Positions 1 to 64,000 of a stretch of 64,000 nucleotides of DNA are shown one piece after another (within the stretch, counting starts at the first letter, position 1; every line of letters starts with the position of its first letter). Position numbers and translations under genes: made by a program. Below the pieces are notes generated by a model, which was given only the letters and a program-made list of their open reading frames with translations, searched no databases and was not told the origin of the DNA. Source of the stretch: Bacteroidota bacterium. Lineage in GTDB: Bacteria; Bacteroidota; Ignavibacteria; OLB7. The stretch spans positions 54,759 through 118,758 of the forward strand of contig JAFDZV010000047.1 in assembly GCA_018266795.1 (NCBI GenBank). Direction: 5' to 3'.

Positions 1-664
1 GGGGAACCGGGATGCCGTCCACCATGTAGGTGAACTCACCGTGCTGTCCTCGTACATGCACCTCGCCCGTTGGTGCGCGCACGGCTCCGGCAACGTTCTG
101 CTGCACGAGCTGGGTCATCCGGGCGGCAGGCGGCGCGTGATATGTTTCCCCTTCGAACACCTGATTGCCGTTGCGCAGATCGACCGTAGTGGCAACAGGC
201 ATCTTCGCTGCGGTCACCGTTACGCCGCTCTGGCTCACTTCATCCATGCCGACCGTTGTGCCTGAGTGGAGTGAATCGATCGTCACTGTGTCCGATGCGG
301 GAACATAGCCCACCAGCCTCAGTGTAATCACGTATCGGCCCGGCTTCACATCTCTGAAGAGCGCCCGCCCCAGGGTGTTCGTCGTGGTGTTCGCAATCGT
401 CTGCTCACCACGCCTCAGCGATACGCGGACCAGTTCCAGTGGCTGGTTGAGAGCCTTATCCACGACGGTAACAGTATAGTTCACGGCGTCGGGTGGAGCG
501 GCATCGGCCGGATGGTCCGGGGGTGTGGAAGCGGATGAGCGGCCGGGGGCGAGCACCAGAGCGCACAGCGCCGCAAGCGAGACGGCATATATCGCATGGA
601 AGCACGAACTCGTGCTCCCGGAAGTTCCATGAGAGAACATGTCGGGTCTGGAATTGGATTGCAT
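1..664 (-). CDS. TonB-dependent receptor, N-terminal part only (signal peptide, CarboxypepD_reg-like domain, start of plug). The gene continues beyond the window start.
   Basis: Minus-strand reading frame open from 742 down to position 1 and absent from the ORF track (incomplete at the window edge). ATG at 664..662 (alternative ATG 640..638). Translation MQSNSRPDMFSHGTSGSTSSCFHAIYAVSLAALCALVLAPG is signal-like, followed by NYTVTVVDKALNQPLELVRVSLRRGEQTIANTTTNTLGRALFRDVKPGRYVITLRLVGYVPASDTVTID (carboxypeptidase-regulatory-like domain typical of SusC/TonB receptors) and ...GEVHVRGQHGEFTYMVDGIPV (plug-like). Confidence 0.7.
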   Translation of the reverse strand, partial: MQSNSRPDMFSHGTSGSTSSCFHAIYAVSLAALCALVLAPGRSSASTPPDHPADAAPPDAVNYTVTVVDKALNQPLELVRVSLRRGEQTIANTTTNTLGRALFRDVKPGRYVITLRLVGYVPASDTVTIDSLHSGTTVGMDEVSQSGVTVTAAKMPVATTVDLRNGNQVFEGETYHAPPAARMTQLVQQNVAGAVRAPTGEVHVRGQHGEFTYMVDGIPVP

Positions 665-792
665 GCATGCCGGCGCTCCGGAGGCCGCAAGCGACACTGG
701 GCGCGGGCTGGTAACGACACGCGGCGGTGCACGGCTCCGCGATCAACGGCGGATGTGCTCCGAGTCAGGCGAGAATGATTGCGATGATGGTG

Positions 793-1176
793 TCAGACTA
801 CGGCCGGAGGGGCGCGAAGCGAGAGAACGGCGAGCGTTGGCGGGAGAACGTGATGCGACCTGAACCACGTTGGCGGATACGACCGGTAGACAGTTGTCCG
901 GAACGGAACGTTCAGCCCTTCGGAGCGGAGCACCACCGTGCTGTGGGCACAGAAGAAGCAGAACCCATCGCCCGGATTCACGGTCGCATGCCGACCGCAC
1001 TCCTTTCCGTGCGGTGCCGGCGTACCGATGCCGGCGGTTCGAAGAGTCCGGGCCGTCACCGATCCGCCGTGCGCATGCGAGGCGTCGTGCATCGCCCCCG
1101 CCATCGACATCAACAGATAGGCGATGAGCAGAACCGATGCAACGGTAGAACGGGCTATGGAATGCCGGAATGTCAC
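793..1176 (-). CDS. Small hypothetical membrane/secreted protein with His-rich and Cys-containing motifs, upstream of the TonB-dependent receptor; possibly a DUF2946-like metal-related protein
   Basis: 127-aa ORF with hydrophobic N-terminus (VASVLLIAYLLMSMAG), then MHDASHAHGG and CFFCAH motifs. It sits immediately upstream of the TonB receptor on the same strand. The C-terminal half is compositionally less convincing. Confidence 0.3.
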   Translation of the reverse strand: MTFRHSIARSTVASVLLIAYLLMSMAGAMHDASHAHGGSVTARTLRTAGIGTPAPHGKECGRHATVNPGDGFCFFCAHSTVVLRSEGLNVPFRTTVYRSYPPTWFRSHHVLPPTLAVLSLRAPPAVV

Positions 1177-1409
1177 GACGCGAACTTACGGACTATCGGA
1201 ATGCCGGCAAAGCTTTTTGCAAGCGAGTTGCATCTGGGCCCTGTCTGACAATTCTGGCTGACCGGGGCGCTCGTGCTCGGCTCGCCAATCAATCATCAGA
1301 CTGTCCGGGGGGGCGATCAACCTCCCTCTGCTGCCGGCAGCCGGGCGTCGCGAAGGCCGCCGATCGTGTGCATGCCCCGTCTGCCTGGCGGCAATGGTTG
1401 GGCCGTGCC

Positions 1410-3266
1410 TCACGCAACCGACAGGCTCTCCATCTCCGGCTCGAACATCCCGCCCAGATGCTGCGCGAGGAATTGCTCCGCGGTTGAATAGAAGCGCATC
1501 CGGTTCTCCGGCTTCGCGAACCCATGCCCCTCGTCCTCGAAGAGCATGTATTCGTGGGCGATCCCCTTGACGCGCATGGCCTCCACGATCTGTTCGGACT
1601 CCGACTGTTTCACGCGCGGATCGTTTGCGCCCTGCGCTATCAGGAGCGGAATCCGGATGTCGTCAACCTTGAAGAGCGGCGAACGGGCCTTCAGGAAGTC
1701 AGACTCCGTATCCGGATTTCCAACGCGATCGTGGAAGAGCTGGATGTTCGGCTTCCAGTAGGGAGGAATGGTTTCGATGAAGGTGATGAGATTGCTGGGC
1801 CCAACGATATCGACGGCACAGCAGAAGAGATCGGGGGTGAAGGCGGCGCCGACCAGCGCGGCATATCCGCCGTAGGAGCCGCCGTAGATTGCGATCCGTG
1901 TTGGATCGGCATAGCCATGATTTACCGCCCACTGCACGGCGTCGATAAGATCGTCGTGCATCTTCCCTCCCCACTCCTTGTTCCCGGCATTCAGGAACTG
2001 CTTCCCGTAGCCGGCGGAGCCGCGATAGTTCACCTGCAGGCAGATGTACCCGCGGTTGGCTAGCCATTGTGCCTCCGACTCGTATCCCCAGATGTCGCGC
2101 ACCCAGGGTCCGCCGTGAACCTTCAACACCATGGGAAGATTGCGGCGCTCCGCGCCGGGAGGGAAGGTGATGTAGCCATGCACCACGAGACCGTCGCGGG
2201 CAGTGATCGAGACAGGTTCCATGGAGGCCAGCCCGTAGTTCTTCAGTTCCGGGCGGGAGGTGAACAGCAGCGTTGCATTCCGCGTGTTCCGGTCGTAGGC
2301 ATAGAACACCACGGGGCAGTTGTCCGCCATGAAACGGGCGATCCACATCATGTCGCTGTCGTCGCTGCTGACAACGTTCAGGTCACCAGGATGCAGCGTC
2401 TGAAGGGTCTCGAGGTCTTCGCGCACGGACTCGTCCAACACCTCCCATGTCATCCGCTCGCGCGCAAATCCGACGTACTGTACAGCATACGTGTCCGGAT
2501 GCATCGTAAGCTCCGTTACGTCGTACTGCGGGTCCTCCGCGATCACATGAACCTCGCCGGTCGCGATCTCCATGGAGACCAGTCTGGCGGTGTTCGCATT
2601 CCGGGAGTCCAGCATGAGGAGGCTTCTGCCATCCTTCGTGAAGCTTACCGGCTGGCTTCCGGCTGCATCGTCCAGGTTCCATGCAAGCAGTTCCTCCCAC
2701 GGCCCATCCTCGGTCCATCGATGATACACGGTCAGCCCGCCATCGGCATTCGGTGTCACGCCGATGCGAATCTTGAACTCCGGATCGGCAAGCCAGCCGA
2801 TGAAGTTGCCGGGGTTGGATCCTACCAGGCGCAGTTCGCCGCTGGGAATATGAAGGTTGTACACATCGTGGACCTGCGGATCGTTCCTATTGATTGCAAG
2901 AAGCAGATTGTCCGGGAAGTGTTTGTTGTGCGCAACGATGCGCACCCGGACGTTCTCGAACGGGGTAAGATCACGCGTTGTGCCTGTGTCGATGTGGACT
3001 GCATAAAGGTGGTAGTTCTCGTCGCCGTCGCTGTCCTGGATATAGAGGATGTGCCGGTTGTCGGAGGACCAGCGGAACGATTGGATGCCGCGGTTGGTAT
3101 CGTTGGTGACCGGGCGATCGTCATCACCGTTGATCGTTCGTACCCACACGTTGAGCACACCGTCAACGGGAGCAATGTAACCGAGAAGGGTGCCGTCCGG
3201 TGAGACCTGCGGGTTGGTCCGTGTTGGATTGCCAAAGAGAATGCTGCGAGGAATCAATGCCGCCAT
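1410..3266 (-). CDS. S9 family serine peptidase (prolyl oligopeptidase / dipeptidyl-aminopeptidase / acylaminoacyl-peptidase type)
   Basis: 618-aa ORF with ATG start. The N-terminal beta-propeller region has repeated SPDG/WD40-like segments. The C-terminal alpha/beta-hydrolase domain carries the catalytic-Ser motif IYGGSYGGYAAL, plus downstream GANDPRV (Asp) and FEDEGHGF (His). Confidence 0.9.
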   Translation of the reverse strand: MAALIPRSILFGNPTRTNPQVSPDGTLLGYIAPVDGVLNVWVRTINGDDDRPVTNDTNRGIQSFRWSSDNRHILYIQDSDGDENYHLYAVHIDTGTTRDLTPFENVRVRIVAHNKHFPDNLLLAINRNDPQVHDVYNLHIPSGELRLVGSNPGNFIGWLADPEFKIRIGVTPNADGGLTVYHRWTEDGPWEELLAWNLDDAAGSQPVSFTKDGRSLLMLDSRNANTARLVSMEIATGEVHVIAEDPQYDVTELTMHPDTYAVQYVGFARERMTWEVLDESVREDLETLQTLHPGDLNVVSSDDSDMMWIARFMADNCPVVFYAYDRNTRNATLLFTSRPELKNYGLASMEPVSITARDGLVVHGYITFPPGAERRNLPMVLKVHGGPWVRDIWGYESEAQWLANRGYICLQVNYRGSAGYGKQFLNAGNKEWGGKMHDDLIDAVQWAVNHGYADPTRIAIYGGSYGGYAALVGAAFTPDLFCCAVDIVGPSNLITFIETIPPYWKPNIQLFHDRVGNPDTESDFLKARSPLFKVDDIRIPLLIAQGANDPRVKQSESEQIVEAMRVKGIAHEYMLFEDEGHGFAKPENRMRFYSTAEQFLAQHLGGMFEPEMESLSVA

Positions 3267-3840
3267 GACGCTGCTCGTAATTGAATGTCGTTGATCGGAT
3301 GCAGGTCGTCCGGGGTGAACTGATACCGAACTGCACCATGATAAAGCAACCGGTTACCGGTGTTGTCAGCATGGAGGACGCATGCTGGCGGATCTGTCTG
3401 CGAACGAGAACAGACAATACAATGGAACTGGTCTTACCGCGTTCCCGATTCGGCGAAGACGCGAGGGACGATGCGTCGCACGAATCGATATGGTTCATCG
3501 AGAATGGCCGGCGCCAGGGACTGATACCGTTGCCGCATATCGCAACGCGATACTGTACGGCGACAAACGGATCACGTGCGCAATCGGGCGTCTCGAAATC
3601 GCCCTGATCTTTACAGCCAGAACAAAGAGTCCGAGCAAGGAACGAAGCAGCGGGGGCACAGCCATCATAGCAGAAACGGCCGAGCAATGCGCCAATATGA
3701 CTCGCTCCCCATGAATTTCCTAGCGCTCTCCCCAGGCGTACCCTTTAGGGGGATGTTGCGCACAATCTGATAACCCATCGCCATTATCGGCGGCGTGACG
3801 GGACCGTGGAGCCGGTGGCGAAGGCCGTCTGGCCCGCAGC

Positions 3841-4287
3841 CTAATCGAAATAGCCGTGCATCAGACGGTCCATCCATTCCGGTACCGTCGGGTTTTCCAC
3901 CGCGTCGAAGGCCGGAACGTAGGGCTTGATATCGAGTACCGGGGTGCCGTCGATTGCGTCCAGACCGCGAACACGCAGCACGCCGGGAGCGATGCCGAGA
4001 ATGGGAACGGTTGTTATGCCGATAGGATTGGGGCGGTGTTTGGCGCGTTGAGCGAAGATGCCGGTGCGGGGCATGTCGTTGCGATCACGCGGCGCCCGCA
4101 GCAGATGCCGTGCAGGATCGAACGATGCATGGTGCATCAGGAAGACGATGACGGCATGCGAGAAGTCCGTGAGGCCGTGAAGGCCGGCGGCCAGATCGTC
4201 GTACAGATGAATCTCGGCAACGGCATTCCCCCATCCCTCATCGGTCTCCAGGGCAACCGGGGAATGCACGTAGCCGATCGTCTGCAT
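3841..4287 (-). CDS. trmO: tRNA (adenine37-N6)-methyltransferase TrmO/TsaA (YaeB family)
   Basis: Translation from internal ATG: MQTIGYVHSPV...GIFAQRAKHRPNPIGITTV...DGTPVLDIKPYVPAFD, matching TsaA/YaeB family hallmarks. The track ORF extends to 4335 via a TTG. The ATG at 4287 is preferred by the N-terminal pattern of the family; the start is uncertain by about 16 codons. Confidence 0.8.
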   Translation of the reverse strand: MQTIGYVHSPVALETDEGWGNAVAEIHLYDDLAAGLHGLTDFSHAVIVFLMHHASFDPARHLLRAPRDRNDMPRTGIFAQRAKHRPNPIGITTVPILGIAPGVLRVRGLDAIDGTPVLDIKPYVPAFDAVENPTVPEWMDRLMHGYFD

Positions 4288-4358
4288 CGGAAACACGTCG
4301 ACGGTGTGAGAGTTGTTCATCTCCGCAAATAACAACTCTCACAGCGATCATCGCACAG

Positions 4359-5225
4359 CTATGGAGTGGATTGCTCCACGTTCAACTTGGTTTGCACGGA
4401 CTTGGCCGGGAACACAATCGGATCGTGGGCGGGCTTCGTCTCCTCGGTCTGCGCCGGCTGGTTCTGGGCATTCGCGTTCGTCCGGCTTCCAGCGCCGTTC
4501 GGATCGTTGCCATGCTTCGTACCATCCGTCCGGAGCGAATGAGGTTGCTCCCGATTCGGATCCACGTTGCCGATTGCACCGTTCGGATGGGTCCGGTCCG
4601 TCGATGTCGGCGAGACGGCCGGCTTTGCCGAGGCGGTCCGTGCCGGCTGAGCGGCCGGTTGGCCCGCGGCCTCTCCTGTTCCGGTGCCGGCCGCCGGCCC
4701 TGCTGCAGCCGGCTTGTGCGCGCTGCGGTCTTCGGCACCTGCAACGCCGTCCAACGTCTGCGCAGCCGGGGCGGCTGCGTTCGGCTCCGGTGGCGTTGCG
4801 TTCGGTGCCGGTGCGTGCGCTGCATCGGCTGCAGGTGCAGGCGGGTCCGGGAGTACGTGCGGATCCGCAGCGTCGCGATTCCAGATGAGGAGGAGACCCA
4901 TCACGATGATGCCGGCGGCGACGAGGCCAATCATGCTTCTGACGAAGGTGTTTTCCAGAAGCGTGGCGAAAAGCGAAGCGCCGGTATGCTGTGCGGGTGT
5001 GGTGGCTGCAAGCGTTTCGAGCAGGGCGGAACGCCGCGCCGCGTGGCCGGCCGCCAACTGTCCCTTCTGCGCCTGCATCGCCGATCGGATCGCGCGCTCG
5101 GTCTCCACCATCGCATGCAGGCGTGGGTCCGCCTCGAGGCGGGCCACGAACGCCTGTTCCTCCCGCAGGGGCATGCGCCGGTCCAGATATCGATCGATCA
5201 ACAGATCGTCCCGGGATGGTTTCAT
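4359..5225 (-). CDS. Putative anti-sigma factor (single transmembrane segment, Pro/Ala-rich periplasmic tail)
   Basis: Overlaps the ECF sigma stop by 4 nt (ATGA coupling). The N-terminus MKPSRDDLLIDRYLDRRMPLREEQAFVARLEADPRLHAMVETER is typical of anti-sigma N-domains. TM helix MIGLVAAGIIVMGLLLIW. Low-complexity P/A/T-rich C-terminus. Confidence 0.6.
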   Translation of the reverse strand: MKPSRDDLLIDRYLDRRMPLREEQAFVARLEADPRLHAMVETERAIRSAMQAQKGQLAAGHAARRSALLETLAATTPAQHTGASLFATLLENTFVRSMIGLVAAGIIVMGLLLIWNRDAADPHVLPDPPAPAADAAHAPAPNATPPEPNAAAPAAQTLDGVAGAEDRSAHKPAAAGPAAGTGTGEAAGQPAAQPARTASAKPAVSPTSTDRTHPNGAIGNVDPNREQPHSLRTDGTKHGNDPNGAGSRTNANAQNQPAQTEETKPAHDPIVFPAKSVQTKLNVEQSTP

Positions 5226-5884
5226 TGCAACTTCTCCGATAGCCTTGAATCTCTGTTCGGCACCGGGGCATGTTGTGCCGTATGATGAAGCCCGACGAGC
5301 TCCACTACTTCCTTGCGCAGTTGCGCGCGCGCGCGTGAGGCGCGCATCCAGATCGTCTCCGGCCTCTTGCCGAGCATCGCGGCGATCTCCTCGAAGCGAT
5401 AGCCGCAGTAGGCGTTGAGCACCAGCACCTCGCGGTACTCGAACGAGAGGCGCGAGAGCCCCTCCTCGATCGCTTCCTCCAATTCGCTCCGCTGGGTCTG
5501 CACCGGATGCTCGGAATCCGGCAGGTCATCCAGCGCCATGGACCGGCGCTCGCGCTTCATGCTGTTCAGGCAGAGGTTGCGTGCGATGCGAAGGAAGAAC
5601 CCGCCGGGGTTGCGCACCTCCTGCGGCGCGGTGCGCAGCCTGATCACGCGCTCCCACAACTCCTGTGTGATGTCCGCAGCCTTTGCAGCGTCGCCGGTGA
5701 ACTTGTGGCAGTAGACGTACAGCCGTTGATTGTACCGGTCGAACAGGGCGGCAAATGCATCGTCATCGCCTGCAAGGAACAGGCGGAAGCATGCCGCATC
5801 ATCGTGTGTTGTTGTCGAAGAGAACACCGTTCGATCCCGTTGCGCAACGCTTGGGGTACAGGCGCACACGCATGCATCCTGCAC
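5222..5884 (-). CDS. ECF-type RNA polymerase sigma-70 family factor
   Basis: Region 2 (FAALFDRYNQRLYVYCHKFTGDAAKAADITQELWERV) and region 4 (SFEYREVLVLNAYCGYRFEEIAAMLGKRPETIWMRASRARAQLRK) are clearly ECF. The annotated start is a GTG; the true start may lie about 25 codons downstream at an in-frame GTG. No in-frame ATG precedes region 2. Confidence 0.85.
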   Translation of the reverse strand: MQDACVCACTPSVAQRDRTVFSSTTTHDDAACFRLFLAGDDDAFAALFDRYNQRLYVYCHKFTGDAAKAADITQELWERVIRLRTAPQEVRNPGGFFLRIARNLCLNSMKRERRSMALDDLPDSEHPVQTQRSELEEAIEEGLSRLSFEYREVLVLNAYCGYRFEEIAAMLGKRPETIWMRASRARAQLRKEVVELVGLHHTAQHAPVPNRDSRLSEKLQ

Positions 5885-5976
5885 CCATGATTCCCGCTCC
5901 CCTCACGCCGTGCACGCACCGCGGGGAAGGAGCGTTTGCCGGAAGCTCACATAGTATCAGGACAATTGTTGCAGCC

Positions 5977-6036
5977 TGAACCTAACACGCCGAAAAATAT
6001 TTCGGCAGTCGGGATGGCCGGTTAGGTTCAAACCGG
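5977..6036. promoter_or_regulatory. Composite palindrome in the divergent intergenic region between the ECF sigma gene and the PD40 lipoprotein gene
   Basis: 10-bp inverted arms tgaacctaac / gttaggttca flank a perfect hairpin gccgaaa-aata-tttcggc (5989..6006). This overlaps a second palindrome, ccggtt-aggttcaa-aaccgg. The arms contain GAACCT, resembling ECF -35 elements (GGAAC) on both strands. Confidence 0.4.
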
Positions 6037-6141
6037 TCGCATTGTCTTTCCGGTGATGCGCACAGTGAACAGTAGTTCACCGGAGCCAGGGGACCCAACG
6101 ATGCATCGGCCCGCGCGCAATCCCTCAACCATTCGTGGGTA

Positions 6142-7215
6142 ATGATGATGAAGCACATTCTGATTGCCGCGGCTGCCTGCATTCTGATACTGGCGGGATG
6201 CAAGGACCAGCTTCCAACCAACTACACTCCGACGCTCCAGAGCAACCCCAGGATCTACTACTCGCTCGGCGAGACTGCCGCGCAGATCGGTGGGTACCGT
6301 GTGGATCCGGCCGGAACAAACCGCACGCGCCTGGTTGGTGGCGCCCTCTTCTCCCCTCCGGCGCACGGGCTTATCGCATATGCCGGCTCCGATCATATCG
6401 GGATGGTTGCCAACCTCGACGGCAGCAATCCTCACAAGGTGATCGATGCCGCACAGAACCTTCAGCCGGTTCTCTCTCCCGATGGCACGCAGATCGCCTA
6501 CATGCCGTTGGGTGACTCGATCATCGTTGTCGACGTGGACGGTACGCATCCGCGCACGGTGGCCCACAATGTCACCACGGGCTGCATCCCGGCATTCTCT
6601 CCGGACGGATCGCGGCTGGCGTATATCAGCTCCAAGATCTGGCCGATGAAGCTTCACGTGGTGAGCGGAATCCGCGCGGGGCAGACGCTGCAGGACCGCG
6701 AGGTGGCGGACAACGCTGCCAATTCCGCCGTGTTCAAGGGTGAATTGAAAACGGCCTGGTCACCGGACGGGACCAAGCTTGCCTACAGCGGGGCGGGCAC
6801 CGGAACGGACAGCACCGATATCTTCGTGGTGAATGCGGATGGCACCGGGCGCGTGGACATGACGAACGGTCCCGGCTTCGACATCATGCCCGCGTGGTCG
6901 CCCGATGGCAAAAGCATGGCCTTCGTGAGAGTCGGCGGAGACTTCTTTGGCCATGTCTCCGCGGATATCTGGATCACGAAGGATGGTGGCCTTACGATGC
7001 AGAACGTCACGAACACTCCCGGATTCGATGTGATAGAGATCTGCCCCGAATGGTCGCCCGATGGCAAAAGCATCGCCTACGGAGTACTGGAGCCGTACGC
7101 TCCCTTCCAACAGGCAAACAACCGCCACTCGCTCAGTACGGTGGATCTTGCAACGCAAACCGTGCATACATTGGAGGCAAGCGGTGTGGACGGCTTCGTG
7201 TTCTGGACGCCGTAG
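6142..7215 (+). CDS. PD40/TolB-like beta-propeller repeat lipoprotein
   Basis: Signal peptide with lipobox (ILILAGC), followed by repeated SPDG(T/S)(Q/R/K)(I/L)AY blades (WD40-like/PD40 repeats), as in the TolB periplasmic domain. Confidence 0.8.
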   Translation: MMMKHILIAAAACILILAGCKDQLPTNYTPTLQSNPRIYYSLGETAAQIGGYRVDPAGTNRTRLVGGALFSPPAHGLIAYAGSDHIGMVANLDGSNPHKVIDAAQNLQPVLSPDGTQIAYMPLGDSIIVVDVDGTHPRTVAHNVTTGCIPAFSPDGSRLAYISSKIWPMKLHVVSGIRAGQTLQDREVADNAANSAVFKGELKTAWSPDGTKLAYSGAGTGTDSTDIFVVNADGTGRVDMTNGPGFDIMPAWSPDGKSMAFVRVGGDFFGHVSADIWITKDGGLTMQNVTNTPGFDVIEICPEWSPDGKSIAYGVLEPYAPFQQANNRHSLSTVDLATQTVHTLEASGVDGFVFWTP

Positions 7216-7269
7216 GCTCCAGCCCGGTACCTTCCTCTACAACATTGCGAGGAGTGCAGCACGAACGTG

Positions 7270-9294
7270 ATGAAGCAGGATCGATATCGCTTCGCATCCG
7301 GACGTCTCTCGAATGGGACGGATGGGTGTGGAGGCAGCAAGACCCTCGCATGGCGCGGAACCCGGCTCGGGTTCCGCGCCATCGCTGTTCTGTGGAGCGC
7401 TGCGATCGCGGCCACGATTATTCTCCCGGCATGCGCGCGCGCGCAGTCCGGTGTCGAGCTCGGACCAGGCGCTGCGTACGAGTTCGGCCTTCAGCTCGGG
7501 CTGAACAGAGTGCCCGGCGCAGTGGACTGGTGTGCATGCAACGGCCACGGATCCTCCTACAATCATACCGTGTGGGCCGGCGCCTCGCTCCGCGGCCTCT
7601 TCAGCGGCCCATTCGATCTCGCCGAACGCATGAACGTCGGTTACTCCATCGGCCGTTTCACATCCGATATCTACGACGATACCGCCGCGGCCGGGCACCG
7701 GGACAGATTCATCGTCAACGGAAAGGCGTTCTACGTCTCGGAGGATCTTCTCGCGCTCTGGCACGTTCCGGCCGGGCTTGCGCTGGAGTTCGGTCCCTCG
7801 GTCACCTACCGGGTGAACGGCATCTACACGCAGAGCGAACAGATTGTCGAGCCGGCGGACGCAACCTTTCCGGTCTCGGGAACACCGCAGCGCGAGCTGC
7901 GGAGCGGAGACATCCTCGCCGATGCCCGTCTGCAGGTGGCCCTGCTTGCCGGCGCATCGTACGGCATGCCCCTCTCCGGAACGCTCAGGCTGCTGCCGGC
8001 CCTGCATGCCCGCATCAGCCTGGAGGGGCTGCGCCTCGGGCTTGGCCTGCAGGCCGTCTCGCTGAACGCCGGATTCACACTCCTCGTGAATGTGAACGGG
8101 GCAGAGAATGAGCAGATGGATACACACCTGGAGCCCGGGCCTCCGCATCCGGTGCCGTTCAGGGCTTCGGTGGATATCTATGCGTACGACTCTACCGGTC
8201 TTCGCGCCAAGATGTTCACTGTCCGGCGGCGAAACATGCGTCATACACAGCGCGCGCTCCTTCCCTCCGTGATCGCGTTCAGCCGTAACTCTGCTCTCGT
8301 TTCGGAGCGCTACCTGCTTCTGAATCGCAGCCAGGCACAGACCTTCTCCATCGATTCGCTGGTGCGGATTGACCCGTTCCGGATGGTGGGGCAGTCGTTG
8401 AACGTGGTTGGGATGCGCATGCGGAACAACCCGCAGGCTGTGCTGGCGCTTGCCGGCATGCGTGCGCCGGCGGAGGCGCCGGGAATTGCACACGCGCGGG
8501 CGCTCGCCGTTCGCAGCTACCTCGAGGAGACGTGGGGAGTGGATGCGGGGAGAATCGTCATTGGCGGTGATCCGGCCGCCATTGGGCACGACTCGATCGC
8601 CGGCGTTCAGCTCAGTTCTCAATGGCCCGGATTGTTTGCGCCGGTCGAGACGGTATGGGACGAGCAGCAGATCGATGCGCCGCAGATCGGCCTGAAGCCG
8701 CAGTTCACAGGGGGCATGGGCATGCGGTCGTGGGAGATCACCGTTCGACGCAACGGGAACGAAGTCGCGCACGCCTCCTCCGACGGCTCTGTCCGCAGCT
8801 ACGACATGAACCTCGGTCTGGGAGATGAAGGCGCCGCCGTGCCTCCCGCTCCGTTGGTGGCAGTGCTCACGGCGGAGGATTCCAGCGGCGCACTGGTTGC
8901 GGCGCGCGACACCCTTCCGGTACAGGTGGCGCCAACGGCGGCGGTGGATTCACGGCAATGGGCTGCCTACGGCATAACGATTGGCGACTCCGGATCCATG
9001 CGGGATGCGGCGGCCATGCTGGCAGCCATTGAGACGACGGTGCAATCGGGCGATCATGTGCTGATCCAGCATCCTCCCGGCATGGAGACAGCCCGCACCG
9101 GCGCGCAGCTCCTCGCCGATCGCCTTACCGAGCGGGGAGCAATCGTTCGCATCGAACAGGCGGAGGCCGATCGGGTGGACGGGGGGCATCCGGCCGGCGG
9201 GCATCCGGCCGGCGGGCATCCGGCCGGCGGGCATCCGGCCGGTTCCGTTGCGGTGAACATGCTGGCGGTAACGGTTGAGAGCGGGAGGCGGTAG
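7270..9294 (+). CDS. Outer-membrane-associated protein with OmpA-like C-terminal region and a C-terminal (GGHPA)4 repeat
   Basis: The plus-strand ORF has a signal-like segment (AIAVLWSAAIAATIILPACARAQSG) and protein-like composition. The antisense 511-aa ORF is Arg-rich. OmpA-like segment: ALAGMRAPAEAPGIAHARALAVRSYLEETWGVDAGRIVIGG. First ATG at 7270 (the track start at 7267 is GTG). Confidence 0.65.
   Translation: MKQDRYRFASGRLSNGTDGCGGSKTLAWRGTRLGFRAIAVLWSAAIAATIILPACARAQSGVELGPGAAYEFGLQLGLNRVPGAVDWCACNGHGSSYNHTVWAGASLRGLFSGPFDLAERMNVGYSIGRFTSDIYDDTAAAGHRDRFIVNGKAFYVSEDLLALWHVPAGLALEFGPSVTYRVNGIYTQSEQIVEPADATFPVSGTPQRELRSGDILADARLQVALLAGASYGMPLSGTLRLLPALHARISLEGLRLGLGLQAVSLNAGFTLLVNVNGAENEQMDTHLEPGPPHPVPFRASVDIYAYDSTGLRAKMFTVRRRNMRHTQRALLPSVIAFSRNSALVSERYLLLNRSQAQTFSIDSLVRIDPFRMVGQSLNVVGMRMRNNPQAVLALAGMRAPAEAPGIAHARALAVRSYLEETWGVDAGRIVIGGDPAAIGHDSIAGVQLSSQWPGLFAPVETVWDEQQIDAPQIGLKPQFTGGMGMRSWEITVRRNGNEVAHASSDGSVRSYDMNLGLGDEGAAVPPAPLVAVLTAEDSSGALVAARDTLPVQVAPTAAVDSRQWAAYGITIGDSGSMRDAAAMLAAIETTVQSGDHVLIQHPPGMETARTGAQLLADRLTERGAIVRIEQAEADRVDGGHPAGGHPAGGHPAGGHPAGSVAVNMLAVTVESGRR
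9181..9240 (+). repeat. In-frame 15-nt tandem repeat (ggcgggcatccggcc x4) encoding (GGHPA)4
   Basis: Four near-perfect direct copies seen directly in the sequence, at the 3' end of the 7270..9294 CDS. Confidence 0.9.
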
Positions 9295-9303
9295 CGGAAC
9301 GTG

Positions 9304-10323
9304 CTATCCCTCGCTGCCGGGGCCCGGAGGTACGGGGCGTACGATGATCCAGCAGTACAGGCCGCACAACGCGAATACGGAGTTCAGCACGCCGTGGGTG
9401 ATGCCCATGACCGGGATGGTGATGAATCTCACCTGCAGATATGTCCCCACAGCATACAGCGCAGCCAGCAGCATGGCGATCAACGACGCAACGGACGAAA
9501 TGCGAAGCAACAGTGCCGGGCGTGACTCCAGCGAGCGTGCGATTGCGCCCATGGTGACGATGGCGAAGAGCGTTACGCTCGATGCGAGCAGAAGCGCCGA
9601 GAGAATTTCAACCACGGGAGTTCGTACGGCCAGCGTGATCCCGGCGGCCACCAGCGGCGGACCCGCAATGATACCGGGTGCCGCGAACAGATACATCCGC
9701 CATGCGCGCTTCATTCCCTGCCCCTCCGGCGCCTCGCGCATCGATGCGAGATAGCGGCCTGCCATTCCCGCAAGCAGCGGCGCGATGAAGCCGGCGAAGT
9801 GAAAGTGAACGGCCGTCAGGAGTGCGATCACACCACCAAACCCGAGCATCGTGGTGTTGAACTGATGCACTGCCAGCCAGGCCCCGCCGATCGGAAGATA
9901 GAGCAGTGCTGCCGTGATGGCCAGCTGGTCCAATCTGAATGCGTGCGGCTCGCGCAGCCGAAGCAGGCCGGCGGCGCCGGCTACGACACAGAAGAGTAGC
10001 CAGAGCAGCGCGAGGGCGCCTGCGATGATCCCGGGTTGAAGCAGGCAGGATGCCGCCGCGGCAATCCCTGCGAACGGCTGAATGAAGCGCGCAAGGCGGT
10101 AGACGCCGTTGTTCCCCGCGCCGCGGCCGGGGAATGCCGCCAGCTCCAGACCCAGCGGAACGAAGACGAGGATCCCCAGCAGCAACAGCAGCGAGAAGCG
10201 GTTGAGCGCCTCGTTGCCGAAGGTGTTTGCCACCACCATCGCCACCCACAACGCGCTCCCGAGCAGGGCGCTCATCAACGCGTAGCCGCTTCTGTTGTCG
10301 TCGTTTTCCTGTGACGTGGCCAT
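9304..10323 (-). CDS. Polytopic integral membrane protein, function unknown
   Basis: 339 aa with about 8-10 hydrophobic helices (e.g. LLLLGILVFVPLGLELAAF, LALLWLLFCVVAGAAGLL, LFAAPGIIAGPPLVAAGITLAV). I do not recognise a family. Confidence 0.7.
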   Translation of the reverse strand: MATSQENDDNRSGYALMSALLGSALWVAMVVANTFGNEALNRFSLLLLLGILVFVPLGLELAAFPGRGAGNNGVYRLARFIQPFAGIAAAASCLLQPGIIAGALALLWLLFCVVAGAAGLLRLREPHAFRLDQLAITAALLYLPIGGAWLAVHQFNTTMLGFGGVIALLTAVHFHFAGFIAPLLAGMAGRYLASMREAPEGQGMKRAWRMYLFAAPGIIAGPPLVAAGITLAVRTPVVEILSALLLASSVTLFAIVTMGAIARSLESRPALLLRISSVASLIAMLLAALYAVGTYLQVRFITIPVMGITHGVLNSVFALCGLYCWIIVRPVPPGPGSEG

Positions 10324-10507
10324 CGGGGGAATCCGCTGATAGTTCTACAGGCTCCTCGCAGACTATTGGGCAACGCCATCGGCACGCGTTGGGCGTCACG
10401 TCCGCTCACTGCGACGTCCGGGATGACGCCTCGTTCGCGGCCGTCCGGCTGCCCTGCATCCGACTGCTGTTGAACAGTCTGTCGCATCGTACTGATTCAA
10501 CAGGCTG

Positions 10508-13297
10508 CTAGCGTATTACGTGCAGCATCGCCGTCTCCGTTCGTCCGCCCGCGCGAAGCGTGCACTCGTAGTTCCCGGGTGGAAGTGCCGCAACGTTGAA
10601 CGTCTGTCCCACGGAGCCTGCCTCTGCGTTGCCTTCTGCGTGCTGCATCATGCGGCCGAGCATGTCGCTTACCGTCAGGCTCCATGAGCCGTGCGCCGGC
10701 ATCGCGAACGAAAGCGTGAGCACCGTTGCGGCCGGGTTGGGAACGGCGTGGAGTGCGAGCGTGGAGTGCGCACGCGTTTCATCCGGGACGCCGGCAATGC
10801 CTGCGCGCGCCACCAGATAATTGGCGGTGATCCGGTCCAGGCCCTGGCGGTTCGTTGCGCGCACCGTGTACCGCAGCCCCTGCGCTGTCAACGAGTCCAC
10901 GCAGCCCGTGAAGACGTTGCCGGTATCGCGATGCAGCATGGCCGTGAACGCATGCGGCGTGCCATCCAGCGAGTACCGGGTTCCGCTCAGCATCACGGCG
11001 GTGATGCTGTCGGAGAGATCGTACGGATCGGGAAACACCTCAGCATGGAAGCAGATCTCTCCGCTTCCGGCGTTGCGCTCCGGCAGTGCCGCGGTATCCG
11101 GTGGTTCGTGAATCACGTACGGTCCCGCCCCCCAGGCGTAGTATGCGAACGGTTTCAGAAAACTGTAGTCGCTGCTCCACGTTGTGTACATCATTCCCCG
11201 CGCACCCTGAACGCCCTGCAGCGACAGCCGCCACGCGCGGATGTTGCGCGTATCGTGCTCGTCGTAATAGGGACAGGCGATCTGCTGGAAGCCCATGCCG
11301 CCGAACCATCCGAGACTGGAATCGCGCGAGCCGAAGTTCCAGTTCGCGACCAATGCGCTGTGCGGGATGGAGTCCCAGACGCCGGTAAGGTCGCCATTGA
11401 CCAGGTAGTAGCCTGCGTGAGCGTTATGGAACTTGTCGAACATGTCGCTCCACAGAACGCAGCCCGCACCCTGCTGCGCCGCACCGGCGATCGCGATGCA
11501 GCGGCGTACGTTGTCCGCGAGCAGGTTCGCAGGGCCGATGCCGCGCGCAAGGCATGCGGAGTCCTGATTCATCGCGCGAATCTCGTCGTGCCCGAACATG
11601 AACCTGTGTGGAGCGTAGAGCCCTGCAATGCCGTTCATCTGTGTACGCAGAATGGAGTAGAGTGTATCCTCCGACGGGCAGATCATCACCTGCCCGTTTC
11701 CCTGCTCGTCCGCTATCGTCGTGATCGGGTGGAACCAGGAGACGCGCACGGTGTCGCCGTTGTGGAGCGTGCCGCCTGGGATTCTCCGCAGCGTGGGGGG
11801 CGAATGGTAGGGCCCGTACGAACCGTTGCTTCCGGCAACCAGCGGATCGGCGATGGGCGCAACATCCGTCCCCTCGCGATACTCCGTGGCGCCGTTGCTG
11901 CTCCGGATATGAAGCGGCGTTCCCGGACGGCGCAGCACGTTGGTGAGGCCCGCATCGCGAACCTCGAAATCATCCCACCAGATCGTTCCGCTCCGGCCGC
12001 CCCATACACCGGCGTAGAGCAGCACCGTGCTGTCCTCCAAGGTGTTGAACACCACTTCGGCGCGCGTCCATCCGCTGGTGGTTGCCGGCACATTGAACTG
12101 CGTGAACGTGAGCGCCTGCGTGTTTCCCTTGCTGTCCAGTCCGAGCGCAAGCAACTGCACCGCATCCGCGCTGAGCCCGGAGGTCTTCAGCCATGCGCTC
12201 ATCACGTAGGTCCGGTGCGGGTTGCAGCTCATCCTCCGATTGAACCGGCAGTTGCCGCTGGGATTGCCGTTGGTGAAGTTGGTGCATCGCGCGCTGCGTG
12301 TGCCGCTGTGAACCGTTGTGTTGTCCGCGGTTACGGCGCCGTCGTCGTAGAAGCTCCAGCCGGTGAACGTTCCGTTGCCATCCACATTCTCGAAACCGCC
12401 GTTCGGAAGCGCAACCCGTGCGTCGGGCAGAAGGCGTCCCGTGTCCGCCTCCATCACGTACGGGGCCGATGCTGCGAAGCCCTCTGCAAGGTTGGGATCG
12501 TGCCAGAGGATTCCCTCGGAGTATCCGATGTCCGCCGTGCCCGGGATGATCTCCGCGTTCGCCGCCGCCGCCATCGCCTTGAACCGGCTCACGCTGTCGA
12601 AGTAGTATTGCGGCTGCTGCTCCAGCAGGTTGTACTTGAAATCACCCTGCTGTATGCCGTTCAGCCTGTATGCCGCCATCGTATCGAGCACGGTGCCGAG
12701 CTGCTTCATCGCGTTGGCGCCGCGCAGGTTGTGCTGCGAGAACACCCAGCGCACCGGATAGTCCGGATAATCCCACACGAACGCTCCCTGCACGAACAGC
12801 GAAGCGTTACCCGGTGTGGTGAGTTGCAGCAGCGTGACAACGCCATTGAAGATCCCGTCAGGATCGTTCCCGACCACCAGTGCCTGGCCGCTCCGCACGT
12901 CGATCGCGTATCCTCCCGGTTCCACAGAACTTCTTCCCGGCATCTCCGCACCCTTCGGCAGGGCACGCGCTGCGCGGGCGGCAACGAATGCGTTCGCGTA
13001 CGTTCCAAGAACGATCGCCGGAGCGCCGGCCGTATCCCACTGCGCGATCGGCACGATCGGGCAGCTGCCCGTGCTTCGAGTGCGGATGCCCTGTTGCAGA
13101 TAGCGTGCCGCACGCATCGTCGTGGAGTCCGCATCGTCCGGCACCACGATCGGCGTCTCCGGGTGAATCGCGAACGTCTCCGTGCGGGCGAATGCCGTCT
13201 TCGGATGCGGCATCAGCCCTTCCATCGGTCCCTGGGCCGCCATCGGTGACGATGCGGTCGCGAGAACGGCGAAGAGAATGAGGATGCGTCTGTTCAT
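10508..13297 (-). CDS. Secreted glycoside-hydrolase-like protein (GH20-b/GH67-type N-terminal domain, CBM4/9-like module) with T9SS C-terminal sorting domain
   Basis: Signal peptide MNRRILILFAVLATASSPMAAQG. GGYAIDVRSGQALVVGNDPDGIFNGVVTLLQL resembles the GH20 domain-2 fold. GGFENVDGNGTFTGWSF...WWDDFEV is CBM4/9-like. The C-terminal ~80 aa (VPNPAATVLTLSF...GNYECTLRAGGRTETAMLHVIR) are T9SS CTD-like. The 852-aa plus-strand ORF here is an antisense artifact. Confidence 0.8.
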   Translation of the reverse strand: MNRRILILFAVLATASSPMAAQGPMEGLMPHPKTAFARTETFAIHPETPIVVPDDADSTTMRAARYLQQGIRTRSTGSCPIVPIAQWDTAGAPAIVLGTYANAFVAARAARALPKGAEMPGRSSVEPGGYAIDVRSGQALVVGNDPDGIFNGVVTLLQLTTPGNASLFVQGAFVWDYPDYPVRWVFSQHNLRGANAMKQLGTVLDTMAAYRLNGIQQGDFKYNLLEQQPQYYFDSVSRFKAMAAAANAEIIPGTADIGYSEGILWHDPNLAEGFAASAPYVMEADTGRLLPDARVALPNGGFENVDGNGTFTGWSFYDDGAVTADNTTVHSGTRSARCTNFTNGNPSGNCRFNRRMSCNPHRTYVMSAWLKTSGLSADAVQLLALGLDSKGNTQALTFTQFNVPATTSGWTRAEVVFNTLEDSTVLLYAGVWGGRSGTIWWDDFEVRDAGLTNVLRRPGTPLHIRSSNGATEYREGTDVAPIADPLVAGSNGSYGPYHSPPTLRRIPGGTLHNGDTVRVSWFHPITTIADEQGNGQVMICPSEDTLYSILRTQMNGIAGLYAPHRFMFGHDEIRAMNQDSACLARGIGPANLLADNVRRCIAIAGAAQQGAGCVLWSDMFDKFHNAHAGYYLVNGDLTGVWDSIPHSALVANWNFGSRDSSLGWFGGMGFQQIACPYYDEHDTRNIRAWRLSLQGVQGARGMMYTTWSSDYSFLKPFAYYAWGAGPYVIHEPPDTAALPERNAGSGEICFHAEVFPDPYDLSDSITAVMLSGTRYSLDGTPHAFTAMLHRDTGNVFTGCVDSLTAQGLRYTVRATNRQGLDRITANYLVARAGIAGVPDETRAHSTLALHAVPNPAATVLTLSFAMPAHGSWSLTVSDMLGRMMQHAEGNAEAGSVGQTFNVAALPPGNYECTLRAGGRTETAMLHVIR

Positions 13298-13507
13298 GGT
13301 GCCTGGTGCAACGATCGTGGAACCAGTGATGCGGAACGATGCGGTGCGCCGCGCGGGAGCATCGCTTCCGCCGGACTATTGTATCGCATCGCGATACGTG
13401 CGGACTCGTTCGCGGCATTGCGCCGGCGGAGGTCGGGGAAGGCGGAGCAAGGTAGCCACTCGTGATGGGAGTGCCAAACCGCAGGCGGGCGCAGACCCGG
13501 GGAACGC

Positions 13508-14005
13508 CTACTGCTGCAGCCGCTTGCTCATGATCACGCTCCGGTAGTTGGCGGCATCCCACTGGGTATGATCAACCAGCCGGTATCCGTGCCGCGAATA
13601 GTAGGCAATCAGATGGTGAGCAGGCTCCGCAGTGTCCAGCGCTATCTCCTCAGCCCCCTCATTGCGGGCCATCACCTCCACGGCTTCGAGCAGCCGTGTC
13701 CCGATGCCCGCTCCCTGCAGCTCCGGCTCAACGCCGAACTGTCCGAAGGAGCAGACCTCCGGGCGGTCGTACCATGCCGTACCGCCGGCGTTCGCGCAGT
13801 TGTAGTACATGATGGTTCCCACGATTCGTCCGTCGATCTCGGCCACGAGACATGTGCCGTTATCGATGCGTTCCTGCGTCTGCCGGTCCGTCTGATACGT
13901 TGCAAGGAATCGGAGTCCCATCTCCGCCAGGCCTCTGTACGCGCGGTGAAGGAGCCGGGTAAGCTCCGTCAACGAATCGGCCTCCGTAAATGTGCGAATG
14001 ATCAT
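13508..14005 (-). CDS. GNAT family N-acetyltransferase
   Basis: True start is the internal ATG (MIIRTFTEAD...) overlapping the upstream decarboxylase stop in ATGA. The 355-aa track ORF is an over-extension into the upstream gene. Acetyl-CoA binding motif QFGVEPELQGAGIGTRLLEAV. Confidence 0.85.
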   Translation of the reverse strand: MIIRTFTEADSLTELTRLLHRAYRGLAEMGLRFLATYQTDRQTQERIDNGTCLVAEIDGRIVGTIMYYNCANAGGTAWYDRPEVCSFGQFGVEPELQGAGIGTRLLEAVEVMARNEGAEEIALDTAEPAHHLIAYYSRHGYRLVDHTQWDAANYRSVIMSKRLQQ

Positions 14006-15453
14006 TGCGCTCGTGTTGGACTGGTGTCGGTTGTGGCTGCCGCGCAGCGCGCTCCCTCCTCCTCCAGTATGGCAATCGTCTGCTCGATCTCCTCCTTCGC
14101 GGTGCGCGGGTTGATGGTGCAGAGCCGCAGCACTACCCGCCCTCGCAGCTCCGTGGTGCTCAGCATCGCATAGCCGCTGGCCGTGAGTGCCTCGGTTATC
14201 GCGCGCTGCAGCGCGTCCATTTCCATCGGAGTGCGGGCCTCGTCGCGATAGCGGAAGGTGACGATGCCGATCTGCGCCGGCGTCATGATCTCCCACTGTG
14301 GATTGGAGCGCAGGCGCGCCTCCGCATGTTCGGCCAGCACGATCCCCCAGTCGATCGCCCGGCGAAATGCCGCGGCGCCGAACACCTTCAGCGACATCCA
14401 GAGTTTCAGCGCGCGGAAGCCTCTGGTAAGCTGGACGCCCCAGTCGCGGAAGTTCACCTCCTCCACAGTGAGATCCGAGTCCTTCAGGCAGGACGGCACC
14501 GCGCGAAACGTCTCGCGCAGCAACGTTCCCCTGCGCACGATCACGCAACTGCATTCGAACGGCTGGAAGAGCCACTTGTGCGGGTCCAGCGCGATCGAAT
14601 GCGCGCGGCCAAGCCCCGCAAGCAGCGGGCGTGCACGGTCGCTCAAGGCGGCCGCGGCTCCGTACGCGCCGTCAACATGAAACCAGAGTTCCTCGGCCTC
14701 GCAAAGATCGGCCACGGCATCCAGCGGATCGACTGCTCCGGTGTTGGTTGTTCCGGCGTTCCCCACAACGCAGAACGGCCGCAGCAGCTTCTCCCTGTCA
14801 TCAGTAATGCTCCGGCGCAGCGCAGCCATGTCCATGCGGAGGTCTGCATCCGATCGGACAATGCGAACGCGGTCCGGCGCGAACCCGAGGATGCGCGCGC
14901 CGCGCGTTACGGCGGAGTGTGCCTGGTCCGATGCATAGATCACCGCATCCTGCCACGTCTCCTCCGGAAGCTGATGGCGTGCGGTCGCCAGCGCAGTGAG
15001 GTTGGCCATGGAGCCGCCGCTGACGAAGAGTCCGCCCGCCTCCGGCGGCAGGCCGCAGATCTGGCGCAGCCAGTCCACCGTCACCAGCTCCACCTCCGCG
15101 GCTCCGGCGCCTGCAACCCATGAACCCGCGAACGGATTGAACCCGGCCACCAGAGCATCGGCCATCACGCTCACAACATTGCCCGGGCCGGGAACATAGG
15201 CGAAGAAACGAGGATGATCCACGCGTGTCGTGTTCGCGAACACGGACCCGAGAACTTCCTCCAGCACATGGCCGGGGGCTGAGGGCTCCTCCGGGAGGCC
15301 TGTTCGCAGAAGCGCTTCCATCCGGGTGCGCGAGGGAATGCTTGCCACCGGAAGCTCGCGGAGATGCTCGTGGCGATCCACGATCGCGTCCACTACTGCG
15401 TATCCGAACGCACGAAGTTCTTCGGCGGAGAGCGAGAGTCCTGAGTGTGGCAT
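14002..15453 (-). CDS. Pyridoxal-phosphate-dependent group II decarboxylase (aromatic-L-amino-acid / glutamate / diaminobutyrate decarboxylase family)
   Basis: 483 aa with SGGSMANLTALATAR, HVDGAYGAAAAL and the PLP-lysine motif SIALDPHKWLFQP. Full-length fold-type I decarboxylase architecture. Confidence 0.9.
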   Translation of the reverse strand: MPHSGLSLSAEELRAFGYAVVDAIVDRHEHLRELPVASIPSRTRMEALLRTGLPEEPSAPGHVLEEVLGSVFANTTRVDHPRFFAYVPGPGNVVSVMADALVAGFNPFAGSWVAGAGAAEVELVTVDWLRQICGLPPEAGGLFVSGGSMANLTALATARHQLPEETWQDAVIYASDQAHSAVTRGARILGFAPDRVRIVRSDADLRMDMAALRRSITDDREKLLRPFCVVGNAGTTNTGAVDPLDAVADLCEAEELWFHVDGAYGAAAALSDRARPLLAGLGRAHSIALDPHKWLFQPFECSCVIVRRGTLLRETFRAVPSCLKDSDLTVEEVNFRDWGVQLTRGFRALKLWMSLKVFGAAAFRRAIDWGIVLAEHAEARLRSNPQWEIMTPAQIGIVTFRYRDEARTPMEMDALQRAITEALTASGYAMLSTTELRGRVVLRLCTINPRTAKEEIEQTIAILEEEGARCAAATTDTSPTRAQ

Positions 15454-15701
15454 CGGCTGATGGAGCGAAGGAAATTACAGGAGCGGCATGCGATCGGCAG
15501 GGAACATGTGTCCGATCGGCAGCGGAGTAACCGGAGTTCCTGACGGCTGTTTCCTGCACCTGACCGTGAACGGCGCCGAGCCGCAGGCGAGCGTACGAAG
15601 AATCAATGCCCGGTTATGGAAGACCGCTCGCAACGCGCTCGGTCTTTTGGCAGGAACTCCTGCGTTCACTGCGAACATACAGCACCGCCGGATAACAGAG
15701 C

Positions 15702-15729
15702 GGCCCGGCGGGGAAATCTCCGCCGGGCC
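15702..15729 (-). terminator. GC-rich hairpin (10-bp stem ggcccggcgg / ccgccgggcc, 8-nt loop) 45 nt downstream of the giant metzincin gene stop
   Basis: Perfect inverted repeat seen in the sequence. On the minus strand it is followed by a modestly T-rich stretch (gctctgttatcc). Position is consistent with an intrinsic terminator. Confidence 0.5.
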
Positions 15730-15770
15730 GGATGAGGGTTGATGGCGATGGCCTGCCGTGCAGTTGGCTG

Positions 15771-18700
15771 CTACTGCTTCACGAGCTTCCTGCTCCAGCT
15801 TCGATCGCCCGCGGTTGCATCGAGCAGATAGACGCCGTTAGGGAGGGAGCGCAGGTCCAGCGTCTGCACACAATGCCCGGCAACGTGCGGGGCCTCGACG
15901 TGCATCACCTCGCGGCCGGCAAGATCCGTGATGCGCACATTCAGCGTGGCGTTGGCCGGCACGTCCGTCTCGATCGTCACAAGTCCGGTGCTCGGGTTCG
16001 GATGCAGCATGAAGGCGCCCTCACCCGCTTCCACGATCACGGAGCTGGGCAGATCCGTCACCGTGAAGGGTGCCGATGTCGCCGAGCAGCCGTTGGCATC
16101 CATCACCGAAACGATATAGGTGCCGATCGCAACGATCGGAATCGTCCCGCCCGTGACGCCGGCTATCACCGTATCGTTCCTGCGCCACTCGAGCGTGCCG
16201 ATGGCGCCGTTGTAGGTAAGGGAATCCCCCTTCCCATTCCGTGCGATCACCGGCTTGGCAGGCTTCGGGTACACCGTAACCTGCACTGCTGCGGACGATC
16301 CGGAGCAGCCGCTCCCGTTGGAGACCACCACCGTGTAGTTGCCCGGCAGCTTCACTGAAATCATCGGCGTCGTCTCGCCGGTCGACCAGCGATACGTGGC
16401 ATAGCCGCTGCCGGCATCCAGCATCACGCTGTCACCGGCACAGAACGATGTGGGGCCGATGGCGGTCACCTTCGGCTGAAGTTCCGGAGTTACCGTTACC
16501 GATACGGAGTCCGATGTGTTCGCGCATCCCTGATCGTTGCTCACGCGCACCCAGTAGGTGCCCGCCTTCCTGACCGTGATGGCGTGCGTGTTCGCGCCGG
16601 TCGACCAGATGTAGGCGCTGTATCCGGTGCCGGCATCGATGGTGACGCTGTCGCCGTTGCAGATCGCCGGGGCCTTGCTGGTGGCCAGCTTCGGCTTCGG
16701 ATTCGGGTTCACGGTCACGATCGTCGGCTGCGACGTTGCGCCGCAATCGGCGCTGTCGGCGACCGAGAGGGTGTACGCGCCGCTGGTCCGTACGGCGATG
16801 CTTCGCGTGGTTGCGCCGTTGGACCAGAGGTAGATCTTGTAGCCGGGTGGTCCGGTCAGCACAACGCTGTCACCCTCGCAGATGCTGGTTGCGCCGCCTG
16901 TCGTGATCGACGACGTCGCGCTGCAGATGGAGAAGGTGTCGATCACCCCGATCACGCTGGCATCGTTCTTCGCGGTGATGCGAATCATGGCATGGGTGGA
17001 CTTGATCTGCGGCACCGTCCAAGCAAGCGTGCCGTTGTTGCCGGTGCTCGCGCTTATCGGCGCCCACGTTCCGGTTCGCTCCGTCCAGAGTTCCACCCTG
17101 ACGCTGTCGATGCAGCCGGTGGAGGTCCAGCGTATCGTCTGGCTGCTGCCGGCGGGAACCAACTGGCCCTTCGCCGGATTCTGCGCGATCATCGTTCTCG
17201 GAGCCTCCGGCTTCGCGCTGTCCAGGTTGGAGAAGATGGAGAGGTTCGGCCCGGCGACGGACTTCACCGCGTAGACATACTCGGTGCAGTTGACCACCGC
17301 GAAATCGGTGTATCCGGTCTGCGCTCCCGAAACCGACGTCAGGAGCGTGAGCGTGGCCGGCGTGGCGCCGGGGTTCGTGCCGCGATAGATCGCGTAGGCG
17401 CTGGGAGTTGCACCCACCGGCGCGGTCCAGGCAAGGTCCACCGACGCATTGAACGGCGTTGCGATCAGATTGGTTGGTGGGAGAATGGAGATGATGCGGA
17501 ACGTGCCGCTGACCGCTGAACCGCACATCGGAATGGGATCGGCATCGGATACGCGGATCATCGCCCGCTGTGCAACGACCGCCGGCACCGTCCAGGCATA
17601 CGAGCCGGTGTTCGGCGCGGAGTTGATGATCGTTGTCCAGGTTGTGCCGTCATCGATGGAGTACTCGATCTTCACGGTGCTGTTGGTGCATGCTGCCCAC
17701 GTGATGTTGCGAACCTCGCTGCTGTGCCATTCATCCCGGTCGACCGGCGACGTTACGCGGAACATGCCCAGGCGGCCGATCATGACATCGTTCAAACCGC
17801 GTCCGGTAAGCTGGTCCGGACCGTAGACGCTCATCTGATCGACCGGCGGCGTGTAGCTGTATCGTCCCACGAAGTAGACGTTGTCGCCGTTGGCGTTGGA
17901 GGTAACGGCAACGCCGTCCTCCTGCCGGGCTCCGCCGCCGCGCCGCGCCCATGCGGGCCAGCCGTCCGGATTGTACTTCACCACGAACACATCGTTCCCC
18001 GTGCCGGAGGCTGCGTTCATTGTGAGGTCCGCCACGTAGCAAACATCCTGAAAGGTTCCGGCAACGTAGATGTTGCCGTTGCCGTCAACCGTAACGCCGT
18101 TGGCGACATCGGTGCCGGTGCCGCCGAAGCGGCGCAGCCACTGCAGTGTGCCGGCGCTGTTGAACTTGATGACGATCACATCGCGGCCGCCGATCGATCC
18201 GGTGACCGTTGTGCCGATGTTCACCGTGGAGCTGAACGAGCCGGTAACGATCACGTTCCCGCTGTTGTCGATCGCCGCTCCGCGCAGGTCGTCGGCGCTC
18301 GGGCCCACCACCGACGCGGCCCACTGGAATGCTCCCGTGGTGCTGTACCGGGCAACGAATCCGTCGTCGCCGCCGCTGTTGGTGAGCGTGGTGGCGCCGA
18401 ACGTTGCGGAGGCCGCATTGTAGCGGCCTACCATCACGCAGTTGCCGGAGCCGTCTGCAGCCACGCCGATGGCCTCGTCGTTCCCGGCACTGCCGCCCCG
18501 CTGGGCCCAGTCGAACGTGCCGGCCGGGCTGCAGCGCGCGATGAAGGCGTCCTGGAAGCCGCTGGAGACAAGCGTGCTGGGGCCGAGCGTCACGTTGCCG
18601 GCAAACGTTCCGGCCACATATGCATTGCCGGAATTGTCGATCGCGATTGCGCGCGCAACATCGCGCCCAACACTGCCGCCGCGCGTGGCCCAGAGCACCG

Positions 18701-21056
18701 TGCCGCTTGGATCGTACTTCGCCACCAGAAGGTCCGCATCGCCGCTGGAGTTCAGATTGTTCGGGCCAACGTTCGCCGTGCCGAAGAAGGCGCCGGCAAC
18801 GTAGACATTGCCGTTGGCGTCAACCGCGATGCTGTGCGCGCTGTCGTTGCCGGAGCCGCCGAAGCGCCGTGCCCAGAGCAGCCAGCCGCCCGGTGAGTAT
18901 TTCGCAACGAAGCCATCCGTGCCGCCTGCGGAGACAACGGCCACGGTGTCCAGCCAGAGCGAGTCGTTGAACGTGCCGCACACGTAGACGTTGCCGCGCG
19001 AATCGCTTGCAACACCCTGAATCTCGTCGTCCAGCACGCTTCCCCCCTTTCGCGCCCACTGCCAGTCCAGCGGGAGCGTTGCGATCGTGAACGTCTGATC
19101 GCTGACATCGCTGGTGGAGAGATTGTCGCGGTTGGCCACGCGTATGCGCGCGCGCGTGGTGGGCATTGCCGGCACCAGCCAGCTGAGCGTTCCGGTTGCG
19201 GCGGAGATGTCGGAGCGAACCGTGTACCATGTTGCGCCGTCATCGGGCGTGAAGTCGATGCGCGCAGTCGTGATGTTGGACGAGGTCCAGGTGATCGTGA
19301 CCGTCGATCCCGAACGATACACGCCGCCGCCGTTCGGAGTCGTTACGGTAACCGAGCCGCTGACGGAGCTGACGATCTCGAACGGACGCACCATGGTGTT
19401 GTTCGCCATGAACGCGTCGCCGCCCAGATTGATCGTCGCCACCACGGAGTAGCGTCCTATCAATCCCATCGAGGTGGCCGCGAAGCTTACCGATGCATTG
19501 GAGCCTGCAGCCAGTGAGGTGATGGTCTGGTTGTTGGTGTAGATCGTGTTCCCCAGGCTGTCCAGTATCGTGAGCGTGACCGTGAGATTGGACTGCGTGT
19601 TGGTGCCGCTGTTGTGGAACACCGCCTGCGGTGTGAACTGTGCGTTCTGTGCGATGGCGCCGCCCGATGCCGGCACGGAGATGTCGCTCACCGCCACGTC
19701 GTTTGCGTTGGAGTTGTTCACCGCACCGATGCAGGCCGCGGATTCTGCGCCGGCGCGGATCGTTGCAGCCACACGCGGATGGAAGTTGAGCAGTGTGCCG
19801 AACGCCGTCAGATGGCAGTAGCTCATGATCGTGCCGGTTCGCGGGTTTGTTCCGGCGAAACAGCCACCCTCCGCGGTGTAGCAGGAATCGATCGCCGGAT
19901 TCCAGTTGCAGGAATGCGTGTGCGGCGATCCGAACAGATGGCCGGTCTCATGCGAGATGACGTCGCTGTCCCATACATATGCCGTAGTGGGATAGGTCAC
20001 GTTGTTGTTCAAGCCGCTCACGGCGTATCCGAACTGCGTGTTGCAGAGCGTGTTCAGATAGGCGATGCCGCCGCCGATTGCCACTCCGGACAGCATGTGC
20101 GCAACCGTGCGCTGCGTTCCTCCCATGTTGTTGATGTAGTACGTTCTGAACTGCGGCAGCAGCGTACTGGTCGAGGTTCCGGGCCAGGGATCGGCACCGG
20201 TCCAGACGCGCAGGAAGGGAACGAAGAACTGCACGTTCACGTCGCGCTGGTAGATCGCGGACATCGCCCCAACCACAGTCAGTGCGTAGTTCGTTGCGCG
20301 GGAGAGATTGCGGTTGTGCATCGCGTAGAAGAGCGAGTCGCACTCGATCGCGAGCTGTGGCGCAAGCAGCGTGTTGCTCTGAACATGCGCCTGGGCATGC
20401 TTGTCCTTCCGGTTCATGCTGGTGAACACCTGGTTCACCGCGTCCTGATAGCCCGGCACCTCCTCGGAGCCACAGTGCCACTGTCCTCCCTCCAGGAACT
20501 GCGGCGACTGCATTGCAAGCGCCTGATGCTCGTCGTACGTCACCATCACCGAAGGAGCGCCGTCGTGCAGCTCGAGCGGAGCGATCGTGAAGCGGGCGGT
20601 CGCCTCACGGCCGAAGGGAATCTCGATATAACCGGAGCAGTAATCGTGAAAGATCGCCAGGTAGATGAACGATCCCGGGATCTCCTCCACGGTTCCCTTG
20701 CAGAAGATGCCGGGATCCGGAGTGAACGGGCGATCGGCCCCGTTGAGCTGCCCCGTAACCGTTACGGCGTTGTTTGCCAGCACCTGGAACCGGTCCAGCA
20801 TCAGCGTGCCCCGTTGCGCCGTGTTGATCGGGAAGTCCGGCAACACGATTCGCGTTGGGCCGGAGACGGCCACACGGTTGAACGCCTGCGGATCGATTGT
20901 GAAGAATGTTGCCGTTGCAGGGATCGGCTTGCTGTATGCGGGACGAGGTTGTGAGACGAACAGACCGCGTGCCGGACTCTCCTGGCTGTTCTGAGCCCGA
21001 ACGAGTGCGGACGTACAACAAGCGAGGAACATGGTGACGAGGAAGAGCTGCTTCAT
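15771..21056 (-). CDS. Giant secreted metzincin-family zinc metalloprotease (HExxHxxGxxH, M43/cytophagalysin-like) fused to SBBP beta-propeller repeats, Ig-like domains and a T9SS C-terminal sorting domain
   Basis: Start at the internal ATG giving signal peptide MKQLFLVTMFLACCTSALVRAQ (the track ORF extends 21 codons further). Zinc motif ISHETGHLFGSPHTH plus Met-turn-like GTIMSYC. About 9 repeats of the SGNVYVAG/GxxxDxxxxI type (beta-propeller). Repeated about 85-aa Ig-like modules with CxGDSV. C-terminal LHPNPSTGLVTIE...GVYLLDATAGDRSWSRKLVKQ is the T9SS CTD. Confidence 0.85.
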   Translation of the reverse strand: MKQLFLVTMFLACCTSALVRAQNSQESPARGLFVSQPRPAYSKPIPATATFFTIDPQAFNRVAVSGPTRIVLPDFPINTAQRGTLMLDRFQVLANNAVTVTGQLNGADRPFTPDPGIFCKGTVEEIPGSFIYLAIFHDYCSGYIEIPFGREATARFTIAPLELHDGAPSVMVTYDEHQALAMQSPQFLEGGQWHCGSEEVPGYQDAVNQVFTSMNRKDKHAQAHVQSNTLLAPQLAIECDSLFYAMHNRNLSRATNYALTVVGAMSAIYQRDVNVQFFVPFLRVWTGADPWPGTSTSTLLPQFRTYYINNMGGTQRTVAHMLSGVAIGGGIAYLNTLCNTQFGYAVSGLNNNVTYPTTAYVWDSDVISHETGHLFGSPHTHSCNWNPAIDSCYTAEGGCFAGTNPRTGTIMSYCHLTAFGTLLNFHPRVAATIRAGAESAACIGAVNNSNANDVAVSDISVPASGGAIAQNAQFTPQAVFHNSGTNTQSNLTVTLTILDSLGNTIYTNNQTITSLAAGSNASVSFAATSMGLIGRYSVVATINLGGDAFMANNTMVRPFEIVSSVSGSVTVTTPNGGGVYRSGSTVTITWTSSNITTARIDFTPDDGATWYTVRSDISAATGTLSWLVPAMPTTRARIRVANRDNLSTSDVSDQTFTIATLPLDWQWARKGGSVLDDEIQGVASDSRGNVYVCGTFNDSLWLDTVAVVSAGGTDGFVAKYSPGGWLLWARRFGGSGNDSAHSIAVDANGNVYVAGAFFGTANVGPNNLNSSGDADLLVAKYDPSGTVLWATRGGSVGRDVARAIAIDNSGNAYVAGTFAGNVTLGPSTLVSSGFQDAFIARCSPAGTFDWAQRGGSAGNDEAIGVAADGSGNCVMVGRYNAASATFGATTLTNSGGDDGFVARYSTTGAFQWAASVVGPSADDLRGAAIDNSGNVIVTGSFSSTVNIGTTVTGSIGGRDVIVIKFNSAGTLQWLRRFGGTGTDVANGVTVDGNGNIYVAGTFQDVCYVADLTMNAASGTGNDVFVVKYNPDGWPAWARRGGGARQEDGVAVTSNANGDNVYFVGRYSYTPPVDQMSVYGPDQLTGRGLNDVMIGRLGMFRVTSPVDRDEWHSSEVRNITWAACTNSTVKIEYSIDDGTTWTTIINSAPNTGSYAWTVPAVVAQRAMIRVSDADPIPMCGSAVSGTFRIISILPPTNLIATPFNASVDLAWTAPVGATPSAYAIYRGTNPGATPATLTLLTSVSGAQTGYTDFAVVNCTEYVYAVKSVAGPNLSIFSNLDSAKPEAPRTMIAQNPAKGQLVPAGSSQTIRWTSTGCIDSVRVELWTERTGTWAPISASTGNNGTLAWTVPQIKSTHAMIRITAKNDASVIGVIDTFSICSATSSITTGGATSICEGDSVVLTGPPGYKIYLWSNGATTRSIAVRTSGAYTLSVADSADCGATSQPTIVTVNPNPKPKLATSKAPAICNGDSVTIDAGTGYSAYIWSTGANTHAITVRKAGTYWVRVSNDQGCANTSDSVSVTVTPELQPKVTAIGPTSFCAGDSVMLDAGSGYATYRWSTGETTPMISVKLPGNYTVVVSNGSGCSGSSAAVQVTVYPKPAKPVIARNGKGDSLTYNGAIGTLEWRRNDTVIAGVTGGTIPIVAIGTYIVSVMDANGCSATSAPFTVTDLPSSVIVEAGEGAFMLHPNPSTGLVTIETDVPANATLNVRITDLAGREVMHVEAPHVAGHCVQTLDLRSLPNGVYLLDATAGDRSWSRKLVKQ

Positions 21057-21588
21057 GGGACACGTACCGGTTTGTATGAACGCTCGGATGCGCTGATGCC
21101 AACAGGATTGGGCGATCACACGCCGACCATGAGACGCAAGTGCCCTGCTGCTTCCAACGTCCCGCTCCGCAAGGCCCGCAGGCGAATGAGCGCGTTCCTG
21201 ACGTTGATGGAAGCCTGTGAAAGCACGACCCGCGGCGAGACGATTACGTCACTGCATTCAAACAACGCTGTGCCACGAAGGTGACGCTGATATTACTCGG
21301 ATGCCGACAGTAGCATCGATGTTCAATCTCTCGCACCAGAGATCCGATTCGCCGCCACCACGGACCTCGGCGGACGATATCGTTGCGCTCCATTAAGAGC
21401 GGACAGGAAATATAAATTCCTTCCGTGAGGATTTCACCCTAAAAGTCCGCTGGGTGCGGTTGTGCAGGCGTATTCGGAACCACGCGGTGCGGGGAGTACA
21501 CCCTGAATGTAGAGCGCCGGCATGCGGTGGTATATTGCGCCCGCCGAAGCAGGCGCTCATACTCCGGTCTCTCATCCATCCCAACTGC

Positions 21589-22494
21589 ATGGAGCAGCTT
21601 CTTCTTCTCGGAATTTGTTTTGTTGTCGGGCTGATTCTGGGAAAGGCCCGGCGATTCGGAGATGCCGGGCCCAGGGCATTGAATGCCTTCATCATCCATG
21701 TTTCCCTTCCGGCGCTGGTGCTTCTGCGTCTCCACTCGCTTGCGTTCGATCGCACGCTGATCGTTCCGATCCTCACTCCCTGGATTCTCTTCTTCCTTGG
21801 CGCGGCTCTCTTTTATCTCCTGGGAGCGCGCCTCGGGCTGGCGGGCCGGACCATCGGCTGCCTGATGCTGGTTGGCGGGCTGGGCAATACCTCCTTCATG
21901 GGGCTTCCGATGATCGAGGCGATGTACGGGCGCCACGCGCTTGCGTACGGTATTCTCGTGGACCAGCCGGGAACATTCCTGATCCTCTCCACGTTCGGCA
22001 TGGCTATCGCGGCACGATATGCAGGGGGCGACAGCGGATGGCGGGCGGTCGTGCGCCGCGTGCTTCTCTTCCCCCCCTTCATCGCGTTCGTCCTCTCTCT
22101 TCCGCTCCTTCCGATTTCGTATCCCGATGCGATAGCCGGTGTGCTGGGGCGTCTGGCGGACACGCTCGCGCCACTGGCCCTGGTTTCCGTCGGGTTGCAG
22201 CTGGCCACCACGAGGCTCGCCGGCAATGCCGGGAATCTTCTTCTGGGTCTTTCCTACAAGATGGTGCTTGCGCCGATCATCCTCCTGGTGATTCTGTACG
22301 CCGTGGTTGGCACCGGCGCGCTTTCGGTACAGGTATCGCTGTTCGAGGCGGCCATGCCGCCGATGATAACCGCGGGAATCGTGGCGATCGAAAACGATCT
22401 GGATCCGCCGCTGGCGGCGCTGATGGTAGGCGTTGGCGTTCCCGTGGCCTTCCTCACGCTCCCGCTGTGGCATGCGGTGCTGGCGCGGTTGTAA
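21589..22494 (+). CDS. AEC (auxin efflux carrier/malate permease) family transporter
   Basis: Start at internal ATG (MEQLLLLGICFVVGLILG). About 10 TM helices. Typical AEC family features (LPALVLL, GLGNTSFMGLPMIEAMYG). Confidence 0.85.
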   Translation: MEQLLLLGICFVVGLILGKARRFGDAGPRALNAFIIHVSLPALVLLRLHSLAFDRTLIVPILTPWILFFLGAALFYLLGARLGLAGRTIGCLMLVGGLGNTSFMGLPMIEAMYGRHALAYGILVDQPGTFLILSTFGMAIAARYAGGDSGWRAVVRRVLLFPPFIAFVLSLPLLPISYPDAIAGVLGRLADTLAPLALVSVGLQLATTRLAGNAGNLLLGLSYKMVLAPIILLVILYAVVGTGALSVQVSLFEAAMPPMITAGIVAIENDLDPPLAALMVGVGVPVAFLTLPLWHAVLARL

Positions 22495-22648
22495 CACTCT
22501 TCGTTATTGTCCGTGTGCCGGAGTTGTGGTAATCTAGCAGGTCTAATCCCCACGCAAGCCGGTGGCACGAGCCGTTTCGGAGGTCTCCCGGCATTGTTTT
22601 CAAAACGTACCAACATCATACATCCAACTTTCAGGAGAAGAGAACGCA

Positions 22649-23431
22649 ATGAAATTCATCATCGCAGCCCTCGCGCTCTCGGTTGCGCTCGCGGCATGCC
22701 AGGATGGTGCAGCAGGGGGCGGCTCCCACGCGCTCAAGTCCAATGACGACAGCGTAAGCTATGCCATCGGCATGAACATGGGTCAGGGAATAAAGCGGGA
22801 TTCGTTGAAGATCGATCCCGATGTCATGGTTCAGGGCATCAAGGACGCCATGGCCAGCAAGGCCGTCATGAAGGACTCGGTTGCGCAGGCGGTTCTGATG
22901 AGCTTCCAGATGAAGATGATGCAGAAGCAGCAGGAGCGCCAGCAGAAGCAGCAGGACAGCATGAGCAAGGCCGGCGAGGAGAACAAGAAGAAGGCCACGG
23001 CATTCCTGGAGCAGAACAAGACCAAGCCGGGTGTCGTTACGCTCGCCAGCGGATTGCAGTACCAGGTGATCACGGACGGCAGCGGTCCTGTACCGAAGGG
23101 AACCGACAATGTGAAGGTGAACTACAAGGGCACGCTGCTGGACGGCACCGTGTTCGACAGTTCGGACAAGAACGGCCCGGCCACGTTCAACGCGAGCGGC
23201 GTGATCCCCGGTTGGAGCGAGGCGTTGAAGCTGATGAAGGTCGGCAGCAAGTGGCGTCTCTGGATTCCGCCGGACCTGGGCTACGGCATGGCGCCTCCTC
23301 CCGGCGGCAAGATTCCTTCCGGTGCGCTCCTCACCTTCGAGGTGGAGTTGCTCGACATCGTGAAGGAGAAGCCGGGTGCAGCACCGGCACCGGCACCGGC
23401 GCCACCAACGGCACCGGGTGCACACAAGTAA
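22649..23431 (+). CDS. FKBP-type peptidyl-prolyl cis-trans isomerase (FkpA/Mip-like) lipoprotein
   Basis: RBS aggagaag, then ATG. Lipobox ALSVALAAC. N-terminal coiled-coil dimerisation region. FKBP domain VNYKGTLLDGTVFDSS...GVIPGWSEALKLMKVGSKWRLWIPPDLGYG...LTFEVELLDI. Confidence 0.85.
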   Translation: MKFIIAALALSVALAACQDGAAGGGSHALKSNDDSVSYAIGMNMGQGIKRDSLKIDPDVMVQGIKDAMASKAVMKDSVAQAVLMSFQMKMMQKQQERQQKQQDSMSKAGEENKKKATAFLEQNKTKPGVVTLASGLQYQVITDGSGPVPKGTDNVKVNYKGTLLDGTVFDSSDKNGPATFNASGVIPGWSEALKLMKVGSKWRLWIPPDLGYGMAPPPGGKIPSGALLTFEVELLDIVKEKPGAAPAPAPAPPTAPGAHK

Positions 23432-23587
23432 GAGCGCGGCAACGCCGTGCATCGATGGGGAGCGCCCGCCGCGGGCGCTCCCCTTTTCGCTCGTACCCAT
23501 TCTCCGCTGTCTGTATCCGGCAGCCTCCTCCGATGCCGCTGCGCCGTTCGGTGCGTTGCGGCAGATCGCAACAGCTCCGAGAGTCTC

Positions 23588-24508
23588 ATGCAACGACTCC
23601 TCGTTCCGAGTGTCATCCTGTTCCTGAGCATGGCCGGCATGCTGGCGGCTCAAGGTGCGAATCCGTCTCCACGTCTCGAAAACGATCGCGACAGCCTGAG
23701 CTATGCGGTTGGTCTTGACGTGGTGGCGCAGGATCTGCCGCGCGTGCATGCGGACTCGTTGCGCCGCCGCCTTGACCTGTTCATCGCCGGTGTGCGTGAG
23801 GGTGCCGCCGGCACCGATGTTCCGAACGATTCCGTCGCCAGGCTCCTTGCCGGATCGCTCAACAGAGGCGCCTTCGTCTCCGACAGTCTCAGTCGTACAG
23901 CCGGCATCGTCCTGATGCGGCTGCTTCGCAACGCCCGCGCCGAATCCGGAATCGATGTCGATCCGGAGATCATGATCGCCGGGATTCGCGATGGATGGAA
24001 CAACGCGCCGCGCATTGACGCGAGGCTTCAGCGGCTGCTGATGAGCGCCGCGAACGATCGCGCGGCCGAGGCGCGTCTGAAACACGATGCGTTCCGTCGC
24101 GACAGCCTCTACATGTTCAACTTCCCGGCGTCGCGCGCCTTCATGGCGAAGCATGCACTGGGGAGCCATGTGGTGGCGGTCGATGACGATGTGCACTACG
24201 AAGTGATAAGCCTGGGTAGGGGAAGCAGTCCGAAGGAGGGAGACCGCGTCACCGTCCGCTATCGCGGCACGCTGCTGGACGGCCGCGGGTTTGTCGACAC
24301 GCGGGATGGCTCCGGCTCGCCGCACGTTCGGGTTGGCGCGGCAACTCCCGGAATCGGTCCGGTGCTGTTGCGGATGACGCCGGGAGAACGATGCCGTGTG
24401 ACAACCATACTCCCGCGCGCCAATGCAGCCTACTGGAACGGTGCGCCGCCCGGCGCGGTGCTTCAGTTCGATCTGGAGCTCGTGGCGGTTGACAACGGTG
24501 GGAAGTAG
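23588..24508 (+). CDS. FKBP-type peptidyl-prolyl cis-trans isomerase, paralog 2 (Mip-like, divergent)
   Basis: Signal peptide MQRLLVPSVILFLSMAGMLAAQG at internal ATG. C-terminal FKBP domain VRYRGTLLDGRGFVDT...LQFDLELVAV. Confidence 0.8.
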   Translation: MQRLLVPSVILFLSMAGMLAAQGANPSPRLENDRDSLSYAVGLDVVAQDLPRVHADSLRRRLDLFIAGVREGAAGTDVPNDSVARLLAGSLNRGAFVSDSLSRTAGIVLMRLLRNARAESGIDVDPEIMIAGIRDGWNNAPRIDARLQRLLMSAANDRAAEARLKHDAFRRDSLYMFNFPASRAFMAKHALGSHVVAVDDDVHYEVISLGRGSSPKEGDRVTVRYRGTLLDGRGFVDTRDGSGSPHVRVGAATPGIGPVLLRMTPGERCRVTTILPRANAAYWNGAPPGAVLQFDLELVAVDNGGK

Positions 24509-24768
24509 TAGTTTTGAGTTCCTGAACGGAGCGGCCTGCTGTTGTCGTTCCTGCTGGCGGACGATGGCCGGGGCATTCCTACAGCCGATTGACTGTTCCT
24601 GCGGAGCCGGTTGTGCAGCGTGCCCGTGGGTGCGTCGTGCCGGTGAATTGCGGAACGCGTAGTGCAGCGCGGTGGTTCCGCTCAGATTGCTCGGGGTTCG
24701 CTTCGCAGCGTTTCGAGATAGAACGTGCAACTCACAGTAACTGAAACAATATCGATGAAGGACAAGGA

Positions 24769-25458
24769 ATGAAGAGAGCAATGATCCTGGCGGCGTTCGT
24801 GGCCGTTGCGGCAACGATGGCCGCACACGCCCAGGCGCCGGTGCCGCTGAAGACCAATGTGGACAGCATCAGCTATGCGATCGGTGTGCAGGTTGGCAGC
24901 AGTCTGCGCCAGCAGTCCATCGAGATCAAGAACGAAGTGTTCATGAAGGGACTGCAGGACGCGATCGCCAACAAGGGAATGCAGCTCACGGCCGCCGACA
25001 TGCAGCAGTGTCTCGGCGCGCTTCAGCAGAAGGTACAGAAGCAGCAGGCCGAGGAAGCCGCCAAGGCGGGTGAGAAGAACAAGAAGGATGGCGATGCGTT
25101 CCTCGCAGAGAACAAGAAGCGCAAAGGCGTGGTCACGCTCCCCAGCGGCCTGCAGTACGAAGTGCTGAAGGAAGGAAACGGCGCGAAGCCCACCGACGCA
25201 AGCGAGGTGAGCGTTCACTACCGCGGCACGCTTGTGGACGGTACCGTGTTCGACAGCTCGATCGATCGCGGCGAGCCGGCAACGTTCAAGGTTGGCGGCG
25301 TGATCAAGGGATGGACCGAGGCGCTGAAGCTGATGAAGGCCGGATCGAAGTGGAAGCTGTTCATTCCCCCGGATCTTGCATACGGCGAGCAGGGCACGGG
25401 GCCAATCGGACCGAACTCCACGCTCATCTTCGAGGTGGAACTGCTGTCGGTGAAGTAG
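24769..25458 (+). CDS. FKBP-type peptidyl-prolyl cis-trans isomerase, paralog 3 (FkpA/FklB-like)
   Basis: Signal peptide MKRAMILAAFVAVAATMAAHAQA. FKBP domain VHYRGTLVDGTVFDSS...GGVIKGWTEALKLMKAGSKWKLFIPPDLAYG...LIFEVELLSV. Confidence 0.85.
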   Translation: MKRAMILAAFVAVAATMAAHAQAPVPLKTNVDSISYAIGVQVGSSLRQQSIEIKNEVFMKGLQDAIANKGMQLTAADMQQCLGALQQKVQKQQAEEAAKAGEKNKKDGDAFLAENKKRKGVVTLPSGLQYEVLKEGNGAKPTDASEVSVHYRGTLVDGTVFDSSIDRGEPATFKVGGVIKGWTEALKLMKAGSKWKLFIPPDLAYGEQGTGPIGPNSTLIFEVELLSVK

Positions 25459-25611
25459 GAACGAGCTTCCCGGAGAATGCCTCCTGCCGATGACGGCCGG
25501 CATTGGTCACCGCGAAGCAGCGCCGAAGGCAATCCTTCCCGCTCAACGTACGGACCCATGCGGCCGGGTGAGGCCAACCCGCAAAGGCCGCCACGGCTTC
25601 GCCGCGCGAGG

Positions 25612-25643
25612 CCGGGCAATGACCCACCTGGGTCATTGCCCGG
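25612..25643. repeat. Perfect 15-bp inverted repeat (ccgggcaatgaccca cc tgggtcattgcccgg) in the fkbp3-DUF3293 intergenic region
   Basis: Seen directly in the sequence. No T-run follows. The right arm is also the start of the first of two about 42-bp imperfect direct repeats (25630..25671 and 25691..25733, roughly 75% identical). Confidence 0.8.
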
Positions 25644-25885
25644 GAATACCTTGATGCAGTCGAGGTTGAAGTTCTCGCGAAGACTACGGTGAGTCATTGC
25701 CGAGGGATGCCTTGGCATAGTCGAGGTTCAGCGCGCACAGCGGCTGCCGGGATGCCTGTTGGTTCCAGGAGCCGGCGTACGCCGCGGCCGGAGCAGTAGT
25801 ACGTGAGCGCCATGCCGGATTCGTCCGGTGTGGCGCTTCGCATTTGGTGATCGTTCAATCGAACAGATGCAGACCAGGGAGAGTG

Positions 25886-26299
25886 ATGATGCAGGAATCG
25901 TTGGAGGCCCATTATCGCGCCACATCGTACGTGGTGGAAGCCGGTGGAGCGGCGGTGGTGATTCGGATCGGCGAGGCGAGCCTCGCGCTCGATCGGTTGC
26001 TGGACGATCTTCACGCCGGGAGCTTCGCCTTCATCACGGCGTGGAACCCCGGCTCTGTTCCCGTGTGCGACGATGAAAACCAGGCGCGCAACGGCGAACT
26101 GCGCGAACGGATCGTGGCGATGGGGCATGCGGCTCTTGAAGGTGAAGGCCGGGCCGATCGTGGTCCGTGGGTGCCGGAGCGGAGCTTCTTCGTGCCGGAC
26201 ATTCCATTGGAGGCCGCCGTTGTATTGGCGCGCCGGTTTGCCCAGCGGGCTATCGTGTTCGGGCGCCGGGGCGAGGCGCCCGAACTGGTGTGGTGTTGA
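25886..26299 (+). CDS. DUF3293 domain-containing protein
   Basis: Start at internal ATG ATG (MMQESLEAHY). Family hallmark AFITAWNPGS. About 138 aa. Confidence 0.6.
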   Translation: MMQESLEAHYRATSYVVEAGGAAVVIRIGEASLALDRLLDDLHAGSFAFITAWNPGSVPVCDDENQARNGELRERIVAMGHAALEGEGRADRGPWVPERSFFVPDIPLEAAVVLARRFAQRAIVFGRRGEAPELVWC

Positions 26300-26407
26300 T
26301 GGCGCGCACGGAGCATCACGGAGAACCATGGATTGGTCCCGCCGTGTTACTTTCGCAATAACCGGCGGAACTCGATTCGATCCCCATTCTCTTTCCACTC
26401 CGATTCG

Positions 26408-29400
26408 ATGAGCATTCTGACGCGTATTCTTATCCCTGCGGTGCTGGCGCTTCTCACCGTATGCGGTTCGATGCGCGCGCAGGAACCGGTGCCGCCTACG
26501 CTCCTGTGGGAGATATCCGGCAACGGTCTGGAGAAACCATCATATCTGTACGGCACCATCCACGTAAGTAAACGCGAGGCGTTCCGGCTGAACGATTCCG
26601 TGCTGACCGCGCTCCGTTCCTGTACGGTGTTTGCCTCGGAGCTCGAGTTCGACACGCTTGCACGGCAGTTCATCGAGGAATATCTGATTCCCGAGGATGG
26701 CCTGGAGCGCCTTATGCGGTTGCGTACGGAACATGTGGCTCCCGATTCGGATGAAGTTGCGGCGTTCAGGACGGGCGAGGGGGACGTTGCAACCGCGGAC
26801 ACGGAGGCCGCACAGCATTCGGCCCCGGATGCCGACACCAAAGTGGAATGGAAGCCGAAGGGGTCGCCGGAACGCCCCGCAGTTCGATCGCACGTTCACA
26901 GGCGCGTCCTTGCAGCGCTCGATCCCCGCCGGCGAGGCACATCCATCTTCGTTGGAGCGGATACCATTGGCCCCACGGACAAGCCGGCCGTTATCGACGG
27001 CTATCTCTTCGGCATTGCACGGAACGCCGGACTGAAGCTGACCGGTCTGGAACGAGTGAACGAACAGCTTGGCCTGCTTGGTTCCTTCGGATTCGAGGAC
27101 ATGTACACGCGGCTGAAACGCAGGCGGAAGCAGAAGCTCTCCAGGCAGACGGACGATGATCCCGAGAGCATGCTTGTGAATGCCTATGCCAAGGGGGACC
27201 TTGCGCGGCTCTACGAGCTCGTGAGCGACATGCCTCCAACTGTGCGCAAGCGATTGCTGGACGATCGCAATCACGTCATGGCCGAGCGCGGAGAGAAGCT
27301 GATCCGAACCGCGCCAACCTTCATTGCGGTAGGATCGGGGCATCTGCCGGGAGCCGAAGGCTTGATTGCACTGTTCCGCGGGCGAGGCTACACTGTACGT
27401 CCCGTGAAGAGCCTGTACAGCAAGGGACCGGACGATTACGGCACTCCCGCCCGCATTCCGGACTGGCAGACGTTTGCCAGTGTCGAGGGAGCCTTCTCCG
27501 TGGAGATGCCGCAGCCCCCCATCGCCATGCCGGGCGATTCGATGCCGAACTATTTCGCGGGCCGGTGGGACCGGTTCCGCTCCTGGGTATGGCCGGATCT
27601 GGGTTCCGGCCTGACCTTCGTTGTGGGCTATCTGGATTACGACGATGCCGGCCGGCAGCAGGATACCTCCGCGCTGCAATCCGCACTGGGCACCGTCTTC
27701 AGCGACATGGACGCGCGGATGCCGGAATACCGTTCCGCCGGACCCGCAATGGAGGGGCATCCGCTCCTCGAGTCGGAAAGCCGGACGGGGTTCAATCTTA
27801 CCCGCCGCTTCCGCACCCTGTTGCGTGACCGTCGCGGATACGTTGTACAGGTGGTCGCGGTCGAGTCGCAGGTACACAGCGAGGACGCCGATCGGTTCCT
27901 TTCATCGTTCAAGTTGCTGCCGCGCGGAGAGATGCCGTGGACCACGTACGACGGCAGCGACTACGGATTCACGGCGGAGCTTCCCGGCGCGACGCACGAG
28001 TCCAACGATGTGAACAACGACAACCTCGCCTACCGCGTGATGACACTGGTTGCGATCGATTCTCTCTCCGGACATCATGCGCTGCTGCAGTGCCGGGAGT
28101 TCAGCAACTACTACACGGCAACGGATTCGTCCGCCGTCTGGTCCAGATTGATCAAGCTGGAGATAGCCTACGACGAATGTCTGGAGTCCATCCGTCCGGC
28201 AAGCATGGGCGGATGCGGTGGCGTCGATCTGGTCATCGCGTCCCGAAGGAACGAAGCCGCGCGCAGGCGGGTTCGTTTCATCCTGCGCGGGCCGATGCTC
28301 TATATGGTGCGCCAGGGCGGGGCTCCCGATTCATCCGCAGCGGCCGGAGCCGATCGTCTTCTCGACTCGTTTCGCCTCACTGGTCCGGCACTTCCGGGGA
28401 GCGTGTTCACGCCGAAAGCGGATCGCCTGCTTCGCGACCTGGAGGCCACGGACGCCGTACAGCGCCAGCGCGCGCGGGCAGCCATCGGAACGTACCCCTT
28501 CTCCGTTGCCGATCTGCCGAAGATCTACAACCTGCTCTCATCGCCGCTCGTAGACGACAGCGTCGTGAGTGAGCGATATACCACGTATGAGAACGGGCCC
28601 TCGCGGAAGCGTCTGTTGTTTGCGCTTGTCAACGTGCACGACAGCACCACGATTCCCTTCCTGCGCCGGAACTTTACGATGGACGTGACCAGCGCCTCGT
28701 CGCGATCGGACATCATGAACGTGCTTGTCTCGATCGGGGGCGAGGAGGCGAACGCTGCGGTTGGCGATCTGTTGGACGAGATCAGCGAGGAAGAGCTCGA
28801 GCTGAGGATGCCGTTCAACCGCTACTACGTAGACCTTGCCGGCATGCGGCCGATGATCCCGCACATGATTGCGCTGGCAGGGCGCGGTGCCTATACCGAC
28901 GATATCTACCCGCTGATCATGATGGCCGTGGACAGCGGCATCGTGGAGCGGAGAGTGCTTGAAAGCAATCGGGTCAGAATCCTGAAGGATTGTCGCGATA
29001 TGCTTCGCGAGCAGGCGTTCCTGAAGGCGCATTCGGTTTCGAATGACGACGCGGACGACGGCGCGAGCACGGGTTCCACGTTCCAGATGCGCGCGCCGAC
29101 CATGGCAGCGCTTCTGGGCTATCTCGATCCGTCCGAAGAGAGTGTGGCCGTGCTGAAGAAGTTTGCATCCTGCGGCGATCTGGAGGTGGAGTTCGCAGCG
29201 CTCCGTGCATTGGCGCGTCTGAACCAGCCGCTGCCGCAGACAACTGTTCGCTCGCTTGCGTCCGACCTTCAGTATCGCACCAGGGTGTACACGGAGCTGG
29301 ATCGGCTGGGATACACGAAGGCGATTCCGGCCGCGCTCCGATCGCAGCAGAGCATTGCGGCGGGAGTGCTTTCGGATTGGATCGTCGATTCAGACGACGG

Positions 29401-29701
29401 CGACGGACCGGCGGTGGTATCGATCAAGCTTGTCGGCGAACGCGAGATCCATGCGGGCGATACGGCGATCGCACCGGAGGGACGATACTTCCTCTTCGAG
29501 TTCAGCATTGGAGATGGGAAGCGACTGGTGGGATTGAGCGGTCCTCAGCCGCTGGACCGGTCCCGGGTTGATGCGGCCTCCTCGAGCGCGTATACGTATT
29601 TCGATGCGCTCGATGCGCTCGATGCGGGAAGTCCGGAACGTCACTTCGAAAAACTGTTGCGCGCGATAAAGAATGCGCGCGGAGCCTCGGGTGACGAATG
29701 A
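26408..29701 (+). CDS. Large (1097 aa) TraB/GumN-family protein with long C-terminal alpha-helical (HEAT-like) extension
   Basis: Signal peptide MSILTRILIPAVLALLTVCGSMRAQ at internal ATG. TraB/GumN N-terminal hallmark LLWEISGNGLEKPSYLYGTIHV. The remaining about 800 aa are helical-repeat-like (e.g. EFAALRALARL). Confidence 0.8.
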   Translation: MSILTRILIPAVLALLTVCGSMRAQEPVPPTLLWEISGNGLEKPSYLYGTIHVSKREAFRLNDSVLTALRSCTVFASELEFDTLARQFIEEYLIPEDGLERLMRLRTEHVAPDSDEVAAFRTGEGDVATADTEAAQHSAPDADTKVEWKPKGSPERPAVRSHVHRRVLAALDPRRRGTSIFVGADTIGPTDKPAVIDGYLFGIARNAGLKLTGLERVNEQLGLLGSFGFEDMYTRLKRRRKQKLSRQTDDDPESMLVNAYAKGDLARLYELVSDMPPTVRKRLLDDRNHVMAERGEKLIRTAPTFIAVGSGHLPGAEGLIALFRGRGYTVRPVKSLYSKGPDDYGTPARIPDWQTFASVEGAFSVEMPQPPIAMPGDSMPNYFAGRWDRFRSWVWPDLGSGLTFVVGYLDYDDAGRQQDTSALQSALGTVFSDMDARMPEYRSAGPAMEGHPLLESESRTGFNLTRRFRTLLRDRRGYVVQVVAVESQVHSEDADRFLSSFKLLPRGEMPWTTYDGSDYGFTAELPGATHESNDVNNDNLAYRVMTLVAIDSLSGHHALLQCREFSNYYTATDSSAVWSRLIKLEIAYDECLESIRPASMGGCGGVDLVIASRRNEAARRRVRFILRGPMLYMVRQGGAPDSSAAAGADRLLDSFRLTGPALPGSVFTPKADRLLRDLEATDAVQRQRARAAIGTYPFSVADLPKIYNLLSSPLVDDSVVSERYTTYENGPSRKRLLFALVNVHDSTTIPFLRRNFTMDVTSASSRSDIMNVLVSIGGEEANAAVGDLLDEISEEELELRMPFNRYYVDLAGMRPMIPHMIALAGRGAYTDDIYPLIMMAVDSGIVERRVLESNRVRILKDCRDMLREQAFLKAHSVSNDDADDGASTGSTFQMRAPTMAALLGYLDPSEESVAVLKKFASCGDLEVEFAALRALARLNQPLPQTTVRSLASDLQYRTRVYTELDRLGYTKAIPAALRSQQSIAAGVLSDWIVDSDDGDGPAVVSIKLVGEREIHAGDTAIAPEGRYFLFEFSIGDGKRLVGLSGPQPLDRSRVDAASSSAYTYFDALDALDAGSPERHFEKLLRAIKNARGASGDE

Positions 29702-29802
29702 TGTGATGGCGGCATCGGCATCTGCCGCCGGTAGCCGCCCGTGAGTATCCAACCGGCTACCGACCCGTCGACAACGGAACCTGCCGGAGTTCCCGACGTT
29801 CG

Positions 29803-29858
29803 GCCCTTCAGGGCCTGCAGGCCCTGAAGGGCATCCTGGTCCTGACAGGAACTGTCAG
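29803..29858. terminator. Two adjacent hairpins between convergent genes: a 30-bp perfect palindrome (gcccttcagggcc tgca ggccctgaagggc, 29803..29832) and ctgacag-gaa-ctgtcag (29842..29858) followed by tatttc
   Basis: Seen directly. The second hairpin overlaps the stop codon of the minus-strand thioredoxin-fold gene and is followed by a T-rich run on the plus strand. Candidate bidirectional terminators. Confidence 0.5.
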
Positions 29859-30484
29859 TATTTCACGGAGCAGCCGTACGGCTGCGTGGCGGCCACGGTG
29901 ACCGGCTTGCCGTTCAGAACTTCGTCCAGTGCTGCCGCTACATAGTTCTTTGCCTCCTTCACATCGTCCGGGTTCGTGCTTCGCCTGTCGTCTATCGCTC
30001 CCTTGTAGACAATCTCTCCCTTGGGATCGATAACGAACATGTGCGGTGTGGTGCGTGCGCCGTACAGCTTGCCGACCTTGCCGTCGGAGTCCATCAGGAT
30101 TGCCGTTGGCGCCGCCTCGCGCTTCTGCGCGATCTCGTTCAACGCATCCGGTGAGTAGTAGCCTTCCTTCCCCGCCGCCGAGGAGACGATCGAAAGCCAT
30201 ACCACGCCCTTGTCCCGATATGTGCGCTGCAGGTTCTGCATGTTGTGCGAGTTGTAGTGCTTCTGCACGAATGGGCAGTCGAAGTTCAACCACTCCAGCA
30301 CAACGAATTTCCCCTTGAGATCGGCGAGCCGGTACTGTGTGCCGTGAATGTCCGTGAGTGTGAAGTCCGGCGCCAGCGCATCGTCCGCCTGTGCAGTGCG
30401 CGTGATGAACGCCGTGCCGATAATCAATCCGGCCGCAGCTGCGACCAGGACCACGGCAATCCATGTGCGAATGTTCGATCTCAT
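29855..30484 (-). CDS. Thioredoxin-fold (redoxin/AhpC-TSA-like) exported protein
   Basis: N-terminal TM/signal segment (WIAVVLVAAAAGLIIGTAFI). Thioredoxin-fold pattern DFTLTDIHGTQYRLADLKGKFVVLEWLNFDCPFV with a single active-site Cys in context, and a C-terminal Cys (PYGCSVKY). Confidence 0.75.
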   Translation of the reverse strand: MRSNIRTWIAVVLVAAAAGLIIGTAFITRTAQADDALAPDFTLTDIHGTQYRLADLKGKFVVLEWLNFDCPFVQKHYNSHNMQNLQRTYRDKGVVWLSIVSSAAGKEGYYSPDALNEIAQKREAAPTAILMDSDGKVGKLYGARTTPHMFVIDPKGEIVYKGAIDDRRSTNPDDVKEAKNYVAAALDEVLNGKPVTVAATQPYGCSVKY

Positions 30485-30602
30485 ATCGTTCTCTCCCAGG
30501 CTTGGTGTTGTTCGTTGGCCGCTTGTTATTCGTCGATGGCCAGTGGCTCGTAGTCAGGAGATATTCTCCAGCCGCCACTGACCGCTGACTACTCACCTTG
30601 GT

Positions 30603-31502
30603 TCACTTCTTCGCCACGTTGACGATCGGAACATCGATTTCCGTGTCCATTCTCTCCTTCGTGGAGGATTCCACCTCGAGAACGCCGCGGAGCCGCTGCG
30701 GCGGCCTGGTTGCGAAGGAGGAAAGGCGCAGCGACACCGTGAGTCCCGTTGGGCTGGGCGCGAACGTCTGCGCGGCGGAATGATCGATCACCGCCTCGTC
30801 AGCGGCGAAGAACTGCACGCGAAACGCGCGTGCGGCAACGGGCATCTCCTTCAGGGGCACGCGCAGAGCGATAGTGCTGTCGTGAAGCTGCGCCGTTACT
30901 CCCGTTCTCGGAGCCTGATTTGGAAACATGCACTGTCGCGTGTTTGCCAGGGCCTTCCAGAGGGAATCCGCAGGCGCGGACGTTGCATGTACCGGCAGTG
31001 TGAGCGCAAGCTCCGCCGTTCCCGGAAGGCATATCCGGCTGCACACCAGCCAGGACGCCGTACAGCCGATGGTGAACGTGCTCCCGGGCGCGAGCCCGGA
31101 AGGCGGATGGATCACGGACTGGAGCACCACGAAGTCGCCGTAGGCGTATGTTACCTCCGGCGGATCGCCGATCAGTTCCGGCACCGGCCAGCGAAGCGAG
31201 TCCGCGCGTGCGCCGGCAGGAAGTTTCCAGACGATCGAGGTCGCCATGCCGGCATCGCCGGGATTGCGCCAGTAGGTGTGCCATCCCTTTTCCATGCGCA
31301 GCAGCACGCCAACGGTGATCGGAGCTCCCGGCACAACGGCGGTGCGGCTGGCAATCAGGCGCGCCTCCACATGCGGAGCGTGCGCCGACGCCTGTTGCGC
31401 AGCTGCAGCTGCGGTCATCACCGTCAATGCAACCGGCACGGCCCACACACGCCGCGTGATTGCCGCGGCCCATCCCTTCCCATTGTTCGGCGGATTCTTC
31501 AT
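30603..31502 (-). CDS. DsbD N-terminal (alpha-domain)-like / DsbC-like domain protein
   Basis: Start at internal ATG (MKNPPNNGKGWAAAITRRVWAVPVALTVMTAAAAAQQASA signal). GWHTYWRNPGDAGMATSIVW and the Cys pair GCTASWLVCSRIC are typical of the DsbD alpha-domain family. Confidence 0.7.
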   Translation of the reverse strand: MKNPPNNGKGWAAAITRRVWAVPVALTVMTAAAAAQQASAHAPHVEARLIASRTAVVPGAPITVGVLLRMEKGWHTYWRNPGDAGMATSIVWKLPAGARADSLRWPVPELIGDPPEVTYAYGDFVVLQSVIHPPSGLAPGSTFTIGCTASWLVCSRICLPGTAELALTLPVHATSAPADSLWKALANTRQCMFPNQAPRTGVTAQLHDSTIALRVPLKEMPVAARAFRVQFFAADEAVIDHSAAQTFAPSPTGLTVSLRLSSFATRPPQRLRGVLEVESSTKERMDTEIDVPIVNVAKK

Positions 31503-31737
31503 ACGATAGTCGCAGGTCCAAGGGCAGGTGTGCCTCCCGGCGTGCAGCCCGGCGTGCAGCCCGGCGGCAGTGCCTCCAATGCTATTCCCCGACGGTTCGG
31601 ATTTCATCCACACGTCTGCACGGCGAAATCACCGATCTCGCCGGCGAACAGCGGGGCGTTGTTCCGGCTTCAACGAACGAAGCCTTCCGCGTCGGGAAGG
31701 CTTCGAGGGATTTCAACTGTCGGCGAATCGGCCGGCG

Positions 31738-32223
31738 TTACAGGTAGAAGTTCACGCCGCCCTGCAGCCCGACATCCGATGACTTCGAGAGAACGAAGAC
31801 CTTGAGTCCGGCCCAGTACTGGATCAGCGAGCGGCTGTTGAAGACCATGCCGCCGCCGAGGTTGAGACGAAAATCGGTATCCGACTTGCTTGTTCCGTTT
31901 ACCGTGACGAAGCTGACGCCAACGCCCAGGCCGCCAAGAACGTACGGACGCACCTCGCTGCCCTGGAGGTTGAACGAGTACCGTCCGTTTGCATCCAGAA
32001 TCACGAGCGTGGTGTTCTGTATGCCGAATACCAGCTCAGCGGCTGGCTCGAAATCGAGTTCGGACGTAAACGGTATCTCACCGTTGACGCCGATCATCGG
32101 CTTGCTGCCGTCGAAGTAGAGACCAACCTTGGCGCCGATTGCGTTCGCACGAACCTGTGCGTGCGCAGCAGCGAGCCCAAGCGTGAACATGCCGAGGATG
32201 GTAGCAAGAAGGATTCGTTTCAT
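31738..32223 (-). CDS. Small outer-membrane beta-barrel protein (OmpW/opacity-porin-like)
   Basis: Signal peptide MKRILLATILGMFTLGLAAAHAQ. Alternating hydrophobic beta-strand pattern. C-terminal GGVNFYL (aromatic near terminus). Confidence 0.75.
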   Translation of the reverse strand: MKRILLATILGMFTLGLAAAHAQVRANAIGAKVGLYFDGSKPMIGVNGEIPFTSELDFEPAAELVFGIQNTTLVILDANGRYSFNLQGSEVRPYVLGGLGVGVSFVTVNGTSKSDTDFRLNLGGGMVFNSRSLIQYWAGLKVFVLSKSSDVGLQGGVNFYL

Positions 32224-32879
32224 ACTGAGCCTCGATGAAAAACTGCTTCAGTGAGTTGTGAGTCGCGCGAATTTACACAAGAGGGGCTCATTCTTTCGTA
32301 GGTATTTCGGAATTGCAGCAACTCATTTTGCGTTCCGGGCAACGCTCTCAGCCACAACGCCGAAGGTTTCCGGCCGGGCCGGCGTCTCCCGGACCTCAGC
32401 GCGAGGGAGCCCGCTCAGGTGATCGCCGGCGTGGACGCAATGCCGGCGGGCTCCGAGGCGCGGCATGCTTGGGCCGTTCGTGCGGGCTGCCGCATCGGCC
32501 GCCGGCCCCGGCTACCGGCCCCGGCCACCGGATGCGCACTTATTTGCGCGGCGAGACATCAGCGATATGATTGAAACGTCGATATTCGTGACGGGCGGCA
32601 TTGAACGATGTGGGGTTGTAAGAGTTCCTATCACAGCGGGCTGCACTTCAGAAACCTGCAGGGTGCTGTCCTCCTCCGTTCGGCTTGTTCTTGCAACTGA
32701 CCAGGAACCACAGCGAGCCGCAGGTGAGCGTACAAGGAATCGGGCTCCTGGTTACCAGAGACCGTTGATAACGTGATCAACCGTATGGCCGGAACCCTAA
32801 AGGCCGCGTGATGCACGGCGATCGGCAGGGTACGCGGCCGGTTTTCAGCCGAGGCCGTTATGCAGGCAGGGGAACGCGA

Positions 32880-33269
32880 ATGATGACGCACGAACAATCC
32901 CAGACTCCAGCGATTGAACCGGCCCACGGCAAGCTGTGGGCAACGCTTCACATGCGCTGCCCGCGATGCCATCATGGGCGCGTCTACACCGGACTGTGGA
33001 CCATGCTGAAGGTCTGTTCCGTCTGCCATCTCGTCTACCAGCGCGAGCCGGGCTACTTCAGCGGGGCAACCTTCTTCAGTTATGCTCTGGGCACAACACT
33101 GGTGGGGATCTGGATCATCATCTTCTTTACCTTCTTCCCGGAGCTTCCCGACATCTGGGTGCACGGGCTTGCGCTTGCGCTGATGCTGCCGTTCCTTCCC
33201 ATCATCATGCGCTACTCGCGCATTCTCTGGATGATGATGGATCGTTCAATCGATATCTCTCCCCAGTAG
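32880..33269 (+). CDS. DUF983 family protein (zinc-ribbon plus 2 TM helices)
   Basis: CPRCHHG...CSVCH zinc ribbon, followed by hydrophobic helices (LGTTLVGIWIIIFFTFF, GLALALMLPFLPIIM). Start ambiguous (ATG at 32880/32883; the track begins at 32808). Confidence 0.6.
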   Translation: MMTHEQSQTPAIEPAHGKLWATLHMRCPRCHHGRVYTGLWTMLKVCSVCHLVYQREPGYFSGATFFSYALGTTLVGIWIIIFFTFFPELPDIWVHGLALALMLPFLPIIMRYSRILWMMMDRSIDISPQ

Positions 33270-33458
33270 AGTTTTCCTGCCGCCGTGCTCGCGTCATCGC
33301 ACCGCCCGGCGCGTGCGGGAAACTCCCGGCCCTTCCCTCCGGATGGATACGCGGCGGGGCACGGCAACTGCCGCACCCCGGTGGATGATCGAGTGCCGGC
33401 GGACGACGGTTCCCCGCGAACGCCGCTCAAATGCCGGACGGTTTCTGCGCTGGAGAAC

Positions 33459-35390
33459 CTATCGCACGCACCGCACGGAAACCCATGAGCTGCCGGTTGG
33501 CGTGGAGAGCCGGCAGGCATAGGCGCCCGGAGGGAGTCCTCTCATATCGAGCGCAGTGCTGTGTGTACCCGCGCCGAACAGATCGCTCGCCACCGTCCTC
33601 ACCTGACGTCCCAACTCATCGAACAGAGCGATGGTGGCCTCGCCGCCGCGTGCAAGCGAGAACGTGATCGTTGCGCTCTGCTGCACCGGGTTCGGCGCGA
33701 TGGAGACCAACCGATCCTCCCCGCCCGGCCCGATGGCGGTCGGCACGGAGGACGGCTCCAGGCTCACCTTGAAGGCGCGGGTTTCGCTGAAGCCGCTCCA
33801 ACCGCTGGAGTTGTGGGCTCGAGCCCGCCAGAAGTATGTATGGCCGTCCTGAAGGCCGGTGCGGAGCGCGAACGTGTCCGTCACGGCGGAGTCCACTGCG
33901 GCGCCCGCGAACGCGGCGTTCTCCGCGAGCGACACTTCGTAGCGGTCGATCGCCGGGCTGGCTGCCCGCCACACCAGCGTTGCCGACGTCTCGGAGATCA
34001 CCTCCGACGGAGCCGGGTACACCAACTGTACCGTTGACGGTGCGGAGAGATCGATCCTGAAGTTCCAGACGTCGCTCCAGGGGCCGCGCTCCGCGTTGCG
34101 TTCGGCGCGCACCCGCCAGTAGTATCGGCCCAGCGGCAGCGGCCCAACCGGGCGCGTGCCAGCGGTGACGGTGGAATCGTCAACCAGGAGTGTTGCGAAG
34201 GTGTTGCTGGTTGAAAGCTGCACGTGATAGATCGGCACCAGCGTATCGCGCTGCCACTGCAGGTTCTGCGAACTGTTCGTGGTGCTGGTGTTGTTGGCAG
34301 GTGCAGCCAGGATGGGCGCCGTGAGTGCCGGCGGCGGCGGCGGCGTTGCCGTATCGCCGTTCAGATGGATGTACCATGGGTTCAGCATCTCATCCACGTA
34401 ATAGCTCGCCAGTGTCGCGTTGCTGTCGATGCGTGCATCGCCCCACGTTCCTCCCCAGTTCGTGTTGATGTAGCAGAAGCCCTTGACCTCCTCGTGTGCG
34501 CTGAGGAACTCGAAGAAGGGGGCAAACCAGTTGTACCAGATGTCGACCCCCTTCGCGGAATCGGGTGTGATGTTCATCCCGGCCGCGGATACCTCTGAGG
34601 CAAGAACCGGCTTGCCGTGCGTGCGCGCCATCTCCAGGAAGCGCTCCACCTTGCCGTGCGTGGTGATGCCGCTTGCGTCGTTCTCCGGAAGCGATATGTC
34701 GAACTCGTCGTTGAAGAAGAGATCGATGCCGAACCAGTCCACATAGCCGTCGCCGGGGTACCAGCGCGAGCCGCTTGCATCAACCTGATCGAAATCGTTG
34801 GGTGCGCCGGAGGAGTAGTAGCACCAGATGAACGCAGCCGAATCCCCCGCGCCGGCAGCGCGGAAGCGGTCCACGATCTTCTTGAAGGCCTTCGGATAGA
34901 TATCGGCATGATAGCCGTTCCATGGCCCGTTGAACTCGAAGCCGGGGCGGATGAAGATCCGCCGCCCGAAGCCCTTGCAGATCGCCGCAAGGCTGTCCAC
35001 CATTGCGTCGTACTGCGTGGTGGTTGCCAGAATGCTGTCGGAGCCGATGGTCCCGTTTGTGATATCGATGCTCAACTCCGGGAACCGACCGGCCGCCCGC
35101 TCCGTTGCAAGCGCGGCGCGAAGTGCGGCATACGGCGGCGCTCCCGAGCCGGGAAGTTCGAAGTACAGCTTCGAGAGATATGGGAGCGTTGTGCTGTCCA
35201 TCACGGCGCGATACGCATCTGCCTCCGCGGCCGATCCGCCAACGCCGTGGTATACGCGGCCCGTATCGGGCTCGAACTTCGCAAGCGCGTGTACCGCGTG
35301 CGCGGAGAGGCTGGGGCGCGTCCGCACGATGTTCTGTGCATGAAGAGTCGAGGCAAGAAAGAGAAGGCAGAGAGCAGCGCGACTGGTCAT
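33459..35390 (-). CDS. Secreted GH26-like glycoside hydrolase (beta-mannanase family) with FN3-like domains and T9SS C-terminal sorting domain
   Basis: Signal peptide MTSRAALCLLFLASTLHAQN at internal ATG. Clan GH-A motif IRPGFEFNGPWNGYH resembles the GH26 acid/base region. Two about 90-aa FN3-like modules (YYWRVRA..., YFWRARA...). C-terminal APNPVQQSATITF...GAYACRLSTPTGSSWVSVRCVR is the T9SS CTD. Confidence 0.8.
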   Translation of the reverse strand: MTSRAALCLLFLASTLHAQNIVRTRPSLSAHAVHALAKFEPDTGRVYHGVGGSAAEADAYRAVMDSTTLPYLSKLYFELPGSGAPPYAALRAALATERAAGRFPELSIDITNGTIGSDSILATTTQYDAMVDSLAAICKGFGRRIFIRPGFEFNGPWNGYHADIYPKAFKKIVDRFRAAGAGDSAAFIWCYYSSGAPNDFDQVDASGSRWYPGDGYVDWFGIDLFFNDEFDISLPENDASGITTHGKVERFLEMARTHGKPVLASEVSAAGMNITPDSAKGVDIWYNWFAPFFEFLSAHEEVKGFCYINTNWGGTWGDARIDSNATLASYYVDEMLNPWYIHLNGDTATPPPPPALTAPILAAPANNTSTTNSSQNLQWQRDTLVPIYHVQLSTSNTFATLLVDDSTVTAGTRPVGPLPLGRYYWRVRAERNAERGPWSDVWNFRIDLSAPSTVQLVYPAPSEVISETSATLVWRAASPAIDRYEVSLAENAAFAGAAVDSAVTDTFALRTGLQDGHTYFWRARAHNSSGWSGFSETRAFKVSLEPSSVPTAIGPGGEDRLVSIAPNPVQQSATITFSLARGGEATIALFDELGRQVRTVASDLFGAGTHSTALDMRGLPPGAYACRLSTPTGSSWVSVRCVR

Positions 35391-35580
35391 GATGCTTCCA
35401 ATGAATCGAGTTGAGCAGAAGAATACCGGATACTGGACGGATATCCACATGGAATGATCCGGATCCGGGAGCAATGGTAACGGGCGTGCGGCGAACTCCG
35501 TAACTTCAGCGCTCGTATTGCCGCCGGGATCGTCGCATTCCCGCATGCCCGGCGGCCCGCTCAACTCTCCGCTTCAATCG

Positions 35581-36801
35581 ATGCAACCGAACGTACTTGC
35601 CCGCATCCTTCGCATAAGCTTCTATGTCGGTCTCGTTCTTCTGGTGGTCCCAGGCGTTATCCGGGCCTATCTCCTCTCGCCTCCCGGCGGCAGCCAGGGT
35701 CTCGACATGCTCCCGCTGGCCTACTATGCGTTCACGATACATCCCTTTGCCGTGGCCTCGGGCCTGCTGCTGTTGCTGCCGCACATCGTCATGACGATCC
35801 GGACCAAGGAACAGCGGCTGCGCGTGGGCCTGATATTCCTCTGCGTGGCGCTCCTCGGCTTCAACTACTTCCTCGCCGTAAAGCTGAGCGCCGCGAACAC
35901 GTTCCGCGAGGTTCAGAAGAAGGTGTTCGCCACCGCCGCGGAGAACAAGGTGGCAACCCAGAGCCTCGTGATCGGCGTGGAGCGCAACGGCGTTGCGAAG
36001 GCATATCCCATTACGATACTCGGCCTGCACTATCGGCTTGCCGATACGGTTGGTGGCACGCCGGTGCTGGCAACGTATTCGCTTCTCTGCCACATGGGGC
36101 GCGTGTATGCAACAACGCTGGACGGCGTGGTGCAGGCGTTCGATCTGGTGGGGATGCAGCATTACAACGGTGTGCTGGCCGATCATGCAACGCGATCGTG
36201 GTGGTATCAGGCCACGGGCCGGGCGGTGATGGGGCCGCGTGCCGGCCGGCAGCTCGAGGAGATTCCCTCCGAACAGATGACGCTGTCCGCCTGGATTGCG
36301 CGCCACCCGAACACGCTCGTGCTGCAGCCGGATTCCTCGGCCGCCAATTTCTACAAGGAACTCTCCGGCTTCGCGCACGCACGCACGGCGGATCGCGACG
36401 CATCGGGGCGGGTTGTTCGCTGGCAGGACTTCGGCTGGGTGGTTGGGCTTGCTGCCGGAGGAGTTGCACGGGCGTACGACTGGAACGATCTCCTGGAGCG
36501 TCGCGTGCTGAACGATCAACCGGGAGGCGTTCCCGTTGTGATCGCGCTCGAGCCGGATACTACCAACTTTCACGTGTGGAAGCGGCCCGCACCGGACGCC
36601 GCGCACGAATTCGTGCCAGACTCGGCAGGGCGCGGCATGCGCGATCGTGGAACGAATTCACTGTGGGATTGGACCGGTGCCTGCATCGAGGGGCCGTGCC
36701 TGGGCCAGCACCTGGAGGCGCTCGCCGTGCGGCAGGAGTACTGGCTCGCGTGGCGCACGTTCAACAAGGGAACCACGCAGTGGGTGCCGGCAGCGAAGTA
36801 G
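35581..36801 (+). CDS. DUF3179 domain-containing membrane-anchored protein
   Basis: Start at internal ATG (MQPNVLARIL...). Three N-terminal TM helices. Then ERNGVAKAYPITILGLHYRLADTVGGTPVLATYSLLCHMGRVY, resembling the DUF3179 core (VTYCPLC-type). Confidence 0.7.
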   Translation: MQPNVLARILRISFYVGLVLLVVPGVIRAYLLSPPGGSQGLDMLPLAYYAFTIHPFAVASGLLLLLPHIVMTIRTKEQRLRVGLIFLCVALLGFNYFLAVKLSAANTFREVQKKVFATAAENKVATQSLVIGVERNGVAKAYPITILGLHYRLADTVGGTPVLATYSLLCHMGRVYATTLDGVVQAFDLVGMQHYNGVLADHATRSWWYQATGRAVMGPRAGRQLEEIPSEQMTLSAWIARHPNTLVLQPDSSAANFYKELSGFAHARTADRDASGRVVRWQDFGWVVGLAAGGVARAYDWNDLLERRVLNDQPGGVPVVIALEPDTTNFHVWKRPAPDAAHEFVPDSAGRGMRDRGTNSLWDWTGACIEGPCLGQHLEALAVRQEYWLAWRTFNKGTTQWVPAAK

Positions 36802-36834
36802 CCGGGCGCAATGCGGCGATGGATGGAGAGCCGC

Positions 36835-37590
36835 CTATCTGCCCGGCTCGCTTCCAAGAACCCATGCCACGTTCAGGCCGCCGCCGAAGATGAACCCGTT
36901 CCACGAGAGATAGGGCGAGAGATCCGTGAACTCGCGACGGGCATGCACCTCCGGTATCACGGCCAGCCTGTCGCCGATGTGCAATGTATACATGAGCGAA
37001 CCCATTGCTCCAAGCGAGACGTGCGACCGGTCCTTGACTTCGCCTTCACTGGCGGTTATAACCTTTCCGTTGTCCGGATCCGGAGAAGGGAATCGCGTGT
37101 CGGGCGGGGTAACGGTCCGGTGCGTCAGGCGCCCGTTCATTGCAAGGTAGTTGCCCACGGTGGGGCCTGCTCCGATGGCAAACCCTGCAGGGAGCTCGAG
37201 CGCTGCAAGCAGCTCCGCGCGAAGCATCTCGAAGTCCAGATCGTAGGCGATGGTCTGCGTGGCGGTTACTCCGGCACCGTTCTGCAGGACAAGAATATCC
37301 TGACTGAATGCGAACGTGCTCTTCGCCCGGTGCCATCCCACGCGCAGCTGGGTGCCAACAACATCACCCGCAAGGCGGGGTATCCACAGAAGCAGGTGCC
37401 CCTCCGGGTAGCCTGCGTTCGAAAGGATCGGCTGGCCGAAGGGAGGATTGGGATTATCGAATCGCAGCGTTCCGGTCTCGTATCCGCCTCCGGCGCCGAG
37501 AAGCGTCTCGAATTGCTGTGCCGTTCCTCTCTGCGTCAAGGCGGGCAGAAGCGCCAGAACGCAATACCACCATAGTCGCCGGCCAATCAT
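36835..37590 (-). CDS. Secreted/outer-membrane hypothetical protein, tandem paralog A
   Basis: Signal peptide MIGRRLWWYCVLALLPALTQRGTAQQ. Conserved GGGYETGTLR, EFTDLSPxxSWNGFIFGGGLNVA. About 60% identical to paralogs B and C. Confidence 0.7.
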   Translation of the reverse strand: MIGRRLWWYCVLALLPALTQRGTAQQFETLLGAGGGYETGTLRFDNPNPPFGQPILSNAGYPEGHLLLWIPRLAGDVVGTQLRVGWHRAKSTFAFSQDILVLQNGAGVTATQTIAYDLDFEMLRAELLAALELPAGFAIGAGPTVGNYLAMNGRLTHRTVTPPDTRFPSPDPDNGKVITASEGEVKDRSHVSLGAMGSLMYTLHIGDRLAVIPEVHARREFTDLSPYLSWNGFIFGGGLNVAWVLGSEPGR

Positions 37591-37757
37591 GGGCAGCCTT
37601 CACGGTTTGTAGTGAACATTCGAATACGAACATGGACGGAGTGACTCAATCATCCATCCAACAATCAGAAACCTCCGCTGCACACGCCGGAGGCTGCTCT
37701 CCCCGGGAGTGTCTCAAAGACTGAGCGCCACATTCAGGCCGCCGCCGAAGATGAATC
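37517..37757. repeat. About 240-bp near-identical direct repeat (copy 1), covering the 5' coding end and upstream region of paralog A; about 96% identical to 38398..38645
   Basis: Direct comparison of the two blocks (tgccgttcctctctgcgtcaaggcgggcagaagcgccagaacgcaataccaccatagtcgccggccaatcatgggcagccttcacggtttgtagtgaacattcgaatacgaacatggacggagtgactcaatcatccatccaacaatcagaaac...) shows only about 8 mismatches. Confidence 0.85.
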
Positions 37758-38472
37758 CGTTCCATGAAATATGCGGCGAGAGATCCGTGAACTCATGCCT
37801 GGCATGCACTTCCGGAATCACGGCCAGCCGGTCGCCGATGCGGAGCGTGTACACAAGCGAGGCCATCATGCCGATGGTGATGTGTGAACGATCCTGCACG
37901 TCGCCATCGTACAGTATCAGCGTTCGCCCGTTGTTCTCGCTGGGGAGTGCATCCGGATTCACAAACTGCTGGTCCTGCGGCTCGATCAGATTCTCCTTCA
38001 TGCGATCGTTCATCACGAGTTGATCGCTCAGCGTTGGCCCCGCGCCGATTGAGAAACCCGCGGGAAGTTGAAATGTTGCGAGCAGATCTGCCTGAAGCGT
38101 CTGCATGTCGAACGTCTGCTCGAAACTTATGCGCTGCATAACCGGATCGGGCGAACCGGGGAGCAGCACCAAGGTCGCCGGCGGGTAGTTCACGATCGTG
38201 CCCCTTTCCCGATGCCATCCAAGGTGTACCTCGCAGCCCAGAAGGCCGCCGGCCAATCGCGGCACGAACAGAAGCAGATGCCCCTCCGGCCATGTGGTCC
38301 TTGAGTTGCCCGGCTGTACGAACGGAGGATTCGAAATGTCGAGCCGGAGCGTTCCGGTTTCGTAACCGCCTCCGGCGCCGAGAAACATCTCGGCTTGTTG
38401 TGCCGTTCCTCTCTGCGTCAAGGCGGGCAGAAGCGCCAGAACGCAATACCACCATAGTCGCCGGCCAATCAT
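37714..38472 (-). CDS. Secreted/outer-membrane hypothetical protein, tandem paralog B
   Basis: Signal peptide identical to paralog A through residue 26. Otherwise diverged. Same C-terminal NGFIFGGGLNVAL motif. Confidence 0.7.
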   Translation of the reverse strand: MIGRRLWWYCVLALLPALTQRGTAQQAEMFLGAGGGYETGTLRLDISNPPFVQPGNSRTTWPEGHLLLFVPRLAGGLLGCEVHLGWHRERGTIVNYPPATLVLLPGSPDPVMQRISFEQTFDMQTLQADLLATFQLPAGFSIGAGPTLSDQLVMNDRMKENLIEPQDQQFVNPDALPSENNGRTLILYDGDVQDRSHITIGMMASLVYTLRIGDRLAVIPEVHARHEFTDLSPHISWNGFIFGGGLNVALSL

Positions 38473-38645
38473 GGGCAGCCTTCACGGTTTGTAGTGAACA
38501 TTCGAATACGAACATGGACGGAGTGACTCAATCATCCATCCAACAATCAGAAACTTCCGCTGCACACGCCGGAGGCCGCTCTCCTTGGGTGTCTCAAAGA
38601 ATAAGCGCCACATTCAGGCCGCCGCCGAAGATGAGTCCGTTCCGC
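38398..38645. repeat. About 240-bp near-identical direct repeat (copy 2), covering the 5' coding end and upstream region of paralog B
   Basis: See copy 1 (37517..37757). Confidence 0.85.
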
Positions 38646-39355
38646 GAGAGATCGGGTGAGAAATCCGTGAACTCATGCCGTGCATGGGCTTCAGGGATTA
38701 TTGCCAGCCAATCATCGATTCGCCACGTATACATGAGCGATCCCGTCAGGCCGAACGTGACCTTGTTGCGATTGGGCCACTCGCCATTGCGGAGCACCAG
38801 AGTCCGCCCATTGTTCTCCGTCGGGAGGCCGCCTGGGTTGAGGAACCGGGCGTTCTCCGGCTCCACCAGATTCTGCGTCACCTTGCCGTTCATCGTTGTG
38901 TGATAGCTCGCCGTTGGCCCGAGCCCGACGGCAAATCCGGCTGGGAGTTCGTACGTGGCAAGCAGATCCGCTTCCAATGTCTCGAGGTCAACCCTGTGCA
39001 CGATGTTTATCCGTTGTGTCACGCCAACGCCATCCAGCAGGACGACGGTCGCGGGGAAATCATGAACGAAGCTCCCGTCTGTCCGATACCGTCCCACCCG
39101 GAGTTGGGCGCCGAATGATTCTCCAACAATCGATGGCCGCCAGAGGAAGAGACCATAATCCGGCCAATGTGCATGAACCGTGGAGGTGCCGCTGAAGTCA
39201 GTGGTTCCGATCGTCAGATGCAGTTCACCCGTCTCGTATCCGCCGCAAGCACCGGCAATCGTCTCGGAACTCTGTGCGATGGCGGCCGATGCCGCGGCCA
39301 GCGCAATCAAGCAACAGCACTGTGTGCGGATACCATGTGCGATTAGATAACGCAT
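38594..39355 (-). CDS. Secreted/outer-membrane hypothetical protein, tandem paralog C
   Basis: Start at internal ATG (MRYLIAHGIRTQCCCLIALAAASAAIAQS signal). Conserved GGYETGELHL...EFTDFSPDLSRNGLIFGGGLNVALIL. Confidence 0.7.
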   Translation of the reverse strand: MRYLIAHGIRTQCCCLIALAAASAAIAQSSETIAGACGGYETGELHLTIGTTDFSGTSTVHAHWPDYGLFLWRPSIVGESFGAQLRVGRYRTDGSFVHDFPATVVLLDGVGVTQRINIVHRVDLETLEADLLATYELPAGFAVGLGPTASYHTTMNGKVTQNLVEPENARFLNPGGLPTENNGRTLVLRNGEWPNRNKVTFGLTGSLMYTWRIDDWLAIIPEAHARHEFTDFSPDLSRNGLIFGGGLNVALIL

Positions 39356-39510
39356 GTCAAACCAGGAACAATGAAGCTGTGAAGATGATGGTGCCGGCAG
39401 TCTCCGGTCGTTCACCGAATAGTGAATGGGGAGCGCGTTGGTGACACCTGCCGGAGTGAAAGGAATGTGCGGAAAGAGAACGGGCGATGCAAGAGAAGAA
39501 GGGGGCCGGA

Positions 39511-40086
39511 TTACTTGATGTCGTAGTTCAGCAGGGAGAGCGTATCGGCCGATCCCTTGGTCACCACCTGAACCAGACCCACGTTTCGGGCATAGTAGTA
39601 ATCGGATTCGGCGGTTGTTTCGGTGTACGGCGGCGTTGCATACGTGACAACGTGCACGCGAAGCAGGTCGCTGAAGGTCCGGTTCCAGACATAGCGCGAG
39701 TCCAGGTGCTCAACCGTGGAGCATTGATAGTGCAGCGCGCCGGCCGTATCAACATAACTCCATGTTTTGCCGGCTGCCTCATCCAGCAGCGTCCATTCCA
39801 GTGTGGAGTCTATCGTCCTGCGATAGTGCACTCCTGCAACATTCCGCTGCAGCACGTGGCTGGTGACGTTGTTGAAGTAGCTCATCATCACATGCCACGC
39901 CATGCCGTCCACAACGGTATCGGACATGATGTTCGCGGTGAAGATGGAGTGCCCGTCCGTATACAGCCACGCGGAGCCAACCGTTGCCGGGAAGTACGTG
40001 CCGGGCGCGCCGGGCGCTGCCGGATTGCTGCATCCGGCAACGGCAACGAGCGCCGCGAGAAATGCGAGGCTGAACGATGTTCTCAC
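39511..40086 (-). CDS. Hypothetical lipoprotein
   Basis: Signal peptide/lipobox MRTSFSLAFLAALVAVAGC. 191 aa. No family recognised. Confidence 0.65.
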   Translation of the reverse strand: MRTSFSLAFLAALVAVAGCSNPAAPGAPGTYFPATVGSAWLYTDGHSIFTANIMSDTVVDGMAWHVMMSYFNNVTSHVLQRNVAGVHYRRTIDSTLEWTLLDEAAGKTWSYVDTAGALHYQCSTVEHLDSRYVWNRTFSDLLRVHVVTYATPPYTETTAESDYYYARNVGLVQVVTKGSADTLSLLNYDIK

Positions 40087-40110
40087 GATACAGAGGAATG
40101 TAGGTGCCGT

Positions 40111-41127
40111 TCAATCGTGCCGCGTCAACACGGTCTTTCTTGTGATGCCACCGGCGGCGCAGGTCATCCGCACGAAGTAGGTGCCGTCTGCAAGGCCGGC
40201 TGTCGGGAAGGTGATATCGTGCGTGCCGCCATCGAACCAGCCCGAGGCGACGGTGCGCACCTCGCGGCCCATGGCGTCGAAGAGTGCAAGCTCGACATCC
40301 GAGGCGAGCGGCAGCCCGATGCGCGCAAGCATGCCGTTGCCGTCACCGATCGTCTCGAGGTCCAGCCGCAGTGCCCCGGCGCCCGGGCTTTTCGGCACGC
40401 TGCTCTGCCCGGCCTGCCATCTGCTGAACAATGTCTGCAGCGAGTCGATCGGCTCACGCTGCGAGTCCGGGCCAAGCGACACATCGATGTTGAGCCAGAG
40501 GTGATCCTGGTCCTGGTCCGTCGGCTGCGCCACACGAAGGAAGGCGGAGTGGGAGGAGCTGTATGGAGCGCAGCGCGTGTCGGCGCCGATCATCTTGGCA
40601 CCCTGGAGCGCGGCCATCAGCTTGTCCGCAAGCGACCCCGGTTGCCGGAGGAACTGTGCCTCCATGGAGTCCAGCACCTGGCGGCCCAGCAGGATGTTCC
40701 CCTGGATGGAATAGGTGGGGCCGGTAATATGTCCCTTGTAGTCGGAGCAGCCGATGCCGGTGTATGCCGCGGTCTTCTGGTCCCCCGCAAGCGTAACCAC
40801 GCCGTACTGCCGAACGCCGGAGTTGCCTTCTGCATCGAACGCCACAAGCGAATCCACGATTGTCTGCGCCGGCAGATGGCGATCCATCAGATCCACGCCA
40901 TGATCCTGGTTCTGCGGGATGTAGCTGGCCTGCGTGTGGATTGCGCCGATGCCGGGGTGCACGTCGCTGATGATGGCGGCATCGAACGGAACGCACGAGG
41001 CGCCGGCACTTCCCACCTGGCCGGTCTCGGGGTCAACCGCCACGATCGAAAACGTATGCTGCGCGCGGAGTGTGCCTGCGGCAAGCATTGCGGCGATGAG
41101 GAGCGGAAGATGTCGCGCTGTGCTCAT
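40111..41127 (-). CDS. DUF1028 (Ntn-hydrolase-like) protein with T9SS C-terminal sorting domain
   Basis: Signal peptide, then TFSIVAVDPETGQVGSAGASCVPFD, the DUF1028 N-terminal-nucleophile-type start. C-terminal about 80 aa (LPLASDVELALFDAMGREVRTVASGWFDGGTHDITF...GTYFVRMTCAAGGITRKTVLTRHD) are the T9SS CTD. Confidence 0.8.
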   Translation of the reverse strand: MSTARHLPLLIAAMLAAGTLRAQHTFSIVAVDPETGQVGSAGASCVPFDAAIISDVHPGIGAIHTQASYIPQNQDHGVDLMDRHLPAQTIVDSLVAFDAEGNSGVRQYGVVTLAGDQKTAAYTGIGCSDYKGHITGPTYSIQGNILLGRQVLDSMEAQFLRQPGSLADKLMAALQGAKMIGADTRCAPYSSSHSAFLRVAQPTDQDQDHLWLNIDVSLGPDSQREPIDSLQTLFSRWQAGQSSVPKSPGAGALRLDLETIGDGNGMLARIGLPLASDVELALFDAMGREVRTVASGWFDGGTHDITFPTAGLADGTYFVRMTCAAGGITRKTVLTRHD

Positions 41128-41178
41128 GATGTTCCTCGCGATCTGTTCGGTTGGACGCGTGCCGAAGATTGAACGCCG

Positions 41179-42906
41179 CTACGTTACCGGTGTGCCCGGC
41201 TCAGAGGCGAATGCCCGGATGGCCGCTGCTGTGGGAAGCCGCAGGCCCTCGCGTGCGCGCACCTTGGCGTACGCAGCGTTCACGGACCTGATCCGCATCT
41301 TCAATTCGCCGAGCATCGGCGGCTGAACGGAGAACCGGCGAACGCCGAGGCCGATCAACAGTTCCGTTGCAAGCGGGTTCGCTGCAAGCTCGCCGCATAT
41401 CGTCACCGGGATACCGGCGCGAGCCGCGGCCATCGATGTGGCGCGGATCAGGCGCAGCACCGCCGGATGGAGTTCGTCATAGTAGGCCGCCATTGCCTCG
41501 TCAGACCGGTCGACCGCCAGCGTATACTGTGCAAGATCGTTCGTGCCGAGCGAGAAGAAGTCGCACACCGTTGTCAGCGCATCCGATATCACGGCCGCAG
41601 CCGGCGTCTCGATCATCGCGCCGATCGGGATGGCGGCGTCGAACTCCACACCATCCTGCTGGAGACGGGCCTTGATCGATTCGGCCACCTCGCGGAATGT
41701 CACCACCTCCTGCACGGAGGAGACCATCGGCAGCATGATCTTCAGATTCTTCATCCGCGATGCGCGCAGGAGAGCCTCCACCTGATTCTCCAGAAGATCG
41801 CGGCGCTCCAGCAGCAGGCGCAGGCCGCGCAGACCGAGCGGCGACGAGGATGGGCCGCTCAGATCGCGTACCAGCTTGTCCGCGCCGATATCGAACAGCC
41901 GGAAGGTGACGGGCATCGGGTAGGCACGTTCTGCGATCTGATTGTACTGGGCAAGCTGATCCTCCATTCCCGCGAGAACCGTTCCTCCCATGATCAGGTA
42001 CTCCGTGCGCATCAGCCCGATCTCCTCCGCGCCGTTCTCCATCGCGCTCTCCAGCTCATCGATCATGTCGATGTTGGCGGCGATTACCATTCGCACGCCG
42101 TCCGTGGTCTCGGCCGGGAGATGGCGCAGCTCTCCCAGTTGGGCGCGCTGTGCCTCCAGTTCGTTCTTTCGTCTGCGATAGTGCTCGACGGTATCGGGGC
42201 AGGGATCGATGATCACCCGTCCGGTGTAGCCGTCCACGATCATCATCGTATGCGGCCGCGCTGCGGCGGCGATCTCGCGAACGCAGGCAACCATGGGGAT
42301 GCCGAACGCACGCGCAAGGATGGCGGCATGCGAGTTGATGCCGCCGGTCTCCAGTACGAAGGCCGATGCCTTGTTGCGGGCGTAGAGCACCGTGTCGCTC
42401 GGGCTCAGCGTTGCCAGTACCAGAACGGCATCGTTGTGGAAGTCGTGCACTACCGGCGTCTTGAGCAGGCAGCCGATCAGGTGCGATTGCAGCGCACGGA
42501 TGTCCTCCGCGCGCGAGCGCATGGACTCATCAGCGGCTCCCGTGAAGATCTCCGCGAGGCGTCCCATCTCCGCCGCGATTGCAGCATGTGCGGTGCACCG
42601 ATTGTTCTTGATGTTTGCAACGATGGATTCCGCAAGTACCGGATCGGCGAGCATCATCCGATGCGCCTCGAAGATCTCCGCACGATCGCTCACATCCTCG
42701 CGCGCCATCTTCTCTATGCGTTCAAGCGCCTTGTCCGCTTCCAGAATGGCGCCGTGAAGGCGCTCCACCTCGATCTCCACCTCCTCGTCATCCAGCTTCT
42801 CCGAGCGCGGAACAAGCGTTTCCTTCTGGGCCAGTATGCGCGCCCGCGCGATCGCTATGCCCGGTGAGGCGGGAATTCCCTCGATGATGTATTCGCTTTC
42901 GGGCAT
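41179..42906 (-). CDS. ptsI: Phosphoenolpyruvate-protein phosphotransferase (PTS enzyme I)
   Basis: 575 aa from internal ATG (MPESEYIIEGIPASPGIAIARARIL). Phospho-His region ETGGINSHAAILARAFGIPMV. PEP-utilising signature LGTNDLAQYTLAVDR. C-terminal CGELAANPLATELLIGLGVRRFSV. The 161-codon upstream extension in the track ORF is Arg-rich and not GAF-like. No ptsH is adjacent. Confidence 0.85.
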   Translation of the reverse strand: MPESEYIIEGIPASPGIAIARARILAQKETLVPRSEKLDDEEVEIEVERLHGAILEADKALERIEKMAREDVSDRAEIFEAHRMMLADPVLAESIVANIKNNRCTAHAAIAAEMGRLAEIFTGAADESMRSRAEDIRALQSHLIGCLLKTPVVHDFHNDAVLVLATLSPSDTVLYARNKASAFVLETGGINSHAAILARAFGIPMVACVREIAAAARPHTMMIVDGYTGRVIIDPCPDTVEHYRRRKNELEAQRAQLGELRHLPAETTDGVRMVIAANIDMIDELESAMENGAEEIGLMRTEYLIMGGTVLAGMEDQLAQYNQIAERAYPMPVTFRLFDIGADKLVRDLSGPSSSPLGLRGLRLLLERRDLLENQVEALLRASRMKNLKIMLPMVSSVQEVVTFREVAESIKARLQQDGVEFDAAIPIGAMIETPAAAVISDALTTVCDFFSLGTNDLAQYTLAVDRSDEAMAAYYDELHPAVLRLIRATSMAAARAGIPVTICGELAANPLATELLIGLGVRRFSVQPPMLGELKMRIRSVNAAYAKVRAREGLRLPTAAAIRAFASEPGTPVT

Positions 42907-43531
42907 CTGCTGCACGTTGAGAAGTGATTGATTGTTCCAGAATATATGGATTGCAGGCGGATTGCACCGGGCACAACGCCGTCCGCCAGTTGCTCGGTGA
43001 GCGTAGCCGGTTATCCGGCCGTTGCCGCAGATTGCTCGTCCGTTGTTTCGTACGGCGACCGGATGAAATATTTTCCACACTCCCGTCCCGAACTGTCGGA
43101 CACGCGATCCGGCTGCGGCATCGGACGGCGTCCACGTCCGGATTGCGAATGATGTCCGGTCGGCAGGCGAACATCGCATACCTCCTCTCTCTCTCTGATC
43201 CCGACAACCGGATTGAAGCGCTTGCGCGCCTCGGGAACCTGCCTTCGCATGCGGCGGGCTTCGTCCTGGCCGGCGCGTACGCCAGGCTGCTGCCTGGTGA
43301 CGACCAGGCCACGGCCCGGCGTGTATCGCAATGATTATCGGCAGGCCGAACGCCATGCGCCCGGTCCCTGCGGCCAAACGCCGATTCACCTCCCCGAAAC
43401 CGGATCACATCCTCTCACCGTCGTGGTTGCATCCGGCTGATGTCTGTGATACTCCAGGCTTCGTTGCTCCGCGCGAACGCGCAGGGTTCGAGGAGCCATT
43501 CTTTCATAACAACGATTGACGAGATATTGTC

Positions 43532-43951
43532 ATGAACACAATTCGCACTCGAAGAATCACACTGCTCGGAATACTGGCGGCAGCGATGCTCGCGGTGTCT
43601 GCGTCACCCGGCACGGCCCTGGCACGGCACCCTCTCTGCACGGGCTATACGGTGTTTATCGACGGCACCATACCGGATACGATGAAGGTGGGAGTGGATT
43701 TCCAGAACCTCTCAACCACCATGCATCCCTACACGGTGGCCGGCACATACCACGAAACGGTTTCCAATCCCGGCGCAATGCTGGACGTTGTGATCACGCT
43801 CGGGCCATGCGGCGGCCCGTTCACGGTTCCCGCGGACGGGATGCCTCACAGGATCTCCGGGCTTGCCTCCTGCAATCTCTGCTACAACGTAACCGCCGGA
43901 ACCGATCTGGCGGGGTGCCCGTACATCGCGATCATTCAGGTTCCGTGCTAG
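43532..43951 (+). CDS. Small secreted Cys-rich hypothetical protein
   Basis: Signal peptide MNTIRTRRITLLGILAAAMLAVSASPG. 6 Cys in 139 aa. No family recognised. Confidence 0.45.
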   Translation: MNTIRTRRITLLGILAAAMLAVSASPGTALARHPLCTGYTVFIDGTIPDTMKVGVDFQNLSTTMHPYTVAGTYHETVSNPGAMLDVVITLGPCGGPFTVPADGMPHRISGLASCNLCYNVTAGTDLAGCPYIAIIQVPC

Positions 43952-44073
43952 GCTCTGTCCGACAAGCTTGTTTGGGCCGGACGCGGCGCCCGCGTGTTCG
44001 CGGCCATGTTGCACTCACTCGGGGCGTAGCGCCGCGGTGTATTCGCTCGCGAACGCATCGCGGCGCAGACCAT

Positions 44074-45468
44074 TCAGCCTTCGAGCGCAGTCTGCAGTTT
44101 TCCGTGAATGCCTCCGAAGCCGCCGTTGGACATCACGGCGATCACGTCTCCCGGCTCTACATGCCGTGCGAGATGTTCCACGATATGATCGGCATCCTTC
44201 AGGAAGAGTGTGGTGATCCCGCGTTCCTCCAGATCGTGCTTCAGCCGTTCGGGATCCAGCCGTTCCTCCGGCGGGAGTTCCTCCAGCCGGTCGACCTGCG
44301 CAAGCAGCACCATGTCCGCATCGAAGAAGCACTCCGCCAGTTCCCGTTGGAAGATGTTGCGCCGCGTTGTATTGCTTCGCGGTTCGAACACTCCCCACAG
44401 CCGGTTGTCCGGATGTCGCAGCCTCAGCGCCCGCAGTGTTTCGCGGATCGCCGTGGGGTGATGCGCAAAGTCATCGTACACGCGCACGCCGTTCCACTCT
44501 CCCTTCAATTCCAGGCGACGCCTGGTGTTGCGGAAGCTCCGGTATGCCTCGTCGATTACGTCGTAGCCAACACCGAGCCAGCGGGCGATCACGGCAACGC
44601 CGAGCGCGTTGCGCACGTTGAACTCTCCGAGCAATGCCACCGTAAGGCGGGCCTGAACCTCTCCATTCCGTTCAACATCGAAGCTCGATGTCTCCGCATC
44701 GTATTCGATGTTGCACGCGCGCCACACGCACCGCTCCCCCAGGCCGAACGTCTCCACAGGCGTGAAGGCCTGCCGCACCGCTGCGCGTACGTTCTCGTCG
44801 TCGCCGTTGGCAACAATCAATCCATTGCCGGGGACGATGTTCACCAGACGGCGGAATGAGAGAAGGATATCGTCGAGCGAGGAAAAGATGTCCGCATGAT
44901 CGAACTCGATGTTGTTGATCACCAGAGCGGTCGGGAGATAGTGTACGAACTTGGAGCGTTTGTCGAAGAAGGCCGTATCGTATTCATCCCCTTCCAGCAC
45001 AACCAGATCGCTCGCCGTGCTGTACTGCCAGCCGGCTGTGAAGTTCCCCGGCACCCCGCCGATCATGAAGCTTGGCGAGCGGCCCGTGCATTCCAGCAGC
45101 CACGCCATGAGCGAGGACGTCGTGGTTTTGCCGTGCGTGCCGGTCAGCACGATCGACCTTCGCCCCTGTATCAGCTCATGCTTCAGAAGCTCCGGGAGCG
45201 AGGTATAGCGAAGCCGCGCATCGAGCGCCGCCTCCACCTCGGCATTTCCGCGCGACATGCGGTTGCCGATCACCACCAGATCTGGACTCGGATCCAGGTT
45301 GCCTGCGGCGAAGCCGTTCATGATCGCAACGCCCGCATCGGCCAGCAGATCGCTCATGGGAGGATAGATGTTCTGATCGCTGCCTGTGACGGTGTGGCCC
45401 ATGGCGCGCATCATCAGCGCGACATTTCCCATTGCCGTGCCGCAGATGCCGATGAAGTGAATGTGCAT
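44074..45468 (-). CDS. mpl: UDP-N-acetylmuramate:L-alanyl-gamma-D-glutamyl-meso-diaminopimelate ligase (murein peptide ligase)
   Basis: MHIHFIGICGTAMGNVALMMRAMGHTVTGSD N-terminus (Mpl-type ICGTxMG rather than MurC IGGxGMS). Mur ligase middle domain LTGTHGKTTTSSLMAWLL. 464 aa. Confidence 0.85.
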   Translation of the reverse strand: MHIHFIGICGTAMGNVALMMRAMGHTVTGSDQNIYPPMSDLLADAGVAIMNGFAAGNLDPSPDLVVIGNRMSRGNAEVEAALDARLRYTSLPELLKHELIQGRRSIVLTGTHGKTTTSSLMAWLLECTGRSPSFMIGGVPGNFTAGWQYSTASDLVVLEGDEYDTAFFDKRSKFVHYLPTALVINNIEFDHADIFSSLDDILLSFRRLVNIVPGNGLIVANGDDENVRAAVRQAFTPVETFGLGERCVWRACNIEYDAETSSFDVERNGEVQARLTVALLGEFNVRNALGVAVIARWLGVGYDVIDEAYRSFRNTRRRLELKGEWNGVRVYDDFAHHPTAIRETLRALRLRHPDNRLWGVFEPRSNTTRRNIFQRELAECFFDADMVLLAQVDRLEELPPEERLDPERLKHDLEERGITTLFLKDADHIVEHLARHVEPGDVIAVMSNGGFGGIHGKLQTALEG

Positions 45469-45605
45469 GAAGGCTCTGTATCGAGGGATAGGAACAACGA
45501 TGCCTTCGGCCGGGAATTGGCCATCCCGACGTATCCCGTCCGAAGAATTGAAGCCGCGAAAGATACGGTGAGATTCTGGTGGAATAATCGCTGACCCGAT
45601 GGCGG

Positions 45606-46382
45606 CTACATCGATACGATCGGGAGTTCCAATACGGAAGTGCCTTGCCGAACAGTTGCTCTGTGTCCTGCGGCGGCGGGCATCTCATCGTACGTACGTT
45701 CGTCCAGGAGCCGGCCCGTGCGATCCTTGCGCACGCCACCCCACTGCTTGAAGAAGAACGGCACCTGGCGTCGGGCACACTGCCTGCGAATGGAATCAAC
45801 CCAGACGTACTGCATCGGCCGGGCACCCGGTCCGGACTCGCCGCCTACGATTACCCAGTGGATGCCCTTCAACGGAAGATGCGGCAACGGCCCGATGAGC
45901 GGTTCGCAGGAGAGGAAGCGGACGTGTGCCGGAGTGGCCTGGAGATCGTGAATGCGTGAACGTACCCGTTCATCCTCTACGCTCACACCCATCCAGATGT
46001 TCGCCGCCCAGGGCAGTTCGCCGCCGATCTCTCTCAGGCGTTCGCTGCGCTTTGTCAGGACCTGAAAGGTATGTTGCGGGCAGGCCACCATGGTTTCGAA
46101 CACCATGCGTATGAACTCGAAAGGGATATCCTTGTGGAACAGATCGCTCATGGAGTTCACGAAGATTACCCGCGGCTGCCGCCAACGTCTGGGAGCATCT
46201 ATCAAGTCATCGTGCAGTGTCACTGCAAACTCGTTGCGATAGCGATCCGATCCCATCGCCTTCAATCGCCTTGCCATACGCTCGGCATAGCAGTGCTTGC
46301 ATCCCTGGCTGAGCTTGGTACAGCCGGTGACGGGATTCCACGTGGCCTCCGTCCACTCGATGCTCGATGAACCCGCCATCAT
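45606..46382 (-). CDS. DUF5131 / phage Gp37-Gp68 family three-Cys-motif protein
   Basis: [32 protein letters not shown] (C-x6-C-x2-C) at the N-terminus is the family hallmark. Start abuts the TcmP stop with zero gap. Local GC is lower than the backbone. Confidence 0.85.
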
Positions 46383-47273
46383 CTACCCATTGTCAAGTAT
46401 ATGTCCTGCAATCTTCAGAGCCGCATCCTGTACACTCTTCTTGGGGCTTGCCGTTGCGAAGCAAAGTACGAACAACGGCCCATTGATCGAGTTGTAGAGA
46501 ATCATTGGTTTATTACAGACAGCCGGAAAGATGGTCTTCAAACGCTCCACGATGAATTGGCGGATACGTTCAAGGGTCGTGCTCCGACGTGTCGCGTCGT
46601 CGCTGAATATCGATAACTGTTCAGTCGAGTAGAAAACGGACTGCCACGTATCGATACCAATCACATGCGTAATCCGGTTTGCCCATGCCGCTGGTGGCGG
46701 CCCCTGCCTTGTCAACATACGGTTGAAGGCCATGTAGGGGAACAGGTACCACAGATCAATCGCTTTTGTCCGAGCAATTGCCTCGACCGTATCCCAGGCC
46801 ACTTGCATGCCATAGGGATCGAGAAAGACAACGGCTCGCGTGCGCGACCAGTTCGTCTCCGCACAATACTTTGCAAGGTAAACATTCGCATCGGAGCGCT
46901 CGATGACAATGCGATCCGAGAGAGCAGGGAATTCCTCACGAAGCTTCTCGAGCTCCAGCGTGTGAGTTTCCTTTTGGTCAATGAAGATGTATTTGTCGAA
47001 CGGCTGCGCAAGGCCCAATGCAATGGCTGGGCTTCCTTTCAGATACGCAGTTGCCTCGTGGTCGAGTGAGGGTTCATCGAAGAGAGATGCTGACGTTGAA
47101 TTGGTCTCCATCGTACGATAGCCCGTGCCTGCAAATGCGTCGATGTAAACCGTCGAGAACCAGGGATGCCTACGCAGAATCGTCATGTATGCATCCAGAT
47201 ATTTTTTCAGACATGTCAGCTTTTGCTCCGTCCAGGGGCCACCGAATTCATGCCTGTGATGATCGTGCGACAT
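46383..47273 (-). CDS. tcmP: Three-Cys-motif partner protein TcmP
   Basis: GGPWTEQKLTCLKKYLDAYMTIL...VYIDAFAGTGY (methyltransferase motif-I-like)...AVVFLDPYGMQ (motif-IV-like) fit the TcmP family, which is defined by adjacency to DUF5131. Start taken at internal ATG 47273 (the track ORF extends to 47384). About 50% GC, versus about 65% for the flanking genes. Confidence 0.8.
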   Translation of the reverse strand: MSHDHHRHEFGGPWTEQKLTCLKKYLDAYMTILRRHPWFSTVYIDAFAGTGYRTMETNSTSASLFDEPSLDHEATAYLKGSPAIALGLAQPFDKYIFIDQKETHTLELEKLREEFPALSDRIVIERSDANVYLAKYCAETNWSRTRAVVFLDPYGMQVAWDTVEAIARTKAIDLWYLFPYMAFNRMLTRQGPPPAAWANRITHVIGIDTWQSVFYSTEQLSIFSDDATRRSTTLERIRQFIVERLKTIFPAVCNKPMILYNSINGPLFVLCFATASPKKSVQDAALKIAGHILDNG

Positions 47274-47395
47274 TGATGTAAAGGGAAATGTATATGAGGA
47301 AGGGTCGGCATAATGCCGGTGCGTGTGATGCTGAAACAGGGCTTGGGAGCGCCCTGAAAATACAATGATCGCAGGGAGATTCACTAGCTTGCCTC

Positions 47396-48283
47396 ATGAC
47401 CCAACCCCGGAGCAACGAAGCTTCCGCCGCACCTGCGGCTGCGAGCCTGGAGGAAGCCTATCGGCACTGCGCGGCGATAACGCGCGCGCACTACGAGAAC
47501 TTTCCGGTTGGTTCGATGCTGGTTCCCAGGGACCTGCGCAGGCACTTCTACAGCGTCTATGCCTACAGCCGCGGAGCGGACGACATTGCCGATGAAGGGA
47601 GGCGTTCCGTTCAGGAGCGGCTGGCGCTGCTGGATGACTGGGAGAACAATCTCGTGGAGGCCATTGATGGAAGCGCCACACATCCGGTGTTCGTAGCGCT
47701 CGGGGCCACGATTGCCGATCGCGGGTTACCAACCCAGCCGTTGCGCGATCTGCTCACAGCCTTTCGTCTCGACGCCCGGAACCAGGGGTATGCCACCTAC
47801 GAAGATTTGCTGAGCTACTGCCGCTGTTCGGCGAACCCGGTCGGGCGGCTGGTGCTGGCAATCTTCGGCCTCCTCACGCCGGGACGAGCGCGTCTCTCCG
47901 ACGAGATCTGCACGGCGCTGCAGCTTGCAAACTTCTGGCAGGATATCTCCGTGGATCTTCCGCGAGGCAGGATCAATGTGCCGCGGGAAACACTGGAACG
48001 CTTCGGGTGTTCCGTTGATGACCTGCGCGCCGGCCGCCTCTCTCCCGCAGTGCGCGCCATGCTGGAGCATCTGGTTGCCGATGCACAGATGCGTTTTGCG
48101 GCGGGGCGTGTACTTCTGCCGACGATTCCGGTTCGCCGGCTCCGCTGGGAGCTCGGCGCGGTGACGGCTGGGGGAGAACGTATCCTGAGGAAAATCCAGG
48201 CGAGCGGCTACGACGTATTCAGGCACAGACCCTCTCTTGGTCTGCTGGACAAGGTTGCCATGCTCGCGGGGGTCTTCAGGTGA
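47396..48283 (+). CDS. hpnC: Squalene/phytoene synthase family protein, HpnC-like (hydroxysqualene synthase)
   Basis: HYENFPVGSMLVP near the N-terminus (HpnC hallmark). Asp-rich motif YSRGADDIADEG. Trans-isoprenyl diphosphate synthase head-to-head fold. Confidence 0.75.
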   Translation: MTQPRSNEASAAPAAASLEEAYRHCAAITRAHYENFPVGSMLVPRDLRRHFYSVYAYSRGADDIADEGRRSVQERLALLDDWENNLVEAIDGSATHPVFVALGATIADRGLPTQPLRDLLTAFRLDARNQGYATYEDLLSYCRCSANPVGRLVLAIFGLLTPGRARLSDEICTALQLANFWQDISVDLPRGRINVPRETLERFGCSVDDLRAGRLSPAVRAMLEHLVADAQMRFAAGRVLLPTIPVRRLRWELGAVTAGGERILRKIQASGYDVFRHRPSLGLLDKVAMLAGVFR

Positions 48284-48442
48284 TGCCCTGCGGATTATCG
48301 CATGGTTACGTTAGAGGAACCTGTCTGTGCGTCTTATCGCAGGTGCCGCGAGGGGCGGGCGGTGCACGTACAATCTCTGCCCTTGCCTGGGAAGGGAAAT
48401 TTTGCTTATATCACTCCCCGGACTGAAGCGAACAGACCAGTG

Positions 48443-49357
48443 ATGCCGAACCTGGTGGTTTCCGATATCGACCAAGGCGCTCTGCTGCTTCAGCAGTCGA
48501 AGACCAATTTCTACTATTCCTTTTCGCTTCTCCCGCGTGATGAACGTGAGGCGATGCACTCGGTGTATGCGTTCTGCCGCTACGCGGACGATATCATCGA
48601 TGAGGAGGAGGTTGGCGCAGAGATTGTTGAGCCTACGCAAAGTGCGCTGCGCAAGCGCGAGCGGTTGAACCGTCTCCGAGTGGAGGTGGAACGCTGCTAC
48701 CGTGGGGAATCGCTGCATCCTATTCTGATGCCGCTCTCCTCCGTCGTGCGCCGGTTTCAGATCCCGAAGCAGTACTTCCTTACGCTGCTGGACGGGATGG
48801 AAATGGATCTGGTGAAGAACCGATACGCCACCTTCGAGGATCTGCGCGAATACTGCTACAGTGTTGCCTCCGTCGTGGGCCTGATCTGCATAGAGATCTT
48901 CGGCTATCAATACGAGGAGACCAAGGAGTATGCGGTGAATCTGGGGATCGCGCTGCAGCTGACGAACATCCTTCGCGATGTGAAGGCGGATGCGCAGCGC
49001 GGCCGGATCTATCTGCCGCAGGAGGATCTTCGCGCCTTCGGTTACCGCGAGGAGGATCTGATGGCGAACCGCTACAATCTCGCATTCATAGAGTTGATGC
49101 GGTACGAGACGCGCCGTGCCCGCGAGTTCTACGGCAAGGCGCGCGCCGCGCTCCGTGCCGATGAGCGCAAGACGATGTTTGCTGCGGAGATCATGGACGC
49201 GATCTACTACCGCATGCTGGAGAAGATCGAGCTGAACGAGTTCAACGTCTTCGGCAGAAAGAAGATCAGGGTAAGCACACCGCACAAGATCTGGATCGCG
49301 CTCAAGCTCTGGCTTGTGACGCGTGTGCTGACCAACAGAAAGACTCCTGCCCTGTGA
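48443..49357 (+). CDS. hpnD: Squalene/phytoene synthase family protein, HpnD-like (presqualene diphosphate synthase)
   Basis: Start at internal ATG (MPNLVVSDIDQGALLLQQSKTNFYYSFSLLPRDEREAMHSVYAFCRYADDIIDEEE). Tandem arrangement with the HpnC-like paralog is the HpnCD signature. Confidence 0.75.
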   Translation: MPNLVVSDIDQGALLLQQSKTNFYYSFSLLPRDEREAMHSVYAFCRYADDIIDEEEVGAEIVEPTQSALRKRERLNRLRVEVERCYRGESLHPILMPLSSVVRRFQIPKQYFLTLLDGMEMDLVKNRYATFEDLREYCYSVASVVGLICIEIFGYQYEETKEYAVNLGIALQLTNILRDVKADAQRGRIYLPQEDLRAFGYREEDLMANRYNLAFIELMRYETRRAREFYGKARAALRADERKTMFAAEIMDAIYYRMLEKIELNEFNVFGRKKIRVSTPHKIWIALKLWLVTRVLTNRKTPAL

Positions 49358-49398
49358 TGCCGGCTCGCCAAGCTACACCCCGAACCAAGGATCGCATC

Positions 49399-50472
49399 AT
49401 GAATGTTGCCGCGCTCCGTCTGTTTCTGGCAGCCCTTGCGGTTGTGCCGTTGATCGCCGGCTGTTCCAGCGAAGGGAGCACGGTGGTGGATCCCAACGCC
49501 GACAAGCGCGCGCAGATCTCGTTGTTCGCAGTGAGCAAAATGGATTCCAGCGATCTGGTTCGCTACAGCGAGCTGACCGAGACGTTCGACCCGAACGAGT
49601 TCGAGCGCGCCAATGGCATCTCGCTCAGCGGGCCGATCGATGCCATCTACAACTTCGAGACCAAGCTGTATCTGCATCAGCGTGACCAGGGAATGATCCG
49701 TGTTGTGGACCTTCAGACACGGAAGCTGCTTGGCACGGTGACCGGTTTCCCAACCAAGGCCGACGGCAGAATGTGCAGCATGGCCTTCAGCAATGCATCG
49801 CAGGCATGGGTGGTTTGCCATGGTTCGAAGAACCTCTATCAGGTGGATCTGCACTCCAACGTCATCTCCGATACCATACCGCTGCCGGCCGATCCCACAT
49901 TCGTCGGTACCATCGGCACACATGTCTTCGTCTGCATGCAGCTTCCGGACAGCACCGGCCAGATCGGCATCCTGGAGAGCAACAGCGGCGGCGTCTTCAC
50001 CATCAACAAGACACTCTCCGTCTCCTCGCCGGTGATCTTCGCCAGCCCGTCCACGTACGCCACGGACTACTTCTTCCTGACATCCGGAACCGCTTCCGGC
50101 ACGCCCGCCAAGACGTACTATCTCAATCTCGAGACGCTGGACATGCTGTACGATCTGGAGTTGGGGATTGTGCCGCTGGTGAACTATATCGGCATGGAGC
50201 CGACCTACGCTGCATATACCCGTTCGGAGAGTCTCTATCTGGCGCTTCCGTCTGCCGTGGTGCAGATCCCGTTCGGCGGTTATCCGACGGACTGGATTCC
50301 CGGCTACTATCCGGTGCTTGCGGCCGATCCCTACAGTGATCTTGTCTACGCCACGTCGCCGGATTCGCTGCAGGTGAAGCGCCGTGCATCCGACGGGACC
50401 GATCTGCCGGATCTTACCGCGCCCTCCCCCGTTCATTCGATATTCTTTCTCGGCGTCAATCGCGGGGAGTAA
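49399..50472 (+). CDS. Hypothetical lipoprotein
   Basis: Start at internal ATG. Lipobox LAALAVVPLIAGC. 357 aa. No family recognised. Confidence 0.7.
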   Translation: MNVAALRLFLAALAVVPLIAGCSSEGSTVVDPNADKRAQISLFAVSKMDSSDLVRYSELTETFDPNEFERANGISLSGPIDAIYNFETKLYLHQRDQGMIRVVDLQTRKLLGTVTGFPTKADGRMCSMAFSNASQAWVVCHGSKNLYQVDLHSNVISDTIPLPADPTFVGTIGTHVFVCMQLPDSTGQIGILESNSGGVFTINKTLSVSSPVIFASPSTYATDYFFLTSGTASGTPAKTYYLNLETLDMLYDLELGIVPLVNYIGMEPTYAAYTRSESLYLALPSAVVQIPFGGYPTDWIPGYYPVLAADPYSDLVYATSPDSLQVKRRASDGTDLPDLTAPSPVHSIFFLGVNRGE

Positions 50473-50621
50473 TCCGCGCCCGGGAGGGATGCCGTAGCCG
50501 CCCCGGTTCACGACCCACAGCCGCGGAGAGTTGCCGAACGCCTCGCACGATTGTATCATGCGGGGCGTTTCGTTTTCGGGCCGTCGCGTCAGGGACGGCA
50601 TTTCAATGCGACCTTTTCCTC

Positions 50622-52130
50622 ATGAGCGATACAACCGCACGCGCCGCACAATCGTGGCGATGGCTTCTGATGCTGATCCTGATCACATTCGTGCTGTATG
50701 TGTGGGGATTGAACATCTGGTATTACGGCGACGACTTCCAGTATCTCTATCGGAACCCCGCGGATCGGCTGCTCTACTTCTTCGGTCACCGTAATCTCTT
50801 CCACGGTTTCTACCGGCCGGTCAACTCCTCCATCATCGCGCTCACGCAGCTCTTTGCAGGACGTGAGACCTGGCCGATCCACCTCGTGAACATCTTGGTG
50901 CATGCTCTGCTTGCATGGCTTGTGTACCTGTTCATGCGGCGCGAGCGTTTCACGAACACCCAGGCGATGGTGGCTTCCATCTTCATGGCGTTCTCGCAGG
51001 AGAATGCCGGAGCGATCCTCAGCAACGATACCTTCTCGCAGATCTCCGGAACGTTTTTCGGCTGTCTTACGCTTTGGATGCTCTATCGTGGTTTCGTCGG
51101 GAGCATCGACGCGCCGCGTCCATCTTCGGCGCCGTTCCCGCTGCTCAGTTATCTGCTTGCGCTTGCAACGTTCGTTGTCTGCCTTGCCTCCAAGGAGACA
51201 AGCGTCTCCTTCCTTCCGATGGTGGGTGTCTTCTTTCTTGCCGCAGCGCCCGGAACAGATGCATGGGGTCGCCGCATTGCGAACGCCATACTGCGGTCGC
51301 TCCCGTTCCTGGCGATCACGCTCGCCTACATGTGGGTGCGTCTGCTGATAGGCCTCTCGCAGCCATCCACGAGCAACGACGGCACGTACGGTTTCCACTT
51401 CGGTTTCAACATCGTTCGGAACCTGGGGCAGTTCCTGTTTGCTGCCATCATTCCGGCGTCGAGTTCCACCACCTTCGTAGCCGTCCAACAGCGGCAGGTG
51501 GTAACTCTCAGCATCATTGCCGCCGCCTCGCTCGTCTTTCTGGTTGCCGTGGTCGTCGGGCTGATGCGCGGAGAGCGCAATCGTACGTATCTCCCGCTTG
51601 CGGCGTTCACCCTGCTGGGCCTGTTCCCCGCCGCGCTGATGAATCATGTCGGGGAGCTGTATCTCTACAACTCGATGCCGTTCATCTCCGTGTTCGTTGG
51701 TGCGGGGCTCGGCACACTTCTCGCACGCGGTTCCGGTATGCGCCGGTATATCGGGCTGGCGCTGCTGGCCGTACTGCTCGCGGTGCATGCGCAGGCGATC
51801 AATCAGAAGCGGACCGAGATGCAGCGCAACGGCGATCGTGCCCGCGCGTTGATGCCGAAGGTTCTCGCCTACATGCCGCAGGTGCCCCCCAACGGTCGTC
51901 TGCTTCTGTTGAATCCGCCTACGCGGGAGCCCGAGTACTCGATCTTCCTGATCAATGGGTACGATGTCTTCAAATGGGGAGAGCACGTCTTCCCGCAGGA
52001 GGGAGGGCGGCCCGATGTCACCGCGACAGTGATCGATCCGGAGGAGCTCTCCAAGCCGGAGTATCAATCCAATGCGTTGATCCTGACGCTGGCCCCGGGC
52101 GACTCCGTAACGGTGTACGGACGCCGGTAG
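50622..52130 (+). CDS. Polytopic membrane protein, glycosyltransferase family 39/83-like (PMT/ArnT-type)
   Basis: About 11 TM helices, with a conserved loop after the first TM helix (YYGDDFQYLYRNP). Soluble C-terminal about 120 aa. The antisense 626-aa ORF is rejected. Confidence 0.7.
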   Translation: MSDTTARAAQSWRWLLMLILITFVLYVWGLNIWYYGDDFQYLYRNPADRLLYFFGHRNLFHGFYRPVNSSIIALTQLFAGRETWPIHLVNILVHALLAWLVYLFMRRERFTNTQAMVASIFMAFSQENAGAILSNDTFSQISGTFFGCLTLWMLYRGFVGSIDAPRPSSAPFPLLSYLLALATFVVCLASKETSVSFLPMVGVFFLAAAPGTDAWGRRIANAILRSLPFLAITLAYMWVRLLIGLSQPSTSNDGTYGFHFGFNIVRNLGQFLFAAIIPASSSTTFVAVQQRQVVTLSIIAAASLVFLVAVVVGLMRGERNRTYLPLAAFTLLGLFPAALMNHVGELYLYNSMPFISVFVGAGLGTLLARGSGMRRYIGLALLAVLLAVHAQAINQKRTEMQRNGDRARALMPKVLAYMPQVPPNGRLLLLNPPTREPEYSIFLINGYDVFKWGEHVFPQEGGRPDVTATVIDPEELSKPEYQSNALILTLAPGDSVTVYGRR

Positions 52131-52175
52131 CCGGCATGACCTTCGTTCGGAGCATTCATTCAACACGCGGTTCCA

Positions 52176-52676
52176 ATGGGAAGTCCCTTCACGATACGAG
52201 AGCGAGTACGCTGGATAGATTGCGATGCCGCGCAGATCATCTACTACGGTGCGTACGCACGATTCTTCGAGATCGCCGAGACGGAGATGTACCGCTCCAT
52301 TGGGCTGCCGTATGCGGTGGCCTTCAGCCGCCTGCAGTGCTTCCCGATACGCGCGGCGTTTCATTGCGAGTACCGGCATCCGCCAACGGTGGATGATCCG
52401 ATGGAGATCGCGATCTGGGTAAGCCACTGGGGGAACACATCGTTCACGGTCTCCTTCCGGTTCACGCACGCGGAGAGCGGGGTGTTGCTGGCCGAAGGCT
52501 ACTGCCGGCAGGTGACGGTGGGGCTCGCGGACAAGAAGAAGCTTCCGATCCCGGATCTGCTGCGCACGGCGCTCGAACCCTACACGATGATCGCGGCGAC
52601 CGATGCGGCGGCGACCGATGCGGCGGCGACCGATGCGGCGGCATCCCCGCAGTTGGAAGATCGGTCTGCGCCGTGA
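52176..52676 (+). CDS. Acyl-CoA thioesterase (4HBT/YbgC-like hotdog fold) with C-terminal (AATDA)3 repeat
   Basis: WIDCDAAQIIYYGAYARFFEIAETEMYRSIGLPY hotdog thioesterase pattern. About 166 aa. Confidence 0.8.
   Translation: MGSPFTIRERVRWIDCDAAQIIYYGAYARFFEIAETEMYRSIGLPYAVAFSRLQCFPIRAAFHCEYRHPPTVDDPMEIAIWVSHWGNTSFTVSFRFTHAESGVLLAEGYCRQVTVGLADKKKLPIPDLLRTALEPYTMIAATDAAATDAAATDAAASPQLEDRSAP
52595..52640 (+). repeat. In-frame 15-nt tandem repeat (ggcgaccgatgcggc x3) encoding AATDAAATDAAATDA
   Basis: Seen directly, at the 3' end of the thioesterase CDS. Confidence 0.9.
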
Positions 52677-52866
52677 TACGATCTGCGTCGCGCGATAATG
52701 GCCGCGTCATCAAATCGAAAAATCTCCATAGCTTCGCGCTGCCAATTCAAGCCGGTGACGATGAACGGTTCGCGGCCACGGCATCGAGACGCCGTGGAGT
52801 CATCCCAACTCCTGCACGCGCGAGCACCGCTGCCGGCTTTTCCCCTGATGCTCTCAAGCAACCTTC

Positions 52867-53880
52867 ATGAATCGAAATCCTCTGGCTGTAACGCATCGCA
52901 GCGGACGCATCGATGCCCTGCATTACGGTTCCGTCGTTGTCACCGATCCCGCCGGCCGCATCCTCTACAGCGCCAACGATCCACACTATCCAACCTATCT
53001 CCGTTCATCCATCAAGATGATTCAGGCGCTGCCGGTGGTACTGAGCGGCGCGGTTGAACGTTTCGAATTCACCGACCGCGAGCTCGCAATCTGCTGTGCC
53101 AGCCATGTTGGTGCCGACTATCATCTGGCCACCGTTGCGGAGATGCTGCGGAAGATCGGACTCGACGAGCCCGACCTGGGCTGCGGCGCACACGAGCCGG
53201 ACGATCGCGCCGAACGCAAGCGCCTTCTCTGTTCGGAGAACGCTCCCACACAGCTGCACAACAACTGCTCCGGCAAGCACACCGGCATGCTTGCCGCCTG
53301 CGTTGCAAAGGGATGGCCTGTGGAGAGTTATCTGGAGATCGACCATCCGCTGCAGCAGTGGATACTGGATCTGATGGCGGAGCACTCCGGGATTCCGCGC
53401 CAGCAGATCGGCATCGGGATCGACGGCTGCTCGCTCCCTGCATTCTACATGCCGATCTCCGGCGTCAGCACGGCGCTGGCCCGGTTCGTTGCCGGTGCCG
53501 CCGATCCATCGAGCGCGGCGGGCCGCATCATGCATGCCGTCCGCACATATCCGGAGATGATCAACGATGTCGGCGGATTCGATTCGGAGATCATTCGCGC
53601 AACGAACGGGCGCGCGATTGCCAAGCGCGGCGCGATGGCGATCTTCGTTGTCGGAATCACCACGGAGAAATACGGACCGATTGGCGTGACGGTGAAGCTG
53701 GAGGATGGGAACATGGCGCCGATGCCGGTGGTGGTGATGAAGGTGCTCGAAGAGATGGAGGTGCTGACGGAGGAGGAGATCATCGCGTTGCGTCGCTTCC
53801 GTACGATTCCGCTGGCCAACTGGCGCGGGCTGGACGTTGGGGATGTGGCGGCGGACTTCAGCATCACGGCCTGGGAGTAG
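52867..53880 (+). CDS. Asparaginase (Asparaginase_II / Rhizobium-type thermolabile L-asparaginase family)
   Basis: Family motifs NCSGKHTGMLAAC, GIDGCSLP. 337 aa. Confidence 0.85.
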   Translation: MNRNPLAVTHRSGRIDALHYGSVVVTDPAGRILYSANDPHYPTYLRSSIKMIQALPVVLSGAVERFEFTDRELAICCASHVGADYHLATVAEMLRKIGLDEPDLGCGAHEPDDRAERKRLLCSENAPTQLHNNCSGKHTGMLAACVAKGWPVESYLEIDHPLQQWILDLMAEHSGIPRQQIGIGIDGCSLPAFYMPISGVSTALARFVAGAADPSSAAGRIMHAVRTYPEMINDVGGFDSEIIRATNGRAIAKRGAMAIFVVGITTEKYGPIGVTVKLEDGNMAPMPVVVMKVLEEMEVLTEEEIIALRRFRTIPLANWRGLDVGDVAADFSITAWE

Positions 53881-53899
53881 CGCCACCTGTGCCGTGCCG

Positions 53900-54286
53900 T
53901 CAGTTGTTGCTTGCCCCCTCCTGAATCCAGACGGCGATGCCGTGCGCCTGCGCCGGCGATACCAGATTGCCGATCAGAACATCGCGGTGCGGGAGCCGCT
54001 GTGTGACGATCTGCCAGAGGAGGCTGCTGGTGGAGTCGCCCGGATGGACGACACCGGGGGTCTGGAAGAGGCCGATGTACGAGGTGACGTAGATGTCCCC
54101 TGCACGATCGACATCGTTATGGCATCCGCTGTAGGCACATCCATACTCCAGCAGGGGCTGAACATGTCGGCCGAAGCTGACGTTCGATCCCGGAAAGACG
54201 ATGGCACCCGGGCTTGTTATGCCCGTATCGCATGCCGCAAGGGCAAGCGTCAGCACCGCAGGCAGCAGGAAGGCCGCCCACCGCAT
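53900..54286 (-). CDS. Small lipoprotein with PSCyt1-like segment and noncanonical C-x4-CH motif
   Basis: Start at internal ATG (MRWAAFLLPAVLTLALAAC lipobox). FGRHVQPLLEYGCAYSGCHN resembles the planctomycete cytochrome-c (PSCyt1) heme-site context, but with Cx4CH instead of CxxCH. Confidence 0.55.
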   Translation of the reverse strand: MRWAAFLLPAVLTLALAACDTGITSPGAIVFPGSNVSFGRHVQPLLEYGCAYSGCHNDVDRAGDIYVTSYIGLFQTPGVVHPGDSTSSLLWQIVTQRLPHRDVLIGNLVSPAQAHGIAVWIQEGASNN

Positions 54287-54646
54287 ACTACACACTGCTT
54301 TGCTACTGTTCATTGTCTCATGTTCCGTTCCATCCCCTCCACCTTGCGATGGCATGATCGCGTTGCCATGCGACTGCACAATCCACACATTCATGCGAAT
54401 CAATATCGTCGGCACCAGGCCGCGCCGCAAGTCGAAAGGAGGGGGGCCGGCCGGATCTCCGGGCATCGGGCGCTTCGGAGCCCGCGGGAATCGTTGGAGT
54501 CCCTGACAAAGCAGAATGCAATCCTCTTCCGCTCGGCCCTCCCTCGCAACTGAGCAACAGCCGGCCACTGGCGAGCGCACGAAGAAACGGACTCCCGGTT
54601 CCGAAAGGCCGCTGATAACGTGATCGGCCTTCCGGCAGGGGAACTC

Positions 54647-55453
54647 TCAGTAGCTCTCACTCTCGTTCGGAAACGTTCCCTCGCGGATGTCCACGGCATA
54701 CCGTCTTGCCGCTTCGGTTGCGCGTTCGGCGAACGATTCGTAGTGGCGCACAAAGCGCGGCTGAAACTCCAGCGTAAGCCCGAGCATGTCCGTGGAGACA
54801 AGGATCTGGCCGTCGCAATGCGGCCCTGCGCCGATGCCGATGGTTGGAATCTCCAGGCTCTCGGTAACCTTCCGCGCGAGTTCGGCGGGTATCTTTTCGA
54901 GCACGATGGAGAATGCTCCGGCCTGCTCCAGGATGCGCGCATCGGAGAGAATCTTCTCCGCCTCGGCCTCCGTTGTTCCGCGAGGACGATAGCCGCCATA
55001 CTGATGAATGGACTGCGGTTGAAGTCCCAGATGCCCCATTACCGGGATGCCGACGGCGGTCATTCGATGTACAGCCTCGGCATGCTCTTCGCCCCCCTCC
55101 AGCTTCACTGCACCAGCATCGGTCTCCTTCATGATGCGGCCGGCGTTGCGGAACGCCTCGTCAACGCGAACCTGATAGCTCATGAACGGCATGTCGGCCA
55201 CCACCATTGCCCGCAACACGCCGCGTGTCACGGCCCTGGTATGATAGATGATCTCATCCAGCGTGACCGGAAGCGTTGTATCGCGCCCCTGCACCACGTT
55301 CGCCACGGAGTCGCCCACCAGCAGCAGATCGATGCCGGCCGAATCGAACAGGTTTGCCATCACCGCATCGTACGCAGTGAGCGCGGCGATTCGCGTTCCG
55401 CGGCGCTTCATGTCCATGAGGCTTCGCGTTGTAATTCGTTTGCTCTCGCTCAT
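54647..55453 (-). CDS. panB: 3-methyl-2-oxobutanoate hydroxymethyltransferase (ketopantoate hydroxymethyltransferase)
   Basis: [38 protein letters not shown]...AVKLEGG...GHLGLQPQS: canonical PanB. Confidence 0.9.
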
Positions 55454-56307
55454 GATGCGTGCTCAGCTGCGTGCGTGGATGTTGTTGTTGTCGTGAGATC
55501 GTCCGTGCGGCGGAGGGCTGCGCCGAAGGTGGCTGCAAACCCGTCGTGCAGGGCGCTGGCCAGAGAGTCGAATGCCGGGACACGGCCGTTCAGCAGATCG
55601 CATACTGTTGCGGTTCGCTCCGCCAGTCGCGACTTGAGCGCTCCACGGCGTGAGGCGTCGTGCTCCGGATAGAGCAGGTCGATGATCTCCAGATGCGCAT
55701 CGCCAACAAGCAGCGAGCCGTGCTGCAGCAACACGCCCCCGTAGCGCCGCTGGGCCGATCCGAGCAGCTTGCGCCCGTGCCACGTCAGTTCGTTCAGCGC
55801 CGATGCACTGAAACAGCTCTCCGATTCCTCCAGCGTGTAGTGTTCGCGGAAGTCCGGCTGCGAGCGGCTGAACTCCAGATCGTGCGCTCCCAGAATCTCC
55901 AGGCCCCGCATGACGGCCTCCGTGATCCGCGAATAGGTGGCGTGGATGCCGTCGCCATTCGAAGGCATCGCCACGGCGTAGGTCAACTCCTCCGCATGAA
56001 ACACCGCCCGTCCGCCGGTGGGGCGCCGCACGATGCCGTATCCTTTCGAGTCGATACCTCGGCGATCGATCGCAGCATCACTCTGATTGTGGCCAAGCGA
56101 GAGCGTGTACGGCTGCCACGAATAGAAGCGCAGGCGCGGCACGCCGTCCCTGCCGCAGGCAATCGCCATCGCCTCGTCGCGAGCCATGTTCTGCTCGCCG
56201 CTCAGATCGTGGTCAACCGCATACAGCCATTCACCGCTGTACGTCCTTTCGTTGCCGGCGCCGGCCATTGCCGCTTTATGTGTAGTTGCAGCTGTGTGCA
56301 TGTTCAT
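55450..56307 (-). CDS. Lipoate-protein ligase / octanoyltransferase family protein (BPL/LPL catalytic domain)
   Basis: [19 protein letters not shown]...[11 protein letters not shown]...[21 protein letters not shown], LplA/LipM-like. 4-nt overlaps with both neighbours. Confidence 0.75.
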
Positions 56308-57389
56308 TCGGGATTGATGCGCGTTCCGTCCGCCCGGAAGTAGTGGAGGCGGTCGGCCGCAGCGCGAAGGTGGATGGGGTCGCCGTAGCTCAGACGGTGA
56401 TCGGGATGGATCGCCGCTGCCATCAGATCTTCACCGGCCGGAAAATAGACGAAGGTGAGATTGCCCAGTGTTTCCACCACCTCCACGATAGCCCTGAAGG
56501 CAAGGGGATCCGAGGGATCTGTTGCCAGGAGATGTTCGGGACGGATGCCGAGCGTTGTGGCGCCGGCGCATTCCGGCGGCACATGCGAGAGGGGGATCGT
56601 GATGCCGCTGTTCCCGTTCTGCACGAATCGCGTGACGTCACCCGGAGTCATGCTTCCCTCGAAGAAGTTCATTCCCGGTGTTCCGATGAACCCCGCAACG
56701 AAGCGGTTCACCGGGCGGTTGTAGAGTTCCATCGGCGGGGCAATCTGCTGTACGCGGCCGCGATCCATCACAACGATGCGGTCAGCCATGGTCATCGCCT
56801 CCACCTGATCGTGCGTGACGTAGATGGAGGTAGCGCGGAGTTCGTGGTGCAGCTTCTGCAGTTGCGCGCGTGTCTGCGTGCGCAGTTTCGCATCGAGGTT
56901 GGAGAGGGGTTCATCGAAGAGGAACACGGCGGGGTTGCGGACGATTGCGCGGCCCACGGCAACGCGCTGGCGCTGGCCGCCGCTCAAGGCCTTCGGCTTG
57001 CGTTCCAGCAACGGCTCCAGCTCCAGCATGCGTGCGGCCCGGGAAACGCGCTGGTCGATCTCGCTGTGCGTCATCTTTCGCATCTTCAGTGCGAACTCCA
57101 GATTCTGGCGCACGGTCATGTGCGGATAGAGCGCATAGTTCTGGAACACCATCGCCACATCTCTATCCTTCGGGTGAACGTTGTTCACCAACCTCTCGCC
57201 GATCCGTATCTCCCCCTCGCTGATCATCTCCAACCCCGCGATCATTCGGAGCGTGGTGGACTTACCGCAGCCCGAGGGGCCAACAATCACCAGGAACTCG
57301 CCATCCGGGAGTTCGAACGAAACATCGTCGACGGCAACGGTGCCGTCGTCGAAACGCTTCCAGACATTCTGAAGGGAGACGTGTGCCAT
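56304..57389 (-). CDS. ABC transporter ATP-binding protein, MalK/UgpC-type (sugar/glycerol-3-phosphate importer ATPase), orphan (no permease or binding protein adjacent)
   Basis: Start at internal ATG (MAHVSLQNVWKRF). Walker A GPSGCGKST. Signature LSGGQRQRVAVGRA. Walker B VFLFDEPLSNLD. C-terminal MalK-type regulatory/TOBE domain. Confidence 0.85.
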   Translation of the reverse strand: MAHVSLQNVWKRFDDGTVAVDDVSFELPDGEFLVIVGPSGCGKSTTLRMIAGLEMISEGEIRIGERLVNNVHPKDRDVAMVFQNYALYPHMTVRQNLEFALKMRKMTHSEIDQRVSRAARMLELEPLLERKPKALSGGQRQRVAVGRAIVRNPAVFLFDEPLSNLDAKLRTQTRAQLQKLHHELRATSIYVTHDQVEAMTMADRIVVMDRGRVQQIAPPMELYNRPVNRFVAGFIGTPGMNFFEGSMTPGDVTRFVQNGNSGITIPLSHVPPECAGATTLGIRPEHLLATDPSDPLAFRAIVEVVETLGNLTFVYFPAGEDLMAAAIHPDHRLSYGDPIHLRAAADRLHYFRADGTRINPE

Positions 57390-57772
57390 CGGCTTGGTTG
57401 GGTCCAGGAGGATTCCGCAGGCGGGAGGACGATGTTCAATGTGCCGCGCGGAGTGGCGCAAGATAGTGATGGAACGGCGATGACAGTGTGGGAACAACGG
57501 CAACACATGTTTTCGCCGCGCGTGCATTCGGTCCGGCAGGCGTCTCGAATGCAATCCCGCATGAGACCGCGATGCCGGTGCTGTTCACGTTGCCGGCTGC
57601 GGCAGACGAGCGACCGTCATGCATCGGCGTCCGGCTTGCAGCGATGTGTCGGCGATCGGATCCCGGGTACCGACGATGCGGAGGTGAGTGCGGACTTCAC
57701 AGGCGGGGCGGCGATGGCGTATACCGTCGAGGTGTATGACCATGGAAGCGTGGCGGGGATCGTGGTGACTAT

Positions 57773-58087
57773 GTGGTTGGTCTCCCTCGCTGGAGAATTC
57801 TCAAGCTCCAGTTGATGGCCGATATGGAACGAGCGCTCTCCCGATTCAAGTGTTTCGACTTTCAGATTGTCAATGGCGGCGAACATGACGGAGTGTGCCG
57901 GTGGAGACGGAAACTCTCAGGCAGCACCGACATCGTGCATGACGACGGAAGCATCGTGCATGGTGATGAGAGTGTCGTCACCGAGACGACGGCTCCGGGC
58001 CACTATCCGTATCACAGCTTCGAGCGTGTGGATGTCCAGGGGAACATGGATGACTATCGGATCACATCCGAGAACACAGTGCCGTAA
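57773..58087 (+). CDS. Hypothetical small acidic protein
   Basis: 104-aa ORF (ATG at MADMERAL). D/E/H-rich, not Arg-rich. Convergent with the HNH gene, with a shared hairpin terminator between them. GC3 is lower than the backbone. Confidence 0.3.
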   Translation: MVGLPRWRILKLQLMADMERALSRFKCFDFQIVNGGEHDGVCRWRRKLSGSTDIVHDDGSIVHGDESVVTETTAPGHYPYHSFERVDVQGNMDDYRITSENTVP

Positions 58088-58183
58088 TCCGCGCCGTGTC
58101 TCTTCCCGCTGTGTTGTTTCCGTTGCCGAAAATCCATCTGGCGTCTGCGGATAACCGGAAGCGGTTGAAGGACATTTATATAA

Positions 58184-58222
58184 CAGGCGGGCAACCGAAG
58201 GAAACCCCCGGAGGCCCGCCTG
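58184..58222. terminator. Hairpin (caggcgggc ... gcccgcctg, 9-bp stem) between the convergent small ORF and the HNH gene
   Basis: Perfect 9-bp inverted repeat. Followed by T-rich sequence on the plus strand (tctgcttgctgttggtt) and A/T-rich sequence on the minus strand (ttatataaatg). Candidate bidirectional intrinsic terminator. Confidence 0.55.
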
Positions 58223-58257
58223 TCTGCTTGCTGTTGGTTACTCGTTGCCTGAGCCGA

Positions 58258-58749
58258 TCAGTTCATGAACAGATACGGTTCCCATTCACGGGCGATGGTG
58301 CCAACCACATTGCGAATGAACGTGACGTAGTTGGGCCGGAACGGGCGCGTGCGCAGTTTCATGTTTGCCTCTTCCGGTGTGCGGTTGCCCTTGCGGTTAT
58401 TGCACCGCACACATGCGCAGACGAGGTTCTCCCACGTATCCCCGCCGCTGCGGGACTTGGGCATCACATGATCGACAGTGAGTGGAGGTGTCGTCTTGCC
58501 ACAGTACATGCATCGATGGTTGTCACGGCGCAGAATATTCTTCCGCGTCAGTTCCACCTTCTTGTATGGCATGTGGATATAAAGCGAGAGACGGACAACG
58601 CTGGGGAATGGAAAGGCATGGCGTACCGTGCGGATGGTGCGTCCAGGACGCACCTCAACAATCTCGGCCTTTCCAAGCCACAGCAGGATTATCGCCTTCT
58701 GTACGTTCGAGACGCAAAGCGGCTCATAGTTCTGATTGAGGATCAGCAC
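58258..58749 (-). CDS. Standalone HNH endonuclease (about 160-aa conserved family)
   Basis: RDNHRCMYCGK...LTVDHVMPKSRSGGDTWENLVCACVRCNNRKGNR: HNH motif with zinc-binding Cys pairs. Lower GC than the flanking genes. Confidence 0.85.
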   Translation of the reverse strand: MLILNQNYEPLCVSNVQKAIILLWLGKAEIVEVRPGRTIRTVRHAFPFPSVVRLSLYIHMPYKKVELTRKNILRRDNHRCMYCGKTTPPLTVDHVMPKSRSGGDTWENLVCACVRCNNRKGNRTPEEANMKLRTRPFRPNYVTFIRNVVGTIAREWEPYLFMN

Positions 58750-58963
58750 CTTGTTGCCACCAAGCGTCCCGGTGTGAGCTCCGGCTGGAGCGTCGTCGGG
58801 TATGGGGCTGAATGTAGCGAATGCAGGTCTCCTTCAACACTACTTCGTTGACGTTGTTGATTAACGCGAAGACTATCACGATGTGCCTGTGGGAAAGCTA
58901 CACTTTGCAGTACGCAATATCAAGCTGCCGGTGTGTGCCCGGAAGTAAGTCCGGGTGATGCCG

Positions 58964-60073
58964 TCAGGCTGTCTGTGCGGCAAGCATTGCGCGTTTTGCC
59001 TCGAGCTTGTCGAAGAGTGTGCTGAACGATGCAACGAACTTCTCCACGCCCTCCGCGATAAGCGCGGCCATCACGGCATCGATTTCGATTCCGACGCCGG
59101 CGGTTGCTGCAATCGTTGCCGCCGCGCCGGCGCAATCATCCTCAACCGAGAGGTGTGGTGCGGCGTGATCCAGGATTGCCGTAAGCGTTTCCGGCGGTAC
59201 GGTATTGACCGTGTGCGGACCTACCAACGGCTCAACGTACAGCAGATCCGGGTACGCCGGATTCTTCACCGATGTGCTGGCCCAGAGCGGACGCTGAACG
59301 CGGGCGGATTGCGCGGCCAGACGCTCCCATCGCTCGCCGCTGAAGATCGTTTTGAATTCCTGGTACACGAGCTTCGAATTGGCAACGGCCAGTTTCCCGC
59401 GCAACGCCAGCGCATCCGGTGTGCCGATGCGCTCCAGCATCGGATCAACCATCGTATCGATCCTGCTGACGAAGACGCTTGCAACCGAGTTGACGCGATC
59501 GATGGCGTGGCCGGCTGCTGCGCGATCCTCCAGCCCTCCGATGTAGGCAAGCGCCACATCGCGATACTGTTGGAGCGAAAACATGAGCGTCACATTGATA
59601 TTGATCCCCTCGGCGACGCACTGCCGAATTGCCGGGATTCCCTCCGGCGTTGCGGGAATCTTCACCATCAGGTTGGGGCGGTTGATCTGACCCCAGAGTA
59701 CGCGCGCCTCGGCGAGTGTCTCATCCGTCTTGGCCGCAAGGGTTGGGCTCACCTCGATCGAGATGAATCCGTCGCCGCCATTCGACTCCGCGTACACCGG
59801 CATCATGACATCGCACGCATTTCTCACATCCTCCACAAAGAGCGCCGTGGCGATCTCCGCGGTGGAATGTCCGGCGCGGCTCAGTTCCTGAATCTGATCA
59901 TCGTAGGAGCTTCCTCCGGCGATCGCCTTTTCGAAGATGGTGGGATTGGACGTCATGCCTCGCAGCCCCTGATCTACGAGTTGCTTCATGGCGCCGGAAG
60001 CGATAAAGTCACGGCTGATGAAATCGTACCAGATCGACTGGCCAAGCTGGAGAAGTTCGTGAAGGGGATTCAT
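58964..60073 (-). CDS. tal: Transaldolase
   Basis: Start at internal ATG (MNPLHELLQLGQSIWYDFISRDFI). TSNPTIF. Active-site Lys context (LMVKIPAT). 369 aa. Confidence 0.9.
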   Translation of the reverse strand: MNPLHELLQLGQSIWYDFISRDFIASGAMKQLVDQGLRGMTSNPTIFEKAIAGGSSYDDQIQELSRAGHSTAEIATALFVEDVRNACDVMMPVYAESNGGDGFISIEVSPTLAAKTDETLAEARVLWGQINRPNLMVKIPATPEGIPAIRQCVAEGININVTLMFSLQQYRDVALAYIGGLEDRAAAGHAIDRVNSVASVFVSRIDTMVDPMLERIGTPDALALRGKLAVANSKLVYQEFKTIFSGERWERLAAQSARVQRPLWASTSVKNPAYPDLLYVEPLVGPHTVNTVPPETLTAILDHAAPHLSVEDDCAGAAATIAATAGVGIEIDAVMAALIAEGVEKFVASFSTLFDKLEAKRAMLAAQTA

Positions 60074-60967
60074 GTGTGTTGCTTCCGTAGTTCGGTATAC
60101 CGGGTTGATGTAGTGCATCGGCGCACCCGGTGCATGGGGAATCTCGAGGCGAGCCAGAGCCGAACCAAGAGTGAGGCTTCGCACTGCGGAGCGCATCACC
60201 GGGGCGAGCGGTGAAATCCCATGGAGCATTCAAAGATAGCGAACGGCGCGATCCTTTCCAGGATAGCGTTCGATAACCCGGGCCGCAAGGGGATGCCGGA
60301 TGATTACGAATCGGACGGGCCGCAGCCATAGGTTCGTTGCTGAATGGGTGCCACGGCGGGGTCATCTCGCTGCCACACTCCGGCATGCAACATCGACAAA
60401 CGATTCGGGCGGACCGATGAATGATTTCGAAAAGGGCCGATTGCCTTGTTTGGGCAAACCGGATCATTGTCTTATAATGCGGCCCGGGTAAGGACCTCAT
60501 ACTCTGATTATGTGGCTGCAACGGCGGGTTGGTGCCGTTGTTGTAGCGTTTGCGCCCCCCCGACCCACCCCCTTTCCACAGGGATTTGAGGTAGCCGGAC
60601 TTCTGGCCCCCGTCGTTTTTACGTGCGGGGGTTGTGGCGTCTTGTGTGACCAACCCCGCCGAAAAAAATCTCCAACGGATGTTCGGGCGCTGCTAACAAA
60701 AGTATCTGCCGATGTGTTAGATGCCGCACGATGCAGACTCCGGGCACTCGGTTGGGGAGAAACTTCTTGACTTTCAGTGGAAATTTCGCGATTCTCGCAA
60801 CCTTCCGTCGCCAGCTCTGTAGTGAACCAGGGGCAATTCCCGGCCCGTCGAGACTGCGGAGCCTGCCTGTTCAGGCGCTGTGCCTGAGCGGGCATCGTTT
60901 GAAATAGAGATACAGCATCAATCAGATAGATCCAGCTAACCTTCAAACCTTTACAGGAGTGCAGCTA

Positions 60968-63900
60968 ATGCGAAGGGTTCTACTACTTCTCTGCGCGGTT
61001 GCTCTTGCTATTCCGTCAGCGGCAGCGCTTGCCGGCGGTGGGGGTGATCAGGGCGGCGTCGAGCCGCAGCGTCGCAGCGATCCCAATGGCGGATCGTATC
61101 CCGACGGTCCCCCACAAAAGGCGCCCCTCTCAACGGGCTATTACGTGACGGACAACGATGCCCCGCAGACGGGACCACCCTGGTCCCCGAATTACAACTT
61201 CATTGACACAACAGGCGCATTGCTTCAGCAGTGGCATCGTGTTGTGTCGGGTCCGAATCAGCGCGTTCCGTCCTTCTGGACCCGTCCGGAGAGCAACGGA
61301 TACGAGTACTTCCGCAACCCGAACAACATGTCGGACTCCACCGACAACGCGTTCGCAGGTCCTATCTCCATTGGTTTCCCGTTCTACTACTATGGCCGCA
61401 AGTACGATTCGTTCTACGTTTCGACGAACGGCCTCGTGGCGCTGAGCAACCGGCGCTATCAGTATGACGAGCAGGGACATCGTGTGGACTACGAGCCGGT
61501 GTTCGACGATATCCGTCCGCGCGTTTCGAATCCGCTGGTTGATCCGACGCCGGACAACTACGGCTTCCAGTACGTTGCACTCAACAACAGCAATGCGCCC
61601 GATGCGGGCATCCTGAGCGGCAACAACGCCAAGTTTCCGCAGCCCTCGCTTCGCTCGGTGATCGCCCCGTTGTGGGACGACACGGAGCTTTCGCAGTTCG
61701 ATCCGATCTCGCAGCAGCCGGATGACTTCGGCCGCGTTTACTGGCTTCGCAACGGCGGCGATCAGCTCGTCATCTACTATGTGAACCAGTCCATGATCGG
61801 CAACAAGAACATTCCGCTGCTCAATACGGTGGCCGGTGTTCAGCCGCGTACGCTTCGTGCGAACTACCAGGTGGTGCTCGATCGCAGCGACAGCACGATC
61901 CAGTTCAACTATGTGATCTTCCGTGGCCAGTGGACTGAGCCTCAGTCGCAGGTGATCAACGTTCCGGCGAACATCATGTATCGTTCGAACGCGACGATCG
62001 GTGTTCAGAGCCATGATCAGGAGTTCACGAACTACCTCGCCAACGCAGATTTCGGTGGTGCAGTGTATGTGAACGGCAACTCGTTCGGTACGCCGCACAA
62101 CGCGATGGCGATCCTCTTCAAGCAGTGGAAGAATGTTGTCCGCGTTCTCAGCGCAACGTTCCAGACCCCGAGCCAGTTCGTTCCCGGCACCTACGTGGAT
62201 CTGCCGCCCGGCTCGGTTCCCGACAACTACGAGTTGCTTCTGGGCCATTCGCAGCTTGGCGTTATCCGCCCGGTTGGTGTGGTGCAGAACGTTTCCAGCA
62301 ATGTCGGCCCGGTGAACATCACGCCGCAGCCGATCCGCTTCAACGTGATCTTCCGCATTCGTGACCTCGTGAACGTCACGAATCCTCCGGTCTATCAGCG
62401 TACGGCGACCACGGATACTCTGTTCCCGATCTATCCGGGAAGCCAGAAGAACGTGGACACGATCCGCTTCGATCCGTACATCACCAACGCAAACGTTCCG
62501 CGTCAGCTTGGCCGTTTCCGTGCCGAGGTGATCGCGCTTGACCAGGCTCCGAATGGCTCCAACTACTCGCAGATGTGGCCGTTCGACGATACCACGGGCA
62601 TTCGCGTGTTCGGTATCAAGCGCCTCGAAGCCCCGTTCATCAACACGTTCAGCGACTTCGATACCTCGCCCGAGGATGGTGACATCCCGTCGGTGAAGAA
62701 CTGGGTTTCGATCGGTACATCGGTTGTTGATGGTGAGGCCAACTGCTACAACCCGCCGCCGCCGAGAGGCGTGGCCGGTCCGCAGACGCGCCAGCTGAAT
62801 TCGCCGGTGGCTCTTCTGGACCGCCGCGATGCAGCGGGTGGCTTCTACAAGAACAATGCTCCGGGTGTTCTGTGTGGTGATACTCTTATCTCCTTCCCGA
62901 TCAACCTGAGCCAGACGGTCATCAATCCGATCCTTCTTCTCTCCTACCAGCGCGCCGGTCGCCAGCAGAACGGTTATCCGCGCGGCTTCAGCGACAACCT
63001 CCGTGTTGGTCCGGAGCATGCCGTGTACAACACGGTGAAGGATCAGCTGGTGCAGGTTCCGGACAAGCTCATGGTCGAGTTTGCAGAGCCGAGCCAGGAT
63101 GGTCTGAATGGCATCGTCAATATCCAGAGCGGTTCGTGGCGCACGCCGACGTTCAATCGCATTCAGGATGTGATCAACTGGGGCACCACATCGCCGCGCT
63201 GGGGAGTCTTCGGTGGCGGCGGTGGCTCCGGCCTCGACACCAACGGCAAGATCATCGTTGATGAGTTCGATGCCGGTAAGGACTTCGAGTTCAACCGTGC
63301 GTACATTCCCATCCCGACCCGTTGGGCAAAGGCCAACCCGGGCAACAAGACGTTCCGCTTCCGTATCCGCAGCCAGGTAAAGATGGACGGCAATCCGTTC
63401 GGTTCGCCGGCTGATGACGGTGACAACTTCTACGTTGACAACGTGATGTTGGTGGAGCCGGACAAGCCAGAGGTTGAAGTGACTGCCGTCCGTGTGGATT
63501 GGCCGTACACCGAGGCCCCTGCATCGCAGGCTCGTGCAATTCCGCTGTCGGTGAAGATCGGCAACAACGGCGCAACGGCCGCGACCACGTTCGGTGTGGC
63601 GATGTACGTTGAAAATCGTACCACGCCTCCGCCTCCGGGCTTCTGGAGCTACTATCGCTATCAGTCGATCATCTCGGTTCCTGCCGGACGTGATCGTGTT
63701 GAGAACTTCCCGACATGGGACGCTCAGGATTGCGGTGCCAACATCACCGTAACCCCGCAGTCGCCGCCGTCGACGACGACCGACTACCGTATCTGGGCGC
63801 GGATTCTTCCGCAGAACTTCGACTCGTACAGCGCCAACGATGTCACCTACTATGACTTCAAGTTGAAGCTTGGTGCAACGTTTGCCTATGACGATGGAAC

Positions 63901-64000
63901 GAACGATGTGCAGAACTTCGCACAGCTCGTTGGCAAGGGCTTGAACCTGATTCCGCCAACCAACCAGGACGGCACGGGTGCTTCGCCCTACGGTCCTTCG
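60968..64000 (+). CDS. Large secreted hypothetical protein (>1010 aa in window); 3' end beyond the window
   Basis: Not in the ORF track because there is no stop within the window. SD-like acaggag, then ATG at 60968. Signal peptide MRRVLLLLCAVALAIPSAAALAGG. The open frame continues to 64000 with protein-like composition (N/Y/F/W-rich). The overlapping minus-strand 629-aa ORF (61130..63019) is Arg-rich antisense. Confidence 0.75.
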   Translation, partial: MRRVLLLLCAVALAIPSAAALAGGGGDQGGVEPQRRSDPNGGSYPDGPPQKAPLSTGYYVTDNDAPQTGPPWSPNYNFIDTTGALLQQWHRVVSGPNQRVPSFWTRPESNGYEYFRNPNNMSDSTDNAFAGPISIGFPFYYYGRKYDSFYVSTNGLVALSNRRYQYDEQGHRVDYEPVFDDIRPRVSNPLVDPTPDNYGFQYVALNNSNAPDAGILSGNNAKFPQPSLRSVIAPLWDDTELSQFDPISQQPDDFGRVYWLRNGGDQLVIYYVNQSMIGNKNIPLLNTVAGVQPRTLRANYQVVLDRSDSTIQFNYVIFRGQWTEPQSQVINVPANIMYRSNATIGVQSHDQEFTNYLANADFGGAVYVNGNSFGTPHNAMAILFKQWKNVVRVLSATFQTPSQFVPGTYVDLPPGSVPDNYELLLGHSQLGVIRPVGVVQNVSSNVGPVNITPQPIRFNVIFRIRDLVNVTNPPVYQRTATTDTLFPIYPGSQKNVDTIRFDPYITNANVPRQLGRFRAEVIALDQAPNGSNYSQMWPFDDTTGIRVFGIKRLEAPFINTFSDFDTSPEDGDIPSVKNWVSIGTSVVDGEANCYNPPPPRGVAGPQTRQLNSPVALLDRRDAAGGFYKNNAPGVLCGDTLISFPINLSQTVINPILLLSYQRAGRQQNGYPRGFSDNLRVGPEHAVYNTVKDQLVQVPDKLMVEFAEPSQDGLNGIVNIQSGSWRTPTFNRIQDVINWGTTSPRWGVFGGGGGSGLDTNGKIIVDEFDAGKDFEFNRAYIPIPTRWAKANPGNKTFRFRIRSQVKMDGNPFGSPADDGDNFYVDNVMLVEPDKPEVEVTAVRVDWPYTEAPASQARAIPLSVKIGNNGATAATTFGVAMYVENRTTPPPPGFWSYYRYQSIISVPAGRDRVENFPTWDAQDCGANITVTPQSPPSTTTDYRIWARILPQNFDSYSANDVTYYDFKLKLGATFAYDDGTNDVQNFAQLVGKGLNLIPPTNQDGTGASPYGPS

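Follow-up and report, generated by a model that had tools for sequence, protein, structure and literature searches.

The 64,000-nucleotide stretch of Bacteroidota DNA analyzed here (the window) carries a gene for a group II PLP-dependent decarboxylase directly followed by a gene for a small GNAT N-acetyltransferase. The locus raises the question of whether these two enzymes act in sequence, the first releasing an amine that the second acetylates, or are simply neighbors. The initial annotation proposed that they form an N-acetyl-amine biosynthetic pair, which we regard as plausible. The narrower reading, that the pair is a Kapaibacteria-specific module making an N-acetyl-arylalkylamine, is the one we tentatively adopt, with considerable reserve.

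Both genes are real and under purifying selection. Homologues number in the hundreds to thousands for each gene, and in comparison with the 91%-identical relative L001 the decarboxylase had a dN/dS of 0.118 and the GNAT one of 0.126, with dS at ~0.36 to 0.38. With neighboring genes at an omega of 0.18, the constraint on the pair (0.12 to 0.13) is at least as tight. The overlap of the decarboxylase stop codon with the GNAT start codon, already annotated, was borne out by direct reading (Table 1); the GNAT frame offers no alternative ATG, GTG, or TTG start within six codons upstream, and the alignment of GNAT homologues begins at the annotated start. Among the junctions of bacterial operons, the 4-nt ATGA overlap is the most frequent type. 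Such an overlap indicates co-transcription and possible translational coupling, and by itself it implies no functional link. We take the two genes to be co-transcribed and probably translationally coupled. Its GC content (0.63 to 0.675) is like that of the flanks and gives no signature of horizontal transfer.

Table 1. Features of the decarboxylase-GNAT locus (window coordinates)
Feature	Position	Strand	Description
Group II PLP-dependent decarboxylase	14002..15453	minus	483 aa; stop TGA 14004..14002; assigned by sequence to the bacterial aromatic-amino-acid-decarboxylase clade
PLP Schiff-base Lys293	14575..14577	minus	Codon AAG; DPHKW motif; invariant in 205/205 family members
Cys322	14488..14490	minus	Codon TGC; site of the catalytic large-loop Tyr (pig/human DDC Tyr332, CrTDC Tyr348, AtPAAS Phe338)
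ATGA junction	14002..14005	minus	GNAT start ATG overlaps decarboxylase stop TGA; direct reading
GNAT N-acetyltransferase	13508..14005	minus	165 aa; start ATG 14005..14003; assigned by sequence to a discrete uncharacterized family
GNAT motif A, acetyl-CoA pyrophosphate-binding loop	13700..13717	minus	Q97-G-A-G100-I-G102, fits Q/RxxGxG/A
Secreted GH20b-domain/CBM_4_9/T9SS-tail protein	10508..13297	minus	929 aa; Pfam; downstream of GNAT
YndJ-like membrane protein	9304..10323	minus	Pfam PF14158, E 4e-57; usually next after the GH20b-like gene
Upstream intergenic region	15454..15770	minus	317 nt; GC-rich hairpin 15730..15701 right after the reprolysin stop

The decarboxylase matched Pfam family PF00282 (Pyridoxal_deC) over profile positions 4 to 375 of 375, scoring 225.5 bits where the cut-off is 27 (E 1.2e-66). 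Its best match in the PDB was 4obu, the tryptophan decarboxylase of Ruminococcus gnavus (E 8.5e-103, 348 bits). Plant and Pseudomonas aromatic-amino-acid decarboxylases (AAADs) scored 190 to 250 bits, those of plants at E 3e-73 or weaker, while DesA (5o5c) scored 195 bits, 2,4-diaminobutyrate decarboxylases (DABA-DC) 164 to 172, HDC 163, and GAD/CSAD 132 to 142; GAD65/67 aligned at E 1e-37 to 2e-40 in the same PDB search. No NCBIfam equivalog cut-off was reached, and GAD models were absent among the matches. We therefore rejected a GAD or HDC identity, since the AAAD structures scored higher and GAD did not appear among the NCBIfam matches. On these PDB and NCBIfam scores the enzyme falls on the AADC side of the AADC, GAD, DABA-DC, and HDC groups and is not a housekeeping GAD; the AADC-like character first attributed to it stands, its closest solved relatives being AAADs, and we assign it by similarity to the bacterial AAAD clade. 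The NJ tree was too crude to settle the monophyly of the Kapaibacteria decarboxylases. Besides the Schiff-base lysine, Asp261 (DGAYG, the pyridine-nitrogen aspartate) is intact, as in 205 of 205 family members, and so is His179 (SDQAHS, the stacking histidine of the small loop; 204 of 205). The residue at the specificity position (Gly370 in CrTDC, Ser in PsTyDC) is Thr343, the same as in 4obu, and is uninformative.

The GNAT is a clear member of its superfamily (Pfam PF00583, Acetyltransf_1: 66.3 bits against a cut-off of 20.7, E 3.7e-18) and reached the cut-off of no NCBIfam model. Scores of 30.6 bits for RimI (TIGR01575; cut-off 86.4), 16 to 19 bits for the AAC(6')/AAC(3) models (cut-offs 140 to 400), and 17.1 bits for EctA (TIGR02406; cut-off 120.6) led us to reject all three identities, and a grouping with ribosomal-protein or aminoglycoside acetyltransferases, which would have spoken against the annotated role, is thereby not borne out. 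In the family alignment (A2), G100 of motif A is invariant and G102 nearly so, the positions of Tyr136 and Tyr141 are invariant, and the family has conserved motifs of its own (LHRAY..LA.MGLRF.ATHQ, WYDRP, ALDTAEPA.HL, and NYRSVIMSK). These features assign the protein to a discrete, uncharacterized family. A search for the identical GNAT sequence (P0121) gave no encoding contig on record. An AF2 model (pLDDT 94.9) adopted the GNAT fold, with TM-scores of 0.65 to 0.82 to GNAT structures and the highest, 0.82, to the spermidine/spermine acetyltransferase PaiA. The Foldseek list was flat over unrelated, generic GNAT functions at 15 to 23% identity, with no preference for arylalkylamine N-acetyltransferases (AANATs; EC 2.3.1.87), and thus gave no substrate clue. 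A profile search, and only that search, returned as best PDB matches the insect agmatine acetyltransferase 7ciu (1.9e-9) and the polyamine acetyltransferase 5k9n (6.7e-9), both spanning GNAT residues ~80 to 159, which is the acetyl-CoA-binding half alone. The substrate of the GNAT is not inferable from its sequence or its fold.

That the best profile and structure matches of the GNAT are agmatine and polyamine acetyltransferases is one of the observations consistent with a non-aromatic substrate, such as 2,4-diaminobutyrate, lysine, or ornithine, and with an acetylated diamine or polyamine as the product. DesA and DABA decarboxylases are also among the PDB matches of the decarboxylase (E 1e-56 to 1e-47), and its top NCBIfam score, 239.5 bits, was to the RhbB DABA decarboxylase model NF052646. 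This score, however, lies far under the equivalog cut-off of 900, and AAAD structures scored 50 to 150 bits above DABA or lysine decarboxylases. Moreover, no N-monooxygenase, IucA/IucC synthetase, or DABA aminotransferase gene was found within ~10 kb of the pair, in agreement with the initial annotation, which had reported neither a monooxygenase nor a siderophore synthetase. In the syntenic 21-kb locus L001, Pfam recognized only FKBPs, Mem_trans, reprolysin, GH20b, YndJ, PD40, a sigma factor, and TrmO. We consider a non-aromatic substrate quite improbable, and we rejected the siderophore/DABA reading on the RhbB score and the lack of a monooxygenase and synthetase at the locus.

An aromatic substrate leaves the fate of the decarboxylated intermediate to be considered, as the large-loop catalytic Tyr that marks canonical amine-forming AAADs is absent from the window decarboxylase. 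In HMMER alignments to five solved AAADs (4obu, 6eei, 6eew, 6khn, and 7xin), Cys322 falls at the site of this Tyr, under PEYLK/PEFLK. The corresponding column in 205 family members holds 176 Tyr, 19 Ile, 4 Cys, 2 Val, 2 Met, and 2 Phe, and Cys at this site is, among these members, confined to the genus of the window. L001 and L002, whose decarboxylase genes are identical in sequence, also have TGC at this codon, and the residue preceding Cys322 is small (Ser or Ala) in place of Glu; both changes are fixed in the window and L001/L002 versions. Cysteine thiols are able to protonate C-alpha in racemases and epimerases. We know of no characterized Cys variant at the large-loop site. In group II decarboxylases C-alpha receives its proton from the large-loop Tyr: replacement of this residue by Phe abolishes amine formation in DDC and turns DDC and plant AAADs into aldehyde synthases, and the plant aldehyde synthases are defined by Phe at this position (PMC7497351; bioRxiv 10.1101/404970). 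Amine release by the window decarboxylase is therefore uncertain, because Tyr is replaced by Cys at the very site where Tyr-to-Phe gives aldehyde synthases.

The substitution could thus reflect neofunctionalization, with the enzyme acting as an aromatic acetaldehyde synthase or diverting the quinonoid in some other way, so that no amine would reach the GNAT. Loss of the Tyr recurs in the bacterial family, since 25 of the 205 members have Ile, Val, Met, or Phe there. The Ile variants include a Blastocatellia clade with TGILE, to which L009 belongs. The decarboxylase of the window lineage also has the longer branch, with a distance to outgroups of 0.60 versus 0.50 to 0.53 in most Tyr-bearing sisters (15 to 20% more), and the GNAT of this lineage shows no such extra divergence; the Tyr-bearing decarboxylase of L169, for its part, reaches 0.59. 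The gene is also still under purifying selection: at an omega of 0.118 the Cys322 enzyme is not a pseudogene, and we rejected that reading. In having lost its Tyr the protein resembles acetaldehyde synthases, but Cys could supply a proton, which Phe, Ile, Val, or Met could not, and His179 of the small loop is kept. In addition, it is in the Cys-bearing lineage itself that the decarboxylase is still tightly coupled to the GNAT. On this balance we judge neofunctionalization improbable. A correlation of Cys322 with the overlapping junction was also considered and rejected, as the Tyr-bearing L173 and L174 overlap too.

The hairpin upstream of the decarboxylase is terminator-like: it has 11 GC pairs, and its T tail is weak. 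The scan of this upstream region, with a model that does not cover Bacteroidota-type promoters, found no sigma-70-type promoter, and Rfam had no riboswitch or leader RNA match in 13000..16000. On either side lies a secreted protein, and the annotated position amid T9SS cargo is upheld by Por_Secre_tail matches in both, at E 1.5e-11 in the 1,782-aa reprolysin/SBBP protein and at E 1.2e-4, under the Pfam cut-off, in the 929-aa GH20b/CBM protein.

We then asked how often the two genes occur together. Within the class, eleven contigs were looked up individually, ten of which yielded loci. The decarboxylase gene lies directly upstream of the GNAT gene in four of seven deep Kapaibacteria-type lineages, which share 58 to 71% identity in the decarboxylase and 60 to 74% in the GNAT. 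Three of these (window/L001, L173, and L174) have a 1- or 4-nt overlap, read as TAATG in L001/L002 and as ATGA in L173 and L174; in L003 and L167 the genes instead lie 102 and 262 nt apart. In a fifth lineage, L169, the gene order is rearranged. The expectation that the pair would be conserved in relatives therefore held in part: it recurs in several deep lineages of this type with the overlap kept, but L005 and L168 carry no decarboxylase at the locus, and elsewhere the pairing was not found. Among 80 decarboxylase loci from other phyla, 0/80 carry this GNAT family, and among 80 GNAT loci outside the class, 0/80 carry a decarboxylase. A loose profile search for GNATs near decarboxylase orthologues found none adjacent, the best hit (E 0.08) lying 3.2 kb away. 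The pairing is thus restricted to Kapaibacteria-type genomes.

This distribution bears on the possibility that the two genes are co-transcribed yet functionally independent, the GNAT having a housekeeping role, as in Alphaproteobacteria, or one linked to GH20b/YndJ, and the decarboxylase forming an amine on its own. Both families are solitary elsewhere. The decarboxylase has no recurrent neighbor (maximum, 7/80 loci), and the GNAT family, found widely in Alphaproteobacteria as well as elsewhere, adjoins SDR and chorismate-synthase (aroC) housekeeping genes in 9 to 14 of 80 loci. Within the class, the constant neighbor of the GNAT is the GH20b-like gene, more so than the decarboxylase: it lies directly downstream in all six lineages with a visible flank, at a gap of 18 nt in L168. 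The YndJ-like gene is syntenic in L001, L003, L005, and probably L168, and L005 and L168 keep the GNAT-GH20b-YndJ order even though they lack the decarboxylase. Because the whole block from reprolysin through GH20b to YndJ is syntenic, the two genes may be neighbors through synteny and not for a functional reason. The decarboxylase of L171, in turn, overlaps a different gene, an amidohydrolase/adenine-deaminase-like one. Against independence, the ATGA or TAATG overlap has been preserved in three lineages that share just ~58 to 64% protein identity, the decarboxylase of L169 still lies ~3.3 kb or less from the GNAT despite the rearrangement, and the substrate-product logic of the pair fits. We regard functional independence as doubtful, though a good deal less so than neofunctionalization.

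If the two enzymes do act as a module for N-acetyl-arylalkylamines, the route would run as follows. The cytoplasmic PLP enzyme would remove CO2 from an aromatic or bulky neutral L-amino acid to give a carbanionic quinonoid. Protonation at C-alpha, assumed to come from the Cys322 thiol in place of Tyr and uncertain in this genus, would yield a primary arylalkylamine. The GNAT could then use acetyl-CoA to form N-acetyl-tryptamine, -tyramine, or -phenethylamine. The product of a decarboxylase is a primary amine, the kind of molecule that GNATs acetylate. Overlapping co-directional genes, recurrent pairing, AAAD identity, intact PLP and acetyl-CoA sites, the amine acetyltransferases among the best PDB matches of the GNAT, and evolutionary constraint suggest such a pathway; the Kapaibacteria-only pairing, the GNAT standing alone in L005/L168, synteny, the cofactor-half matches of the GNAT, Cys322, and the faster divergence count against it. 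The original proposal of an N-acetyl-amine pair thus stands as far as an AADC-like enzyme and recurrent pairing carry it, but the GNAT gives no substrate and Cys322 clouds the amine product. A role for the product as a signal or osmolyte is conjecture.

If the coupling is real, the locus would be a bacterial pathway to N-acetyl-arylalkylamines encoded compactly in two linked genes, and it would offer a first way into the function of an orphan GNAT family that is widespread; if it is not, these are ordinary neighboring metabolic genes. Antimicrobial and signaling activities have been reported for N-acetyl-arylalkylamines. In a 2026 study on the engineering of N-acetyltyramine production, bacterial and insect acetyltransferases were tested, and the AANAT of Bombyx mori was the most promising (PMC13281258). 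The Cys-for-Tyr change would be a direct and inexpensive probe of amine release versus oxidative deamination in group II decarboxylases, and those bacterial homologues whose Tyr is replaced by Ile, Val, Met, or Phe are candidate aldehyde synthases. A bolder view is that the locus encodes a native bacterial arylalkylamine pathway, with the orphan GNAT as the long-missing bacterial AANAT type, Cys322 as a natural swap of the catalytic acid (either with the thiol donating the proton or in what would be the first aldehyde synthase derived from a bacterial AAAD), and the Ile/Val/Met/Phe variants (~12% of the family) as further, independent bacterial aldehyde synthases; we consider this a long shot.

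Several known systems invite comparison. NIS siderophore modules (DesA/RhbB) likewise place a group II decarboxylase beside an acyl- or acetyltransferase; unlike them, the window locus lacks an N-monooxygenase and an IucA/IucC synthetase, its decarboxylase is far below the RhbB cut-off, and the Pfam matches of its GNAT include PF00583 and none of the siderophore-type acyltransferases. In size and single-domain layout the GNAT is similar to the YpeA/PRK03624- and YhbS-type GNATs of unknown function, and YpeA gave its best single-sequence similarity (2pdo, E 1.5e-5; PRK03624, 38.7 bits), but it lies far below the PRK03624 family cut-off of 124 bits and has its own conserved motifs. The aromatic acetaldehyde synthases (AtPAAS Phe338, PsTyDC Y350F, and DDC Y332F) have lost the homologous Tyr (10.1101/404970; PMC7497351), although in these plant and insect enzymes it is Phe rather than Cys that replaces it, and the window protein is bacterial. 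The decarboxylase is most like the R. gnavus tryptophan decarboxylase (4OBU/4OBV), to which it aligns over its full length (residues 19 to 468) with the same fold-type I group II architecture and with the PLP lysine, Asp, stacking His, and the HPRFF and NFxD/TR motifs shared with 4OBU; the gut enzyme, however, has PEYLKD where the window decarboxylase has PSCLKD, and it has no GNAT partner. As to the second enzyme, the window GNAT matches the insect AANAT-like enzymes 7ciu and 5k9n weakly, and it is probably a member of neither the vertebrate nor the insect AANAT families, because the match spans just the cofactor half. Nor is this a melatonin pathway, because no hydroxylase or O-methyltransferase is nearby. 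The two proposed steps are nevertheless identical to those of animal AADC and AANAT, which convert serotonin to N-acetylserotonin or, with insect iAANAT, inactivate amines; in animals the two genes are unlinked, whereas in the window they overlap in an operon.

The initial annotation had described a decarboxylase (DEC) and a GNAT acetyltransferase that overlap in ATGA. This pair was confirmed by direct reading of the ORFs, by Pfam matches (PF00282, group II PLP decarboxylase, 225 bits; PF00583, 66 bits) and by dN/dS, which against a 91%-identical relative was 0.118 for DEC and 0.126 for GNAT at a dS of about 0.36 to 0.38, slightly tighter than the 0.175 to 0.179 of neighboring genes. Homologues of both proteins are numerous, and the nearest database relatives are labeled Candidatus Kapa(i)bacteria, Chlorobi or Bacteroidetes MAGs. 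The base composition of the pair gave no sign of recent transfer, and no known regulatory RNA was found at the pair. A 675-aa protein without a Pfam match (ORF 7267-9294, plus strand) carries four tandem GGHPA peptide repeats at its C-terminus (…DGGHPAGGHPAGGHPAGGHPAGS…, window ~9180-9250) and has a 642- to 658-aa orthologue at L001 and L002, loci of relatives on other contigs.

Features of the gene pair and its surroundings
Feature	Coordinates	Strand	Remark
DEC ORF, 483 aa	15453..14002	minus	direct reading
GNAT ORF, 165 aa	14005..13508	minus	direct reading
ATGA junction, GNAT ATG overlapping DEC TGA stop	14002..14005	minus	direct reading
Cys322 codon TGC	14490..14488	minus	motif VPSCLKD
GC hairpin	15730..15701	minus	perfect, 11 bp
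Flanking reprolysin/SBBP protein, 1782 aa			T9SS C-terminal tail
Flanking GH20b/CBM_4_9 protein, 929 aa			T9SS C-terminal tail match, below Pfam cut-off (E 1.2e-4)
YndJ-like membrane protein gene			next after GH20b/CBM_4_9 gene

The top solved relative of DEC was the Ruminococcus gnavus tryptophan decarboxylase 4OBU (E 8.5e-103, residues 19-468), with plant AAADs and aldehyde synthases ranking second (3e-73 to 4e-55). Pseudomonas DOPA decarboxylase gave 7.5e-64, and matches to DesA, DABA decarboxylases, HDC, GAD and CSAD were progressively weaker still. Grouping with GAD, which the initial annotation regarded as evidence against its proposal, was not observed, GAD scoring below 4OBU, the plant AAADs and the Pseudomonas enzyme. 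No NCBIfam equivalog was reached (top model RhbB DABA decarboxylase, 239 bits versus a cut-off of 900). Based on this ranking and the lack of an equivalog, sequence comparison places DEC in the bacterial AAAD clade, which is common in Longimicrobia, Gemmatimonadota, Acidobacteriota, Flavobacteriia and others at 40 to 60% identity. The PLP lysine Lys293, Asp261 and His179 are all intact. Among the matches listed, the best genome contig (57% identity) was binned as an archaeon (L007, CAYZRW010000010.1, Bathyarchaeia MAG label), which could be misbinning or inter-domain transfer.

HMMER alignments to 4OBU, AtPAAS 6EEI, CrTDC 6EEW, OsTDC 6KHN and PpDDC 7XIN set DEC Cys322 at a known catalytic position, where the equivalent motif is PEYLK in the solved enzymes and PEFLK in the aldehyde synthase; counted along the printed alignment, Cys322 matches Phe338 of AtPAAS and Tyr348 of CrTDC. 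This large-loop tyrosine is the acid that protonates the quinonoid C-alpha, and exchanging it for Phe makes aldehyde synthases of DDC and plant AAADs, which then catalyze decarboxylation-dependent oxidative deamination (PMC7497351; bioRxiv 10.1101/404970; PMC4177580). Across 205 aligned family members, the column holds Tyr in 176, Ile in 19, Cys in 4, and Val, Met and Phe in 2 each. Cys is confined to the window and to the 91%-identical relative, represented in the alignment by L001, L002 and the homologous protein P0001; L001 and L002, whose DEC gene sequences are identical to one another, share the TGC codon. The preceding residue is altered too, being Ser or Ala where the consensus has Glu. 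At an omega of 0.118, the gene is clearly not decaying. Its distance to the outgroup set is 0.60, versus 0.50 to 0.53 in most Tyr-bearing sister lineages and 0.59 in the Tyr-bearing L169, while the GNAT of the window lineage is, if anything, the least diverged. Judged from the sequence, Cys322 raises a lineage-specific doubt that DEC would release an amine, and a neofunctionalized enzyme, for example an aldehyde synthase, is a rather improbable reading. Cysteine acts as the C-alpha acid/base in several racemases, so it would be chemically reasonable for the thiol to donate the proton in place of the Tyr hydroxyl.

Ile, Val, Met or Phe occupies the same column in about 12% (25/205) of the bacterial AAAD-like family, including L009, L068, L075, L080, L081, L084, L085, P0034, P0044, P0052 and P0055; the motif TGILE marks a Blastocatellia clade. 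By analogy with the plant 'Tyr-to-Phe fingerprint', these variants are candidate bacterial aldehyde synthases, and no published report of them was found in the literature searched.

The GNAT family is sharply defined (mean column identity, 47%) by the motifs LHRAY..LA.MGLRF.ATHQ, WYDRP.VASFGQF, ALDTAEPA.HL..YY.R.GYR and NYRSVIMSK, and the acetyl-CoA loop Q97-G-A-G-I-G102 is intact. It reached no curated NCBIfam model (PRK03624/YpeA, 38.7 versus 124; RimI, 30.6 versus 86.4), and clustering with RimI or AACs, which the initial annotation had named as refuting its proposal, was not seen. AAC and EctA identities were rejected at scores far below the NCBIfam cut-offs. The first PDB matches of the family profile were insect agmatine and polyamine N-acetyltransferases (7ciu, 1.9e-9; 5k9n, 6.7e-9), covering the cofactor-binding half only. 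A Foldseek search with a confident AF2 model (pLDDT 94.9) gave a flat list in which the GNATs, 15 to 23% identical, have unrelated functions; PaiA had the best TM-score (0.82). Given the half-length match and the flat list, the acceptor substrate cannot be inferred. A non-aromatic or polyamine substrate, as the insect matches might suggest, is the least probable reading beside the AAAD placement of DEC.

We compared seven deeply diverged lineages within the class, between which DEC is 54 to 71% and GNAT 56 to 74% identical.

Locus organization in the seven lineages
Lineage	Loci	Gene order	DEC-GNAT junction	Loop residue
A	window, L001, L002	reprolysin > DEC > GNAT > GH20b > YndJ	ATGA or TAATG overlap	Cys
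B	L003, L004, L167	DEC > GNAT > GH20b	102 or 262 nt gap	Tyr
C	L005	reprolysin > 2 FlgD_ig genes > GNAT > GH20b > YndJ	DEC absent at locus	
D	L168	reprolysin > GNAT > GH20b > YndJ-like	DEC absent at locus	
E	L169, L170	GNAT > GH20b > DEC > HEAT	rearranged	Tyr
F	L174	DEC > GNAT > GH20b	ATGA overlap	Tyr
G	L173	reprolysin > DEC > GNAT	ATGA overlap	Tyr

DEC lies immediately 5' of GNAT in four of the seven lineages, overlapping it in three, and nearby in five. The GH20b-like gene follows GNAT in all six lineages with that flank visible, just 18 nt away in L168. A ~920-aa secreted GH20b-domain/CBM_4_9/T9SS-tail gene, usually then a YndJ-like gene, succeeds GNAT in the window (9304-13507, minus) and in L001, L003, L005, L168, L169 and L174. 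The GNAT-GH20b-YndJ triad is more constant than the DEC-GNAT pair. Two FlgD_ig-domain genes fill the place of DEC in L005 (4467-5893), and the 300-nt reprolysin-GNAT gap of L168 is empty, which makes the DEC slot the variable point of an otherwise conserved block. At L171 (6001-9148), a DEC of 59% identity that keeps Tyr shares an 8-nt overlap with the gene for a 548-aa Amidohydro_1/adenine-deaminase-C protein, in place of a GNAT, and this amidohydrolase-like protein is possibly a different partner for the decarboxylase family. Outside Kapaibacteria, the GNAT family was beside none of 80 decarboxylase loci of other phyla (72 with at least 1.5 kb downstream), where a maximally loose profile search also found nothing adjacent, and a decarboxylase was beside none of 80 metagenome GNAT loci (49 with at least 1.5 kb upstream). 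Neither family had an informative recurrent neighbor there. Conservation of the pair, on which the initial annotation set store, thus holds for some Kapaibacteria lineages; the pair is lost in L005 and L168 and absent outside Kapaibacteria.

The hairpin (CGGCCCGGCGG…CCGCCGGGCCG) lies 41 nt past the reprolysin stop, has a weak T tail and may be a terminator dividing that gene from the DEC-GNAT unit, which would fit independent initiation of transcription at the pair. Nothing resembling a terminator was found in the GNAT-GH20b gap, and the transcription unit may therefore continue downstream.

A coupled decarboxylation and N-acetylation module is tentatively the single most likely reading, because the overlap recurs across lineages with only about 60% identity and the substrate-product logic fits. 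It is not dominant, since the whole block is syntenic, GNAT is kept without DEC in two lineages, and both families are solitary in the other bacteria examined; co-transcription of functionally independent genes is somewhat less probable, with the same recurrent overlap to account for. The neighborhood of the pair contains no hydroxylase, methyltransferase, monooxygenase or synthetase, which excludes melatonin-type and siderophore-type pathways and bears out the earlier argument against a hydroxamate siderophore cluster. The superfamilies of DEC and GNAT are already known, as is the proposed chemistry from animals; new are the operonic linkage within one bacterial class, the orphan GNAT family and the Cys replacing the catalytic tyrosine.

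Follow-up and report, generated by a model that had tools for sequence, protein, structure and literature searches.

In Helicobacter pylori, the outer-membrane protein paralogs babA, babB and babC, together with homA and homB, undergo RecA-dependent gene conversion that gives rise to chimeras and to differences in copy number between strains (PMC3960876). The locus described here resembles that system in that it holds paralogs of predicted outer-membrane proteins that are partly homogenised within one genome. The differences are considerable: the H. pylori genes occupy dispersed loci, belong to an unrelated family of much larger adhesins and evolve in concert mainly at their 3' ends, whereas the present copies stand in tandem, share a recent 5' tract that includes non-coding DNA and belong to a free-living organism. 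For the proteins themselves, the closest described families are Pfam PF13568 (OMP_b-brl_2) and PF13505 (OMP_b-brl), with which they share a predicted signal peptide, an all-beta mature domain of ~230 amino acids, a predicted barrel and occurrence in Bacteroidota-type organisms with cargo of the type IX secretion system (T9SS) encoded nearby. They differ from these families in scoring below threshold, in carrying motifs of their own and, for two of the three, in ending in leucine.

The three genes, designated A, B and C, lie on the minus strand of a 64,000-nucleotide stretch of DNA (the window) from a metagenome-assembled genome (the JST22 MAG) of an uncultured, Kapabacteria-like organism, and the original prediction was correct in describing them as three tandem paralogous reading frames. 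In the direction of transcription, C (38594..39355, 253 aa; protein P0001) is the first of the array and the most divergent paralog, B (37714..38472, 252 aa) is the middle copy and A (36835..37590, 251 aa) is the last, with spacers of 121-123 nt between genes. These lengths agree with the family size of about 250 aa that had been proposed, whereas the proposed protein identity of 55-60% overall gives way to measured values of 61% for A-B, 46% for A-C and 49% for B-C. Each gene possesses its own start codon, predicted signal peptide and upstream region. The start of C is placed at the ATG at 39355, in agreement with the NCBI start and with homologs, although the mechanical open reading frame reaches a GTG at 39415; gene A corresponds to JST22_19870, which NCBI annotates with a shorter start. 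The G+C content of the three genes (0.59-0.62) is close to that of the window (0.62) and thus gives no hint of foreign origin, and a plasmid search returned no match and hence no sign of mobility. Nearby, a further gene encodes a GH26 protein that carries a T9SS sorting tail.

An AlphaFold model of the gene B product (pLDDT 88.1, pTM 0.76) has a signal helix spanning residues 2-22 and, after it, an all-beta fold in which 9-10 long strands are predicted. When the model was compared against the PDB with Foldseek, the top ~40 matches were all outer-membrane barrels (probability 1.0, E 1e-5 to 1e-4), the best of them being the OmpA transmembrane domain (1bxw), OmpX (1qj9), OmpT/Pla (1i78, 2x55), OpcA (1k24) and the Legionella Dot/Icm porin III (9nh2), albeit with modest TM-scores of just 0.3-0.55 and sequence identities of 6-12%. 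Profile searching against PDB sequences gave no match. As modelled, A, B and C probably fall among the small beta-barrels typified by OmpA, OmpX and OmpT, with the outer membrane as their presumptive location. Taken with the Pfam matches of the wider family, this outcome answers the beta-barrel check in the affirmative and refines the earlier description of the proteins as "secreted". Inspection of the N-termini by eye reveals a basic n-region and a hydrophobic core, followed by G-T-A|Q in A and B, A-I-A|Q in C and G-A-A|Q in the protein of a relative considered below; glutamine at +1 of this site is consistent with the "Q-rule" of Bacteroidota. At the opposite end, B terminates in ...NVALSL and C in ...NVALIL, A continues from ...NVAW into VLGSEPGR, and the last residues of distant relatives are ...RRAF or ...RHAF. 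B and C, ending in leucine, are therefore without the C-terminal aromatic residue usual in outer-membrane proteins, a beta-signal that is frequent in such proteins but not obligatory.

Assignment to a named family is less direct. A Pfam scan of A, B and C found nothing at threshold, with A reaching 14.9 bits against a cut-off of 28.7 (PF13505) and B and C unmatched, and an NCBIfam scan of the three found no family at E <= 1. Of 77 members of the wider family, 24 match PF13568 and 14 PF13505 at E <= 0.01, and one member, P0010, exceeds the gathering score (28.7 vs 27). The proposed HMM search thus yielded no family for A, B and C themselves while recovering PF13568 among their kin, and because the three fall below threshold where relatives match, membership of PF13568/PF13505 is transitive and distant only. 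The proteins are a small uncurated branch near OMP_b-brl_2. Neither the OmpA C-terminal domain (PF00691) nor the NCBIfam and Pfam models for T9SS outer-membrane components (PorP/SprF, PorT and PorV types) matched A, B or C. A set of 1.84 billion proteins contains 328 cluster representatives of the family, and wherever a source names one it is labelled hypothetical. Its characteristic motifs are GGGYETG, placed where the mature protein starts, and EFTDLSP...GGGLNVA, along with E-P-x-[DN]-x-[RQ]-F ... [ED]-N-G-[RK], of which B, C and the relative carry the longer version N-P-x-x-L-P-[ST]-E-N-N-G-R. The motifs GGGYETG, EFTDLSP and GGGLNVAL, proposed as conserved, do exist but vary among the copies: C reads GACGGYETG and EFTDFSP, and A ends its version as GGGLNVAW.

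In single-sequence phmmer searches, the closest kin outside the subfamily include longer and multi-barrel proteins beside a few stand-alone barrels. P0021, P0018 and a reading frame of the window itself (7267..9294) consist of a barrel and a C-terminal region of ~400 aa with a weak OmpA-like segment, for which the OmpA-domain matches are sub-threshold, and P0009 and P0015 carry two or three barrels per protein. The longer relatives have in common with A, B and C a G-x-G-Y-E-x-G start and a P-E...R...F/L...GGG end, and the tail of A, AWVLGSEPGR, which is presumably of the ancestral type, resembles their post-barrel linker (e.g., VWQLGSSGPG in P0018). In contrast to these proteins, A, B and C are stand-alone barrels with no C-terminal region, encoded by separate genes with their own stops and with the spacers given above.

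The most conspicuous feature of the array is an exact repeat of 155 nt, established by string identity, of which one copy (37517..37671, minus strand) comprises 81 nt upstream of A and the first 24-25 codons of A, and the other (38399..38553, minus strand) the corresponding 81 nt and first 24-25 codons of B. Repeat finding extends this tract to 37429..37713 on the A side and 38311..38595 on the B side (both minus strand), two intervals of 92% identity that take in the entire B-to-A spacer with ~54 codons of A and the entire C-to-B spacer with ~54 codons of B, respectively. The spacers (37591-37713 and 38473-38593) are 95% identical and the first 26 codons 98.7% identical in DNA, falling to 73% over codons 27-60 and 63% in A-B DNA outside the block; mismatch positions and sliding identity indicate that the tract tails off gradually on its 3' side. 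At a background identity of 63%, the expectation for a 155-nt exact run is ~7e-29, and the longest A-B concordant run, 79 variable sites, was reached in 0 of 20000 shuffles in a permutation test. The block is absent from C and from the relative's gene. Self-comparison of the region, suggested as a check, therefore reveals a block of elevated identity in place of uniform divergence. Its predicted limits need adjustment: the identity of about 96% claimed for 37517..37757 against 38398..38645 is reproduced (96.3%) against 38399..38637, but the second interval had been drawn ~8 nt too long, at which it gives 92.8%, and the ~150 bp said to lie upstream exceeds the 121-123 nt of the spacer.

Searches turned up a single close relative, a genome of Candidatus Kapaibacterium, and the subfamily is thereby known from 2 genomes, both of them MAGs. 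Besides the three proteins of the window, word-indexed homolog searches returned just this relative and one or two distant proteins; a scan of GTDB representative genomes found the same relative and no other, and two metagenome scans, by protein patterns and by an EFTD...GGGLNVA DNA pattern, gave no match. The distant relatives (L003-L005) are single-copy genes in unrelated contexts, and comparison with them brought no conserved operon partner to light. In the Kapaibacterium, the syntenic locus encodes PtsI, a DUF1028 protein, a 191-aa product, one barrel, a DUF3179 protein and a GH26 protein bearing a T9SS sorting tail (L001); its flanks are ~90% identical to those in the window, with one barrel gene vs three. 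Both edges of the array can be followed into it: the 3' ~215 nt of A, together with the flank downstream, align without a break to the relative's locus at ~90% identity, and the distal part of the region upstream of C has its ortholog in the DNA upstream of the single gene. At informative sites, that gene is a mosaic of a C-like upstream region, a B-like body and an A-like tail. Moreover, dS between the body of B and the relative's gene (0.31-0.41) is at the level of flanking orthologs (0.29-0.36), from which it follows that the triplication is older than the species split. On this reading, drawn from two MAGs, the array of the relative would have collapsed by recombination, a process of the same kind in the sister species having left a single chimera with C upstream, B body and A tail.

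Gene B is itself a mosaic at informative sites, with an A-like 5' end, a body like the relative's gene and a C-like tail. Between A and B, dS rises from 0.05 over the first 32 aligned codon columns to values between 1.1 and saturation (infinity) in the gene body, and is 0.5 at the conserved 3' end. The marks of gene conversion are thus present in a block longer than divergence predicts, in identity at synonymous and non-coding sites, and in nearest relatives that change from segment to segment; as the identity spans synonymous and non-coding positions, constraint at the protein level is no explanation. The patchy identity had been attributed either to gene conversion of promoter and signal-peptide regions or to recent duplication with rapid divergence of the mature proteins. 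Of these the former accounts for the pattern best, since spacer and signal-peptide codons are homogenised (dS 0.05 vs at least 1.1 in the body): judging from sequence comparison, the array probably comprises three old tandem paralogs and a recent A-B conversion tract across spacer and signal-peptide codons, a reading to which we assign a probability of roughly 80%. A recent tandem duplication of A and B, with the 5' block as the part yet to diverge, would suit the tandem layout in units of ~880 nt and a nonsynonymous rate above that of neighbouring genes (dN/dS 0.35 vs ~0.1). It is scarcely credible, however, given a body dS of 1.1 to infinity beside 0.05 at the start, a B body that is orthologous at flank-level dS and so places the A/B split before the species split, and the inability of protein-level selection to remove synonymous identity.

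Gene conversion between A and B would have proceeded by non-reciprocal homologous recombination, the transferred tract comprising the spacer (with a terminator-like hairpin, a presumed promoter and 5'UTR) and the signal-peptide codons, and being gone by about codon 40-55. A was probably the donor and B the recipient, because the 5' end of B is unlike that of its ortholog in the relative while the body is alike; this direction assumes that the relative's 5' end is orthologous to the original 5' end of B. The outcome would be two genes with a common upstream sequence and signal peptide and distinct mature barrels. The 155-nt direct repeats that flank B would also leave the array liable to RecA-type deletion or amplification. 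Exchange of start regions by ordinary recombination is a familiar route for such gene families and a textbook process.

Within the converted spacer, the terminator-like hairpin (37660..37693, minus strand), CCTCCG-N10-CGGAGG followed by TTTCTGATTGTT, lies downstream of B and appears in the minimum free energy fold, and a second copy (38542-38575, minus strand) with one stem mismatch lies downstream of C. A terminator consensus scan did not list the spacer hairpin, the stability of the spacer folds against shuffles was not significant (z about -1.5) and a sigma-70 promoter scan found no site; promoter and terminator roles are consequently putative. An Rfam scan of the region was likewise empty, so the conserved spacer corresponds to no known RNA element. 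At the 3' ends of the genes, the similarity noted earlier in the coding end of the preceding copy is borne out by a tail common to B (37714..37757, minus strand) and C (38594-38637), which is 93% identical and includes a 31-nt exact run (permutation p = 0.008). The TGA stop of B and C stands at the position of a glycine codon (GGA/GGG) in A and in the relative. We considered this tail (ALSL or ALIL before the stop) as a duplication junction and dropped the idea, as the alignments point to a GGA-to-TGA stop; with low confidence, such a stop may lie inside A-homologous tail sequence, followed by weak similarity for ~40 nt.

Since the source is a metagenome-assembled genome, merged strain variants or a mis-resolved repeat might have produced the repeat or the order of three copies. 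The exact 155-nt repeat is of about the length that troubles short-read assemblers, and look-ups of the three exact proteins among public assemblies gave no independent record. Against this, the independently assembled relative holds pieces of all three genes, from C upstream through the B body to the A tail, in the order of the array, and the copies are 40-50% apart in DNA, beyond strain variation given 90% flank identity between species. Assembly-graph reasoning leaves C-R-B-R-A as the sole linear path through all segments; the gradual decay of identity at the 3' edge of the tract fits conversion, unlike a chimeric join, and the three open reading frames are intact with an overall dN/dS below 1. 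An artefact of this kind is very unlikely.

Whether conversion serves surface variation bears on the original description of the locus as a diversifying surface-protein signature. For B against its ortholog, dN/dS is 0.35, compared with 0.06-0.12 in neighbouring genes, and changes cluster in three places, namely the signal peptide, the segment between predicted strands 1 and 2, and the region of strands 3 to 4; between paralogs, overall dN/dS is 0.34-0.37. No mature-protein segment exceeds 1, and values near 1 (0.95-1.10) are confined to the A-C and B-C comparisons, in the codons of the signal peptide. The signature is accordingly weakly supported. Programmed variation, with the copies as alternative cassettes and their conserved ends as recombination sites for switching or copy number in the evasion of phages or predators, would accord with conserved ends around a variable middle, with independent signs of conversion at either end of the genes, 5' between A and B and 3' between B and C (p = 0.008), with array collapse in the relative, with the raised dN/dS and low identity between the first two predicted strands, and with the analogy to the bab and hom paralogs of H. 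pylori (PMC3960876). It is nevertheless unlikely, as every copy carries its own start, predicted signal peptide and upstream region, leaving no silent cassette, dN/dS is below 1 in all mature-protein segments, and the locus has neither simple-sequence tracts nor convincing inverted repeats. Searches there found no tandem or simple repeats and two weak inverted repeats (71-77% complementarity), and the hallmarks of opa, pilE/pilS and invertible-promoter cassettes are absent from it. A looser form of the idea, by analogy, takes the locus to be a surface-variation array that is driven by recombination, in a Kapabacterium living free in soil or water; the conserved ends would act as crossover sites for shuffling, deleting or amplifying barrel variants, with phages or predators exerting pressure on their exposed loops. 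We regard this as rather doubtful. Were it true, B would be turned by the 155-nt repeats into a module for high-frequency on/off or copy-number change, and the bab/opa-style strategy of host-adapted pathogens would extend to environmental Bacteroidota and to an undescribed outer-membrane protein family.

As it stands, gene conversion in the A/B/C array is a known process in an unnamed family, and its main present use is in annotation: the NCBI starts of A and B truncate the signal peptide, and a family of small outer-membrane barrels that has no Pfam or NCBIfam model is flagged as meriting one. The locus further provides a clean, dated case of partial gene conversion and array collapse among tandem outer-membrane protein genes in an uncultured Bacteroidota lineage. 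Should the copies turn out to be exposed and to vary within populations, members of the family could serve as markers of phage-receptor or surface-variation loci among Kapabacteria.

Genes A (36835..37590; 251 aa), B (37714..38472; 252 aa) and C (38594..39355; 253 aa) are ORFs arranged in tandem on the minus strand, transcribed in the order C, B, A and separated by spacers of 121 and 123 nt. Their codon-position GC of approximately 0.64/0.47/0.69 is consistent with minus-strand coding, and the plus-strand ORFs that overlap them are an ordinary side effect of 62% G+C. At the protein level, A and B are 61% identical, A and C 46%, and B and C 49%. The genes correspond to NCBI JST22_19870/75/80 (source “Bacteroidetes bacterium” MAG), where the annotated starts of A (an internal codon; 234 aa) and B (Met29; 224 aa) both forfeit the predicted signal peptide. 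Conservation supports the longer ATG starts of A and B, both in C and in the single close relative protein that emerged from a word-indexed protein search together with separate scans of representative GTDB genomes and of JGI metagenomes. This protein belongs to a Candidatus Kapaibacterium MAG (GCA_035549015.1). The mechanical ORF of C extends to a GTG at 39415.

The original prediction of a block of high identity shared by the 5′ regions of A and B was confirmed with small corrections only, the block reaching 96.3% identity when its second end is placed at 38637. Repeat finding aligned 37429-37713 with 38311-38595 at 92% identity, and direct comparison revealed an exact repeat of 155 nt within them (37517-37671 and 38399-38553). 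Identity between A and B is 95% in the spacers and 98.7% in the first 26 codons, then 73% in codons 27-60 and 63% in the remainder of the gene; the first mismatch lies at 37516, and mismatch density rises progressively deeper into the gene. In a variable-site permutation test, the longest concordant run between A and B spanned 79 variable sites, a length matched in none of 20000 permutations. B and C share a shorter run at the 3′ tail (p = 0.008), and A and C gave no concordant-run signal.

By Nei-Gojobori estimation, dS between A and B is 0.05 over the first 32 aligned codon columns and rises to 0.5 over columns 32-60; the body ranges from 1.1 to saturation, and the conserved C-terminal fifth returns to 0.5. 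The overall dN/dS of this pair is 0.34. For A-C and B-C, dS is saturated over most of the body (approximately 1.2-1.3 overall). Recent duplication, initially offered as the alternative to gene conversion, was rejected because saturated synonymous sites adjoin 155 identical bases. The same juxtaposition marks the block as a tract of recent recombination superimposed on older paralogs. Gene conversion is supported by both the dS contrast and the permutation run. Both genomes are MAGs; the repeat and gene order are known from assembly alone, and a look-up of the A, B and C proteins returned no record in any independent assembly. That the arrangement is an assembly artefact is argued against by the independently assembled relative, in which parts of A, B and C all occur and keep their order, by a divergence between copies that far exceeds strain level, and by the gradual decay of identity at the tract edge.

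The relative's locus is syntenic with the window, encoding PtsI, a DUF1028 protein, a 191-aa protein, one barrel protein, a DUF3179 protein and a GH26 protein, the last of these carrying a type IX secretion (T9SS) sorting tail; the flanks share approximately 90% DNA identity with the window. In the window, the 191-aa gene (39511..40086, minus) lies immediately upstream of C; its product starts MRTSFSLAFLAALVAVAGCSNP, a lipoprotein-type signal with a lipobox Cys, is 92% conserved with the relative and is without a Pfam family. The GH26/fn3 protein (33459..35564, minus) has a C-terminal Por_Secre_tail match of 25.7 bits, slightly below cut-off, and the DUF1028 protein (40111..41127, minus) has a C-terminus that is T9SS-tail-like by eye, with a weak FlgD_ig match. 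Such tail-like segments on two neighbors are consistent with a Bacteroidota-type secretion system here.

Flanking orthologs have dS of 0.29-0.36 and dN/dS of 0.06-0.12. The body of B compared with the relative's gene has dS of 0.31-0.41 and dN/dS of 0.23-0.60 (0.50 and 0.35 for the whole gene), a flank-level dS that marks the two as true orthologs. The split among A, B and C is therefore older, by several-fold, than the divergence of the two species. Informative sites reveal the relative's gene as a mosaic, with C-type distal upstream sequence, a B-type body, and an A-type tail and downstream flank; B itself has an A-like 5′ end, a body like that of the relative, and a C-like final ~45-100 nt. 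The simplest history we infer would begin with a C-B-A array in the ancestor, from which the relative would have lost copies by two recombinational deletions, leaving one chimera. Much later, in the window lineage, conversion would have copied the spacer and signal-peptide region of A over those of B, a direction suggested by the fact that the 5′ end of B no longer resembles that of its ortholog. Alternatively, the bodies of A and C may have been acquired by transfer, though their G+C is ordinary.

At the 3′ end, B and C have a TGA stop at the position where A and the relative continue through a Gly codon (GGA/GGG) into six further codons (SEPGR; 36835..36862 vs. 37714..37730 and 38594..38610, minus). 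This stop looks like a one-base change inside a homologous tail rather than a duplication junction, and past it similarity is weak. Each spacer then carries a minus-strand hairpin, CCTCCG-N10-CGGAGG followed by a T-rich run at 37660-37693 and the same type with one stem mismatch at 38542-38575, with the ATG approximately 80 nt beyond and GAAGG ahead of it. It is plausible that A, B and C are each transcribed independently. The spacers have no sigma-70 consensus site (a scan that does not cover Bacteroidota promoters), no significant fold stability and no Rfam match.

No Pfam or NCBIfam model reaches threshold for A, B or C. An exhaustive HMMER search of 1.84 billion proteins returned 328 cluster representatives at E ≤ 1e-3, the majority 250-300 aa and some 600-680 aa, with a few carrying the domain in two or three copies; all ten members looked up are “hypothetical protein” or unnamed. 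At E ≤ 0.01, PF13568 (OMP_b-brl_2) accounts for 24 of the 77 aligned members and PF13505 for 14, and one family member scores above the gathering cut-off. An AlphaFold2 model of B built from the family alignment (pLDDT 88.1, pTM 0.76) has an N-terminal helix (residues 2-22), after which long beta strands run up to the C-terminus. Its top Foldseek PDB matches are exclusively outer-membrane barrels (probability 1.0, TM 0.3-0.55), including OmpA, OmpX, OmpT/Pla, OpcA, NspA, Ail, autotransporter barrels and Legionella porins. The N-termini of A, B, C and the relative read as putative Sec signal peptides cut before Gln (GTA|Q, AIA|Q, GAA|Q). We conclude that these are probably small outer-membrane beta-barrel proteins, from a branch of a known superfamily that is still uncurated.

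Beyond the subfamily, single-sequence phmmer ranks closest mainly the barrel domains found in long and multi-barrel proteins, along with a small number of stand-alone barrels. A distant paralog within the window, the 675-aa ORF at 7267..9294 (plus; tblastn vs. B, E = 8e-7), is the long form of the family, homologous to the family protein P0021 across ~570 residues (E = 4e-32). Its N-terminal barrel is followed by a C-terminal region of ~400 aa with an OmpA-like ARALAVRSYLEETWG segment and four GGHPA repeats near the end, and the protein has no Pfam match. Two further members from JGI metagenomes, P0009 (911 aa) and P0015 (1138 aa), have two or three barrel domains per polypeptide and then a long C-terminal region, suggesting that tandem duplication of the barrel is recurrent in the family and at times fused; gene-calling across tandem genes is a possible alternative.

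The proposal that this is a diversifying surface family fared less clearly. Relative to its ortholog, B has a dN 4-9 times that of neighboring genes at equal dS, and is least conserved in the signal peptide, between predicted strands 1 and 2 (33% identity) and in the region of strands 3 to 4 (60-72%); conservation reaches 87-100% in strand 5 and in the C-terminal strands. The raised dN and variable segments stand in its favor, and against it dN/dS exceeds 1 in no mature-protein segment, reaching ~1 only in signal-peptide codons of A-C and B-C. The locus has no simple-sequence tracts, silent cassettes or convincing inverted repeats. Taken together, these features are compatible with exposed parts that may be evolving under relaxed or mildly diversifying selection.

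The array is not novel in kind, as its predicted barrels fall in a known outer-membrane superfamily and conversion between tandem gene copies is likewise a known process. Concerted evolution and chimera formation, the processes it shares, are documented for the bab and hom outer-membrane protein paralogs of H. pylori (PMC3960876), from which it differs in that its copies are tandem, its tract is 5′ and includes non-coding DNA, and its organism is environmental.

Follow-up and report, generated by a model that had tools for sequence, protein, structure and literature searches.

A TcmP–DUF5131 gene pair between mpl and hpnC in a Bacteroidota genome: a candidate two-enzyme nucleic-acid-modifying module with an exchanged methyltransferase-fold component

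Restriction-modification systems of Types I and II join a conserved enzyme to an exchangeable specificity part, and among the nucleic-acid methyltransferases RlmJ forms m6A2030 in 23S rRNA and Trm1 forms m2,2G26 in tRNA. The pairing of TcmP (TIGR04474) with three-Cys proteins of PF07505 (DUF5131) has been present in annotation pipelines and in PADLOC without an assigned chemistry, and our literature searches returned no functional study of, or experiment on, any member of the TcmP or DUF5131 families, in agreement with the preliminary description of this DNA. That description also proposed a defence module, an idea that is not new since such pairs are already catalogued as the PADLOC candidate PDC-M41; the PDC systems were proposed through guilt-by-embedding and are explicitly unvalidated (PMC10855318). 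Here we add fold predictions for the two proteins, relatives whose site is empty and an exchange of TcmP alleles.

In the window, the whole stretch of 64,000 nucleotides analysed here, the pair occupies the interval between mpl and hpnC on the minus strand, with the TcmP gene (46383..47273; 296 aa and a TAG stop) followed by the DUF5131/Gp37-Gp68 gene (45606..46382; 258 aa and a stop). Translation of the window's open reading frames bears out the earlier account of abutting genes and the motifs quoted for them: both genes are intact, and the TAG stop of TcmP (46383-46385) is followed directly by the DUF5131 ATG (46380-46382), while the NCBI annotation begins DUF5131 at a second ATG 3 nt downstream. 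The upper limit first given for the pair, 47384, is the GTG of the longest reading frame; the likely TcmP start is the ATG at 47273, which yields a 296-aa protein that matches the NCBI entry exactly and runs collinear with homologues, and an exact-sequence look-up of the window TcmP returned no record. Both proteins fall firmly in the families first named for them (TcmP 202.5 bits against a curated TIGR04474 cutoff of 53; DUF5131 333.8 bits against a PF07505 gathering threshold of 28.9, over profile positions 2-243 of 243), and with these scores above cutoff, the adjacency and the shared three-Cys motif the pair shows no essential difference from the TcmP–PF07505 pairing. The flanking genes are equally clear, with Mpl at 469 bits (cutoff 389), HpnC at 316 (cutoff 250) and HpnD at 292 (cutoff 279).

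The pair also matches PDC-M41, an assignment that rests on full-length matches to the component HMMs (PDC-M41A, TcmP, 355.8 bits; PDC-M41B, DUF5131, 398.7 bits) together with gene adjacency. It shares the two-gene organisation of PDC-M41, but the window copy has no defence island around it. DUF5131 matches PDC-M30B as well (378 bits); in this sister system PDC-M30A is one of the long TcmP forms that end in a winged helix-turn-helix domain, a domain absent from the window protein. Restriction-modification systems resemble the pair in placing a methyltransferase-fold gene first with a second gene abutting it, and also in low GC, patchy distribution, allele exchange and frequent restriction-modification neighbours, but the pair is without a nuclease, a helicase or translocase and a specificity subunit, and its second enzyme is a radical SAM protein.

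Insertion of the pair into the spacer separating hpnC and mpl, as had been proposed, is supported by the existence of two relatives with an empty site (Mpl 79-80% identical), located by an Mpl homologue search and contig look-ups, in which hpnC adjoins mpl at a distance of about 156 nt. In a metagenome scan with Mpl for empty sites the best match was 59% identical, and synteny was kept in 0 of 80 loci. The stretch that separates the DUF5131 stop from the start of mpl (45469..45605) forms the right edge of the insertion and is partly conserved, by alignment, with L170, a close relative with the pair at the same site and with flanking proteins mostly 92-99.7% identical to those of the window. 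The preliminary description had suggested horizontal acquisition; the insertion stands, whereas a simple recent acquisition of two genes does not, given the pair at the same site in L170.

On this near-identical background the two genes differ in conservation. DUF5131 is 84% identical between the window and L170, TcmP only 46%. At the DNA level identity is 45-55% across TcmP, climbs from 66-80% to 85-90% along DUF5131 and reaches 86-98% in mpl and hpnD; in the DUF5131 protein, residues 1-80 and 81-160 are 87% and 86% identical, and residues 161-236 are 97% identical. On the other side, identity collapses about 10 nt past the hpnC start codon. These DNA and protein profiles place one breakpoint at the start of hpnC and the other near codon 160 of DUF5131, delimiting an exchanged segment at approximately 45900..47385 that takes in TcmP with its promoter and two-thirds of DUF5131 from the 5' end; judged from them, only TcmP and the 5' part of DUF5131 are exchanged between the two genomes. 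The divergent intergenic region between the TcmP and hpnC starts (47274..47395) presumably holds the TcmP promoter and, in the L170 alignment, the left edge of the segment. A sigma-70 promoter and terminator scan gave nothing above expectation, Bacteroidota-type promoters lying outside that scan; att-like direct repeats, tRNA genes, an integrase and a transposase were sought near the pair and none was found; and an Rfam scan of the cassette gave a single sub-threshold snoRNA match that we judge to be chance. The same decoupling is seen in five Gordonia phages, in which DUF5131 is 92-97% identical and its partners 21-48%.

Base composition is uneven as well. The window has a GC content of 61.6%, not the backbone of about 65% assumed earlier. 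TcmP, at 51.9% (GC3 0.60), is the lowest 891-nt stretch of the whole 64 kb (z = -3.7), and DUF5131, at 59.6% (GC3 0.72), is unremarkable (z = -0.74, 24th percentile); the drop begins at about 46.0 kb, within the 5' part of DUF5131. The low-GC cassette first described thus holds for TcmP and the adjoining 5' part of DUF5131 and fails for the rest of that gene. The low GC of TcmP extends to the family, lying under that of its flanks in 62 of 63 genomes.

TcmP is predicted to adopt a Rossmann class I methyltransferase fold, closest to RlmJ and Trm1; RsmD-like and TYW enzymes are the other closest solved folds, all of them RNA methyltransferases. The earlier reading of a methyltransferase-like protein of nucleic-acid type therefore finds backing in the predicted fold, whose nearest neighbours are nucleic-acid amino-methyltransferases. 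Motif I, YIDAFAGTGY (47118..47147, minus strand), fits the pattern D/E-x-F-x-G-x-G through DAFAGTG and forms a putative SAM-binding glycine-rich loop in which D45, G49 and G51 show little or no variation, even in very divergent members; strand 2 is followed by a conserved acidic residue (motif II), and D128 of motif III is nearly invariant even among distant family members. Motif IV, VVFLDPYG (46809..46832, minus strand), contains a putative D-P-x-G catalytic loop, a variant of DPPY, that aligns with LILIDPPYEMK of RlmJ in hhalign. In the family alignment D152 and G155 are invariant and the third residue varies among Y, F, C, T, H and Q, so that DPYG is one Pro short of (D/N)PP(Y/F/W) and its aromatic position is not conserved. 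Trm1 has a 'DPFG' motif, for which our literature search returned no paper and which we do not use as evidence. Sequence likeness to RlmJ and Trm1 is marginal, and unlike them TcmP is accessory, mobile and paired with a radical SAM enzyme. TcmP matched no methyltransferase model in Pfam, nor any Pfam family. A large hypervariable target-recognition domain was considered and ruled out: variability is spread along the protein, with its peak in a 20-residue disordered loop.

DUF5131 had been described as merely reminiscent of, and distinct from, radical SAM enzymes, a view that we revise. Its predicted fold is the partial (beta/alpha)6 barrel of radical SAM proteins, closest to spore photoproduct lyase and with RlmN, Cfr and TYW1 also among the matches; it scores 75.1 bits (E = 5.5e-21) against the curated radical SAM model TIGR04471, whose equivalog cutoff is 355; and it is listed as a radical SAM subgroup in SFLD/RadicalSAM.org (PMC9477430). 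The N-terminal C-x6-C-x2-C motif first pointed out is present as C21-x6-C28-x2-C31 (46290..46325, minus strand), its three cysteines invariant in 31 homologues and putative ligands of a [4Fe-4S] cluster. Aligned to a canonical radical SAM partner, the motif falls on that protein's CX3CX2C loop and carries three extra residues. DUF5131 differs from spore photoproduct lyase and its relatives (PA0069/Rv2578c) in this CX6CX2C spacing in place of the canonical CX3CX2C, in matching no PF04055 model in Pfam and in being shorter (258 aa), and we assign it none of the lyase or repair activity of those enzymes. Profile alignments were collinear and motif-matching for both proteins but of low probability (TcmP against E. 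coli RlmJ, E = 0.03, probability 1.7%; DUF5131 against the canonical radical SAM partner, probability 8.5%), and we therefore use them as supporting evidence only. PDB sequence searches with both family profiles gave chance-level matches (ferritin, chemokine) and no methyltransferase, so neither family appears to have a solved relative.

Family-wide, TcmP precedes DUF5131 on the same strand in 68 of 79 loci with a median gap of 3 nt, and the order is reversed in two; in phages and on pSymA the two genes can also converge. The TcmP profile matches 4,958 clusters (50% identity) at E <= 1e-3 and 1,218 at E <= 1e-30, and the pairing is found in many bacterial phyla, on plasmids and in temperate phages. 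In five loci without DUF5131, TcmP adjoins a canonical CX3CX2C radical SAM gene of the PA0069/Rv2578c kind, gene-order evidence that photoproduct-lyase-like radical SAM enzymes can replace DUF5131 by paralogous displacement. These alternative partners resemble protein B of the radical SAM mobile pair (TIGR04470; 44-59 bits for four full-length open reading frames, 32 bits for a short one), as DUF5131 resembles protein A (TIGR04471). All scores lie far below the equivalog cutoffs of 355 (TIGR04471) and 410 (TIGR04470), and we thus assign no membership in the mobile pair, from which the window pair also differs in that its partner is a methyltransferase-fold protein and not a second radical SAM enzyme.

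The genomic surroundings of the pair are mixed. Within the window its neighbours are housekeeping genes with no defence island among them, as are its neighbours in Roseiflexus; in Rubrobacter it lies inside a putative mobile element, on conjugative plasmids it sits next to Abi genes, and one locus holds DUF5131 and HsdM in a single open reading frame. The commonest families among 144 nearest neighbours are N6_Mtase (4), HSDR_N (3), MmeI_Mtase (3) and ResIII (3), none of which is among the top families of 133 mpl neighbours examined as a control, and 199 PADLOC families were matched by neighbours of the pair against 43 for the mpl control. As to the defence-island enrichment that the preliminary description suggested as a check, the window copy lies in no such island, and elsewhere restriction-modification families are the commonest neighbours, with defence or restriction-modification genes adjoining the pair in a minority of the 80 loci. 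In the loci examined, homologous pairs are not structural phage genes, a point the preliminary description had raised.

DUF5131 occurs in 181 phage records; for only 16 of these did direct tblastn detect a partner of the TcmP family. We considered whether phage DUF5131 generally goes without TcmP and rejected the idea: very divergent TcmP-family 'methyltransferases', missed by simple tblastn, adjoin DUF5131 in Gordonia phages. The immunity repressor of temperate Gordonia phages is followed directly, within the lysogeny module, by the partner gene. Mycobacteriophage Sbash also carries DUF5131, at a locus other than that of its proven defence genes, which we take to be 30 and 31. In phage CarolAnn a proven defence pair, genes 43/44, occupies the same position downstream of the immunity repressor, and these genes are distant relatives of Sbash genes 31/30 (PMC6426606).

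Taken together, these observations lead us to posit, at a probability of roughly 55%, that the pair is a self-contained, mobile, SAM-dependent two-enzyme module that modifies nucleic acid in phage or mobile-element conflict. DUF5131 would bind a [4Fe-4S] cluster and cleave SAM to a 5'-deoxyadenosyl radical; TcmP would bind SAM, select a base of a nucleic acid (most likely of DNA), flip it and methylate an exocyclic amine. Both enzymes would work on one target nucleotide or site to yield a modified or damaged base, a chemistry that would either mark self DNA or harm invading DNA, with TcmP as the target-contacting part under diversifying selection in the conflict between host, phage and mobile element. 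An RNA target is possible, since RlmJ and Trm1 act on RNA. Speaking against this module are the lack of a nuclease or other obvious effector in the pair, the housekeeping neighbours in the window and Roseiflexus with defence neighbours in a minority of loci, a TcmP with neither a large variable target-recognition domain nor a Pfam methyltransferase match, the weak sequence link to RlmJ with an unconserved motif IV aromatic residue, and the small share of phage records with a directly detected partner. A more ambitious version, a new form of nucleic-acid immunity in which a conserved lyase-like radical SAM enzyme is steered by interchangeable methyltransferase-fold partners to modify or damage bases by radical chemistry with no nuclease, strikes us as unlikely.

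Several other arrangements could be built from the same two enzymes. TcmP might self-mark host DNA and DUF5131 inflict radical damage on unmarked DNA, giving restriction-like immunity with no nuclease; the methyltransferase gene placed first and abutting its partner, as in many restriction-modification operons, the orphan TcmP of one locus that lacks DUF5131 and has no radical SAM gene next to it, the restriction-modification genes that are its commonest neighbours and a closest solved fold for DUF5131 that is a DNA-acting radical SAM enzyme would all suit it. But if DUF5131 read a specific mark, a swap of the methyltransferase alone would be lethal, yet TcmP has been swapped with much of DUF5131 kept, many phages carry DUF5131 with no partner detected, and TcmP has no evident DNA sequence-recognition domain, so we hold this arrangement to be improbable. 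Equally doubtful in our judgment is a camouflage role, in which the pair hypermodifies the DNA of its carrier element or host and blocks foreign restriction: the pair's occurrence in phages and on conjugative plasmids, its lack of an effector gene, its adjacency or fusion to DNA methyltransferases and its family-wide low GC and mobility would fit, but DNA hypermodification genes usually sit among early lytic or replication genes, whereas the Gordonia partner lies in the lysogeny module after the repressor, and the window pair lies on the chromosome, where its surroundings hold no mobile-element genes.

Two further readings were considered. DUF5131 could make an antiviral nucleotide analogue in the manner of viperin, with TcmP methylating the substrate or product, but its best match is spore photoproduct lyase, the alternative TcmP partners are lyase-like, the folds closest to TcmP act on bases in RNA polymers and not on free nucleotides, and the neighbouring and fused genes are DNA methyltransferases, all of which makes this reading very unlikely. 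An accessory rRNA or tRNA modification pair, conferring for example Cfr-like resistance to antibiotics or ribotoxins with no part in phage conflict, would accord with RNA methyltransferases as the closest solved folds to TcmP (RlmJ, Trm1, RsmD-like, TYW), with RlmN, Cfr and TYW1 among the DUF5131 matches and with the housekeeping neighbours in the window; we give it a slimmer chance still, because the site is empty in related genomes, alleles have been replaced from one close relative to another and from phage to phage, low GC is family-wide, and the pair turns up next to Abi and restriction-modification genes as well as within the lysogeny module of a prophage.

Should the proposed two-enzyme module modify DNA or confer immunity, radical SAM chemistry on polymers would join the repertoire of host-virus conflict. 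The candidate key residues are C21, C28 and C31 of DUF5131 and D45, G49, D152 and G155 of TcmP, and the window and L170 loci form a natural pair of swapped TcmP alleles.

The two abutting genes in the window belong to an already known family, TcmP/PF07505, which PADLOC lists as candidate defence system PDC-M41. In the HMM searches proposed by the preliminary description, DUF5131 matched PF07505 at 333.8 bits and TcmP matched TIGR04474 at 202.5 bits, and PDC-M41 matched both proteins (A, 355.8 bits; B, 398.7 bits). A second PADLOC model, PDC-M30B, matched DUF5131, as did PHROG 2045; TcmP matched no PHROG and no Pfam family. PDC systems are guilt-by-embedding candidates that have not been validated (PMC10855318), and SFLD/RadicalSAM.org lists DUF5131 as a radical-SAM subgroup (PMC9477430). 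The earlier observation holds for the most part, the GC figures and the TcmP start needing correction. The earlier proposal of a phage-defence or anti-defence module is reasonable, but it is already catalogued as PDC-M41 and has candidate status only. Sequence searches detected no solved structure of a relative of either protein, and literature searches returned no functional study of either family; the identity and fold assignments of both proteins are secure.

DUF5131 is an intact minus-strand ORF of 258 aa (45606-46382), and the stop codon of the likewise intact TcmP ORF, TAG at 46383-46385 on the same strand, directly precedes its ATG at 46380-46382, bearing out the abutting arrangement described before; every motif quoted then is likewise found in the translations. 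The upper limit of 47384 stands as the GTG start of the longest TcmP ORF, not as the likely start of the gene: we take the ATG at 47273 as the probable start because the resulting 296-aa protein is identical to the NCBI entry 'TcmP [Bacteroidetes bacterium]' and collinear with its homologues. The flanking genes encode Mpl, HpnC and HpnD, all above their own NCBIfam cutoffs.

A joint function of TcmP and DUF5131 and the mobility of the module are both well supported. The TcmP profile retrieved 80 loci from many phyla. Among the 79 with a TcmP ORF, DUF5131 lies directly 3' on the same strand in 68 (median gap 3 nt), in reverse order in 2 and in fragments in 1 (L025, 10930-11610, three ORF pieces, probably a pseudogene); it is absent from 8. 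In five of these eight (L006, L032, L033, L049 and L072) TcmP instead adjoins a canonical radical SAM gene with a CX3CX2C motif. These genes are of the PA0069/Rv2578c type, photoproduct-lyase-like families, and one of them contains an intein. The DUF5131 cluster loop aligns with the CX3CX2C loop of these partners, with a 3-residue insertion in DUF5131. Such replacement by a canonical paralogue supports both a functional link and a radical SAM role for DUF5131. The gene beside TcmP in Lyngbya sp. PCC 8106 (L032, 7230-9191, minus strand, 654 aa) scores 131 bits against a model of intein-containing Rv2578c-family proteins, whose cutoff is 700, and an intein probably interrupts its radical SAM domain.

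Other arrangements also occur. A 937-aa ORF in a Thermoflexales MAG (L015, 1202-4012, plus strand) joins DUF5131 to a Type I HsdM (HsdM_N + N6_Mtase), either as a genuine fusion or through an error of assembly. Three loci (L036, L044 and L050) share the order TcmP, DUF5131, long TcmP, N6-methyltransferase, the long form being of the PDC-M30A type with a C-terminal winged helix-turn-helix domain. On S. meliloti pSymA (L084, 5343-11004), hna, a proven defence gene (PMC12445080), precedes a short tcmP on one strand, and the source paper groups the two into a single transcription unit; a long tcmP and DUF5131 are convergent to them. As at the preceding three loci, pSymA has two TcmP paralogues per one DUF5131.

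An alignment of 11 TcmP members, comprising short forms, long forms and phage 'methyltransferases', shows as invariant or near-invariant K18, Y25, D45/G49/G51 of motif I, G80-S81, D128 and, in the D-P/Q-x-G loop, D152 and G155; there is an acidic residue after strand 2, and the aromatic position of motif IV is variable. A weak hhalign match to RlmJ (E 0.03) aligns VVFLD-PYGMQ with LILIDPPYEMK and DLWYLFP with ALWYPVV.

The pair had been described as a low-GC cassette in a backbone of about 65%. The 64-kb window averages 61.6% GC, and the description holds for TcmP (51.9%, GC3 0.60, the lowest of all 891-nt stretches, z = -3.7) but not for DUF5131 as a whole (59.6%, GC3 0.72, z = -0.74), which is inside the host range; the drop sets in near 46.0 kb, within the 5' portion of DUF5131. 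TcmP is lower in GC than its flanks in 62 of 63 genomes (mean -9.1 points; GC3 -17 points) and DUF5131 in 54 of 63 (-4.7; GC3 -10). Low GC thus characterises the family as a whole and does not mean that the pair reached this genome recently.

Relatives reveal how the site varies. The hpnC/mpl spacer (window 45469-47395) is a variable spot in this lineage: L171 and L172, whose Mpl proteins are 79-80% identical, share the synteny with about 156 nt and no pair; L173 holds another insertion (an ECF sigma factor, a Lactamase_B/Rhodanese protein and TauE); and L170, a Candidatus Kapabacteria MAG closely related to the window, carries the pair there too. In L172, hpnC and hpnD are separated by an additional DUF5005/Por_Secre_tail gene.

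Between the window and L170, nine of 11 flanking proteins are 92-99.7% identical, HpnC 87% and a distal 258-aa ORF 74%, and DUF5131 is 84% identical and TcmP 46%. At the DNA level, mpl and hpnD are 86-98% identical and TcmP with its promoter region 45-55%, and identity along DUF5131 climbs from 66-80% to 85-90%; by protein segment, DUF5131 identity is 87% (residues 1-80), 86% (81-160) and 97% (161-236), L170 being no closer over residues 1-80 than homologues from other phyla. On the hpnC side, divergence sets in about 10 nt past the hpnC start codon. From these comparisons we read a segment of about 1.5 kb as having been replaced through homologous recombination, with the conserved DUF5131 gene as the anchor. 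Divergence of the TcmP segment in place is implausible because synonymous sites are saturated solely inside the exchanged segment. Both TcmP alleles are orphans, with best relatives 50-57% identical. Over 2,278 pairs of genome loci, TcmP identity is only weakly correlated with DUF5131 identity (Spearman 0.13); in close pairs the two usually vary together, so that the window/L170 pair stands out as an outlier.

For the pair, the 144 nearest neighbours span 170 Pfam families, each in at most 4 proteins (most often N6_Mtase 4, Radical_SAM 4; HSDR_N, MmeI_Mtase, ResIII, AAA_23 and Peptidase_S24 3 each), whereas 133 nearest neighbours of mpl, handled identically, span 66, mostly conserved housekeeping, with restriction-modification families absent from the 25 listed. 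PADLOC families matched number 199 versus 43, those beside the pair including Type I, IIG and III methyltransferases, DrmMI, MADS mad2 and PsyrA. Given this diversity and the mpl control, the pair is self-contained and mobile; genes for restriction-modification and defence turn up repeatedly beside it, though in no more than a minority of loci, and not beside the control. Settings range from housekeeping genes (Roseiflexus and the window, where no integrase, tRNA gene or att repeats were found around the pair) to a Rubrobacter mobile element or defence island with ImmA/IrrE, LexA-like, primase-polymerase, SNase and SIR2 genes, and a Leisingera plasmid with nearby Abi genes.

The pattern recurs in five temperate Gordonia phages, where DUF5131 is 92-97% identical and the adjacent TcmP-family 'methyltransferases' 21-48%. 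Fairfaxidum, Angelique and Easley share the order integrase, HTH, metalloprotease, DUF5131 and convergent methyltransferase, the last directly downstream of the immunity repressor; in phage CarolAnn this position holds a proven, unrelated defence pair co-transcribed with the repressor (PMC6426606). BaxterFox has a similar order with the integrase on the other strand, and in Jablanski two same-strand hypothetical genes separate the methyltransferase from the opposite-strand repressor. The BaxterFox DUF5131 ORF (NC_031226, 5001-5753; 377 bits to the family profile) is unannotated and overlaid by opposite-strand genes 40, 41 and the end of 39, apparently a misannotation.

On the basis of the nearest folds, the fusion and neighbour evidence, the prophage position and the exchange of TcmP alleles, we infer a nucleic-acid target (probably DNA), radical SAM chemistry by DUF5131, and a role for the module in phage or mobile-element conflict; allele exchange resembles the pattern seen in parts under diversifying selection. 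Several points weigh against this reading: the pair lacks an effector gene and TcmP a large variable recognition domain, literature searches turned up no experimental work on the family, the enzymes nearest to TcmP in fold have RNA substrates, and many loci, the window included, sit among housekeeping genes. TcmP exchange, family-wide low GC and replacement of DUF5131 by a lyase-like radical SAM protein, which did not appear in the literature searched, make the family a well-defined experimental target.

Smaller features also mark the locus. A 17-nt inverted repeat (88% complementary; 45598-45614 and 46364-46380) falls exactly at the DUF5131 stop and start codons, although by rough estimate 0.2-0.5 such pairs arise by chance per 2.3 kb and it may be meaningless. 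About 400 nt between ptsP and mpl (window ~43680-44080) are absent from L170 and cover much of a 139-aa ORF (43532-43951) whose N-terminus resembles a signal peptide and which matches no family. The variable C-terminal tail of DUF5131 (L170 9560-9700; window 45609-45700) carries PLRQLSTH twice in tandem in L170, a duplication that the window lacks.
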